Origin: Oikopleura dioica
Taxonomy: Eukaryota > Animalia > Chordata
DNA length: 64,000 bases
Reading direction: 5' to 3'
Assembly (NCBI GenBank): GCA_907165135.1
Contig: OU015568.1
Span: 5,952,001 to 6,016,000, forward strand
The notes under the pieces are model-generated. The model did not search any database and was not told the DNA's origin. It saw only the letters and a list, made by a program, of their open reading frames with translations. This document shows positions 1 to 64,000 of the stretch, one piece after another. How positions within the stretch are numbered: position 1 is the first letter of the stretch; each line of letters starts with the position of its first letter. Both the position numbers and the translations under genes were made by a program.

Positions 1-341
1 GGGTTTTACGGGCTTTTCTGGGTCAGCTACGATCATCGATGTCTAAATATCTCTTCGGCGTTTATGATGATGGACATTTTATCAGCGATTTTCTATCAAA
101 GATAAATGGATAATAGAGCATTTTTTCTGCATTAATAAAAGATTTTTCAAAAAAAAAATTTATTAAATAATTAATTTTAATTATAATTAATTATTTATTT
201 TTTAAATAAAATCAAAGAGGTTAATAATATTTTTTATTCTTTACAAAGAATTCAAATCAATAAAGCGCAGATTTTGGAATTTATTGATTTGTGATGATTA
301 TAAAATCGTTGTTTTGTCGAAGCTGGTGGCAGATTGCTTTT

Positions 342-2712
342 ATGGCCATGAAGCCGTTTTTACGAAGACAGAGTACTCTTGTTCAAGACGCGCGTCAACA
401 AATTGCTAAAGCCAGGTTTTTTTTCTCAGAACGATCGATTTTCATAAATCATCAATTTTCAAATCTAGGGCGAAAGTGGAAGCCAAGAACCTGTACTTTT
501 ACTTGAAGCAGAACAGCGATGATGTTTCTACGACTCAGGAACTGTCGATCATCTTTCAAATTTTGGTTGCTAATCGAGTCGGAGTCCAGCGATTCCGTCA
601 AGTGGTTCCGAGAAATCCCGGGCGGGCTTCTCTCGCGAGAAAGTTGTCGAAGGCTTCGATTGGATCGGATGACTTGGAAGATGTTTTCTTGCAAATTGAT
701 GAACCAAAAGTATGAGCTCGGCTCGGAAACCTGCGTAGAAAAGGGCCTGAGTCAGGGTCATTTTATTTGAACTTTTTCAGACCCTGACTCAGGTTTTCTA
801 CACAGATTCCTGAGCTTAACATAACGGTTTCAGGACAATTCGAGTCAAATTTTTGTATTTAGAAAATTTTGTCATCATCTGCGACAATCGTCGTCATCGA
901 AATCAAAGCACCTGAATTTGTGCTCGAGGTAAGCTGGGTCTAAGCCGGGAGTATAAAACTTGACGATGGCGGTGGTTACTTAAAATGAAAAAACTGCAAA
1001 ACAGAGTCGTTAACCTAGATGACCTTGTAGCGCGATTTATGTTTCTTTCCGCTCTTTGTGGGAGGGTTAATTTGTTTCCGTAACCTTGAAGTTTTGTTTT
1101 CTTTTCAGGGAATCTATCGAGCAGTAGAAGAGCAAGGAGTTATCCGAGCGGATGGAGCGTTCAACCGCAAGCCAGTTTCTGGGAGTTTTCCGCGATCAAG
1201 AGCAGATCTTTGCTGCGTCAAGGAGTTTATCGATCTTGCGCCAGATCATCCAGGCTTTGTTCAGTTCTGTTTGTCGACTTATATATTTGAAAATTTTTAT
1301 TGAGCGAATAAAAAGGATCAAAAGACGCGGAATATGTAACCCGGCGAAGAATGATTAACGACTTGGTAAGTCTAAAAAATCATCAAATAATGGTTAATCC
1401 ATCTCTTTAATTAAGGTTCGCCAGAACTCCCACTCACTGCCAACTGTATCTTACACCGACGAAGAAGAACTTTGCTGGAGAACGATTTACAGCCGACTTC
1501 AAAAACTATGGCCGACATACGCCTGCTCGAGATTTCAAGAAGGATTGAAAATTCTGGAAGAAAGCGGCGTCGTGAAGCAAAATCAAATTCCGAACTTGCA
1601 GCAAGTTTCGGATTTTCTTGAAGAAACAACCGGATTTATTCTGAAACCAGCTTCTGGTCTTTGCTCGGCGAGGGATTTTCTCAATTGTTTGGCGATGAAA
1701 GTAAGGCTTGATCAAAATAATTCCCGAATTTATCCGTTTTTTCAGGCCTTCCCGTGTACTTTATACATGCGTCACCACAGCGAGCCGGGCTACTCTCCAG
1801 AGCCAGACCTGGTCCACGAAATACTTGGACACGTGCCTCTGCTCGTAAAAAAAATCGCCCAACTTTTCAAAATTAAAAAAATTATTTTCATTTTCAGCTG
1901 TTAGATGATGTGGCGGAATTCACCCAGAAAATCGGCCTCGCGAGTTTGGTCGCCTCGGACGAGGAAATTGAAGAACTGGCGAGGCTGTATTGGTATTCGG
2001 TGGAATTTGGACTGACGCTGGAAAATGGAGATTTGAAGGTTTTTGGAGCGGGACTGCTTTCGTCGCCGGATGAGATGGAATATGCGGTGACTGATGAACC
2101 CAACCATCCTTTGGTAAGAGCTCCTGGTTTTCGTTGAAAAGGATTTTTGAAGTTTGAGCCGGGAATTTTGGCGAAAACGAAATTTGACGATACAACTCTT
2201 CAAAGCTCCTATTCTGTCCTTCAGGTACGTTTCCCAGAATCAATTGCTGGGCTAAGAAATCTGTGCCGGAATCCTTAGTCAGGAACTGAGATTTCTCAAA
2301 TGAAAAGCGGCTTCGTTTTTGAAAAAGCCGCTACGCGGCTTTTCATGTAAGATATGTGCATTCCTGACTAAGGGTTTCTACACAGGTTTTTGAGCCCAGA
2401 TCAACAGTTATGTAATCTGTTCTGGTCTGACAGCCTTCTAAAAAAACTCCGTTTCTTGTTTTGTTCAATGCTTACCTTGATTGATAAATTGAAATTTAAC
2501 GAGCCATTTCAGAGCGTGGACACGGCCATGGACTTGCTACGAGTGTATTGTCAAGCGCTCAAAAACCCGGTGGTCTTTTCGTACAATGAAGATTTGGGTA
2601 ATCATCAGAAAATCGAAGCCGCGGGATTGTTTGTTCTTTAGGCCTCATTACCGGCGAAAAACGACGGCCGAGCTACAAAAGAATCAAACGAGGCAGAACT
2701 CTTTACTTTTGA
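342..2712 (+). CDS. TH: Aromatic amino acid hydroxylase, tyrosine hydroxylase-like (multi-exon)
   Basis: Spliced translation gives N-terminal [13 protein letters not shown] (like TH RRQSLIEDAR), then [37 protein letters not shown] (Fe ligands), [21 protein letters not shown] and GAGLLSS. SPEPD, SARDF, ASDEE and the DD at 2186-2191 are TH-type rather than PAH/TPH-type. The junction near 1257-1325 is unresolved. Confidence 0.8.
717..818. mobile_element. hAT-like MITE (CTGGGCTC..GAGCCCAG family) in TH intron
   Basis: Inverted arms containing aacctg(c/t)gtagaaaa-cctgagtcagggtc and gaccctgactcaggttttctacacag. Confidence 0.75.
2247..2399. mobile_element. hAT-like MITE with 8-bp TSD in TH intron
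   Basis: Termini CTGGGCT..GAGCCCAG; flanks ATCAATTG (2239-2246) and ATCAACAG (2400-2407); internal AAGCCGC/GCGGCTT hairpins. Confidence 0.8.
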
Positions 2713-3011
2713 ATTTCTTGATTTCTCAGCAAATTTTTTTTTTGAAAAATGAAATAAATTATTAATCTTTCTTGTCTTTTCTTTATTTTCCATCTAAAAA
2801 ACCAGATGTTTTTTTTTCAAATTTGCATAAAATAGACGGCATTTTCTTCAGAAACCGCGTCGATTCCACGGAATCGAAATTTTATTAACGCAAATTCTCA
2901 ATAATCTCATCCCCCGCGGCGATTTCGCAGTTGTATCTTCTGAGCAAGAGAGCGAGGAGTTTTCATTCTAGAGAGTCTCGTGAAGGAATAAAAAGAGGAA
3001 ATAAAGAGAAA

Positions 3012-3584
3012 ATGAAGCTTTGCGCCGCTTTCATCGCCGTCGCCTCTGCTTCCAGCTGGCCTGGACAGGCCTACAACGGGACCATCTACCAATACTGCGG
3101 CACCAAGGTCACCCTCGCCGCCGCCTCCGTCAACGCCACCTGCTCCCTCGACTTCAACGGCTTCGACTTCGCCCACATCTCGATCCCCGGCTGCTTCTCG
3201 CAGGGAATGGGCTCCAACATCGTCGAATGCAACGGCGTCGAAGGCGTCACTGACCCAGAAAACTTGGACGTGACCGTCTTCTGGCAGCAGGACTTCGACT
3301 TGGATGGCAACTTGGACAACTCTACCTGCGCCGAGGATGCCGATATTACCTTTTCTTGCCAGGATAATGGAGCTGCTCCATCAGGTTTGTTTTTTTAGAT
3401 TACCCCTCGGCTAGGATCGGAAATCTTTGTAGGAAACTTAAGTCAGGGTCTGAAAAAGATAAATTGAAAAGCCGCGTAGCGGCTTTTTTACAATCGAAGC
3501 CGCTTAAATATGATCAAGAGAGAAAGTCAAGAGATTTGGCATGGAATGAATATAAATAAATTAGAGACTAACTGGTTGTAGATT

Positions 3585-3620
<36 letters not shown>

Positions 3621-3621
3621 T

Positions 3622-3654
<33 letters not shown>

Positions 3655-5669
3655 CACCGGTATTGTTGTTGTCGTCCAGGTAGTCTCCTCAAAAGATGTT
3701 GTCGTTGTTGAAGATGTGGTTGCTGGGTAAATATTGTGAGTAGCGTTTCTAATGCTGTAGAAAAACTCTTCTGTTCCAAACTGATCGATTAGTTGTTGAG
3801 AGTTTTCTCCCAAGCCTTGCCAGCTGTTTGAAGAAGACTCAACCCAAGCTTCCCATTCCGGGAAATTGAAATTGGTATAGTCTGCGTTTCCGTCATTGTA
3901 TTCGAGTCCAAGCACCCACCATTCGCCGAAAAAATAGAAAAGCTCCATCATATCCTTAATCGCCCAATATCCATTTTGACTTATCGCAGTCTCGCTTCCA
4001 TCGCGGTTTACAGCACCAAAGGAAGGAATCATTGCAGCGCCAGCAGTGAGAAGCCAGTCAAGACCTTCGTATTTTCCGGAATAAACAGCGCTCTCCACAA
4101 GTGCGGTATTATTCGGATCGTTGGCAGCAAACCAATCAACGAATTGACTGGCAAATTGTTCCCCGGAATAGCCGCCAGTTAGCTCGCTTGTTGCGACAAT
4201 TGCAAGGGCGCCTTTTCCACGGAGATGATCCCAAAGCTCATTCGTGAAGCCAGGAGTATCGTTGATGAACAGTATTCTTAGATAGTCTTTCCACCACTGA
4301 GCTGCCCAGACTCCGAGAAGCGGGTTGATCGTCCATGGATGCGCCCAAATTAAACAACGGTCGTATTGTACGGTTTCTAGCTCGCAGCCTGCTTCAACAC
4401 ATCCACCAGGGCAAATGAACTGATGAGCAGCATCGGGGCAGTTCCAAATTGATTCTTGAATTATCGTTGATTCGAGACAGTCAGTCAGTTCGGTACTGTA
4501 CTCTTTGACTTCCTCGTAAACTAAGTTGTTCATCATACTACTGAAATTTTCTATTCCGCTTCCGTCAACGATTTCCGCGAAGTAGTCCTCTGATAGCTCA
4601 TCATAAAAAAGTCCTGTGAAGCTCCATTTGAGAGCGTCAAGGTTCCAATTGTTGAATAATTCGCTGTCGAAAGCATCGAATTGTTCCATAAGGTCTTTGG
4701 CGGCTATCAATGTTTCAAGGACAAATGCTCCCCCGTGGATCCACTCGTCTCGCTTCAGAGCTGCGTCGATTGCATCTGCCGGCGCCCAAGCACCTTTCAA
4801 GTAGAGATCGCCCATAAGGGATTGGTAAACTTGCGATCTGGCGTTTCCAGCAGTCAGGGCTGTATTAGCGAAATTCGATGTTCCCATTGCGGAAGAAGCA
4901 CAACTCAGTGTATTTTCGTCAAAAATAAGGGGACCATAAGGTCCTTCTACTTGCCCTTCCGCTACAAGGGTGCTAAGGTAATCAAGGACGACTTGAGCGT
5001 AAATAGGCTGCCCTCCGAGGGGTCCAAATGGCGCGATTTCTCCTCTGACCTCATCAGCAGATCGTCTTCTTGGATCAGCAAGAGCGAGTCCTATTGCCGT
5101 CCAAAATTTCATTCTCTTTTGACTCCAAGCCGGTGATTTTATTTTTGCTGCTTTGAAGAATTTTTATTCAAAGCTTGAAATGTCATTGTTTCAAAAATCG
5201 ATTTTAATTCAAAATATCAATGAATAATCAAACCATTTTTTCGCCTCGAGATTTCCGTTATTGAATAAATTGTTAATTATTATTAAAAAACTGTTGTTTA
5301 GTTGCTATGTTCGACAACATCTCCAACAACTTCCACGCCCGCGATAGCACTCAATGGAACCGAATCCAGATTTACGGCATCGGCGGCGAAAACTACGCGG
5401 TCGAACTTAACGACGCTCTCGGCCTTCCAGCTGGTAATAAAACTTTGACACTTTTCTTTCCCTGAGCGGGTTCATTTGGTTCTTTTATGACATTGTTTTC
5501 AGCCATTTCAAACTACACTTGCGGCCTCTGCTCCGACATCCAAATCGCCGGCGAAAACCAGCTGACTTTCACCGTCAACCAAGACGCTTTCAACGCGCAG
5601 CTTTTCGAACTTATCGTCGAATCTGATGCTTTGATTTCCCAACAGACTTCGACCATCGTTTCTGTTTGA
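3012..5669 (+). CDS. Secreted ~223-aa protein, oikosin-like (3 exons: 3012-3384, 5302-5433, 5503-5669)
   Basis: Signal peptide MKLCAAFIAVASA. GT-AG junctions are phase-compatible (672 nt in total). Cys- and Asn-sequon-rich, acidic. AATAAA follows the stop. The oikosin label is inference. Confidence 0.75.
3568..5112 (-). CDS. Intronless secreted 514-aa protein with Thr-rich tail, nested antisense in intron 1 of the preceding gene
   Basis: Uninterrupted ORF; signal peptide MKFWTAIGLALA followed by DPRRRS; acidic/aromatic body; Cys cluster; C-terminal poly-Thr. It lies wholly within intron 3385-5301. Confidence 0.85.
3575..3720. repeat. (GTT/GTC)n trinucleotide tract encoding poly-Thr
   Basis: Direct reading of the tandem gttgtc/gttgtt run. 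Confidence 0.9.
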
Positions 5670-5856
5670 ACAAAATTTGCACCAATAAAACATCAAAAAA
5701 CCATAATTAAAATATTTTTATTCGCGAAAATATCGATTTTAAATTCATTCTCGAGTATGACTCATTGTTAAAAATCACCTGATTTTCCTATCCAATCAGA
5801 TTTCTTGTTCGAAAACGTCCAAAATTGAGTTTCAAAAAGAGAGAAATTTGAAAAAA

Positions 5857-7277
5857 ATGAGAAAAATTTTGATCGTTGAGCCGTTTTATGAATGTGTTTC
5901 TCCATAATTTTCGTTTTGATGCCCTTATCAGTCAAATTTCAAGATAATAGAAAACCCTGGAGAAACATACAAAAGGGTGGTTCGCATAAATATCTTCTTG
6001 ATCAACTCATTCCGGCGCTAGAAACGGCCAAATATTCCGTCACGCTCGTCACTCTTCCCGACAAAAAGTGGCACTGGCGGTAATTTCATCACTTTTTTTA
6101 TCAAACGTTGATTTATTCAAGCGCTCGAGTTTCAGTCCTTCAGCTTCGGAGCAAAATTCCAAAGGACAACTTCGACGTTTTTCTTACTTCTTCGGTTCTC
6201 CCTTTGGCCGAGTTTATCGGCCTCTTTCCCCACTTAGCGGCGAGCAAGAAGGTCATCTACTTCCACGAAAACCAGCTGGTCTACCCTGTTCAAGAAATCA
6301 AGAATCGAGATGTCCAGTACAGCTACAATCAAATCACGTCTGCTCTCGTTGCCGATCGGTTGCTTTTCAATTCGACGTGGAATTTCGAGAGCTTTTTGGC
6401 GAATATTCCAAAGATTTTGAAGCTCATCCCCGATTTTAAGCCAAAAGGGTTGGAAAAAGAAATTGAGGAAAAATCAAAGGTCGTTCATTTTCCTGTCAAA
6501 ATCCCTGACTTTCCGTAAGTCGCCTATTTTTTGATTCTTTTTGGGTGAAAAAATTTCTAGAGCTACACCAAAGTCTGGTCCTATTCACATCGTTTGGGTT
6601 TGGGCTCGCGAACCTGTGTAAAAACCTGAGTCAGGGTCCTAAAAGAGTTTTTTTCTTTTCTCAGGACCCTGAGTCAGGTTTCCACACAGGTTTTCGAGCC
6701 CAATTCCAGGCGCACCGCTGGGAGCACGACAAAAACCCTTCCATGTTTTTCCGGCAGCTCGAAACAATCAAAAGTCCCTTCATCCTTTCTGTCCTCGGAG
6801 AATGCTACGAAGAGAAACCGAGGATCTTTATAGAAGCGAAAGAAAAGTTCAGCGAACAAATCGTCAATTTTGGCTTCTTATCGTCGAAGAATGATTTTTA
6901 TCGAGCGCTAGAATCGGCGGATATTGCTGTTTCGACCGCGGATCATGAGTTTTTTGGTGTTTCGATGGTTGAGGCGGCGAGATTGGGGTGCTTTCCTGTT
7001 GCTCCAAATCGGCTCAGGTAAGAACTCAGCAAGGAAACCTGTGTTGAAAACCTGAGTCAGGGTTTGAAAGAGCTTTAATGGTTATTCTAGCTACCCAGAG
7101 CTCTTCCCAAAACGATGCCTGTACAATACTGAATCTCAACTTGGCAAACTTCTGAGAAATCTGATCATTGGTGGGCGCGAAAAGCTCGAAAAACTGAACG
7201 AAGACATAAAAGAAAGCGTCGAAAAAGTTTCTCAAGAGAAATTTGTTCTGAAAAATATCCTCTGCCAGCTTGAATAA
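5857..7277 (+). CDS. GTDC1: Glycosyltransferase-like domain containing 1 (tRNA-queuosine mannosyltransferase QTMAN orthologue)
   Basis: MRKILIVEPFY|GGSHKYLL, LPDKKWHWRAR, YFHENQLVYPV, IHIVW|AHRWEHDKNP and STADHEFFGVSMVEA match GTDC1 motifs. Intron 1 is GA-AG. Confidence 0.92.
6600..6703. mobile_element. hAT-like MITE filling almost the entire GTDC1 intron 6598-6709
   Basis: TIRs ttgggctc..agggtcct and aggaccct..gagcccaa. Only 2 nt lie on the left and 6 nt on the right between the element and the splice sites. Confidence 0.85.
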
Positions 7278-7420
7278 ATAATTTTTCGGACGATAAAATC
7301 CCTCCCTGTCGCGTATTTTGGAACGTGCCCTGAGGGCGGCCTTAGTTGATACCGGGGAGTTTTGCATGAAATACTCTGATAGCTTACTTTTCATCTAAAT
7401 CCTCGGCAAAAAAGGCAAAA

Positions 7421-10897
<3,477 letters not shown>

Positions 10898-11044
10898 AAA
10901 AATAAAGAAGTTTTTTGTAGAAAAATAATTTTAATGACGCTAAAACCTAAACCTTTCTGTACAAGCAAAAACTACTGTTCATACTGATTTTACAGTATCT
11001 CTTCAAGATTTAAATAAAATTACACAAGCAGTTTTAATCGGAAA

Positions 11045-11242
11045 CTAAGTTCAGAAATCTGCGTAAGAACCTGAGTAAAGGCTCGGCAACCTGTGTAAGT
11101 CACCTGAGTCAGGGTCTGAAAAAGCTTAAAAAGGCCCTGACTCAGGTTTTGGCACAGGTTGCCGAGCCAAGACCTGAGTCAGGGTCTTAAAAGCTCTTCT
11201 AAGATCCTGACTCAGGTTCTTAACACAGGTTTCTGAGCTGAA
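11045..11242. mobile_element. Nested pair of hAT-like MITEs (inner copy 11077-11171)
   Basis: The inner copy is flanked by a perfect 8-bp TSD, ACCTGAGT (11069-11076 and 11172-11179), which lies inside the outer copy's left TIR. Confidence 0.85.
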
Positions 11243-11605
11243 AAGCAAAGAAACTTGTTTCATCTAGCAATTCTTCCTGAATTTTTTCTTCAAAAGTAGA
11301 CGTTCCTGGTTTTTAAAACGGAAAGTCTACGGTACTCAAGAGTAATTTCAAATTTGTATTAGCGATGTACGCATTTTCATTCGAAAACCAGATTAAGAGT
11401 TAATCGTCGAGTATCGCTCGAGTTCCCAATCTAAGATGATCAGACTGTATACTCCCTCATCAATACTTATAATTCCCGCGAGATTATGCAGGCAGACCTG
11501 CAGATTAGAAATTCATAATTCCCCAGAATATCGCAATGAAATCGGGTTAATCGTACCATCGATACTCTTATTTTGCCTTATTTAGAATTTTACTGTAGCA
11601 TGTTG

Positions 11606-11836
11606 ATGGGCAAGCTGTCGAGAAAACCTGAGTCAGGTTTTTAAAAAGCTTTAATTATAAGCCGCATAGCGGCTTTTCCATAAAGAAAGCCGCAAAACAG
11701 CTAAGCCAAAATTTTCATCTAGATCTATTTTTGAAATCCTGTGTAGAAAACCTGAGTCAGGCTTCGCTTTGAAATAAAAACCGCTACACTGCTTTTCATT
11801 TTAGATCTTTCAGACCCTGACTCAGGTTTTCTAGAC
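11606..11836. mobile_element. Degenerate hAT-like MITE copies
   Basis: cctgagtcagg / cctgactcagg TIR cores with internal aagccgc-gcggctt hairpins. Confidence 0.65.
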
Positions 11837-13276
11837 AAAAAAATAAAAACTTCTTTTTTGAATCAAAATAGCTGGCCGATTTAAATTTGGGCAAGAGTGG
11901 AACTTCTCAATCCCACCCGAAACTGTTGTTGTTTCCTGTTTTCTTTTTGGTTTTGGTTGGTTTTGCAGGACGCCCAGCTCGTGAATAACTCAAAAGATAA
12001 ATAGATAAATAAGTGCATTAATAAGAAGCCAAGTATTTATTCTGGAAGGCGAGTTTATTTGCATATTCATTCGCTGCAGAAGTACATTCGAAAGTACAAT
12101 CTACTTGAATTCTCAAGTACCAGCAAAAATTCATTAAAACAGATGTATACATTTGTTGAAACAAGTCCACGTTGGCTGAAGTCCGGGTTTTATTTTTTTA
12201 ACAAAACAGCTGGTAAAATCGAGGAAGCTTCTTTTCGGCCATTCTTTGTAGTTAAAAGTTCATACTTAGAAAAAAAAATCGGCACAAACCAAGAAAAGGA
12301 AGTGCATTTTTTGAAGACCAATAAGCTGGCTGTATTTGGCCTAGCGGCCAATAAAAAGCCAGATCCAAAAATTACTTTTCCCTTCCTGTAGTTTTGGGTC
12401 GCGACCTTCAACAAATGAATCTATTATCATCTCCTTTTTATCGAGAAGTAGTTGAGAGCGCCCTGAGATGACAGTTAGCATCTTAGAAGGTGAGAGTCAA
12501 GCTTGATTTCTGTCAACGAAACCGCATCTTTGCATAATCAGATTGAGCAGATTCGACGAAACATTAGAACAGGGTTAAGTTGGATCATCACGTGATTTCT
12601 CCAATCAGTCGAAAAGCTTGCTTCAGAAATATCAAAAAAATTGATTTATTAATTATTCTTTATTTTGAATTTATGATTATATGTAATTAAATTATTACCC
12701 ACCATTTTAATAATTCGATAAACAAAAAAAAAAGCCGCGCTTTTGCGGCTTTCTTTTAATAAAGCTAAAAGCCGGAGGCAGTTTTTCGAGTCGAAAAAAA
12801 TAATTGATGATAATCATGATTTTTAAAATTTTTAAAAAATATTGAGTCAAATTAAGTTTGCGGCTTTGAGTAAAAAATAGAGAAAGCCGCAGAAAGCGCG
12901 GCTTTTATTAAATAACTTTTATGTATTTCTTTTTTTTTCAGGATATTTTTGTTGAATAAAAAGAAGTGTTCTATCCGTCTATTTTCATAATTTCCAGACT
13001 GTCAGAATCTTAACAAACCAAGCTGAGAATCTGCCGTCCTTCCAAAACGCGAATTGATTATGCAGAGATAAAAGAATCGCAAATTATATTCCCGTACTTT
13101 CTGTTATTTCTCCCTGAGCCGTCAATTCTCCGCATGAGGGCGCAAACGCGATCCATTCCGCTTGAAAAGCAAGCTCCATGCTCTTCTCCCTCACCTGTCA
13201 AGCGAACAGAAAATCAAGGAGAAACTCTTTCGAAGAAACTTTTTTTTTCGTTGACGATTTCGAGGAGCCTGAAATT

Positions 13277-16033
13277 ATGAGGTTTATCGCGCTGAGTTGC
13301 CTTTCTTCCGCCGTTTTCGCTATTTTGGACATGAATCAACTCATGGCGCTCAAGAATCAAGCTGCTGATAGCACAATGCAAAGTTCAAATAGGTAACTTT
13401 TTTGAACCTGAAGGGACTTGTGTAGAAACCTGAGTGAGGCCCTGAAAACAAGATAGAAAGAGATGATAACAAAGCTGTTTCAGGACGTAACTCAGGCTTC
13501 TTAAGGAGGTAGATATCAAGAATCGGGATTTTCTGGCAGACTTTTCTCCCAATCCTAACATAGTGACCGATGATATTTTTTGTTTTAATAATGAGTTGAG
13601 GCCCTTATCTCGTGCCTATGGGAGGCCGATTTCTAAATTTCCAGAAAAAAATCGCAATAAATGGCGTTGAAAACTCGGAAATCGCTAAAAATGACCATTT
13701 TCTTGGCAGACTTTTCTCGAAACTCTTATATAGGGAGGAATTTATTTTTTTCTGAGAAGTTAGATAAGACCCTTGTCTAGTTCCTATGGAGGCCAGAATT
13801 TGAAATTTCAAAAATTTTTATAAGAAAAAAATCGATTTCCTGTTTTTCACGATTTTCAACGAAAAAATAAAATTTTGAATTTTTATTCAGCAGTATTAAA
13901 ATCATTCTATAGATGTTCCAAGGGGTTTCTGTTAATGTTTTTGAACCGAAAACTAAGTTATTACTTATTTAATTACTAAAAATTGGTCGATCTATTATAA
14001 AACGGGCTAATTTTCGAGATTTTAGAGGCGATTTTGTGAAAAATCACGTGGTCCAATAAAAAAAATTTTTGCTTACAAGTTTTCTCCTTGACGTCGAAAC
14101 TATACGGAGAAAAAGTTTGAGGCGAAAAAATGGAAAATTTTTTTCTTGATATCAACCTCCTTAACAGGTTCTCAAGTTTTGAAACAAAATCTGAGCTCAA
14201 AAACCTGTTAAAAAACCTGAGTCAGGTCCTTCAAAGAGCAAAAAGATAGATTTAAATGACGAAATAGCTCTCACAGGGTCTGACTCAGGATTCAACAGGG
14301 GATCTCTAGAAGATTTGCCTACCTGTGTAAAAACCTGAGTCAGGTTCTGAAAGAATTTATAAGAAATACCATGGAATCAAGATGGCAATTAAATTCTTTC
14401 AGAACCTGACTCAGTTTTTTACACAGGTTTTTTAGGCGTGTTTGGGGCCGAAATCTTGACTGAAGATATTGTCCTTGTCGAATGAAATGAATTTCAGATG
14501 CGAGTTTGATAAGTGCATGAAATGCCTGGCCGTTTTAAAGAAGAAAGATACCACCAAAAGATGTAAGTCAAGTTCATCATCAGTTTCTTTTTTTTTATAA
14601 AGAGAATACCAGGTAGGCTTGTTTTTTTTTCATCTGCGGAGTTAATTCTTTGAGCAGCTCGTTGTTTGCTCAATAATTAATTTTCAAGGTTAACAGAAGT
14701 AGCTTTTGCTTGGGCCAATTATTCAGCGAAAATAATTTATCTTCGATAGTTTATTTATCTTCTTCTTTACTTTTTGCTCGATAATTGGCTTGATTGATCC
14801 TCGATAAACAAGTAGAACATCGCTCTTTTTCTAATAAAAACGAAAATTGTTCGATAAGAGCTACAAAAGACATAAATTTTTATCAAAAAAGTAAATTTTA
14901 AAATAGCCGATTTTAGCTTTGAAATGTGACCAAAATTTAACGAACATAAATATCCATATTAATATATCTTTTGACATCTACGGACATTTCTGGCTGGGCG
15001 GGAGAATAATTCTGTGGACAGAACTATTCTGTGAAAAAACAGAACTATTCTGTTTGAAACAGAACTATTCTGTGTCGAGCTTAACAAAAATGACTTTGAT
15101 TATGTCGTAGATAGGATGGAAAAGGATTGACTTCAGTGACTGAAGTTCAGTCGGTCTTCGAATCTCGCAGCCAAAAACAATTAATAACAATGATAGTTTA
15201 TAATAGAAGCTGAACCGAAGAGGCTATGAAGCACGCTACGGGCCTACGGCCCTTGCGCGCATTTTCTGATAGAGAACTCATTGGGTTGGCAGGGGCAGTC
15301 TTTTTCTACCGCTGGGACTCATTTTTGGCAGCAAACAACTTCTGCATTCGCAGAATAATAGTTGTTTTCGCCAAAAAAAAATTTTTTTTCACAGAATTAT
15401 TCTCCCGGAAAGGGGGGTCTTATCGTGAGAATAATTCTGTTTTTCACAGAATTGTTCTGTGCACAGAATTATTCTCCCGGTTGCCCGACATTTCTCGATG
15501 ACACTGACCATCAAAAGATGTCCTAAGATGTCAATTTCGATGGACATTTCTTGACATTTCTCGACATCTGCAGACATTTTGAGTTATTTCTACAAGTCGC
15601 AACATAAGGCTTTTTGTAAGTTAATGTCTCACAATGTCTAGAGACATCCTTTAATGTCAAAAGATGTCTATAGAAGTCATTTGACATCCCTTGACATTTC
15701 TCGACATCTCGAGACATCTTAAGACATTCATCAAGTCTCAAGATGCCTCTGAACATCATGCAACGTCTCTCAATGTCAAGAGACATTCTTCAATGTCTGA
15801 AAATGTCTCTAGACATTTAAGGACATTCTGAGACATTTATTGGTCAAAATTTCAAAAACTCGATTTAGTATCAAAAATATTAATAATTTTTCAAAATATA
15901 AACTCTTCGACTTCTTCAATAATTCTTGAATTCAGCTGCTTCGTACAACGAAGACGCAGTTTTCGGCTGCACGATGATGTGGGTCTGGCCCGATTGCTGC
16001 CCGCAGTGGCAGAATATGAACTTCCTTTCATAA
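13277..16033 (+). CDS. Small secreted Cys-rich, prohormone-like protein (~92 aa; exons 13277-13392, 14498-14562, 15936-16033)
   Basis: Three GT-AG, phase-matched exons give MRFIALSCLSSAVFA-ILDMNQLMALKNQAADSTMQSSNR-CEFDKCMKCLAVLKKKDTTKR-SASYNEDAVFGCTMMWVWPDCCPQWQNMNFLS*. Both introns are inflated by identifiable TEs. AATAAA lies downstream. The exon linkage is inferred. Confidence 0.6.
13505..14160. mobile_element. Non-autonomous Kolobok-like (TTAA TSD, GG..CC termini) element inserted in a hAT-like MITE TIR
   Basis: TTAA|GGAGGTAGATATCAAGAA ... TTCTTGATATCAACCTCC|TTAA. The flanks rejoin to ctcaggcttcttaacaggttctcaag, a right TIR of the hAT family. Confidence 0.75.
14191..14430. mobile_element. 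Two adjacent hAT-like MITE copies
   Basis: Paired aacctgagtcagg / cctgactcagg arms. Confidence 0.7.
14965..15840. repeat. Foldback element (arms ~14965-15060 and ~15430-15536) followed by a GACAT/ATGTC minisatellite
   Basis: gggagaataattctgtggacagaactattctgtgaaaaa is matched in reverse complement by the right arm. GACAT and ATGTC blocks recur with ~10-bp periodicity. Confidence 0.75.
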
Positions 16034-16577
16034 TGAATTTCGCCTCTGTTCACTTTCTTACTATTCTTGACTAAACAGACTTTTTGTTTCTAACGATAAA
16101 AACTTGGGATAAATAATTTAATTTCAATGTTCTGCAAAATAAATATTCGAGACAGATACATCCCAAATCTTTTATTTTTCAGCAGCGGCAGAGGAGCAAC
16201 AAGTTTGGCTCTTTTTTGTACAAAAGTACTACCGCAAATCTAGGTCGCAAATCATTTGAGATTCTAGGACCTTCTTTTGGATAGCCAATAAGATTGCTTT
16301 ATTTGGCCCACCGACCAATCAAAACCCTCAAAATCCACTTTCAAAATTATTTTCTCCCCACTAATCGTCTCAAAATTAATTTATCCTACCTTTCAGGTTT
16401 TGATTTTGTCCAGAAATTTTATGATTCTGATAACTTTTTCTCCGTGGTAATAAAAACAGAGTCGTAATTTCAGAGTCACGAGAGCGCTTATTCGCCGGTT
16501 TATGATCTTCTGTTTTTGAGAAGAGAAATTAAAAAAACTCACTTTTTGAATTCGAAGTCGAGAAAAAGTAGCTGCAG

Positions 16578-18740
16578 ATGAGACAAGTAACGACACATCC
16601 AAAAGAATTGACGAGAGAAGCGGTTGAGAAATGGCTGGAAGGTTTTAAGAAGAAGTTGAAAAGAACGACGAGCAGAGATGATTTGGACAGACTGCTTTTG
16701 TCCGTTGAGAGACAAGAGTTTGAATATAAATGGAATGCTAATTGGGAGGAGGTTGTTTTTGAAAATGGAGAAGGAAAAGTTTTGCGTTGGGGCGAAGAAA
16801 AAGAAAAATGAGCGATTACCGCATTCCAAAAAACGATTCTTGAAAAAAATACAAAATTGAAAATCGAAAAATCGCGCGATCAGAATTGAAAGAAGAAACT
16901 GGAGAATGGATTCTCGACAAATCTTTCAAATCGATTTCTGAAGGAGGAGAAGCGATCGTTTTGGAAGAAAAATTTGGAGAATTGGACGTTGCCGTCAGGG
17001 TGCAGGCTTTTGACTCGGCGCTCTTTTTGGAAGAAGAGGAGGAGTTGAAATTTGAGATTCATCTTTCAAATGGTAAGAATAATTGTTTTATTTTTGATTT
17101 TTACATTCTTAGATTATGAAACCGCCGAAAACGACGAAAAATATGACGTTCCCGTGATCCCCCGTCATTCCAATATTATCAAGAATTATTGCAGCATAGA
17201 AGTCTTCTTGAGCGAAGACGAAGACAACGATGACTGCCTCGGATGGATAACGATAATGGAAAAGTGCGACTGCGATCTTCGAAGCCGACTCAAAAAAGAA
17301 GATCTCAACTTGGAAGAAAAAAAGAAAATAGCAGTTGGAGTGCAAGACGGACTTGATTATTTGAAGAGCGTCGGAATCTGGCATCACGACAAGAAGCCCG
17401 AAAATGTTCTCTTGAAAGATGGAGAACCGAGATGGGTCGATTACGGGACGTTGCAAGAATTAACTGGAAGAAGGAGCTTACGCGAAATGGGCTACGCGCG
17501 GAGAGGAAGCAAATATAGATACAGTAAATTTTTATGTAAGTTTTTAATTCGGTTATCTTGAATTAATTTTTCGTTTATTTTTTAGATTCTGGTTCTGCTG
17601 CTTTTTCGGGAAGTGAAGAACTTTGTAATGAAGACGGAGGAGAGGGATCGCCACTTCATATTTTGATTCTCTGCGACTGGAAGTCTGCCTGGAGTCTTCT
17701 TTACAATCCCATCGAAGAAGGCGAGCGAGAAATGATCAAAAATGAACTAAAGGTTTTTGGATTCTTCGTATTTTTTCGACAATTTCATTTTTTTTAGAAA
17801 TTCAATGCGGCCTGGCTATCAAAAAAAACTCCAACAACCGATGAAATCAAAAGTTTATCAGAAATCATTTCGCTAAAAAACGCGCCTTCCCATTTTTGCC
17901 TGGACGATCCAAGCTTGACAAAATCCTCCGCGATGGCCAATCTCAAACAGAAAATGACGAAACAAATCAATTTCGACTTCAAAAACGTGACGAAGAATGT
18001 TTTGAACCAGAAAGAAAGCAATCTTTGTGTGCCAATTTCAGTTACTACTCTTTTGAGATGGGCCATCAAAAATGATTTGCGAGTTAAAAATGGATATTAT
18101 GAATTATATTGTTCTTTTGAAAAAATCTTCACAATTCTGACGATGGTGATTTATCCGCGCAGTTTGGCTGGATTAAATTTAAATCCGAAATTCGAAGAAC
18201 AAGAATTCCAAACAAACGAAATTGAGTTGCTTCTCAGAAGATTAAAATTTGAGACTTATTTGAATCCAAGTGGATGGGAAATTATTAAAAGAATGAGTAA
18301 AAGATTAATAAGAGGCAATTTTGATTTCGAGCTAGGTATCTTCACTTTGTTATCATAACTTTGAAAATAATAATATATTTTCAGTGCTCCTCCACGACAA
18401 ATTCTCCTCCACCCGTCCCCTGACAGTCACCGGCGCCTACCTAAATCCCGACGGATCTGTGTTTTCCCACCAAATGGTGCTTGACCGCGTCGAAAACTCC
18501 AAATTCATTCTCCAAAACACACTCATCGACCATTCTGGCACTAAAATCGAAATTCCTCAGAACAGGCCATTCTACGCCGAATACAAAATGATGAAAGATT
18601 GCTACGACTTCTACAAAAAATATGAGTATCGCGGAGACAACGGCGAGATCATGACTCTGGCGAACGAGCAGATCAAAAATATGAAGAAAGAAACTTGGCA
18701 CCTTCTCCCACAGGCTTATTCGATTATTCTCAGAAAATAA
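16578..18740 (+). CDS. Atypical protein kinase fused to a C-terminal papain-like cysteine peptidase domain (~620-630 aa, 6 exons)
   Basis: Kinase motifs: SEGGEAIV, VAVR, catalytic loop HHDKKPEN (17382-17405) and DYG (17438-17446). In-frame splices (17535/17586, 17751/17798, 18333/18386) lead to NQKESNLCVPISVTTLL, FSHQMVL and FILQNT. The donor of intron 1 is uncertain. Confidence 0.75.
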
Positions 18741-19174
18741 TAAAAATCAATTTTCAAATGTTTGATTTCAAGTGCCTCGAATCATTCTCGTAACTGTAAA
18801 ATTTTCTTAATGCTACTAATTAAAAATGACAATAAAAATGACGATTTCACTTTATTTCTTTCGAATAATCATCAATATTAAAAGTCGGGAAGCCCAATTC
18901 TCCAGCAAGCAGGCTTTTCGTATCTTCCCATTCCCAAAATCAATCGCTTCTTGAGTAAAATATAATATTTTTGATTTCAAAAGAAGGCGGAGTTTTCGTA
19001 CTTGGTCAGTCATAATTCGGCACTAGAACGAAATGCTACTGCCGCGGGCAATGCTAGCGCTCATACTTATTCTCTTAAATTGACGGAACGTTTGCTTATT
19101 AGTTAACTAAAGAGAATTCAGAATCAGAGAAGAAGATAGAAATTATAAGCTTTCAATCTAGAGCTTGAGGCTCA

Positions 19175-22100
19175 ATGTACGGGTATGTATCCCCTTAATT
19201 TTTGATACTAGAACTTATAATTAGAAGCAAGATAAAAAAATCCGGAGAAAAATTTTTTCTTTAAAATTTTTCCACTAAAAATAAAAGACCTTATTTTTTC
19301 AGACTGCGCTCAGTCCGCAGACGTCATGTATTCCTCATCTTCGCAACAATCTTCCTCGTCATTTTCCTGACCAACAACACAAATGCAGTTCACCGACTCA
19401 GGCGGCTCGACATCGAGTCGATCGACTGGAGCAACTACGAAGAGGACATCATTTCCCACGTCAAAGAAGAGCTCAATTCCATCGTGGAAAATCCCGAAGA
19501 TTTTTTAGAATCAAAAAAAGACCGAAGAGATAGAAGAGAAAATTGAGGAAAATGAGAAAACAACTTTGACGGAAACATCATCAACGTCAGCAACATCGAC
19601 AATTTCGACAAGTTCGACAATTTCTTCCTCATCAACATCATCATCAACAACAGAAAAAACTGAGAAGAGAATTGAGACGCCGAAAAGTGCAGAAAACAAA
19701 GAAGAAAATCAACAAAGAAAAAATGAAAAAGAGGTTGAAAATGAGCCAGAAAAACCATCCCATTCACCAGAACCGGAAATATCTCGAGTCAAAATCGAAA
19801 AAAACGCTCAAGAACCCGCCGCGATCGCGAAGCAAAAAGCGCTAGAAAACATCAAAAACATCTGCAGCCAGCCAAAATCCCAGAAAAAGAATCCGTGCCT
19901 TGGGTTTATCCAACAATTCCAGCTCCTGGCGAAAAGAAAAAGGGCCCGCCAGTAGTGGCAAAACGCTTTGTCGTGAAAAATTTCTGAATGCGACGAACAT
20001 TCATATTTTTATCGATCGCTCCCGGAGAAAACTGAGCAGAGGCGGCTTTTACGGGCGTATATGAAGATGTGGATGAGTGTTAATTCCGACGAGTCGATGC
20101 TTCCGATGAATTACTCGATCGTCTCTTTTGATGACGAAAAACAAGGCGAGAAAGCGAGAAATTCGGGGATCTCCACCTCTGCGCTCGGAATTCAAGCGAG
20201 CTGGAAGAATACACCCTTCTCATGAAAGCAGTGAATCTCGCCACGGAAATGAATTTGAACGAAACCGAAGTCGCAATTTTCGCCTACACAACTGACCTCG
20301 TTGATTCCAGCGAAATCACCAGCGCGACCGGAAAATTGGCAGCGATCGACTCGGGTGGGGAGAAAAATATGATTTGCTTCAAAGGTTCTAGCAGGGATAC
20401 GAATCATTATTCTAGTTGTGGAGAAAAACCGGTTTTTGCGCTGAGAGGAGATGTTGTCAAATTGTTGGCGAAAGAGATGGAGATTATCAAGCCTTACATG
20501 GGGAGCATTGAAGAACGCCGAATAGGTACATCTTTTTGTCTTCTTTTTATCGCAAGAAAATGATTAATTTTAGGCTGGTTGACTGGAATCGTCCGTGCTC
20601 GCTCGAAAATCGTAGGATTGGGCGTCAACCAAGACAACCACAATCTCATCCAAATGCCCTTCGAACTCGAGCAGTTCAACGACTTCTACGAGGACAACTA
20701 CGACTGGGGAATGGATCGAAAGCCTCGAAAACTGATGGACTACGACCTGCCCGAAATTTACAGAAAACCAGCGGAATGGAAGATAGAAATAGAAATAGCG
20801 CCACCTTGCGACCCTTCTCCTTACTTGTATCTCGTGAAAACTTCCAGGTAAAAATCGAAATTGAGTCACGTGATGAAACTTTCAGGAAAAATTTTGAGCG
20901 TCGAAATTTTCTCCGGGCGTTTCAAGAGTTCGACAAAAACTCGACCAAGATCGAAAATCTTCCTCAAATGCGATTTTTGCTTGGAAAAGGAAAATCCTCG
21001 GAAGACCCTTCCATCGAGAAATTCATTAAAAAAGAGATGAAAGAGCACGGCGACTTGGTGGTTGGAAAGTTCATCGACGAATACGACAATCTTCCTCACA
21101 AAACAATGGCTGGCTATACTTACTTCGCCGAAAACTGCATGAAACCGCACAAGAAGCAGTACGTGATGTTTATCGATGACGATGTCTTGCTGGACGTCGA
21201 GCATCTCGACAGTTATTTCAAGCAACCAAACGCTAGCGACTTCACTTGCTTTGGATTCCTCGGAGAACATGCGAGGCCGAATCGATGGGGAAAATACAAC
21301 GTTACAATTGAACAGTGGGCGGGCGGTCATTTCTTTCCGAAATTTTGCTCCGGTAGGATCTTTTTCCTGCTTCAAATTCTTTATGTTTCAGGTCCTTGCG
21401 CTGGAATGACGGCAAAAATGAGCGAGAAGATATATGAGGCAGCTTCTACGACGGATGCCAAGGGGTTCAAGCTTGAAGACGTCCTTTTTACAGGTTAAGA
21501 ACTTTCTTAATGTCTACTTTTAGAGAAAAAGAGACATGACGAGACATCTCCTGACATTGTCGGACATCTTCGGACATCAAGAGACATCAAGAGACATTCT
21601 TAGACATCCCAATGTCTTTTGATGTCAAGAAGTGTCGCCAGATGTCTGGAGATGTCCCTGAATGTCAAAATGATAAAAAATTTTAACCAGCTCTTGATTT
21701 GCTCTCATCGTTGATTTCAGGCATTATTCGAACGAAAGCGGGCATCCCGGAGCCATCCTTTCAAAAAGACGTGTGCAAACATTTCGACCAAAAGACCAAG
21801 CAAGCGACGGAAATGTCGATGTGGCAATACATCCGACAGCTGTGCGCCCGGCGCAAATACATGTAAGAAACAACGGAAAAAAACAATGGCCCTAACTCAT
21901 TTTAAAGGTCGACGATTCAAGATCTGGAAAAACTAGCGATCGCGTTCGGATTCGATCCGAATAAGTACGCGCACCTTAAAGTTGGCCTCCCCCCGGGCGT
22001 GTCGGCAAGAAAACCTCCCATCGTTGAAAAGGGGGTTTCGGTGGTAAAACCAGTCGACCTCGAGGGAAAAGTCGGAAAACCAATTTACCGAAAACCTGAT

Positions 22101-22229
22101 CTTTCAAAACCCGGGCTATATCAGGCCCCAAAGCCGACAGTAAAAAAATCTCCAGTTGAAAAAGCTTCGCCTGCTTCTCAAGAAAAACCTTTTGCTAGAA
22201 AAAACATCCGAATCGCAGGAAAAAGCTAA
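19175..22229 (+). CDS. Type II membrane glycosyltransferase with two tandem GT31 (beta-1,3-galactosyltransferase/Fringe-like) domains; 5' part carries apparent frameshifts
   Basis: TM, then an S/T/E-rich stem. Domain 2 has YLVKTS..ERRNFLRA, EHGDLVVG, DEYDNLPHKT, FIDDDV, PKFCSG and LEDVLFTG. Domain 1 has YFYRSLPEKTEQRRLLRA, FGDL and GWLTGIVR but no DxD. Domain 1 is recovered only by frame changes at A-runs. Confidence 0.75.
21530..21668. repeat. Palindromic GACAT/ATGTC minisatellite in intron
   Basis: About seven GACAT units followed by about six ATGTC units; same motif as 15490-15840. Confidence 0.8.
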
Positions 22230-24591
22230 AAAGAATCTTCTTTTCTGTGCAATCAAACCATTAGTTCCAAATGACAGATCATTCCAGAACAGTTCAAAAT
22301 ATTATATACTCAATTGAATAAACCAATTATTTGAAAAGAAAACACTCTCGATCGGGTTCAAGTACTGACGAAAAAATATCAAAGGCGGGGAAATGCCCTC
22401 TTCGTGAAAGTTTACAAGTGGCCTTGTTGCAACAAATGGGAGCGATGCTATTTGAGGAACAATATTGTTTCCGACAAATTTGCTAAAGCAGATCCTAGGC
22501 TCAAATAAAATCGCCCCGGAAGCAAATTTTAAATTTATCGGCGACTGTCGTATTTGTCACAAATATTTTTTCTATAAAAAATTCAGGCGTTAAAAAATGA
22601 TAAAATATTGAAAAAAATGTAAAATGAGAGTTTTTTAATGATAAATTATTGTTTAACGATGTTTGTAAAACATGTTTGTTTAAAAAAGTTTCGAGAAAAA
22701 ACGCCGGAAAAAGAAAAAGGTGCCGATGCGGGGAAACAAGTGAAGGTTAAGCCCTAATCGCCGCCTCGAAAGGGTTAATTTTGCTGCAACCGTTGTGCTC
22801 GGAGCTGAGCGCAGGGCTCTAGAAGACGCTGCCGTTATTAATTTACGCATTTAGCGGATTTTCGTATTTTTCGCCGGCGCCAAAGAAGAATTGAATTATG
22901 CACTAGAAAAGTAGCGCAAAGGGAATTTATGAATTTCGCGTTTTCGGGAAAAAAGAAAAGGAATAATCCACTACTGCTGTGTTTTCCGGAAGAGGGCACT
23001 GTTCGCGGTCGATTGGCGATTTTTATCCGGCACTGGGCACCGCAGAATGCGATTAAAAGCCCCGCTGTTCATTATCACCTAATTGGGAAGGACTTAGCCG
23101 CTAAGCAAGAAGAATTTGGTCGAGTTTACATCGCTCATGAAATTTAGCTGATTTTTAAAAAAGGGTAAAGAAGCAATCTTGCTCGATGAGCCCCCTTTCG
23201 CCACACTTGGAATCAAAGTTGGAAAGGAGAGCCACTCAATTGGCTTGTTCCATCCGGCGGTAGTGCTACAGTCACTAAGGAAATGAGAGGTACCCCCTTT
23301 TCATTTAATGTTTTCGAGAAGTTCAGAAAAGAAAAACTATTGAAAAAGATTGAAAACCAAAAGCAAACAAAGATGTGAGAGACATACAGAACTTCTCAAT
23401 CAAATCCTTCCAGGCGAAGTAATTGATCAAAACCACAAGAAAGTGGGTAAACAGATCAAAAGCGATCGGACAGACTGTAGCTTTGGAATCAGAATACTTT
23501 GAGAAACAAAAGTAATCAAACATCCGCCACCCATCTCATTCTTACCCATCTCATTTCTTTTCTTTCCGTAGTTTCTTGAACAAGATCGCTTGGTGGAACA
23601 AAAACTATAGTTATTTAAGAAAACCCGTCAAAACGATGATTCTTTTAACAATAAAAGAATCTGATGCGTTAAAAATATCAACCCTTATTTCGTCAAAATC
23701 ATCGTGAAAGCCGACCAATAGAGTCGCCTAACTGTTATCATTTCCATTTTAATCCCACTGAGTTGCGGAAATAAGCTTTCGTAATCGACAATTAAGTTTC
23801 TCAAGGAGCAAGTTGCTGAGTTAGTACCGCGGGTGGTCGCCGATTTTCGGTATCGCCAGGAGGGCGCTCTCGCTCTCTTTTAGCGCGCTAGGACCGCCGC
23901 TGCGCCGCGCCCCGCTCAATCAGCTGCGAAAAAAAAGACGAAAATCAAAGCCAAATGTAACAAAAGAAAATTACCTGATTACAATTTGAATTGAACAAGA
24001 CCGATTCTTTTCAAGAGAGAATTTCAGATTCAAGAGAGATCAAATGAAGAGCTTGAAAAACTGAAAACAGAAATCGCCGAAGAGGAGAATTTTAGGTATG
24101 CGACCGCACATTATTGCATTTTGACGGGAGAGTGTTCGGAATTTTGAATCAGACCCAAAATACCACGCTTGTTTTTGAAGATTCTAGCGCTGAAAACGAG
24201 CATCTTTCATTTGCATATTATCCCAGAAGGAATTGAAAGCCTACGTGGCTTCTCATGACAACTCTTTTAAAGCCTGACTCAGGATTTCTACACAGGTTTC
24301 TGAGCACAGTTCATCGAAAAATATCTCCAAACCTTTTTTTAGTTTATAAATATCGATCGAAAAAAAGACGAGAACAATTTTATAGAGCGGAATAGGAAGC
24401 GCAGTGGGGAGGGAAGTTTTTTGATGTACGGGGACAGGGCATAAATCGATTTTTCATGCCGAGGGTGAGAAACTTATCCAGGCCACCCGCTGACTCGATA
24501 TATCGACTAATTTTATATTTTTTAACACATTGAAGTGTTGAGCGACAGATTTTAGGATCATCCTCGCTGCGCGACTTTAAAAAAACAGGCT

Positions 24592-24708
24592 CTGAGACAG
24601 GAAAAAACCTGTGTTGAAAACCTGAGTCAGGGTCTGAATTTAATTTTTTGCTAATCATTTGACATCTTTCAGACCCTGACTCAGGTTTTGACACAGGTTT
24701 TGCTCAAG
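24592..24708. mobile_element. hAT-like MITE
   Basis: aaacctgtgttgaaaacctgagtcagggtctgaa / ttcagaccctgactcaggttttgacacaggttt inverted arms. Confidence 0.8.
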
Positions 24709-27700
24709 AAAATATGCTCTTTTGAAGCAACAGTAAGATAAGTTTTTTGATTCCTTTGTCTTTTCCGAGATCGATCGACCACGAAATTCGTTAGATCTTT
24801 TTCTTCTCTTCTTTCAAAATTACGGAAAAAAAGTAAGCGCTATCGATTAGCGCCGATTTAACGGGCGGAGGAAGTGAGCTTATCTAACCGCGTAATGCAG
24901 CGCGCGCTAAATTCGGCACCGCGGTTGCACCAAAAAATTTTCGGCCGCCGAGGCTGAATTTATTCAAAACGAATTTCCCGTGGCAGAGGGACACGAAAAT
25001 GTCAACGCGTTGACTTGGACCGTGCTCGCGTTCGCAGGGGAAATCGGTTAAAATATTCATTTTCTTTTCTTGTCATCACGCTGTCTTATCGTTTATCTAC
25101 TGTATTTATATACAGTCTTTATGGTAAATATGAGCTAAGGCTCTGAAATATATTTTCATTCGCTGAATAACAGATAAATGACAATTGTTGCGAAGGGCTT
25201 TTCATTAAAATATTTAAGGGCTTTGACTCAGCTTTGCAACGTACAATGTAGGCCACAATGTTGCAAGTTGCAAAATCGAAACTGAAAAACTGATAAGCTT
25301 TGATAATGAGCAGCGAGACCGTTTTTTCTCCTTGATTAAGCTCGGCTCAAGGCTTATCATCTTCCTTTGTTGCAAGCTTTTTTCTCTCTCCCAGGAGTTT
25401 TTTCCAAAACTAAATTGAATGTATAAGCAACAATAGCTCCTCTTCTGCCTGGCGGGTCCGCTTTTGATTAGCTATTTAGGCCATTTTGGGAAGCAAGTTA
25501 CGATTCTAGCGCTCTCTGCTTTTATCCTTTGGGAGTGGTCAGCTACTGATAAGGTGAAGGAGCGCCTAAGCCCCGCCTTATCGCGCCGGACACACATTCA
25601 TTCACTTAGTCCTTTTCGGGGTCAAATAATTACCTCCGCGCCGGCGTTCCCAGTCCGGCGTTCTTGACCTCTGCATTCGCCATCTGCGCACTCATCCATT
25701 TTTCGAGCCCTGGAATCAGGCTCTTCGAATATTAGTTTATCAAACTTTTTTGATTGAGGATAATGAAGCGCGATTTTCAGCGCTTTTATGTTTTGAATTT
25801 TCGCGAGTCTCTCAGAGTCAAGAACATACCAGAGCTATTGACAAACGAAACGAGAAGCACTTGCTTCTGGAAGAGTGCTTTTCAATGAAGCAGCTCAGCC
25901 GAAAACTTCAACGACACTTAATCTACCGGCCTCAGAATCGCGAAAATGTTGAATAGTGATAATAAGGGGGTCTCCTTTAGATGTCCATATTATAAAGGAC
26001 AAAATTCGTTAAGAGGTAGAGTCTACCTGGTAGACCCTTGCATATAAGAATACATTTTTGAGCCAAAAAGCGCATTACAAAGGACGTATTTGATCTGGGA
26101 GTATTCCGATGGAAGTGAAAGTGACAAACTCTGACGCGGCCCCGTCGACCTGCCTCTTTTATATTTTGATAGTTAGCAAAGTGGCGGATCCTTATAAAAG
26201 TGCTCATTTGAGGTACACAGCCAGTAAACTGGGCTAAGGGGCCATCTAGCACACGCAGTGAACACAATGGAGCTGCCGAGCAGTAAATATTTCATCGCAG
26301 ATCAACACATCTGCTTTCTAAAAAAAAACTCAAACATGCTTTTCCTTCAATTTTAAACACACCCTACATACACACATCTCCTCTTTAGCCAAATGAGCAG
26401 GAAAAAAGTAATGAAAAATTGATTTCTTTTCAAAAAACTTTTTCTGTAAAATTGACAAATTTATTTAAAAAATCAACTCGGATGTTTTTGAAGCCCAATT
26501 CGACCGCGGCTTATCCCTCATAACTCGATTTCACAAAGAAGGGCTTAGCTAAATTCGGGATCATAGACATCTGTTCAACCCCACTTTTCTTTCTTTGTCG
26601 GACCAAAAACCGCTTGAGCTCAAAGTTTTTCAACGCCATGGGAAGATTTGATTTTGAAGCTCTCTGTCTTCCTTTATTGAGCCTTTTTGCGAGAGGAATC
26701 CTTTTCAAATCCGCCGCCGAATGGGTTAATTTGGATAAAATATCCTCAACAAAGCGAGATTTTAAAACATAAACAACTCAAAATTCAATCAAAATTCAAT
26801 GCTATGACATCGTTTTTTTTTCTCTTTGAATTTGAGAAACGATGATTGATTTTTTCATTTCTCGTAAAAATGAAGTTTCGAGACTCTCTGGCCTCTTCAG
26901 CGGCATTTTACGACTTTTGGGCTTAGTAGTACTTTTTGGTACGATAAAAAATAGCATTCTTCATAACGATCGAGAGATATTTTGGCGCGAAGAATTCAGA
27001 AAAATCTTTTTCCAGGGAGAGATTTACAGGTAGTAGCTTTCTTCTTTTTGTTTGTTTTCGGGGGCGAACACTTGAATACTATCAGAATCGCTTCAAGTGA
27101 ACTTGAAAAAGGAGAGAATCCATGAAATTGGCCTCGGAGATCCATCATTTTTTGTCGAAGACTAGGTAGATTTTCACGGCTTTATCGAACTGGAACTCGG
27201 TAATTTGCTTATTTCTTATGCAGGTCATCCCAATCCAGCTCTAATTAGATTCATTAATTAGTAGTTGCCCATGGGCTTTTTAAACCTGCTCGCCAAGTTT
27301 AAATGCCAACTTCTCCAATCCCCAATTTTAATTCAATATTTTTGGCCCAAAAAGACTTGGTCGATTCAAACCGGTGAAATCAGTTCTTGGCCAAAAACTT
27401 TTCAATACAAAAAATAGCCAAAATAAAGCATAAGCAAATACAGCCGAATATTCGTAAGAGGCACGAAGGAAATCCTTTTGTTAGCGTGTAACTCCATCGG
27501 ATATTCGCTATTAAATTAAGTCTATTTGCTCTTTGCTCGCTTCCGTGATACAGATCTGATTCGATAAAAGAATCTCTTCTCAGTTCTTATTTATATTTAC
27601 TTGTTTTCCGAAGCACGGATCTGGCTTTGGCATTATTCAGTAATAAATTTACACTGGCGCCGTCCCAAAAATCCTTCTCCCCGAAAAGGTCGCACCTAGC

Positions 27701-27845
27701 CCCACTCAGTGCTCATCTCTCAGATGGCATTTAGGATTAAAGTATCGCCCTGTCGAGTACTCTCAATTTTTCCCATCGTGTTTTTTATATTTCGATTCAA
27801 GGGTGAGCGGAAATTAAAATGACACTTTTGCCCTTTCCGTTTAAA

Positions 27846-28099
27846 AAAGGCTCGGCAACCTGTGTAGAAAACCTGACTCAGGGTCTCAAAGATCTAAAAT
27901 GAAAAGGCGCGAAGCGGCTTATTCGAATAAGAAAGCCGCAATGCGGCTTCGCAAGAAAACCTATTAGAAACAAAAGGTGGAAATGGTAACTTCGCGAAGC
28001 TGCTTTGCGGCTTCGTTATTAAAAAAGCCGCAACGCGGCTTTTCATTTGACATCCTTCGGACCTTGAGTCAGGTTTTTTTCACAGGTAACTGAACTCAG
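27846..28099. mobile_element. hAT-like MITE with internal hairpins
   Basis: ggctcggcaacctgtgtagaaaacctgactcagg left arm, matching right arm and several AAGCCGC/GCGGCTT modules. Confidence 0.8.
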
Positions 28100-28473
28100 A
28101 GGGCTACTCTTTATAGGATCTGTCGCGAAATTCGTCCATTAAAATGGTAGTGACCCCCTTATTTATTCACATATCCAAATTATTGATGGAGAAAGCCTTA
28201 ATTTTACGAGACAGATTTTCTGTCCGAATCAGAATTCATCAATGCGAGATCTTCTACGAATCAATTTCTAAACAGTTTCGTTCTCATTACTTTCCTTTTT
28301 TTCGATAAATAATGCAGACGAGTGGTGGACGACGCGTTTTTTAATAATTATTCAAATGAATAACTTTGCTAAGTGCATCCCACGTAAAAAATCGAGTAGT
28401 TTTTCAACTTTTATCGAGACTCAGATCTTTTTAATAATTTATCAATTTCTGATTGTTAATTCTGTTTTAGGCG

Positions 28474-31400
28474 ATGTCGAGATACAAGCCTTCTCTTGCT
28501 CTTACAGTACTGGTCCTACTGTTTCTACCGCTGGCAAATGCAGAAATTTGGCACAGCGAACACACAATGAAAGAAACAGGGCCTGGATCCTTTCTCGTCA
28601 ACTTGGACCAGCAATTCGGCACCTCAGGACTCGAATGGAAACTCATCACGAACGCCAAAGGATTTGAACTGAAGGGCTCCGATCTTTACACCAAATCCGA
28701 AATCGACCGAGAAAAAATCTGCCCAACGAAGAAAAATGAAGACTGTATTATTAATTTGAAGCTCTATTCCTTCAAAAATCAAGGAATTTACGAACTCAGG
28801 TAGGCTTTTTCAAATTTTTTTGTAAAATTTTTCAATTATTTGATAAATAATAAACGTTAAAATTGAAATTACCGCCGCTTGTTTGTGGTTAATCAAAGAC
28901 TGCGTGATTTAGGGGGCTGATGAGCACGCGTACTCAAAATAAGACCCTGCACCTCTGCGCTTATTTATAAGCAAATTAAGTTTTAATGGAGATTTCGGCG
29001 ATTTCCGCAAAAAAATCATAAGGGAATCCCTATTTAAACGGATTTCCCATCCTCTTTAATTCTTATGAGATAATTTTTCGAAATTCTGTTCAGAAAGGGA
29101 CACCCTTGAGAAAAATTTGATTCAATGATTTTTCATCATCAAAAAATCGTTTAGTTTGACGATCGAAGATGTCAACGACCACAAGCCAGTTTTCGAAGAC
29201 GAACCGATCGAGATTTTCTTTTCCGAAGACGCCCAAGTTGGCCAGCGAAAAATGCTCTTCAGCGCGACTGATGAAGACTCCGACGAATTCGGAATCGACC
29301 GCTACTCGCTGAAAGACGACTCGGAAACGTTCAACCTGGTCGAGTACAAAAACCCAGACGACACGAAAGTTCCACAGCTGATTTTAAAAAGAACTCTCGA
29401 CCGCGAAGAAAAGGACAATTACGAACTCGCCTTGACGGCGTTCGACAAAGGCGAGCGCGCGAGCACGGTCAAGGTGCTCGTCAACGTTGTTGACGTTAAT
29501 GACAATCGGCCGACTTGGCAAGGCTGCGAGGGAGGCTCCGTTTCGATCTCAATCAAAGAGGGGCTCGCGATTGGCGAGCGACTGCCGATCTCTATTGTTG
29601 CCACCGACGCGGATGATGGGCTAAATGGACAGATTACTTACAGGTAGAAAGAAAAAACGCGGCAAAAGTGACAGTAGGCTGATTGATACTTTCTCAAAGC
29701 TTTTAAAAGATTTCCGGATGATGAAAAGTAGATATTTCGAGACAAATTGTTAAAAGTATTCAAAAATTTATTATTTCAATTTTAGATATTCCTCGACAAC
29801 AAACACCGAAGCCCGAAAAGTCTTCAATTTGAACCCTCAAACAGCCGAAATCACAATTCTCGAATCACCCGACTTCGAAAACGTCCAATCCCACCACCTC
29901 TACCTCGAAGCAGTTGACAACGGTCAAGAACCCAAAGTCGCCTACTGCATCCTCAACGTCAACGTCCTCGACGAAAACGACGAAGAGCCGGAAGTCCAAG
30001 TCACACCGCTGAATGCCGAGGCAGGCAGCAACTCGAGCGTGATTTTTCTGAAAGAAGACTTCGAAGTTGGAGGGTAAGAGTGACTCAATTCAGGGACCAC
30101 TTGCTGCGATTTGTGATAAGAGGATCATTTAATCCAGCGTTTTTCACGGCTCAGGAGGCGATATTCTTAATTTTCGCGATAAGTGAATTAGTTGTTGACG
30201 CTCTAGAATCTGTTGCCAAAACAGGCACTGATATGCTGCACCACCACCACCACCACGGCACTTGAATTTTTTCCACTATTTGGCATTTTTTTTATCAATT
30301 TTGATATTCGGATTGTTTTATTTTCAAAGCTCTATTAAAAATCTTATTGGTATTTTTTGAAATTCCTGAATTTTAATTGGCCAATCAAATTTTCCTTTTG
30401 AGAAAAATTAAAGGTAATTTCAGGCTCTTCGCAATTGTCCTTGTCACCGATAAAGACAACCGCGGCGAAGAAGTCACCGCCTCCATCGACAACAGCGCTT
30501 TTGAACTGGTCAAGTTTGAAGTCGGCAGCTTTCAACTGCTCCTCGCCGAGGCGCTCGACTACGAGCAGACTACAGTTATTCAGGCGACGATCTCAGCCAC
30601 CGACGGAGAGCAAAGCCCCCTTACAAAGGTTTATCCTCTCGAGATTGTCGTCCAGGATGTGAACGACAATGGCCCCAAGTTTCAGCTTCAAGGAAATGGT
30701 CATTTTTTCTTCCTTTCTTTTCATTAAAAAAATAAGCCGCTTTGTAAAATTCTTTCAAAGTTTCAAAAATTGACCGCAAAAAACAGAATACCAAGTCAAA
30801 CTCTCCGAATCGGAAGAAATCGGCTACGTCTTGCTCAACCGCTTTAGCGCCACGGACGAAGACGCCGGCGAAAACGGTTGCATCGACTACGAATTAACTG
30901 GAAAAGACTCGTATCTCTTCGGCACTGAAGTGGAAGGCGATTGCGGGCCAGTCTCGATCGTCCTCAGGCAAAAAATCGATTACGATGAACAACAGCTCGA
31001 CTCGGAAAGCGCTGAATTGGGAAAGATGGAACTTCAACTCGTGGCAAAAGACCGCGGTTTTCCGCAAAAAACAAGCGCTACGAGCATTTTTGTCGAGCTT
31101 ATCGACGAGAACGACAACCAGCCGACCTTTTCCAAGTCGAAATACAGCTTCGAATTCCCCGAAACTGCTGAAAAAGGCGACATAATTGGAATCATCACCG
31201 CTGAAGACAACGATCTCAGCCCTGCTTTTTCCGACATCAAATTCGACTTCAAACCTGAAAAAAGTCAGCTGTCGACTCCGCCGAATCCCTTCGAGTTGGA
31301 AATGATGGCCGATAAAAAGTCCGCCCAAATTGTTCTCAAAAGACAACTCGATTTTGAAGATGAAGGAGAGAAAAACAACAAAAAATGGGAATTTGTCATT

Positions 31401-33049
31401 ACCGCCGAAAACCCGGAAATGCAGGGGATGACAGTCAGCGAGGCACATGTCAAAATCCAGCTTCTCGACGTCAACGAGTTCGCTCCTTCGATCGAGTTCA
31501 AGAAATTCAAGACGCTGCGGACTAACAAGGGCAAATCCTACGCGGTGGTCGAGGAACAGGCGAATGTTACTGTATCGAGATTGGAAGTTAGCGATGAAGA
31601 CGCTTCAACGACCGCAGAGGATGTTTCCATTCAACTTTTTCCGACTTCGAATCAATTTTTCAAGCTCCAGGAAACCTCAAAAACCGGAAAATACCTCCTC
31701 GACTACCAGGGCAATCACGCTGACGGGCTTTTTCTAGTCGAAATCGCCGCCAACGACAATTTTTCTCCTTCCCCAAAAAACAGCACCATCCGCTTTCCAG
31801 TGTTCATCAACACTCGAGCGAGCAAAAATGCCACGGAAATTGCCGCAATCGTCGATGAAACCCAACTTGAAGATCTTGACAATGACGATTTCGCCGATAT
31901 TTTGAGCGCGAACATTGTCTTTATCGGCGGCGGAGCAGCGGTTTTCCTCATTTTGCTGATTGTTTTGGTTTGCTGTTGTTGCAGGTAAGAGCAGTGGCAC
32001 TTCTTCAAGCCAAATAAGAATATGGAAGAGGATCATTTATTTAAAATGCCGATTTTTAGAGCGCGCTGCTGGAGCAAGAAAAAACAAGGGCACCAAGAAG
32101 CCTACAATGTTTCGATGAAAAAAGGGGGGCATGATTATTTGGCGAGCTCGAAGCATGGCGCTACTCTCGACTCAAGAAACGACTTTGAGGGCAACTGGAC
32201 GAAACCATACGATCCTAGAGCCATGCAGGTAGCTTTTCATCCCTTTGACTCTCTTTTACTTATTTCTAGTCGCCTGGGCAATCTTCCTATCATTCTGGAA
32301 ACGACTCTGGCAAGGGCGAATCTATTCCGACTCAAAACTACCCGGGAAACTCCTACAACTTCCCAGGTAAAAAAAATTCTAAAAAAGCCAGCAAAATTGG
32401 CGAATTCGCAAGTGACTTGTTCAAGTGGCTAGCTGACGGGTCGGCACTTGGTCCAGCTGTCACTCGCGCTGCACTTGCTCGCTAAAACCCGTCAAAGTTA
32501 CTTCCGGGGTGATTTAATTATTGTTATCTTTAGCGCCGCCACCAGCAGTTGGTTACAATACTCAGCCGCAAGAAATTGGGGATGAAGAGTGGATGGGCTC
32601 GCTTCTTCGGCAAAATAATAATCAAATCCAAGGTAAAATTCGATGAAACTTTCTTTCCATATTTTTCGTTTCCAGAAGGAGCCGCAACAGATACCTTCAT
32701 CGCCGCGCCAATGAGCAAGTCGAGCTCTTCAAAGCTGATCTACTCTCCTCCTTCTTCCCAAAGCTATCAAAGTCTCAGCCGCCGCGGCAATAACAACCCT
32801 CACCGACCTCATTTCTCCACTTTTCTGGACGAAGAAGAAGTCCGCTCTGAAACCAGTTCGATCAGCGTCGCCTTGCTCAACGGGCACATGTCTCCTCATT
32901 ACGACTCCGACATTGCCAGCAACGCCGGAACTCTCAACAGAAATCAGAACAATCGAATTCAGTAAGTGTCGAAAAAAAGGCTAAGCATCGATCATCGCCT
33001 GTTTAGATACACTTACCCCTCGCCACAAGAGAGGGATGAAGCCAACTAA
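28474..33049 (+). CDS. Delta-type protocadherin (7 cadherin repeats, TM, cytoplasmic DSGKG motif)
   Basis: Signal peptide; EC1 IDREKIC; repeat-ending motifs DVNDHKP, DVNDNRP, DENDEEP, DVNDNGP, DENDNQP and DVNEFAP, plus a seventh repeat; TM IVFIGGGAAVFLILLIVLVCCCC; cytoplasmic SGNDSGKGES. The last exon is uncertain (stop at 32965 or 33049). Confidence 0.9.
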
Positions 33050-33332
33050 ACTGCCTCCAAAGAAAAAAAACTACCGACGAACCAAGAATTAAAAATATAT
33101 CTACCTGTTCCATTTCGCGTGCATTCTTCAACTGTAAAAAAAGAAACTGACCTCTCGAAATCGCAAAGCGGAAAAAAAGAAATACAAACTTGCCAAAAAT
33201 TTAAAAAATAATCGAAAAGTCTTACCGCTAAAGTTCAATTTTTTCTGTTTATTCAAAAAAAAATCCAAATAAATCAAAATTGAAATCAACGAAGAGTTTT
33301 TCTTTCAAGTAAAAATAGAGTTTCATTATTCT

Positions 33333-34617
33333 TTATTCAAGGGAAAACATAACTTTCATGCAATTTCCAGAGCGCGCCAATTCGAAGGCACTTTCGAATT
33401 CTTCAAGTTTGAATCGATGCGAGATCAGCGCTTTCAACAAGTCAAAAAGCAGAAATCGCTACTGTTTTTGCTAAAGTCTATTTTGACATTTTCCTTCAAT
33501 CTGTTTTTTGTATTTCTGGGCTATGGTGACTCCAGCTGGCCAAGTGTTGCAGTAGCGAAAGACGCCGCGAATGTCGATTTCCTGAACCGAAGCAAGCATG
33601 ATTGGCAACTCGTACATCTTGTCGCGCGGAGCCAAGCCAACGAGAACGACTGTTGATCCTGGCTTCGCCGCGAAGATGCTTTTTTCGGGATTTATTTTTT
33701 TCCGCTCGATGTTAAATTGAATGCTCTTTAGAATCCGAAGCTAAGCTGCATGCATTCTGTTCGACCAGTGCATTCCATCACAGCGTCGAATTTTTGCCCA
33801 AGCTCGGTCAAAATGTCGTCACGTGATTTTGACATGACATTAACAGTTTCAAAACCAAGGGATCGAGCGAGCTCTAGGCGACTTTCGATGACATCTGTTA
33901 AGACGATTCTTCCGGCTCCTCTTGCGCTCGCTGCGATCGCGCTTTTATTATCAAATAATTAATTAATTAATTTATTCATTACCTCACAAGTCCAATCGGC
34001 CCAGCTCCAGTAATAAGCACATCCTGGCCAGGTTCAACTCTTGCTCGCTTAGCAGCGTGAATTCCAACAGAAAGCGGCTCAATCATCGCGCCCAGCTCGT
34101 AGCTCATCTCTTCCGGCATCTTGTAGCAGCAGCTCGCCTTGTGCACGAAGTACTGGCAGAGACAACCGTCGTCCGGCGGCGTGGCGCAGAAAAACACCTT
34201 GCTCAAATTGTAGCGCCCGTTTTTCGTCAATTCATCGTCGCCAGTCGCGTAGCCGGGTTCGAAAGCGACGCGATCGCCTTTGACAACGTTGCTGACTTTG
34301 GATCCGACTTGGATGATTTCGCCAGCGCCTTCGTGGCCGAGAACCATTTTGTTGTCAACTGCGAATCGGGCTCCTCGGCCTTGAGTCCAGTAATGAACAT
34401 CTGATCCGCAGATGCCAACTGCCTGAAACAGAGTTGAAAAATCAATCATTCTCAAGGGCCTTACCTTTACTTTGATCAAAACCTCATCCTCCTCCAGAGA
34501 CCGCGTCGCTCCAAGATCGCCAATTTTCAGCTCTGTTATCCAATCGCCCGGAACTCCCTTGTCAGTCCAGGGATCCTTGCCCTCTCTGTTTTCGACGAAG
34601 ATGCCTCGATTCTGCAT
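33333..34617 (-). CDS. SORD: Sorbitol dehydrogenase (MDR family)
   Basis: VGICGSDVHYW, VLGHEGAG, GDRVAFEPG, GRYNL..FFCATPPDDG, IEPLSVGIHA, GAGPIGL, ECTG, DIRGVFRYCNTWP and LISHRFKLEE. One GA-AG intron. Confidence 0.93.
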
Positions 34618-34824
34618 GTTACAAAATTTCAAGAAAAAGATGGCAAAATGGCCATTTTATTCAAATTCAAGTGCTTGGCAAATAAAGAGATTGATGATCG
34701 TAAATTGTCGTTAATTTTAAGGAGCCCACTTCTTTCGACAAGAGCTCTGCAAGCTAAAATTTGATTTTCAATTTTGCAATACATTTATTTGATTTATTCA
34801 AAATCAGTGTCAAAAAGCAGCAGT

Positions 34825-35466
34825 TAAAGATTTTTCAGAAGTCCTTCGAGTCCGCCCAAGTCAAATCCTTTCGATCCTCCTTTTTTGCTTCCAAGACCTC
34901 CCAAGTCTCCGAACGCGTCCGCCATCTGGCCGATGATATCGGCATTTTTAGTCGATCTCTTTAAGAGAGTGTTAATAACACATTTTCAGCGATGTTTCTT
35001 TCCGAGCTCAAACCTTTCCGCGGGAAGAAGAGCCTCTTTTGGAGGAAGAACCAAACGACGCTTTCTTCTTTCCATTTCCGAGGCCGAATTCGTCACCCAA
35101 ACCCCCGAAAACATCCTTCATTTGGTTGACAATGTCAATTTGGTCGATGATTCCCTCGGCTAAACATTGAAATGACTTTTTTTAAACAATCTAAGACGAA
35201 AACGAACCTGAAAGATCGACAATATGGCCGATTCCCTTTTCCAAGCAGGCGACTCCGTCCTCGATCGAGTTCATTTTGCCGCATTCTCTGTTTAAATCGA
35301 AGTCAGCAACTCTGTCCATCATCTGAAAATTCAATAAGTGAAAGAATTGACAAGAAAATACTCACTTCTCCAATGTCGAAACTGTTGATAATATCGCTCA
35401 AATCACCGGGAAGGGAGTCGGCTCCGCTGAGGAGGCGAAGGCGGCGAAGAATCCGAAAAGTTTCAT
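34825..35466 (-). CDS. Secreted helical protein, family member A (frameshift just after the signal peptide: pseudogene or assembly indel)
   Basis: MKLFGFFAAFASSA, then a one-base shift near 35424 to ADSLPGDLSDIINSFDIGE|MMDRVADFDLNRECGKMNSIEDGVACLEKGIGHIVDLS|AEGIIDQ.. Homologous to the gene at 42046, with the same intron positions. Confidence 0.6.
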
Positions 35467-36027
35467 CGTTTTTTGATGCGCAGAATTTTCGAGTATGCGC
35501 GAGTTGAGTTGGTACTCCCCATTTTGTAATTTCATTTTGCAAATTCAGCAAATAGGGCGTTATCTCAGGATAATGAAACGAACCTAACACTTGAGTTCAA
35601 ATTAACAAATTCTTGCTTATTGATATTTTTCATAATTTCCCGTCATTTTTCATCTGAAGTTTCTCCTCTTTTTTCTATAAAAAATGAGTTTTTTTCTTGG
35701 GAAAAGCTTAAACGCGGTCTTTTTCGAATGATGTAGGATTTCTAGACATTCGACCTTCAATGATCTTGGCTGTTAGGTTCAGACCAAGGTGCTATAATCG
35801 CTCCGGAGACGCCTGTTTTCACCTACCTACAGCAGTCTCGCGCTATAAATCAAATAAAGCTTGTAGCTTGCTGCTTCATGGAAAATTTTGAACATGGAGT
35901 TCAGTATCTCGTTTTGAACCTCGACTGCCAAATTGAAAATGGACTCAGGTTCGACTTTGACCGCAGAAAAGAACCCGCTCAGCCAAAAAGCGCTGCCAAA
36001 AGAGACTTGTTTTCGTTTCGAAATCTC

Positions 36028-37413
36028 ATGAAATTTTTATGTTTTATTCTTTTTTGCTCTTTTTCTTTGTCGATGGAAATTCCGGCCGAATCGATCGAGA
36101 AAATCGTCGGCGATATGGACAAAATGTTCACTTCCAGCCTGAGCGGGTATAAAGAGATCAAGGAGGAGTTTGCGAAATCGCAAATTGTTTTGCCGGAAAT
36201 TTGCGCGAATATGAATTCGTTTAAAAATGTGGCGCAGTGTGGGCAGTCGTTTGTTGAAGATGTTTATGCTTCTGGAAGTAAGAAAATTTTTGATGGATTT
36301 TTTTCAAAATTTGTTTAGTAAAAACTTTGATCAACGTCTTCGGCGAAAGCTATTCCGTAGAAGAAAGCCTCAACAATCTGAACGCGAATTTCGACCAGCT
36401 AATTGAAGAACTGGGCGGTGAAAACTTGGTGGACGAAAAAACGAAAATGAAAATCGAGAAGGCGAAAATGGTGGTTTCCAGTTTGGTCGATTTTAACATT
36501 GAAGACAAAAACCTCTTCGCGGGAATTCCCAGCTCGCTGATTAAAATTGACGACATTATTTGGGAATCTGCTGAGGAATCTGTTCAAATTACCGATGCTC
36601 TACTTGAAGAAGTAAGTTTTTCCTGTCTTTTAGAATACTTCTTGCGAATAGACAATTGATAGAGCTTTTTAGTGGAGTGGGAGGTACTCATCTGCGGCGA
36701 GAAAATTGTTCGATATTTGTAGAGAGAATGATGAAGGTGCGTTTGTTAAATAGATTTTAGGGTTTCTTTTTGGAAAATAATCAATTAAAAAATGCCGAAA
36801 AGAAATTCCAAAATATCTTCTCGCAAAATGCGGCCGAAAGCTGATGAAAGACCTCAAAATCAATCAAAGTACGAAGTTAATAAAAGCTGAGATAATAAAA
36901 AATTCGTTCAGAAACAAGTTTGATAATTGATTTCCTCAAATTTTCGTTCGACGAATTTGATGATGACCGAAATGGAAAACTTGATTTTGAAAAGTTCGAA
37001 AAGATCTTTGCCAATTTCATCGCGACGGCCGGATCGACCATGATCAAGATTTTCGATAGAAATGAAGACGGAATAATCGACAAAGCGGAAACAAACAAGG
37101 TTAGGTTTTGAAAGAATCCTTCTTTGTATGTTTTATAGATTTTGAAAGAACTTGGCAAATTAAGCGTCTTTCAAGGCGATTATTTGAGCGGATCTTACAG
37201 TAATTTCTACCTGCACCCCACTGCTGATGTAAGAACTCCCTCTGAGAAACTTTTAAATAACCATTTTTTCAGCTGATATCAAGTTTTCTGGTGTCGACAA
37301 AACAGACAATTTCGAAGTCGGAGATGACGAATATGACGGCGAAGGTGATGACAAGACTAGCAAGCGATTACTATGACCTGCAAGTTTCTGACTGGGAAGC
37401 GAGAAATAAATGA
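36028..37413 (+). CDS. Secreted protein, family member B, with two C-terminal EF-hand loops
   Basis: Signal peptide MKFLCFILFCSFSLS; DMDKMFTSSLSGYKEI..ICANMNSFKNVAQC; EF loops DDDRNGKLDFEK and DRNEDGIIDKAE. Phase-consistent exons run to TGA 37411-37413. Confidence 0.75.
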
Positions 37414-37451
37414 ACCAACAAAAAGTCTTTTGCTTTATTTTTTATCGCAAA

Positions 37452-40400
37452 TCAGTATTTGATAATTTCTTTAACTCGACCTCGATCTAAAAATATCGAC
37501 GTCGATCCCAATATTTTGCTTTCTTCCTCCACATGAGTGCTCACCAAAACGCCTTTGTTTAATTTTTCAAACACTTGAAGCAAGCTTTTCATTTTGATCC
37601 TCGCTGACGGGTCCAGACCGCTCTAGAAAAAAAATTAATAATACAGAAAAAGAAGCAAGCACTCACGGAAGGTTCATCAAGAACGATGAAATCCGGGTTG
37701 TTGAGAATCGAAATGGCGACGGACAATTTTCGCTTAGCTCCTCCAGAAAGCTCTTTCGTCAGTCTTTTGGAATATTTGACAATATCCACGAGGGAACTGA
37801 TTTCCTTCGCGACTCGCTGGCAGTTTTCGATTCCTCTTGTTCCGAGTAAGATTTCGATCGTTTCTTCTACCGTCAAGTTGTCTAGCAGACAATCTTGCTG
37901 TCTGCAATACCCGATTCTTCCTGATCTCGAAATGAAGCCACTTGATGGGGTCTTTAATTGACAGAGAATGCTCAAGAGCGTTGTTTTTCCAGCCCCGTTT
38001 GAGCCGAGAAGACAGATGGTTTCCCCACGATGAAGGTTGAAAGAAACATCTTTCAGTACTTCCTTCTTTCGCTGCTTTTCTATTAAAGGGTCTCAAAATG
38101 AAGAATCGAGAAAATAAAAGAATGAAGAATTTTAGACCGTCCTTTGTAGATTTTGGTGATATTTTTGATTTGAATGGATTCTTCTGAATTAGGAACAGAA
38201 TTCGTTTCTTCAATGGGTGTTAGTTCATCATCGCAGTTTTCAAGGAAAAAGAGAATCATCCAGTAGATAGACGAAAGACCAAAGCATCTGTTTCCATGGT
38301 TGTTAAAAAATTAAACGATTTTGTAACCTTTTATTTTCTCCAACCATTTTCTTATCCACGAATTGCCAGATATTCTGACCACGCTCATCGAATCAATCTG
38401 TATCGCTTGGCAAAAGAAAGATACTCCCGTGGTCTTTTTACTGATGCATAATTTCGAGAAAGAATTTGACGAATAGATTTCAAAAGCTCGATCGCGAAGT
38501 TGTACGAAGGCAGAATTCCATACAGCTGAAAGAGAAGAGAAGACTCTTGCTCGTTTCCGGTGAAGATCTGCGCGCAGGTGGCGGACATGAACATCAGAAC
38601 CGTGCAAATGATGTTGACGTTGCTGTGGTGGCCGATGAAGGAGCCTTTGTCTTCTGATAGATGGCCGAGGATGAAAGCTACCGGCATGTGGGCAATAAAG
38701 AATCGGATGCAGACGAAAAAGACGGGCGAGAATTCGTCGAGTCCGAGGAGAAAATTCGGCGATTTGATGAAAAACTCGTCGCTGCCATCGTTGCGACAAG
38801 AAGTAGCACTGACTGTATTAGACAGGTGACGTACTGGATGAGCCAGAAGTGATGCCTTTTCAGGTTCGATGTATGCGCTTGAATTTGCCTGAAGCCAGTT
38901 GTTCTCTCCTCCACTGCGTTCATTCCAATCGGCGCCATCATCAGCATCATCGCCAAAATACAGTTGTAGACTACGGTCATTCCTTTCACAAACGAATCTG
39001 TAAAGAGCGCGTCTCCCTCCGGCTGGGGAAGATCAAAGGGCTTGTGGGTCAGAAACATGCTCGAGTTGCTCTTTGCTTTTGAAGAAGGGTTCGATGAGAA
39101 TGAAGGAGAGCAGCTGGAGGAGCGTGGAAAAAGTCGTTCGGGAACAAAGAAAAGTCGTAGTCTGGAAGGTGGACGATTCCGTTCAGTCCCGTTCCGATCG
39201 TTTTCAGCACATCGTCGAAATTGACCGTTGATGCTTCCGGGCTTGCGCTTCTATTGCTGTCGAGGAAGATGTCTGTCAAGATGATCACGGCTGTCGGGAG
39301 GAGAAACTGCATTAAGAGGATGAAAGGATTTCTTTTCAGAAGAATAAAGCACTTTCGAAGCTGAGTAAGGAGAATTGACGAAATTTGATCGTCACTTTTT
39401 TGGCTTTCTGAAGGGCTTTTTCAAGGACTTCGTAACTTTTTATTCGTTCTTCTAGCTGCCAATTTCCTTTCTCTGTATTGACTGGATCAAAAAATGAGGA
39501 CAGTCTGAATGAGGGTTCGTCTTTCATCATTTCTTTGAGCGATCCAGACTCGGGAAGCTGCCCATCTTTCAAGAAAATCACCGAGTTCGCTAAGTTTTCC
39601 GCTTCGTCCATGTAATGAGTCGACATGAGAATAGAAGTCGCGCTTGATAAACTTTTCAATATTCCCCAGAGTTCCTTTCTAGAGACCGGGTCAAGTCCGG
39701 AGGATGGTTCGTCCAAAAGCAATCTTTTCGGACGGCCGATGATGGAGAGCCCTAAAGAAAGCTTTCGAAGCATACCGCCCGAAAGCTGATTCGGAAAGTT
39801 TTCGAGCTTTTCGGAAAGTTGAACGTCTTTTGCCAAGGATTCAATCTCTTCATGGTCAAAAGAAGATTCAGCCGAGAGTTCGGAGAAGATTTCAAAATGC
39901 TCCTTCACCGTCAAAAATTCAAAGAAAATGTTGTGCTGCGGACAGTATCCGCAATTCCCGCTGCCGATGAGGTCTGATCCAGATGTGGGCTCAACAAATC
40001 CGCATAGAATGCTCAACAGCGTCGATTTTCCTGATCCATTTTCGCCGAGAAGAACTGTTATTGTCTTTTCTTCAGTTTTGAAGGAAACGTTTTTCAAGGC
40101 GACTTGACCGGAAGAAGAGTAGAATTTCGATAAATTTTGCACTTCGAAGCGAAAAGCGTCCGTTTTCTTCTGGGAGTTGAGTTTTCTGCTCTTTATGTTC
40201 TCAATTTTGAGAGTGAGGTAGAAGTAAAACAGCGTCGTGAGAAGAAGATAGAAGATAACATCGACCATTCCCAGTGGATCTTCAAAGAAAATTCTCTTGA
40301 AGAAATTCTTATTGAGAGACAAGGCCATCTTTTTGCCTTCGTAATGGCAGATCATGTCGCAGCCCAATGCGAGCAAAATTGTTGGATTGAGAATGATCGC

Positions 40401-41668
40401 AATTTTCAGCAGAAATGGCATGAGACGCCAGCTGGTCGAGATAAATCCATGCGGGACGGAAATGAAGAAAATGATCGCCGAAGTCACTGTTGCCGCCGTT
40501 GTTGGCGTCTTGAAAAATGTCGAAGCAAAGTGACAGACGAAAATCAAGGAAGAACCATAAGCAGTGAGAAGAAGCCAGATAACGGAAAACGAAGTGTGGG
40601 GAAAGATCGCGCCGTTGGTCGAAATCTTCGCAGTCAACGAGAAGGAAACGATGGCAGAAGCGATCGATTGAAAAACCAAACTGACGAAGTGGTGCGCTAG
40701 AATGATGTCCTTCGGCGACGCGCCAACGAGAGACAGGTAATCCAGTCGATGTTCTTCCCTATGGCGAGTGATAGTCCGAATCACGTGTTGGACAAAATGC
40801 GCAAATCCGATCATGAAAATCAGGTGGAGTTGTTGCCGCGCCATTTCCGCAAAAGTCGCAGTCAGTTTGACCGACTGTCGAAACGGCTGTAAAATTTGTT
40901 CAGCATCATTTTTGACGCCGTTTTGCTCTAGAAACTGTTTCTGAATCGAGTTCTGCACGGGTAGAAATGCTTCGGTGTAGTAGAGCGACCACTGAGAATG
41001 ATCGTCGATCAAAGTTGAGCCGATTGTGTTCGTAATCATTTTCCCAAAAATCGTCGGAGAGGTCAAATGCCCCATCCAGCCCTTCCAATTTCCCTTGATT
41101 GGATATTTTCCAGCAGTTGGAACTGTTCGAATCGTAAAATCTAGCTTTTTAGAAACTTCTGAATGAAAATGAACGCCGAGGAAAATATTCAAAGTGCTAT
41201 TTTTCGATCGGGAATGAATGTACTCTTCCATGTCTTCAACTGTCGAAAATCCTTTCGGCACAATTCTTTTCTTTTGAGAAATGTTGCCGAAAAAGTCGTA
41301 GCCGCTGAATTTTCGACCGATGTCGGAGCAGGTTTTGTTGATGATTTCAAAGTTACGAGGAGTGTCTGGAGTGAAGAGGATCTCATGAGTGTCGACCACG
41401 GAGAATCGTTTGGGATAGACTTTTGACGAAATTATTGGCGGGAGGTTTACTTGCGGCGTGTCGTAATCTCTCGCTGAAAATTAAGATAGAGATTGGACGA
41501 GGGAATTTTCTTACCGATTGATTCCCTGAAACTGAGAAGCAAAATCGAGCTCAAAGAAGGAACCGTCAAGAGAAGAACCAAATCCAGCGGCTTTCTCAGC
41601 TTTTCTAGCAAGAACAGTCGAGCGAGGGTCCAAAATTTTCTCTTTGATATTTTTGAATTTTTCTTCAT
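37452..41668 (-). CDS. ABCA: Full-length (TMD-NBD)x2 ABCA-subfamily transporter, compact
   Basis: NBD1: GENGSGKST, YCPQHN, LSGGM, LLLDEPSSGLDP, STH. NBD2: GSNGAGKTT, LSGGA, VLDEPS|SGLDP, STH. Two TM blocks. At least one homopolymer indel is needed (38770-38774), and the exon structure of TMD2 is partly uncertain. Confidence 0.85.
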
Positions 41669-42045
41669 TTTCGAAGAAAATTGATCAGTAAGGAAAATTA
41701 TCAAGTGCGTTGTCTTGAAATAAGCCGCGCAATCTTTGAACCTCGCACTCAAGTTCAGAGTCTGAGCTTCAGACTTTTCTGCTTTTTTGAGGTCAAATTC
41801 GACGAGTTGGGAGTCTTTGTGACTTTTATGTTCTGGAAAATTGAATAAAAAGGAACAATGGTATTAAATCTCAAACAGAAATTCAAGAACGCCAAAAGCT
41901 AAGATTTTTCTAACCTCTTATTTTAGGTTCATTTCTTTATTTCAAGTACGAAGGTCACCTTTTTTGTCACGTTGGTCCACAATGTCTTCACCAAGCTAGT
42001 CTAGGCAGGGCAACACTTTGTAAACAATATCAGCAAAATTTTGAA

Positions 42046-42653
42046 ATGAAACTTTTCGGACTTTTTGCTGGTCTCGCTGCAGCTCAAGATTTTCGCGTGC
42101 TCAATGGAGCGGCTGAAGATTTGGACAAGATCATTCGTTCGTCTTCTGGCAACTTCAAAGAGGTAAGTATTCGCTTCAATTGATTTTTTAATCATGTATC
42201 AGATCTTTGAAAAAGTCGCGAACTACGATTTCGAGCGACCAAGAGAATGCCACAGCGAGAAAATGACGATCGAGGAAGGCGTTGCCTGCGTCCAACAGGG
42301 CTTCAGCCAGATTCTAGAGTTTGCATGTAAGTTCTTTCAAGCACCACTCAGCTTACCCGCCTTGCCTAGCAGAGACTTTCGCGGAGACCTCGGAAAACTT
42401 GGTAAAAGACGGAGCCTACGACCGTGTGGTCGAGCGAGCATCGGCATTGACGGAACAAATGAAAAAGAGCCTGGAAGAAGCCGGATTTAATCTTGAAAAG
42501 GACCTCGAAAATAGAGACGAGAATATCACAGAAAAAGATGGTCTGTGAGATTTTTTTCAGAACGGATTTTAATTTTATTTAGTTGAAGAATATTTCGAAA
42601 ATTTCCAAAAAATCATGAAAGAAGCATTTCCTTCCTTCGGAAAACGAAATTAA
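42046..42653 (+). CDS. Secreted helical protein, family member C (4 exons)
   Basis: MKLFGLFAGLAAAQDFRVLNGAAEDLDKIIRSSSGNFKE|IFEKVANYDFERPRECHSEKMTIEEGVACVQQGFSQILEFA|SETFAE...|VEEYFENFQKIMKEAFPSFGKRN*; all introns GT-AG. Confidence 0.75.
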
Positions 42654-43589
42654 CTGAATTGCTGAATAAACAAAACTACCGGACAAAAGCGTTTTATTGA
42701 TAAGAAGAGCGAAAGCTGAAGTTGCGGGAGAGTCTTCGCAGTCGATTTGTTCCTGCTCGGATGAGTACTGCCGGCTTTTTGAGGAAGATTTCGTAAAATC
42801 TTGGATTGTTTCCGACAAAAAATTCTATTAAAATTCTCGTTTTCGGAAACATTCATGAAGCTGTAGACACAAAGAGCGACAACTTCACGGCGTTCGTAAA
42901 TTATCTAATTAATATAAAATGTTGCTGAAAAGAAAGCCGTTCGTAAAATGACTAGGAAAAGAAAAGGGCTGATCTTCGAAAGTTCTCTGCTAGTTGTTTT
43001 GTTTTCTTAAAAAGCTACAAATTAATCTTTCGAATTTGATTGTCTACCACAGTCCATCTTGAGAATCTGTCTTGAAAACGAAAATCTTTATTTTGAAAAT
43101 GAAGCTTTCCATTTCTCAAAAAAAGCTGCTTGAGTTTGAAATTAAAAATAATGAGACAATCTAACGCTAAATCAACGTCTCAGACGAGTTCATTACAGTC
43201 GCGAAAATCAGTTTCGAAAATCAAATTACAGAATAATTTATTTGTTTCAATTTAAAAGAGCTTTTCCCCGCTCGGGCTCGGGCGGAACGCGTCGGAAGCG
43301 GGCGGAGTGTAGACTTCAGTTTGACTAATTTGGCTCAGGATTGGCCGGAGCGCGCTCTCCGCCTCCAATAGTGGCCAATGAGCCGTGCATTTTAACAATT
43401 TCCTTTCTGAAAAAATTTCTCCGCCGAGATCTAAAGAACGCCACAATATAACAACAAAAGAGCCACCAAACGCCGTAAAAATTTCACCCGTGAAATTGTC
43501 TTTTTTACCTTTTTTTGAGAAAGAAAGAGATATAAGAAGAAGACTCTGTTACATAAATTCCTGTTAGATCATTTCAATGAAGGTTACGA

Positions 43590-43760
43590 GGCCTTAGTCA
43601 GGATCTAAATTAAAATATCATTAATGGAAAGCCGCGTAGCGGCTTTTTAAAAAAACAAAGCCGCAAAAAAGAATTAAAATATCAACAGAAAGGGTCATTT
43701 GAAGCGGCTTCGTTTCCAAAAAAGCCGCTACGAGGCTTTTCATTAATGATTTTTGAGATC
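43590..43760. mobile_element. Degenerate MITE with AAGCCGC/GCGGCTT hairpins
   Basis: ccttagtcagg core plus inverted attaatggaaagccgcgtagcggc / gccgctacgaggcttttcattaat. Confidence 0.6.
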
Positions 43761-44460
43761 GCCGACTCTTTGAAATTCAATAATGACGTACCAAACTGGC
43801 TAATCGTCAAATATTGAATGAGAACGGCAGAATCACTTTCCCAAGATTCAAATCTGATCGCAAAATTGCTTTTCGCTCTTCGTTGATTTCAACAAAAAAG
43901 AGACAAAAAAGATCGCTTTGACCTTTTCGATGATTTTCGGAAAGAATAAAAAGTCTGTTATTGTTTCCGTAGCTAAGTTTTTGTACTGTGTTTCTTGAGA
44001 ACCCGGCGAGATTAAGAAACTTAGAGAACAATGAGAAGCAACTCATCGAATGATTAATTTTTGCCGCGAAGATTAAAGAAATATATCGAATTATTTTGAA
44101 GCTGATTTATGTATTTGTGAACCTCTTTTCAACCCTTCTTTATATCAAAAATGATCTACTTCTGACTCATCTTCTCCGAAAAAGCTCATACTCAGACGAT
44201 TACCCCCTCATTTTCCCCTGAATGCCTCTTTTTTCCATCAGTTGGAATCCATTTTATTCAGCGTTATCGATTTTCCAATCGCTATTTACCGAAAAGCGCC
44301 TCGATCATGGCCAGCGAGCACTGCTTGTTTTTAATACTGTTTTTGGCGGATTCTAACAAAATTGTTTCTTTTCAGATTATTTTTATTTCTTTATGAAGTT
44401 TCGAAAATCGTGAAAATTGAGAAGGAAGAGAGAAGGGCTTTTTGAAAGAAAAATCTCAAA

Positions 44461-46432
<1,972 letters not shown>

Positions 46433-47091
46433 AAATTCAAAAAGCCAACTCACGCACAAGTTTCTTCTCCTCACCTTATACAGTATTCTACTTATTCATC
46501 ACAGTATTTCAAAAAGAACCAACAACGATGATAATGAACATTCACTTTCCTCACTCTTTCCGAGCTTCCACTGCTACCCCTTAAGAAAACTCTATTCAAA
46601 AGTGATTCTAGTCCAGAATAAAACCCAAAAATTCTTATCTTATTATCAAAATTGAGCTCTTGACCTGTATTTTCCAAAAAATCATGAACAAATGAACCTA
46701 CCCTTAAAATTCTTAATTTCTCAACATGTTCTATTATTTCCAAATCGATAAAATCGTATCTGTACATTTTGGCTCCTCAAATTTAAAATTTTTGCGTCTT
46801 GAAATTACATTCCTGAAAAACTCTACTTACTTTTGCCTTAAAAAACGCGTTCAAAAAAGAAGAATAAACATGAAAATATGAAAAATTCAAATTGAAATAA
46901 ACCAAAATGCTAAAATGAAAGAAACACGCTCAAAAGGGACCTCGTCTCTTTTTCAGTAAATTTTGAAAAATATACCTTTATCATTTATTTTTTCGGAACT
47001 ACAGAATTTGAAATAAAGTGAGAAAATTGCACCATGCAGGATTTTTTTTTACAGAAAAAGAAGAAAAAGGAACATTTAGGAAAAAAAGGAA

Positions 47092-48245
47092 CTATTGAAA
47101 ACTAGTGAAGGAGGCAGGAGAAGGAGCAGGGGACATGACGGGGGTATCGGGAACGGGAGCAAAGGCAGGGACGCGTGGCAGTTGACGTTTGCTTTCGGAC
47201 TTGACTAGTTTGATCTCGGCGTTGGGGAAGCGCGGGAAGATCTGAAAGCGGAATTGATCAATGAAAGATGATGAAGGATGTACTGCTATTCATACGACTC
47301 TACCTATAACCGCAGGCCGAGGAAGGTGTTGAAGCCATCCGAATTCAAAGGGGAGGGTCCCTCCCCGAGGAGAACTTCGCCCCTCCCTCGGCCTACAGCC
47401 TCGGAAAGAGAAAAATACCTTGATTTCCGGGTTGTTGAACTGCTTATGAACTTTGAGCGCGCTTTTATACTCGGCAAATCGAACCATTACTGCTCTTGCA
47501 TGGCCTTGAACTAAAGAAAAGTGTTACCAAAGAATTCGTTGAGGATCAAACCTGAGGATATCTTGACGATTTCTCCAAATTTTTCCATGTGACTTCTTAT
47601 AAAATCTTTTCTGAAGGTCTTTTCGCGGAGTCCTCTGATCATGACGGCGGTGGGTTTTGTCGAACTCTTGGCCCTTTCGACTTTTGCTTTTGCCTCTTCC
47701 TTTCGCTTTTTCTGAAGATAATTTTAAGGCCGTTAAAAATGATTGACTTTTCTACCTTTTCGGAGATAACGATGCTTTTAACAATTTGATTTCTGAGTTC
47801 TTCTTGCTGGTGCGCTTCGTAATTCAACAAACGGCCTTTTATATTATCGCCTTGGACTTCGAAGCTTCGCGAGTTGCCGTCTTTGAAGAACTTGACTCGG
47901 TCTTCTTTTTCTTGGTTGTATCGTTCGCGACGCTTGGCATCTGGAACAAGTAGTTTTTCGTCTTTTAAGGTCTTTTTGAATATTCATATATAGAGAGAAA
48001 TCAAAGAAACAATGACAAAGCCGCGCTTTTCGCGGCTAACCATTTCCCGTTTCGTAGCCGCAAGCGGCTTCTCTATCCCAGCAATTATAAAAGGCCGTTC
48101 CTGATTTAGCAACGACCCTTCTCCGATTCGAAATCTCGGGGCAGAAGGGATTGGAAGTTCCGGAAGAAGAGCTTTTCGAGTTGACAATTTCTTTCGTTTT
48201 CTTGTCTAACAGATTCAGCCCCGTTGGGAAGACGAAACCTGACAT
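47092..48245 (-). CDS. RRM-domain-containing protein (multi-exon)
   Basis: A phase-consistent exon chain gives AVMIRGLREKTFRKDFIRSHMEKFGEIVKISS|VQGHARAVMVRFAEYKSALK, an RRM-like beta-alpha-beta pattern. Confidence 0.55.
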
Positions 48246-48470
48246 TCTTTAAGTTAATGGTCAAACAAAAATACCGATTTTCCGATTAAACTAGGGGAGG
48301 CACTAATAAGATTTTGTTTTCAAGAATTGAATTTTGAAGATGCGCGAGAAAAAATGAAGAATCTGAAGATATTCTTTTCAGGAATGAGTACTTTGAGTTG
48401 AAAAAGAAGAGAAAGAGAGGAGCAGATTTACAAAAATAGACAGGCAGGGAGTTATAATTAAGATTCAAAG

Positions 48471-50429
48471 TCACAAAATCATCATTTGTCCATGAAGTTT
48501 CTTCTGAGCTGCATCAACGATCGCGAACGCTGCTGAGAGGAGAGTTTTCGGGACGCTTTTTCCAGCGTTGATGACTTGAAAAGAAGGTAAGCAGTGCGCT
48601 AGAAATGATGATGGAATGGTTACCTCTTCGGTTGAAGATTCCTCGTAAAAAGAGATGGCTCGTTTCGGCAAGAGACTTTCGCTTTCGGTTTCAATCGAAG
48701 TCGGAAGCTCTGAAGTGAAGAGATAATGATTTTGCTGCGGAAGATAAAGAATTACCTGTCATGGCAGTACAGTCAAGCCCTTGCTCATCTGTTCCAATTA
48801 TAGTATTTCTTCCATAGATTACTGCGCTATTTGAACTTGGATTGTCAGAGATGCTCTTTTCCGACGTTGCGTTCTACAAAATATTTTCATTTTCCGGCAG
48901 AAATGAGCCATTCCTACCGTTAGATTCATCCTCGATCTTCGCAACGGCTTGGCAGGAGGCGTCGGACTCGTCGCGGAAGAAGTAGGGCCAGAAGAAAGCG
49001 TGTTTGAGGCGTTGGAATTGATCGTCTTTAGCGGCGTCTTTTTGACAGGGCTGACGCCGTTTGTCAAGTTGTCGGAAGAGACGAACAGTCGCGAAGCTCG
49101 CAGAGAACGGGCTCGATCAAGCGAGTGCGTATTCGACCGCTAAGGAGAGGTAGATGAGGGAGATAAGGGAGGTCTACCTTGAGCTTGCCGACTTGGTCGA
49201 TGAGTTCTGCCTGCGTTCGCTGGAATTTTCGGCCCTTGATTGTATTTCGCGTCGTTTCAACGCGGAAAAAGTGATGATGGTCGATTCCAATCAGCCAGAT
49301 TCGCTTCGCCACTCCTTAGATTGGCCATTTACGACGCGTCTTTATGGAAGAACAAACCTGTGGATGGGCAAATAAAGCCGATTTTCGTCTCCAAGTTGTT
49401 CACTATTCCAGCTCGTACTTTGACATAGAAGATATCTCGCTTGTAGCTGAGCTCGATTATCGTTGGCCAGGCGAATCTGTTCAACAAGATCGCTAGAAAT
49501 CAGATGGAAACGGTGGAGAAGGGGTTACTCTTACTGTTTTGCATGATGTAAATTCCGCCAAAATGGCAGGCCAGGACAAGATCCGTATTTTCCGCGTCCC
49601 GGACGTGAAATTGATGAAGCCTAAAAACGGTCAATTTCGCCAGCGAAATCAAAGAACTACCCATAAAGCGGTAATTTCGAAGCAGTTTCCAAATACTTCA
49701 GCTCCGCTTTTGAAGTCTTTAATCCATTGTGAGCCACGTGAAGGTCGGATATTCGTTGCATTAAGTTTTCGGAAACGTTTGGAGCGAGTTTGAGCGAGAC
49801 GAGGGCGTTGTGATCTTTTTGAGTGTACTGAACAGGAGCATCGCCTAGTTCAGCTTGAGCTGCTAGCGAACCTTTTTCAGGGCTTCATCAGTGTTTGAAT
49901 CTATCTTCGATCCTTTTTACTTGATTCTAGTGCTCTTGTCTCACTTCTTCAATGAGAGCTGAATCAAGGAAGATACGACATTTCTAGCTTATTTAATCGT
50001 TATGTTTTATTCTGTAAAGCCCTTTCCTAGCAATGCATGCGTAACAAATGAAGCGAGAAGTCGTCCCTTTGCAATATCGTCCCTCAGTTGGCGATACATG
50101 TACAATCTGGTGATTTCCTCGACCAAATAGGCCGGATCTGGCGGGTAGAGCTTCACGCAAAACTTCACCAGCCACGGCTCTTTTAGCTGCCTTCTTATTT
50201 CTTTATCCAGCCTTCAAAAACATCTCCAATCTCTTCAAAACAAAGAAGAATACCTGATCCACTTTCTTTGGTCGTTTTTCAGGGAAATATACAAGCCAAA
50301 GTATTCTTTCTCGCGAATGTCCAGTGAGTCGCACATCAAATCGAACAGCTTTTGCCCTGTCGCCTTCTTTTCGACCTCGAGGATCTTCGACTCTGCGCCA
50401 AAGACCTCGACTTGGATCTCTTTCTTCAT
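48471..50429 (-). CDS. FERM-domain protein (EPB41/EPB41L-like)
   Basis: [43 protein letters not shown]|[39 protein letters not shown] and [16 protein letters not shown]. Both termini are uncertain. Confidence 0.8.
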
Positions 50430-50668
50430 ATTTTCGAATTTGATTCTAGCGCCGTGTACGATTTCCAACTGATCATCTGAAGGGAGGAAAGAGTTAGGGG
50501 CTTTCAAGTTTCAACTTGGTCAGTGACTTTTGGGCAGAAATTTTAACTAAAAGGGGAAAATAGGAAGTTTTTCGTTCGGAACAATTTTAGCAGAACTGGC
50601 ATTTTAGACAGCTTTTGTCTAAGCAAAGATATTTCAGATAAAAGGGGGCAGAAAAGGAGTAAAAATAA

Positions 50669-52814
50669 TTAGTCTTCGATCATATCGTCAATCCAACCCC
50701 AGGCGATGATTGAAATGCGCCCTTCGTCTTTGAAATTGTTCGGGTGGACTGCCGGGATTCCGTGGCGCCATTCGACATTCACTTCTTTGCCGAAGGTGTA
50801 GATGGTGCCGTTGTACTGGGGCACGGAGATCGTCGTTTTTGTCTTTTCAACTGTTCCATGAAGGAAGAGAACTAGGAGTACCTATCAATGGAAAAGCCGA
50901 GCTAGACTTGGAAGCCTGTGTAAAAAAACTGACAGGGTTTAAAAATCTCAGATGAAAAGCCACGTAGCAGCTTTTTCAACAAATTCTGAACATTTCAGAC
51001 CCTGACTTAGGGCATGACTCAGGTTTTTTCACAGGTTTCCAAGCCTCTTCTTTCTCTCTCTTTCTCAAAATCTGAGGAACAGTTCCTTGGCGTGTTCAAA
51101 GGCAGCTTCGCGCTCCATGCCGAAGCTGACTGCAATGGTGAGGTTCTGCGTCTTCGCCTTGTCCGCCTGAATAATAGAAAAGGATAATAAAGCTTTGATA
51201 AATAGCGAGTGAAGGATGAAACCGCTTTAAGAAAGGTCAATCCGCCTCTTCCCCTTTTTAATTAAAATTACCTTTACAGCAGCTGCATCGTGGTGAAACG
51301 GTTTCCACTCGCTCGAATTTCTGTACCAGTTGAAGCGCGTCGCTTTCACGTCCATTTTGAAGTACTCTGTCATTTTCTTCACAACTTTGAGGAAGGTGGG
51401 ACACCTCTTCTTCCAATTTCCTTGTTTATCATCGGCGATCAAGTGGGAGTCGTTGTGCCATTTAACAAGTAGTTTATCTAAAACGAATTATGAGAGATTT
51501 TGTCTTTTCGTAATTTCAACAAAAATGACCTTGTTTCGATGGTGAGTTAAATTTTTACCTTGATCGATGCCGGAGTTTTGAATCTCATCAAGTAGACTAT
51601 TGTAAATGGACATGTCGTTTTCATCCCCGAATAGGCCATTTACAACGACGACATCCCTAATCTCAATTTTAATTAAAAGTCTCTATTATTGTCCCAGAAA
51701 TATTGCTCGAGAAAGAGAAGGACGAAATAATCGATCGATTTCTCTGTTGAATAATTCTAGTAGCGCTCTTTTCTCCCTACCTATGGTTGTAAGGGCGTTT
51801 GTAGGAAGTCCAGTGAACAGGAGCAGGGACCAATCGGAGATCTGGCGGCTTGTAGCTTGGCTTGAAGTCGACTGTATTTCGCCCCTTGACCATTTTGACG
51901 CTTTTGTTCTGTTTCGTCTTGTTTTCGTAGTTTTGGCTATTTTCGCCGTTGTAGGAGTGATCGTGGTCGCCGTTCTGGATTCGATTCTTCCAATTTTCAT
52001 TTCGAGGATTTCGATGTTGACGATTTTGGTCTTGATCTTCGTGGCTCTGGCGAATGTGGTTGTTTTGCAGACGACCTCGTTGACCGCGATTTCCGCTACG
52101 ACCTCTGAAATAAGAAATGATTAAGATATCTCTAGAATTATTCTGAGAACTGAAAGGCCGCTTGCCGCTTCTTGAAAAAGACCGAAAAGCCGCGCTCTAA
52201 AGCGGACTGGGCTCGGCAACCTGAGTAGAAAACCTGAGTCAGGGTTCTAAAAGAATAAAATGAAAAGCCGCTTCGCCAAAATAATCAACTCAATGAATTT
52301 TTTAACTAGCGAAGCCGCTTCGCGGCTTTGTTTTTAAAAAAGCCGCTTCGCGCCTTTTCATTTTACTCTTTATGAACCCTGACTCAGGTTTTCTAATTAG
52401 GTTGCCGAGCCCAAAAAGCGGATTTGAATTGATTCGCATCGCAGCTTCGTTTTTAACGCGGCTTTTCATGAAAAACAATATTTTACTTACCTGTTTGAAT
52501 TCTTGAACTGATGCCTGTACTTTTCATAATCGTCGTTGTGATTCTGGTCCTTGGCAGATCCGGAATCTCCAGAATGATGAAGCCGAACTTCTCGATCGTG
52601 ATCGTGCTGGTAACTCTTTGGCTCCTGATGTTCTTCTTTTCGCGGTTTTGCCACGGAGAACTTTGAGAATTGCTCCGCCAGGTTGTCCAGGTCATTTGAC
52701 TTTTCACGGCTCTGGAATAAAGAAGGTTAATAATTTCGAATAATCAATTTGAATTAAAAATAGAAATCTTACATTTTGCGGCCCTTTCGCCCGGTAAAAT
52801 CGATCTTCTGACAT
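50669..52814 (-). CDS. AlkB-like 2OG-Fe(II) oxygenase with low-complexity N-terminus
   Basis: KATRFNWYRNSSEWKPFHHDAAAVK (HxD), TIAVSFGMEREAAFEH, EWRHGIP (distal His) and GRISIIAWG (2OG-binding Arg). Preceded by an R/N/H/Q-rich region. Confidence 0.8.
50902..51047. mobile_element. hAT-like MITE in GA-AG intron of AlkB-like gene
   Basis: ttggaagcctgtgtaaaaaa / ttttttcacaggtttccaag arms with cctgac cores. Confidence 0.7.
52207..52414. mobile_element. hAT-like MITE with perfect 8-bp TSD
   Basis: CTGGGCTCGGCAACC..GGTTGCCGAGCCCAA flanked by AAAGCGGA (52199-52206 and 52415-52422). Confidence 0.9.
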
Positions 52815-53224
52815 TGTCTGATTCTTCTCTCTCTCTCTTTTCTCCTCTCGAAATTCTCGATCGATAAAATACAATTCGTAATTCGCGAAATTGGCAGCTG
52901 CGTCTCGGAAAAATTTTTTCGCGCGCGATTTCGCCCGACTGGATTCTCAACTGACGCGCCTCGGCCAATTAGATTCGCGCGTTCGTGGAAAGTCAAATTC
53001 TCAATTAGGAGTTACAAATTTCGATTCTAGAGCCTAGTATCTGAATTCAACCCACAGTTTAGTAAAGAATTTAAAAGGATTTATCCCTGAAATAAAGATT
53101 GAAAAGATTTGAAAAAAACATCGAATTTTTCTATTGATTCCCGATTTTTCTCCTCATTTTCGCGTGGATCTGAAGTTTGTACATTTCACAGCTGGTAGTG
53201 AAGCTGCTTGGTAGAAACTACACT

Positions 53225-55279
53225 TTAGAGATTTTTCCATCGGAGCCCTGAAGAATTACAAAAAATCACTTTCAGTTCGCAAACCGCTATTTCTTTGAAC
53301 TCGCTCTTGATTTGCTCCTCTAGTTCGTTCGACTGCTTCTTGTCGTCTTTTCCCCGAATAAGTCTTGCAACAGTTCTGAACTCCTTCCAGTCCTCATCGA
53401 CGCCGTCATCCAAATCGTGCAATTTATATATTATTTGACGTAAAAACTGATCAACGAAAGGAATAAAGCAGTTTTTTCCTGACAGGTCTTTTTGACTTCT
53501 TCCGAGGCCTCGCTGTGAAAGAACATCAGCTACTGGAACTCTTTAATGTTGATAGTACTGTCCTTATTTATGGTAAGAAATACGCGTTCGCCTAATCTTA
53601 AACAAAAAAGTTCAGTCGGAAACGCTGTGTGCCATTAAAATTAAGATTAAAGATTGAAATGTGACTGAGCTTATCAACGAAGAAAATGGTTTCGTAGGAA
53701 TATTTGTCGACCACAAAAGGAGAGTAAATGCACTAAGCAGCCACAAAAGACCTACCGGTCAAGCTATTTCTATTTATGGAAAAGGGGTGTTTTCTTGTTG
53801 ATTTTCACTTTCCATGAACTTTGGATCGTTTCATTTCCACAACAAGCAACAACATTATGAGCTCCTCTCTTCAGCCATCGTCTACACCTTTATGGGCAGA
53901 TCGAAAGATCTCGCCGTGGGTCCAAGAAACGTGGATTCCGATGGCTGCCGTCACGTAACAATCCTTCCCTTGAGACTTCGAAAACGGCGCTTTTCAGATC
54001 TGAATCGGACCCGAGATTGGCGAACTTGCTCTGTTTCTGCTCCGGAGCGATCATTCTTCTTCTCGGAATTTTCGATCTGGGCGCTGTCGTCAACTACATT
54101 TCAAATCCTGTTCTCGTTGGTTTTATTTCAGGAACGCGTTTTCATGAATAAGTTTCAAAAAAAGTCTTCCTTGATTTCTTCGCCAGATTTTGTGAAAGCG
54201 TGATTTCCAGCTGCATCGATCATCATCCCCTTTTCTCTTCTCGAGCGAGTGTCTGGTCTCTCTGGCCTTCCTGGACCTTTTACCAGAAAATGGTCATGCG
54301 CATTGGAGAGTCGAAATACTACGACGCGGTTATTGGACTGAGCACGCTCGCTACTCTCCTCGCCTTGAAAAATCTTCGAATTCACTTTGAAGACCCAAAA
54401 GAGGGCGACTCCGCGGTTGTGAAGTTTGGGCTTACTTGATTTCTTGCGGCGAAGAGTCCAATCCGTCTCTTCGATCATGTTATTCACCGCATAGAGGCAG
54501 CGGATTGAATCTCTTTTCTTCCTTATTTTTCCTCGAGAAGCCGTTCAGTCCATTCCAGCGTCATTTCCGATCTCTGGAGCAGCTCTTGGCCGAGGTTTTG
54601 TTCGCTCAAGCTGACGACCACTTTCATCAAGCTCGCGCCTTCCGTCCGCGATTTCGAGCTAAAGACGACTTGAATTTCGGAGCTTTGAAATGGACTTACC
54701 AGCTGTTCTTCAATCCGAGCGCGTAAGAGGAATTCCTCAAGACACGAGATGATTTCCTGGAATATCTCGGCAATCAAAACTTGTTCCAACAAATTGAAGA
54801 GTCCGTTCAAAGATGATTTTTTCACGACGTCGTCGTAACAGTCCAAAGTCGATGACGCTGCCAAGTCGCAGAATTTCAGCTCCTCGTCGACGCTTTTTGT
54901 TGAATTGCTTATGGCGGAATCAAAGCTATCTTCGTCGTAGAAGTCTTGATAAATGATCATCTGGGACGACTTCAGTGTCGATTTCGCTCGTTGGATAAGA
55001 TCTGGTGGCGCTTGCTCTCCGGATCGTATTTTCTTCACGACAGAATTTGAACTCTCTCTTCTGGTTCGGCTCCGTCTTTTCCAGCGTGTCTAGGAGTTCT
55101 GAATATTCGTTGTAGAAGAAAATTCGAGCCCTTAACTTACCTTTGCTCATTTTCTTTCTCAGTTCCTTGTCCCTTTTTTTTCTTTGATGCTCATCAAAGA
55201 AGAGCTTGGCGACGAGAACAGCGACTCCAATCGTGGCATGAGAGAAGAAGACAGTGATGACTTTGCGGATTGAGGGCAT
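53225..55279 (-). CDS. Uncharacterised multi-exon gene with N-terminal hydrophobic anchor
   Basis: Several protein-like ORF segments bounded by GT/AG sites (MPSIRKVITVFFSHATIGVAVLVAKLFF.., a 171-aa segment, a last exon ending at 53225). The exon chain is not resolved. Confidence 0.4.
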
Positions 55280-55580
55280 TTTGCACTGATACAGCTAACC
55301 GTTAAAAACGCTTGGGAATAAGGACTTGTTTGCTTGAAGCCCGGTACCTATTCTGCCAAATCTGGGAAACTGATAAATCAAAACTGCAGTTCGAAAGACG
55401 GGTTCGACAAAAAGAATAAAGTTTGTTTTGTATTCAAATAAACATGCGTCTTTCACCTCATTTACAACTGCTCTTGACTAATTTTTTACCTCGAAAAAAC
55501 AGGAGTTTTCTTCTTTGATTTCAAGATTTGCTTTTGTAAAATGAAAAAAAGTATATTTTCAAAATAACAGCTTGAAGAGA

Positions 55581-56130
55581 ATGTCAGACGATCATTTGAG
55601 TACTTCTTCGTCCACGTGAGGAGAATTTGAATACTCAAAAATCACATCGACTAAACATTTTCAAAGTCATCGATTTGGTCTTCAACTAACGGAATTCTTG
55701 GCTTTTCAATTGAAAATCAGTCCCGCTGAGCATTTTGTTAATCACAATCAAGCATCTCATCTCATCAGAGAAAGAGCTCGAGGACGCGAGGATTCTGAAG
55801 CGGTAGCAAGAGCAGGCACTAGAGCCTTCGACCTCGCCTACATCATCATTCGCTTCTACGAGAAAGTCAACAAGGATATTTACGAGGACTTCTTGAATTT
55901 AAGCGAACTTGCAAGGTCTTAAATTCCTCCTAGAGCTGGAGCGTCTGACATGATATGATCTTTTCATGAAGCAATCCGTGTTCTACCGCTCAATCGGCGT
56001 CGACGAGGACTTCTGCAACTTCATGTTCAACTTAATGCGAGAAAAGCTGAACGAATACGCGAATGGGAAATCTAGCTGCCCTTGGACCGGCCGAAACAGC
56101 GAGTTTCCGAACAGCAAGCCGCAAGCATAA
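55581..56130 (+). CDS. Uncharacterised small protein (~150 aa, 3 exons)
   Basis: MSDDHLSTSSST|HRFGLQLTEFLAFQLK..DFLNLSEL|QSVFYRSIGVDEDFC..KPQA*. The second intron needs a GC donor. Confidence 0.45.
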
Positions 56131-56299
56131 CGACTCGTTATTAACGAGAATTCAATTCCTTTATTTGCAGAAAGATGAATTTAGTCTAAGATTTGAAAAC
56201 TTCGTTTATTAGTTATTAAGAAGCAGGAGAGAACTCTTTGAATATTTCTTTCAGAACTGCTATCGCTGAACTTTAAATAGACGCTCTATTATAGACTCC

Positions 56300-57481
56300 A
56301 CTATTTGAGTTCGCAAAATTGAAATTTGAAACTGTAATTTTACAAGAAAAATTGCGAACTGGCCTTGTGCTTCCGGCGAGGCAAATTTCCGCTGACTCTT
56401 CCAGATCTTGAATGCCTCCTTCAAATCCGGATCGTCACTTTCCGCGAAATCTTGTTCCTCCATTTGATCGTACTTTTCGCTAGCTTTGTCGAGCCCAAGC
56501 AGGAAGGACTCAAATTTGTGAAGTTTCTCCGCTCATCGCCTTTGAAACTCTTTCGCAATTTTCGCAATTTTCGCTTCTTGATTTTTGACTGTACCTATAA
56601 GAGGTTCTTTTGGATCGGCAAATTCCCCGCCATCGTCAAGTAGCCAAGCAATTGTGGACATGTTGTGCTCGGCTTTAAAGCCATATCTTGCATAGAGATT
56701 GATTATTTTCTTCAGAACATGGCCTCTCTTTTGTTGGTTACAGGCTAGAAAGGATAAAAAATTATAACCAAATAGGGAAAAACGAAAATCGTACCTAAAT
56801 GAAGAGAACTGTGCTTTCCTTTTGCTTTGAAAGGCTTCTCTAGCATTTCTTGGTCATCTTTATATCGTTTAAAAGTTATCTTTGAACTTGAAAACGGTTT
56901 TCTTCCGATGACAGCAAGGTCGAGAATGCTCATATTGAATTCGAGCTCATCCGAAGCCGAGCCGCAAGGAAGCTGGTGAAAACGTGCGCTGAAGTCACGC
57001 TGGAAATTATTAAAAGGATTAAATTCTTTTACCTTGCGCGGTTCTCGTCTCGACCATGCTACGAGTCATCGAGCGCTCATTCTGCAACTCCGTGAACGCC
57101 TTGACTGCTTTTTCCGTCACCGATCGAAGTCGTTTTTCGGGGTGGCGGGCAGCTTCGTTCGCAAAGGCCATTTACTTCCAACTTTTCTTCCCAGTATTTT
57201 CGCTGCTCCTCTAACTGAACGCTGTAGACTCTACAGTGTAGAGTTTCAATCACTCGGTTTGAATCTTTGCTTCCAAATCTTTCGAATTGTCCTTCGTCCC
57301 TACGATTTTCTCGGAGCTTTCGTTCGTAACCAGTCGATGGACGAAATAATCTCGAGCGTAGTCCCAAACTCGATTGTCGAAGATGTGTCCTAGAAATGCT
57401 CCTGAGCGTGCTCTTGTGTGCATCTCCCGCAGCTAATGTTTCCGCAAACGAGGCCTTATCCATAGATTTTCTTTTGAATTG
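56300..57481 (-). pseudogene. BRAP: BRAP (BRCA1-associated protein) pseudogene fragment, ZnF-UBP plus coiled coil, split by the LTR element (5' part resumes at 63977)
   Basis: Joining across the insertion gives CNSKENLWI/LVCGNISCGRCTQEHAQEHF*, NRVWDYARDYFVHRLV and QLEEQRKYWEEKL, matching BRAP. It has an in-frame TAG and several frameshifts. Confidence 0.75.
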
Positions 57482-57737
57482 TGAAGGGATCCTAGCTTCT
57501 GCTGAATCTCCCACTTCTAGCGTAGTTTGCCTGCTCTCTATATCTGGACGAAGGAAGAAAACGAGTAAAGTATCTTTGACGTCTGTATTTCGAGCTGGAG
57601 TAAAATAGAGGTTAATTCACGAACTGCGAGAATTACCGAATGAAGAGAAATACACGGCGGCGACCGAGCAAAGCTCGATCTAGATAAGCAAGTGACCTTA
57701 GGGGACGAGGGAGTCTAACGAATCTAAGATCCCAATA
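57482..57737 (-). repeat. 3' LTR (256 bp), preceded on the element strand by a G6 polypurine tract (57738-57743)
   Basis: Direct repeat of 63717-63972; no differences seen by eye. Confidence 0.95.
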
Positions 57738-58046
57738 CCCCCCATGAGACTGAAACGTCCTCTAAGGCCAAAGTGTGTGATTTTTGCAGGAGTATAAGCG
57801 TAAGATGAGTAACATGGCAGGTTCGAAACGTCGAGGCAGTCTGATTCGCGTTAAAAAACCCTTTTTTGGGAAAAAGCTTGAATCAGATGCGAAGTTTTCG
57901 TGATGTCCGAGCGGTGATGACATGAAGGAGTAGCTGCACATGTAGAAGAACTCAAAATACGTCGGCGACGGTAAACTGTGATAATTTCCGTACCTTTTCA
58001 GGCCCCGGTCGATGAATAGGGGACCTGAGTGGGGCAGTACTTGCGC

Positions 58047-61000
58047 TTAGTCGTATGACTGACCCGAGTTTGTGCCGATGTTTAGAGGTTCGACGGGCCT
58101 CGTTTCACGGTGTGCTCGTTTTGTATGTTTCGGGAGATGAGCTGCTCCAACTTCGGTTAAAGTCGCATTCGGATCGGCGCCGGCTGAGTATTGACGATCT
58201 GGTGAAGACTTTGGACGGGTTCTTTTCTTGCTGTTTTCAGTTGCTGAGCCCTCAACTACTGTTGAATTATGTTTATCGACTGACATATGGCTATTGTCGG
58301 GCGCAGCAACCTCCGAAATCACTGTAGCATCAGCTGACATGTCCTCGGCAGTTTCATAAAGAGTACCACCAGAGTACCAGCGATCTGACGGCTCGGCTGG
58401 AGCTACCGACGAGTCCAAAATAGATGTAGCGGTTGTATCTCCCAGATTTTCCATGTCCAATCGGCGTCTACTTTCCAAAATAGGTGATAGAGATGATCTT
58501 GGCGGTTTTTCCATAGCAACCATCGGAGTCGACGCGACCTGAGAAGATTTCCTCCCCCCATGCGACTTCGACCCGGACTTTTCCATCGGTTTGGAAGTAG
58601 GAACAGGCGATTTTTGTGGGACTTTCGACTTAACGATTTCGGTTAAATGTGGGAATACGTACTCGGCCTCGTAGTAATCAATCCAGCGTAAGTCGTGATT
58701 TCGTTCTGCGGCGTGAACCACGTGTTCTCGATGGATGAAATCACGTTGTCCTTTTTTATCTTCGACCATGACGACCCAGTCGTTGCTCGAAACGGCTTTC
58801 AGGGGACCTACCCAGCGTTCCTTCTTGCTTTTAGCGTCGGTCAGGTTTTCTCGCTTAATGTACACGACAGCGCCAGCGGGGATTGGTCTCGGCTTAGGCT
58901 CGTTTTTCAGCCTGTGCTCCATGGCTCGGTCAGCAGCTTCCATCGCAGTTTTCACAATGGCTTCCGCCGATTTCGCTAAAGCTCCCACATTGAGACCAAA
59001 CACCTGAGGTGTTTCCGCTGTCATTTCTGCGCCAGTAGAGTGGGTGAAAGTACTTTTTCGGCCAAACCAAACTTCTCGCGGTGAAATTTTCGTGCTTTTG
59101 TTTTTCACACTATTGAGCGCGCGCATCACGTGGGGAACGCAGTCGGCCCAAGTTTTTCGACCGGAAGATGAGTTGACCATGCAGAATAGACTGTTTTTGA
59201 TAGTCCGATTCGCTCTTTCTGCGAAAGCGTTTGATTGAGGGTGAAATGCGGTACTTATTGTATGTTTTATCTGGTTAAGCTTACACATTTCGTCAATCAC
59301 GCTTGCGCAGAAGTGGGTACCTCTGTCACTGTGTAGATGTTTCGGCAAGAAATCCATGGGAAGGAAGACCTTGTAGATGAGCGCTTTTGCGGCGCAGATA
59401 GCAGTGTCGGACCGTGTCGGAATGCACCAAGTGTAGCGAGAGAAAGTGTCCGCCACCACCAAATAATACTTGAATCCGCCAGCGGGAGGCATACAAGCGA
59501 AATCGATCTGAATCGATTCGCCAGCTGTTTTTCCACGACGAAGGGTTCCAAGTGGCGGTTTGGTACGAGTTCCAGCAGATCCTTTTCTGCGTAGGCAAGG
59601 GACGCAGCTGTGGACGTAGTTAGAAACATCGTCTTGAAATGAAGGCCACCAAACGTCCTCTAATCGCTCTAAAGTCCGCGGCTCGCCCAGATGACCGGAC
59701 AAGTCGTGAGCTAGAAAGAGAAAGTGACTTTTTACCGCTTCCGGTACCACCGCCCGCGCGCCAGATTTGAATTGACACATCAAGCACCCGGTAGTGTTAT
59801 CCAGGAACAGAGCTTTTTCCATCTTGAGTAGAGACGATTGTCGGTGGTCGGAGTCCTTCACCAGCGATTTTATGTCCAGTGGCTCCTTACCAGATTCCAG
59901 AAAAGTGATGATTGCACTCAGAGCAGAGTCCTCCCTTTGATAGTCCAGAATGTTATTATAATTCGCTGACACCAACGGAATCTCCATTGGCGCCGCGATA
60001 GCCTTGACGTTTACCTTATGTATCTTCACCTCTGATAAAGTGATTTTCTCCGGAAACTGATTTTCGTTCCAGAAAGGGACGAAGACACGTACTGGTGAAT
60101 TCTTGTCGATTTCGTACTCGCGACCAACGGGAAACTCGGAGTCGTATCCAAGTGATTTGTCGTCCTCGCCAGGTCTGCGGCTCATAAAGTCGGCGAATTG
60201 ATTTTCTGATCCCTTGATGTAGACAATGTGAAAATCGAATTCTTCCAATCGGCTTTGCCATCGGCTTATTTTAGAATTCTTGAACTTCTTTTTGTGTAGG
60301 AAGATCAAAGATCGGTGGTCTGTGTGAATCTGAAAGAATCTACCTTTCAGGAGCTTTTCCAGTCGCTCGCAGCACCAGACAATGCTAAACATTTCCTTTT
60401 CTGAAGTGTTCCATTTTCTTTCAGCTTTGTTGAAGGTGTGGGAAATCGCGCTTACTAGGTGCACTCTCCCGCCATACTCTTGTAGCAGGACGCCACCCGC
60501 TGCGTACAGGCTCGCGTCTGTGTAGAGATGAAAAGACTCGTCAAAGTTAGGAAAACTTATGACTGGAGTCTCGGAGAGTCGTCGTTGAATTTCCTTGAGC
60601 GCCAAATCCGCTTCTTTGGTCCACTTGAAACAATTTGTTTCGTTCGCCGAATTTCGAACATCGTTTATGGGCTTCATTCTGCTCGAGAAGCAACCGGATG
60701 AAATAGCTTCGCCCATTTTCGTTTCTAGAAAACCTCGGATCCAATTCAATGACCCGATTAATGAAGCTAACTCCTTTTGGGAGCGTGGGGGTTTCATCTG
60801 ACGAAGAGCGGAGACTTGCGCAGGGTCCGGTTTGATTCCATCTTCGTTGATGATTCGGCCCAAAAAGTGAGCTTCGGATTGTAGGAAAGAGCACTTTTCG
60901 CCCTTGAGTTTAGCGTTAAACTTGCGGAGCGCGATGAATAGGTTTCGGAGAGTGTTGTAATAGCAGCTGAAAGTCTTCCCAAAACACACTATGTCATCGA

Positions 61001-63200
61001 TATAAGAAAGCATCTTTTTCCTGGTGGGGCTTGAGTCGAGAATTGTGTTTACGACGCGCGAGAATATATTCCCCGAGCATCGATAACCGAATGGTAGTCT
61101 GCAGAAGGCGTAAGATTTCCCACCCCACTGGAAGGAAGTCTTGTACCTGTCGCTTTTCTTTACAGGGCACTGCCAATATCCACTTCGTAGATCAACTGTG
61201 GCGAAAAACTTATTGCCCGGTCCAATGTTCGCGATCGTATCCTCCATGCTTGGGAGATGGTAAGGGTCGGATTTGTCGGAAAGGCATTTGTTCAGGCTGT
61301 TTTTGTAGTTGATGCAGAAGCGCATTTCCCCAGATTTCTTAGGAATAGGCAATACCGGGCTGTTAAACCCTTTCTGGTCCTTGATCTCTTCTATTATTTT
61401 CGTTTCGAGCAGTTCAGAGATGTGATCGCTGACCTGACCATGAAAAGCTTGCGGAATCGGGTGTTGACTGATGTTTCGACTCGTACCATCAGTCGGGATT
61501 TCGATCTCGAACGGGAATTCACCCATTTTTTGACCGTCGCAGCCGAATCTGTCGTCGAATTCCAAACACAGCTCGGCGACCATCTTCTTTTGCCCCGGGT
61601 CTGCGTCTGCTGGTAGGGTAATTCCGAGTTTTTGCTTCGCTAGCTGAATGGGGCACCTGACTGCGTTCTTGTTCGGTGCGTCCAGCTTTGGGACTTCTCG
61701 TGGTGGTTGAGTGCGGGACCGATCGCTGTCTTTGACCGTTGATCTAGTCGTCAAGTATTTCTTGATTTTGGTCCGCTTCACTCCGTCCAGCTTCACCACT
61801 TGAGTCTCAGTTTGTGTGAAGGCTTCGTTGTAGCAAAATGAGAGAGTACGATTCTTATTGTCGACTGTGAAGCTGTCCGTCATCGCATTCTCTAGTATAT
61901 CGCGGCCCAGTAGACTTGGGTATTTACTGCCTGGCATAATGGTGAGATTCAGGGAGAATGCAGGGCCACCATTGAATGATAAGCGGCAGGGAAGGATACC
62001 CATCGGCTGCTCGGCGGGAATATTTGGGCTGAAACCGGTGACCTTGAAGGGACAGGGCTTCAGCATCTGGAGAAATTCGTCGGGAACGTAAGCAGCGGAC
62101 AGACAGGAGGACTCGGCTCCGCTGTCGACTTCCATCGATACGTCAAAACTTTTAGAGCCCGTAATGATGGTAGCCGAAGCGAAATAAGCCTTTCCTGGTC
62201 GCTTCTTCTTCACTGTGTAAAAGTGAACGTCGAATGGTTGGAAATCTTCAACGTTCTTAGTCGTATTTATCTTCTTGGATTCTGGTTGTTTATCGTCTTT
62301 CCCATCCTTAGAATCGTTGCTGGCGCGCTTAGCATTCTTCTTCTTTTTGTTCTTATTTCTGTTGAAGTGCTGGGAGACGGTCGCGCTGTCAACTCGATTC
62401 TGTCTTGTGGATTGGGCGAGACGGCAGAGTTCGTTGATATCGTAAACTTTTGATAGGCTTGGAAGGATTGCGTTGAAAACGTCTGGTTCTTCTTTCCTAA
62501 GATTCAAGTACAGCATCATCGTCGAGAATATGTCAAATATTTCATCGACCCCGGCGTCGGCTGACTTCTCTTGTCGGTAAGAGTTCAAAGTCGCTTGCTT
62601 CGCCTCGTTCATCTTTTGCAAGACGTTGGCGGTGTAGTGTGCAAACGGCTTCGAATGGTCGTATTCGACGTCGAAAACTTCGCTTAGCTTCAGTAAGTAG
62701 TGACTCTTCGCGGCGAATGATTTCTCTAGCAGCGCCTTGGCCGATTTCCAGTCTTGACAATTCAGAAATTCGGTTCCAAGTGAGCGTTCGATGTTCAAGT
62801 CGAAGTGGCTGTACACTGCTGCGATGAAAGGCTGTTCACGTGAAGGTCTGTCGCGGACGTAGGCGCGGTGATAAATGTCGGCTCTGCCCAAGAAGGTGTT
62901 GAAAGATGTGTTGCATGCGGCGTCCAGCTTCGGCAAGTCTTGGACGTGACGAGACCAGGTAGTGGCCACCCATGCTTCTTCTCTCATTGTCGCATTCGTA
63001 GAGTCTTTTCCTTGATCGAGCTCGCAGGTAAGAAGCGTTGTACTGAGCTGTTCTAATTTTACTCTGCTTTCTGTGATCAAGGGCTCTAGGCTTGGCTTTA
63101 GTGATTCGTCATTTCGCACTTGTTCTTCGAGGTAGTTTACTCGATCGTTTATGCTTCTTATTTCGGTGACGGTTTCTAGCAGTGATTTGTTCGCCGCCAT
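58047..63200 (-). CDS. Gag-Pol polyprotein (gag, aspartic protease, RT, RNase H, integrase; 1717 aa)
   Basis: VDSGA (PR), YIDD (RT), LYTDAS..GGVL (RH), HDLSGH..CVPC plus IQIDF, LHSDRG and AERANR (IN), RWVGP (GPY/F). No CCHC knuckle, no internal stop or frameshift. Confidence 0.97.
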   Translation of the reverse strand: MAANKSLLETVTEIRSINDRVNYLEEQVRNDESLKPSLEPLITESRVKLEQLSTTLLTCELDQGKDSTNATMREEAWVATTWSRHVQDLPKLDAACNTSFNTFLGRADIYHRAYVRDRPSREQPFIAAVYSHFDLNIERSLGTEFLNCQDWKSAKALLEKSFAAKSHYLLKLSEVFDVEYDHSKPFAHYTANVLQKMNEAKQATLNSYRQEKSADAGVDEIFDIFSTMMLYLNLRKEEPDVFNAILPSLSKVYDINELCRLAQSTRQNRVDSATVSQHFNRNKNKKKKNAKRASNDSKDGKDDKQPESKKINTTKNVEDFQPFDVHFYTVKKKRPGKAYFASATIITGSKSFDVSMEVDSGAESSCLSAAYVPDEFLQMLKPCPFKVTGFSPNIPAEQPMGILPCRLSFNGGPAFSLNLTIMPGSKYPSLLGRDILENAMTDSFTVDNKNRTLSFCYNEAFTQTETQVVKLDGVKRTKIKKYLTTRSTVKDSDRSRTQPPREVPKLDAPNKNAVRCPIQLAKQKLGITLPADADPGQKKMVAELCLEFDDRFGCDGQKMGEFPFEIEIPTDGTSRNISQHPIPQAFHGQVSDHISELLETKIIEEIKDQKGFNSPVLPIPKKSGEMRFCINYKNSLNKCLSDKSDPYHLPSMEDTIANIGPGNKFFATVDLRSGYWQCPVKKSDRYKTSFQWGGKSYAFCRLPFGYRCSGNIFSRVVNTILDSSPTRKKMLSYIDDIVCFGKTFSCYYNTLRNLFIALRKFNAKLKGEKCSFLQSEAHFLGRIINEDGIKPDPAQVSALRQMKPPRSQKELASLIGSLNWIRGFLETKMGEAISSGCFSSRMKPINDVRNSANETNCFKWTKEADLALKEIQRRLSETPVISFPNFDESFHLYTDASLYAAGGVLLQEYGGRVHLVSAISHTFNKAERKWNTSEKEMFSIVWCCERLEKLLKGRFFQIHTDHRSLIFLHKKKFKNSKISRWQSRLEEFDFHIVYIKGSENQFADFMSRRPGEDDKSLGYDSEFPVGREYEIDKNSPVRVFVPFWNENQFPEKITLSEVKIHKVNVKAIAAPMEIPLVSANYNNILDYQREDSALSAIITFLESGKEPLDIKSLVKDSDHRQSSLLKMEKALFLDNTTGCLMCQFKSGARAVVPEAVKSHFLFLAHDLSGHLGEPRTLERLEDVWWPSFQDDVSNYVHSCVPCLRRKGSAGTRTKPPLGTLRRGKTAGESIQIDFACMPPAGGFKYYLVVADTFSRYTWCIPTRSDTAICAAKALIYKVFLPMDFLPKHLHSDRGTHFCASVIDEMCKLNQIKHTISTAFHPQSNAFAERANRTIKNSLFCMVNSSSGRKTWADCVPHVMRALNSVKNKSTKISPREVWFGRKSTFTHSTGAEMTAETPQVFGLNVGALAKSAEAIVKTAMEAADRAMEHRLKNEPKPRPIPAGAVVYIKRENLTDAKSKKERWVGPLKAVSSNDWVVMVEDKKGQRDFIHREHVVHAAERNHDLRWIDYYEAEYVFPHLTEIVKSKVPQKSPVPTSKPMEKSGSKSHGGRKSSQVASTPMVAMEKPPRSSLSPILESRRRLDMENLGDTTATSILDSSVAPAEPSDRWYSGGTLYETAEDMSADATVISEVAAPDNSHMSVDKHNSTVVEGSATENSKKRTRPKSSPDRQYSAGADPNATLTEVGAAHLPKHTKRAHRETRPVEPLNIGTNSGQSYD

Positions 63201-63705
63201 AGCTCGAAATATATCGGCAGTAAGGGTTTATGGGCCTTGGATTACCTTTCAGGCCCTCAGAAAATACTGCGACTAAAAGTCGCAATATGATGAGCTGAGG
63301 TGCCTTTTGCGCAAACGCCCGACGATTTCTCTGTCCAGCGATTGTCGAAATTTCAAGGTCTGGTCCAAGGGTCGATTCTTCGTAAACTTCTCTCGATTTT
63401 TGGTGAAAAGTGGCGAAAGAATTATGTTTTTCTCAGTATTTTAGGTTTTCCCCGGCGTGCGTGCGTGGTTGCGTGGGCGCGACTTTGGGCGCGTGGGTCG
63501 TGGTGGCGCTCGTGCGGTGGCGCTCGCTCGGGGTGGTGTTGGTGTGGTGCGGCGCGGAAAATTCTCTGAGTGGAGTTTCTCCGGCGGCGCGGTGGCGGTT
63601 GGTGATTCGGTTCCCCTCGACTCCGCTGACGGCCAATCAGCGTCCAAGTTGCGAAACTTCGGTTGTCGATGGCGGAAAAATTTATCTTTTCTCCAACGGG
63701 ACTAC

Positions 63706-63715
63706 TCTGACACCA
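63706..63715 (-). promoter_or_regulatory. Primer binding site TGGTGTCAGA (tRNA-Leu-like)
   Basis: Lies 1 nt inside the 5' LTR boundary and starts with TGG. It matches the reverse complement of the ..TCTGACACCA 3' end known for eukaryotic tRNA-Leu; the host tRNA was not checked. Confidence 0.75.
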
Positions 63716-63716
63716 C

Positions 63717-63972
63717 TGAAGGGATCCTAGCTTCTGCTGAATCTCCCACTTCTAGCGTAGTTTGCCTGCTCTCTATATCTGGACGAAGGAAGAAAACGAG
63801 TAAAGTATCTTTGACGTCTGTATTTCGAGCTGGAGTAAAATAGAGGTTAATTCACGAACTGCGAGAATTACCGAATGAAGAGAAATACACGGCGGCGACC
63901 GAGCAAAGCTCGATCTAGATAAGCAAGTGACCTTAGGGGACGAGGGAGTCTAACGAATCTAAGATCCCAATA
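63717..63972 (-). repeat. 5' LTR (256 bp; TA..CA termini on element strand)
   Basis: Direct repeat of 57482-57737, followed by the TSD ATTG. Confidence 0.95.
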
Positions 63973-64000
63973 ATTGCAAGAAAGACGTGCATACCCTTAG

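What the first reader, a model, noticed from the sequence alone, without database searches (positions are those of the whole stretch)
16578..18740. Protein kinase fused in-frame to a papain-like cysteine protease domain
Seen: canonical GT-AG splices join a kinase domain (HHDKKPEN, DYG, but VAVR in place of the VAIK lysine) to a C-terminal domain with Gln (18008), Cys (18026), His (18468, in FSHQMVL) and Asn (18516, in FILQNT). Established: this order and spacing is the clan CA (papain-fold) oxyanion Gln plus Cys-His-Asn triad. Inference: I know no standard chordate protein with this architecture. It resembles effector- or defence-type kinase-protease fusions and could be a self-processing signalling or innate-immune module. 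It has no signal peptide, so it is likely cytosolic.
Basis: partly seen in the sequence, partly recalled or inferred. Interest (0 to 1): 0.75.

Follow-up and report, generated by a model that had tools for sequence, protein, structure and literature searches.

The report
Expanded Oikopleura kinase–papain-fold protease family
This locus is one, probably recently broken, copy of an undescribed family of more than 130 genes in the tunicate Oikopleura dioica, each encoding an unusual protein-kinase-like domain joined to a papain-type cysteine protease domain that sequence databases do not recognise.

Summary
Four short GT-AG introns (40-50 nt) join kinase-like exons (VAVR, HHDKKPEN, DYG) in frame to two exons carrying Gln 18008, Cys 18026, His 18468 and Asn 18516.

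- **Fold.** An AlphaFold model of an intronless paralogue (pLDDT 79.8) puts the Cys at the start of a helix and the His on a beta strand. All 50 best structural matches are clan CA cysteine peptidases. The top Z is 10.3, and C1 enzymes lead the list.
- **Conservation.** Among about 50 paralogues, Gln is kept in 52/53, Cys in 49/53, His in 53/54 and Asn in 51/54.
- **Sequence searches.** These fail. The Pfam Peptidase_C1_2 match is only sub-threshold, and the Protein Data Bank gives nothing. It is therefore a new family of a known fold.
- **Family.** The genome (O. dioica OKI2018_I69) holds at least 136 copies with the same exon order. dN/dS is 0.2-0.4. All named database relatives are uncharacterised O. 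dioica proteins, and I found no paper on them.
- **Kinase part.** The beta3 Lys is always Arg, while the catalytic-loop Asp/Lys/Asn and the DFG Asp never vary.
- **This copy.** Its first exon carries a TGA at 16809-16811 (TGG in paralogues) and a 1-nt frameshift near 16860, so it is probably a young pseudogene.

The scan had already flagged a paralogue 19.5 kb upstream (s1-400340). Function is untested.

The parts
16578..16808 (+). First part of the ancestral exon 1: ATG and the N-terminal helical region (THPKELTREAVEKWLEGF...), frame 0
   Evidence: ORF. It is homologous to exon 1 of paralogues L003, L004 and L006 and to the N-termini of P0001-P0027.
16809..16811 (+). In-frame TGA stop where close paralogues have TGG (the Trp of 'EKWAI')
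   Evidence: DNA alignment. The TGA is also present in the near-identical copy on contig C16 (L002).
16812..16862 (+). Conserved coding continuation (AITAFQKTILEKNTKLK) after the stop, still in frame 0. A 1-nt deletion relative to paralogues lies near its 3' end (about 16856-16865).
   Evidence: homology moves from frame 0 to frame 2 here.
16863..17072 (+). Rest of the ancestral exon 1 in frame 2: kinase N-lobe with GGEA (Gly-loop position) and VAVR (beta3, Arg in place of Lys)
   Evidence: GGEA 48/48, Arg 45/45 among paralogues.
17073..17112 (+). Intron, 40 nt, GT..AG, phase 1
   Evidence: The junction codon GAT (Asp) matches annotated proteins.
17113..17535 (+). Exon with the kinase core: HSNII, CLGWITIMEKCD, catalytic loop HHDKKPEN, DYG
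   Evidence: Pfam Pkinase E 2.2e-10, 40.8 bits against a cut-off of 31.7. Motif conservation.
17536..17585 (+). Intron, 50 nt, GT..AG, phase 1
17586..17752 (+). Exon with the kinase C-lobe end (SGSAAF, CDWKSAWSLLY)
17753..17797 (+). Intron, 45 nt, GT..AG, phase 0
17798..18335 (+). Exon with the linker (LDDPSLTKS motif) and the helical lobe of the papain-fold domain. Gln 18008-18010, Cys 18026-18028, YPRSLAG, SGW.
   Evidence: Sub-threshold Peptidase_C1_2 match over the Gln/Cys stretch. In the model the helix starts at the Cys.
18336..18384 (+). Intron, 49 nt, GT..AG, phase 1
   Evidence: The junction codon GTG (Val) matches annotated proteins.
18385..18740 (+). Last exon: beta-sheet lobe of the papain-fold domain. 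RPLTVTG, His 18468-18470 (FSHQMVLD), Asn 18516-18518 (ILQNT), WHLLPQAY, stop TAA 18738-18740.

Best explanation
The locus is one copy of a large gene family that is so far known only from Oikopleura. The family has at least 136 genomic matches in the 64-Mb O. dioica OKI2018_I69 assembly.

Family members encode proteins of about 650 residues without a signal peptide. From N- to C-terminus they have:
- a helical N-terminal region;
- a divergent protein-kinase-like domain;
- a conserved linker (LDDPNLTKS);
- a C-terminal papain-fold (clan CA) domain.

Shown here:
- The four-part architecture and exon order are conserved.
- Both halves are under purifying selection.
- The C-terminal domain is predicted with good confidence to be papain-like. 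Gln71 and Cys77 sit at the start of the central helix, and His198 and Asn216 sit on neighbouring strands.
- In the kinase-like domain the catalytic-loop Asp/Lys/Asn and the DFG Asp never vary, while the beta3 Lys is always Arg.

Inferred:
- The C-terminal domain is an active cysteine peptidase or isopeptidase. It would use a Cys-His thiolate-imidazolium pair, with Gln as the oxyanion hole and Asn orienting the His.
- The kinase-like domain binds nucleotide and either phosphorylates or recruits and regulates the protease's target or the protease itself.
- The window copy itself is most likely a young pseudogene. Its ancestral first exon has a nonsense codon and a frameshift, while the remaining exons are still open.
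For: - **Gene model and catalytic codons:**
- **Family size and exon order E1-E6:**
- **Kinase and protease parts in one uninterrupted ORF:** L041, L046, L047 and P0106. They are also joined in annotated O. dioica proteins P0001-P0032.
- **Conservation of the four residues:** Gln 52/53, Cys 49/53, His 53/54, Asn 51/54. In the wider set: 67/71, 70/73, 67/69, 62/72.
- **AF2 model:** mean pLDDT 79.8, pTM 0.74, helix 77-92 starting at the Cys.
- **VIA-align against 48,161 chains:** all 50 listed hits are clan CA peptidases. Xylellain gives Z 10.3 (rmsd 3.2 over 157 residues); Der p 1 gives 9.8; cathepsin B gives 9.1. In cathepsin B, cathepsin C, Cwp84 and falcipain-3 the alignment starts at the chain residue that I recall as the oxyanion-hole Gln.
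- **Foldseek weak hits:** enriched in clan CA.
- **Pfam:** Peptidase_C1_2 is the commonest sub-threshold family, in 7/46 members, best E 0.0011.
- **Protein-language-model neighbours:** C39-like and Mac-1 peptidases.
- **Kinase:** Pkinase is above its cut-off. Arg 45/45, Asp 47/47, Lys 47/47, Asn 47/47, DFG Asp 48/48.
- **Selection:** dN/dS 0.20-0.43 in both halves.
- **Exon-1 lesions:**
Against: - No enzymatic or expression data exist.
- Sequence searches do not place the domain in any peptidase family: the Protein Data Bank gave nothing, and Pfam stayed below threshold.
- Asn is lost in some divergent members (P0057, P0106), and Cys is Ser in a few.
- Lys-to-Arg at beta3 usually cripples kinases.
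- The exon-1 lesions could in principle be assembly errors or be spliced out.
Confidence: 0.65

Rival explanations
1. The window copy is a working gene. A 98-nt intron (GT at 16786, AG at 16883) removes the stop and the frameshift, giving a protein that lacks about 33 conserved residues. Alternatively, the two lesions are assembly errors.
For: - The phases of GT 16786 and AG 16883 fit.
- Exons downstream are fully open with all motifs intact.
- dN/dS against neighbours is 0.2-0.4.
- The frameshift lies in an A-rich stretch, and the C16 copy differs by homopolymer indels.
Against: - In L003, L004 and L006 this stretch is plain coding sequence without an intron.
- The donor GTTGGG is weak and the acceptor lacks a pyrimidine tract, unlike the four clear introns.
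- TGG to TGA is a substitution, not a homopolymer error, and it is present in both assembled copies.
Confidence: 0.2
2. The papain-fold domain is catalytic but is not a general protease. It could be a ubiquitin-like-modifier isopeptidase (as in UfSP, ATG4 and ZUFSP) or a thiol acyl- or amidotransferase.
For: - It is cytosolic and has no pro-region or signal peptide.
- UfSP, ATG4, ZUFSP/Mug105, phytochelatin synthase and a CD lyase appear among the structural hits at Z 5.8-7.7.
Against: - C1 endopeptidases score higher (Z 8.5-10.3).
- The Gln-x5-Cys and His-x(15-17)-Asn spacing is that of family C1.
Confidence: 0.2
3. Both domains are catalytically dead scaffolds (pseudokinase plus pseudoprotease) used for binding only.
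For: - The beta3 Lys is always Arg, and the Gly-rich loop and APE motif are non-canonical.
- A few copies have Ser for Cys, or lack the Asn.
Against: - The kinase Asp/Lys/Asn and DFG Asp never vary.
- Gln, Cys and His are kept in 93-98% of copies across paralogues that are only 35-50% identical. This is hard to explain without catalysis.
Confidence: 0.1
4. The copies belong to a transposable element or derive from a virus, and the copy number reflects mobility.
For: - The copy number is high and some copies are broken.
- Giant-virus C1 peptidases appear among weak Foldseek hits.
Against: - Intron positions are conserved, and copies sit in tandem clusters.
- Similarity between copies ends about 26 nt after the stop and about 140 nt before the ATG. 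The downstream flank is unique in the genome apart from the C16 duplicate.
- No transposase or repeat termini were seen.
- No significant viral structural match was found.
Confidence: 0.03

Closest known systems
Papain family C1A peptidases (cathepsins B/L/S/K/C, xylellain, Der p 1, falcipain)
   Same: - Best structural matches: Z 8.5-10.3 over about 150-160 residues.
- Same order of catalytic residues and the same Gln-x5-Cys and His-x(15-17)-Asn spacing.
- Cys at the N-terminus of the central helix.
   Different: - No significant sequence match (no PF00112 hit).
- No signal peptide, no I29 pro-region, and no conserved disulfide pattern noted.
- Fused behind a kinase-like domain.
- Family-specific motifs (YPRSLAGLNLNP, RPLTVTG, WYLLPQAY).
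Bleomycin hydrolase / PepC (C1B, Pfam PF03051 Peptidase_C1_2)
   Same: - Cytosolic papain-fold enzymes.
- The only peptidase family that gives recurring sub-threshold HMM hits, exactly over the Gln/Cys stretch.
   Different: - Scores are below the curated cut-off (12.6 bits for the window exon against 22).
- Structural Z is only 6.2.
- No hexameric-barrel features are evident.
- Half the size.
C39 bacteriocin-processing peptidase domains (PCAT1, ComA) and Mac-1/IdeS (C66)
   Same: - Compact papain-fold domains attached to another functional module.
- Z 7.4-8.2.
- Nearest clusters by protein-language-model features.
   Different: - Bacterial, and fused to ABC transporters or secreted.
- Cys-His-Asp triad.
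- No detectable sequence relationship.
Pseudokinases and atypical kinases with Arg at the beta3 Lys position (e.g. mammalian KSR; from my own knowledge)
   Same: VAVR in place of VAIK, with the rest of the catalytic loop kept.
   Different: - No homology beyond the kinase fold.
- Here the Arg is invariant in a family that also keeps HxD, Lys, Asn and the DFG Asp.
- A C-terminal protease domain is present.

Membership tests
Clan CA (papain-like fold) cysteine peptidases | Two-lobe alpha/beta fold with the nucleophile Cys at the N-terminus of a helix and the His on a beta strand of the second lobe | tested here: met
   - AF2 model of paralogue L041: helix 77-92 starts at Cys77, and His198 lies in strand 194-206.
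- All 50 best VIA-align hits are clan CA peptidases, Z up to 10.3.
Clan CA (papain-like fold) cysteine peptidases | Sequence order Gln (oxyanion hole), Cys, His, Asn/Asp, conserved among relatives | tested here: met
   - Codons read.
- Gln 52/53, Cys 49/53, His 53/54, Asn 51/54; 67/71, 70/73, 67/69, 62/72.
Clan CA (papain-like fold) cysteine peptidases | Catalytic residues clustered in space (Cys S to His N about 3-4 A) | not testable with these tools
- Indirect support only: structural alignments to cathepsin B, cathepsin C, Cwp84 and falcipain-3 begin at model residue 71. The matching chain residue is the one I recall as the oxyanion Gln.
Clan CA (papain-like fold) cysteine peptidases | Thiol-dependent peptide or isopeptide bond hydrolysis | not testable with these tools
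   Needs a biochemical assay.
MEROPS family C1 (Pfam PF00112 Peptidase_C1 / PF03051 Peptidase_C1_2) | Significant match to the family HMM | tested here: not met
   - PF00112 gave no hit.
- PF03051 gave 12.6 bits against a cut-off of 22 for the window exon, and a best E of 0.0011 among 46 paralogues.
- Profile searches of the Protein Data Bank found no peptidase.
MEROPS family C1 (Pfam PF00112 Peptidase_C1 / PF03051 Peptidase_C1_2) | For C1A: signal peptide and I29-type pro-region ahead of the mature domain | tested here: not met
   - The domain follows a kinase-like domain.
- There is no Pfam I29 hit.
- The N-terminus of this copy is hydrophilic.
Eukaryotic protein kinase superfamily (Pfam PF00069) | HMM match above the gathering score | tested here: met
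   - Window exon 17115-17534: 40.8 bits against 31.7, E 2.2e-10.
- Annotated paralogues: 33.6-43.3 bits.
- Only profile positions about 57-160 are matched.
Eukaryotic protein kinase superfamily (Pfam PF00069) | Catalytic loop HxD..K..N and the DFG Asp | tested here: met
   - HHDKKPEN and DYG in the window.
- Asp 47/47, Lys 47/47, Asn 47/47 and DFG Asp 48/48 among paralogues.
Eukaryotic protein kinase superfamily (Pfam PF00069) | Beta3 Lys (VAIK) and a GxGxxG loop | tested here: not met
   Arg in 45/45 paralogues. The loop reads (S/A)GGEA with only two Gly.

The most novel reading that the evidence does not exclude
The family is a chordate-lineage invention. It would be a cytosolic sensor-executor module in which an atypical kinase domain and a new clan CA protease domain act on each other or on a shared target. 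One example would be phosphorylation-gated cleavage, or self-processing at the conserved LDDPNLTKS linker. In this reading, birth-and-death evolution expanded it to more than 130 copies for defence against viruses or mobile elements, or for self/non-self or gamete recognition. O. dioica has lost much of the canonical immune repertoire (stated from my own knowledge).
Probability: 0.15. Interest if true: 0.8.

Novelty: new variant of a known kind. Interest (0 to 1): 0.55.

Why it matters
O. dioica has one of the smallest and most reshaped chordate genomes. A family of more than 130 kinase-protease fusion genes would be among its largest lineage-specific families. In databases it appears only as 'unnamed protein product' or 'protein kinase domain-containing protein', with the protease half unannotated.

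Recognising the C-terminal half as a papain-fold domain has three consequences:
- It defines a new clan CA family.
- It gives a domain architecture for which I found no precedent in animals.
- It makes the function testable with standard cysteine-protease probes and kinase assays.

The pattern of tandem clusters, broken copies and moderate purifying selection is typical of defence or recognition gene families.

Tried and rejected
- **Sequence searches of the Protein Data Bank.** The two window exons, profiles of 46 and 44 paralogous exons and a full annotated paralogue gave nothing meaningful.
- **First mixed alignment of exon pieces (A1).** It was misaligned: the RPLTVTG strand was placed on YPRSLAG. 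I discarded it.
- **First AF2 run with 26 sequences.** It gave mean pLDDT 49 and I did not use it for fold search. Adding family fragments from the representative search raised this to 79.8.
- **Foldseek against the PDB.** No hit reached E<=0.001. VIA-align was needed.
- **Word search with a whole paralogue.** Ordinary kinases swamped it. Restricting the words to the C-terminal region worked.
- **Second batch of paralogue loci.** The conservation counts therefore rest on about 50 of the more than 130 copies.
- **Transposon origin and viral origin.** Both rejected.
- **Literature.** Three searches found nothing on this family.
- **Spliced model.** Exons were searched one by one by reference, and an intronless paralogue (L041:154-1035:-) stood in for the joined domain.

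Full report
**Observation**

The sequence between 16578 and 18740 on the + strand contains open segments in alternating frames. They are separated by four short introns with GT..AG ends:

| Intron | Length |
|---|---|
| 17073-17112 | 40 nt |
| 17536-17585 | 50 nt |
| 17753-17797 | 45 nt |
| 18336-18384 | 49 nt |

- The phases fit. The residues created at the junctions match the uninterrupted sequence of annotated paralogous proteins.
- The four codons are as stated: CAG 18008, TGT 18026, CAC 18468, AAC 18516.
- Gln and Cys are 6 residues apart. His and Asn are 16 apart.

**The 5' end is broken**

- In the closest paralogues (L003, L004, L006, 20-65 kb upstream on the same chromosome) the stretch that corresponds to 16578-17072 is one uninterrupted exon.
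- In the window copy the Trp codon TGG of 'EKWAI' reads TGA (16809-16811).
- About 16 codons further on, a 1-nt deletion near 16860 moves the homologous reading from frame 0 to frame 2.
- A near-identical copy on the small contig C16 shares the TGA. It differs by several single-base homopolymer indels, so it looks like a haplotig or an unpolished duplicate.
- No ATG could restart the frame before the kinase core.
- The only GT-AG pair that bridges both lesions (16786/16883) has poor signals and would remove about 33 conserved codons.
- I therefore read this copy as a probable young pseudogene. The remaining roughly 550 codons are still open.

**Family**

- Six-frame searches of the window's own assembly gave 136 matches to the exon carrying Gln/Cys and 127 to the exon carrying His/Asn. 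Identity ranged from 30% to 88%, and most matches had no stops.
- Many copies lie in tandem clusters, for example C1:16.1-16.6 Mb and C2:11.6-12.7 Mb.
- In all loci with enough flank, the six homologous pieces lie in the same order and orientation.
- Several copies carry the kinase and C-terminal parts in a single ORF without introns: L041, L046 and L047, and the marine metagenome protein P0106.
- The word search returned 32 annotated O. dioica proteins. They are named 'unnamed protein product' or 'protein kinase domain-containing protein', and none has a Pfam domain on the C-terminal half.
- A full HMMER scan of 1.84 billion representatives with a family profile found 291 clusters at E<=0.001. 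The 150 listed (E below 1e-15) are mostly short fragments.
- Of the seven looked up, the four that carry a name are O. dioica (Bergen CBY... and Okinawa OKI2018_I69 CAG5...). The other three, like the further cluster members listed with them, come only from ENA assemblies. P0106 traces to a marine metagenome sample.
- The contig lengths identify the assembly as OKI2018_I69.
- Similarity between copies stops about 26 nt after the stop codon and about 140 nt before the ATG. The downstream flank is unique, so the copies are duplicated genes and not a mobile element.
- Pairwise dN/dS between the window copy and seven paralogues is 0.20-0.41 for the kinase part and 0.23-0.43 for the C-terminal part.

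**The C-terminal domain**

Sequence methods do not recognise it:
- Searches of the Protein Data Bank with single exons or with profiles gave nothing.
- Pfam gives only a sub-threshold match to Peptidase_C1_2 over the Gln/Cys stretch. The E-value is 0.061 for the window exon.
- That family is nonetheless the most frequent weak hit among paralogues, in 7 of 46, best E 0.0011.
- Protein-language-model neighbours are C39-like and Mac-1 peptidases. This is weak evidence.

It is 55% and 40% identical to the two window exons.
- A shallow alignment gave a poor model.
- An alignment of 114 family sequences gave mean pLDDT 79.8 and pTM 0.74, with residues 72-294 mostly above 85.
- In this model the Cys is the first residue of helix 77-92. 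The His lies in strand 194-206, and the Asn follows the next strand. This is the papain arrangement.
- Foldseek found no significant hit, but its weak list is full of clan CA enzymes.
- VIA-align against 48,161 representative chains listed 50 entries, all clan CA cysteine peptidases:

| Target | Z |
|---|---|
| Xylellain | 10.3 (rmsd 3.2 A, 157 residues) |
| Der p 1 | 9.8 |
| Der f 1 | 9.4 |
| Cathepsin B | 9.1 |
| Caricain | 8.8 |
| Falcipain-3 | 8.6 |
| Cathepsin C | 8.5 |
| C39 domains | 7.4-8.2 |
| Staphopain | 7.9 |
| IdeS | 7.7 |
| UfSP | 7.1 |
| ATG4 | 6.7 |
| Bleomycin hydrolase | 6.2 |

- Many alignments start at model residue 71. In cathepsin B (residue 23), cathepsin C (228), Cwp84 (110) and falcipain-3 (45) the matching chain residue is the one I recall as the oxyanion-hole Gln.
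- The top Z is above the 7-8 that the tool reports as typical background. The uniformity of the list is the stronger argument.
- Conservation agrees with this. Gln is kept in 52/53, Cys in 49/53 (three Ser), His in 53/54 and Asn in 51/54 of distinct paralogues. In the wider set the counts are 67/71, 70/73, 67/69 and 62/72.
- The Asn is the least constant and is absent in the divergent P0057 and P0106.

**The kinase-like domain**

- Pfam Pkinase is just above its cut-off and covers only the region around the catalytic loop.
- phmmer against the Protein Data Bank finds nothing.
- Among about 47 paralogues the catalytic-loop Asp, Lys and Asn and the DFG Asp are invariant. So is the Arg that replaces the beta3 Lys, and so is a GGEA motif at the Gly-loop position.
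- The invariant catalytic-loop and DFG residues argue for a conserved nucleotide- or metal-dependent function.
- Whether this is phosphotransfer cannot be decided here.

**Mechanism**

This part is inferred. The most likely reading is a cytosolic enzyme whose C-terminal domain cleaves peptide or isopeptide bonds through a Cys-His pair. The kinase-like domain would supply regulation or target recruitment. The conserved linker motif LDDPNLTKS, just ahead of the protease domain, is a candidate regulatory or processing site. None of this is shown.

**Comparison and novelty**

- The domain has the papain fold, so it belongs with clan CA by fold, and it works most like family C1.
- It fails the sequence test for C1 and lacks the signal peptide and pro-region of C1A. 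It is best described as a new clan CA family.
- I found no paper on it, and I know of no animal protein with this kinase-protease architecture.
- The proteins are already in public databases, but uncharacterised.
I confirmed that copy's architecture and its intact first exon.

**Verdict**

- This particular copy is probably dead.
- All functional statements remain to be tested.

Noticed in passing
G000 contig C16:1053-4992 (L002, L022): A small unplaced contig duplicates the whole locus and at least 1.5 kb of downstream flank at 99.5-100% identity. It differs by several single-base homopolymer indels that break frames, so it is probably a haplotig or an unpolished duplicate rather than a second gene.
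   Followed up: partly
L016, L030, L042 (own-genome paralogues); P0023, P0061: A few family members have Ser in place of the catalytic Cys (LSVP for LCVP), while Gln and most neighbouring residues are kept. They may be serine-nucleophile variants or dead copies.
   Followed up: no
L005/L023 = G000:C4:1490435-1491354: The paralogue closest to the window copy in the protease exons (88% and 81% identity) has no kinase-like exons within 1.5 kb upstream. It may be a protease-only fragment or a partial duplication.
   Followed up: no
P0010, P0011, P0016, P0017 (annotated O. dioica proteins): One subfamily starts with a hydrophobic stretch (about 15 residues, ...SILAILATCIAGMI...) that the window copy lacks. 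It could be a signal anchor, so not all members need be cytosolic. It could also be a gene-model artefact.
   Followed up: no
P0123 (CAG5114306.1, OKI2018_I69.chr2.g8366) and P0034: - P0123 joins a partial family member to a DnaJ-like J-domain sequence, which is probably a merged gene model.
- P0034 contains two tandem copies of the His/Asn lobe.
   Followed up: no
window 15226-15330 and 16275-16390: Short stretches upstream of the gene match other paralogue loci at 77-90% identity, in positions unrelated to the gene. They look like small dispersed repeats (MITE-like).
   Followed up: no
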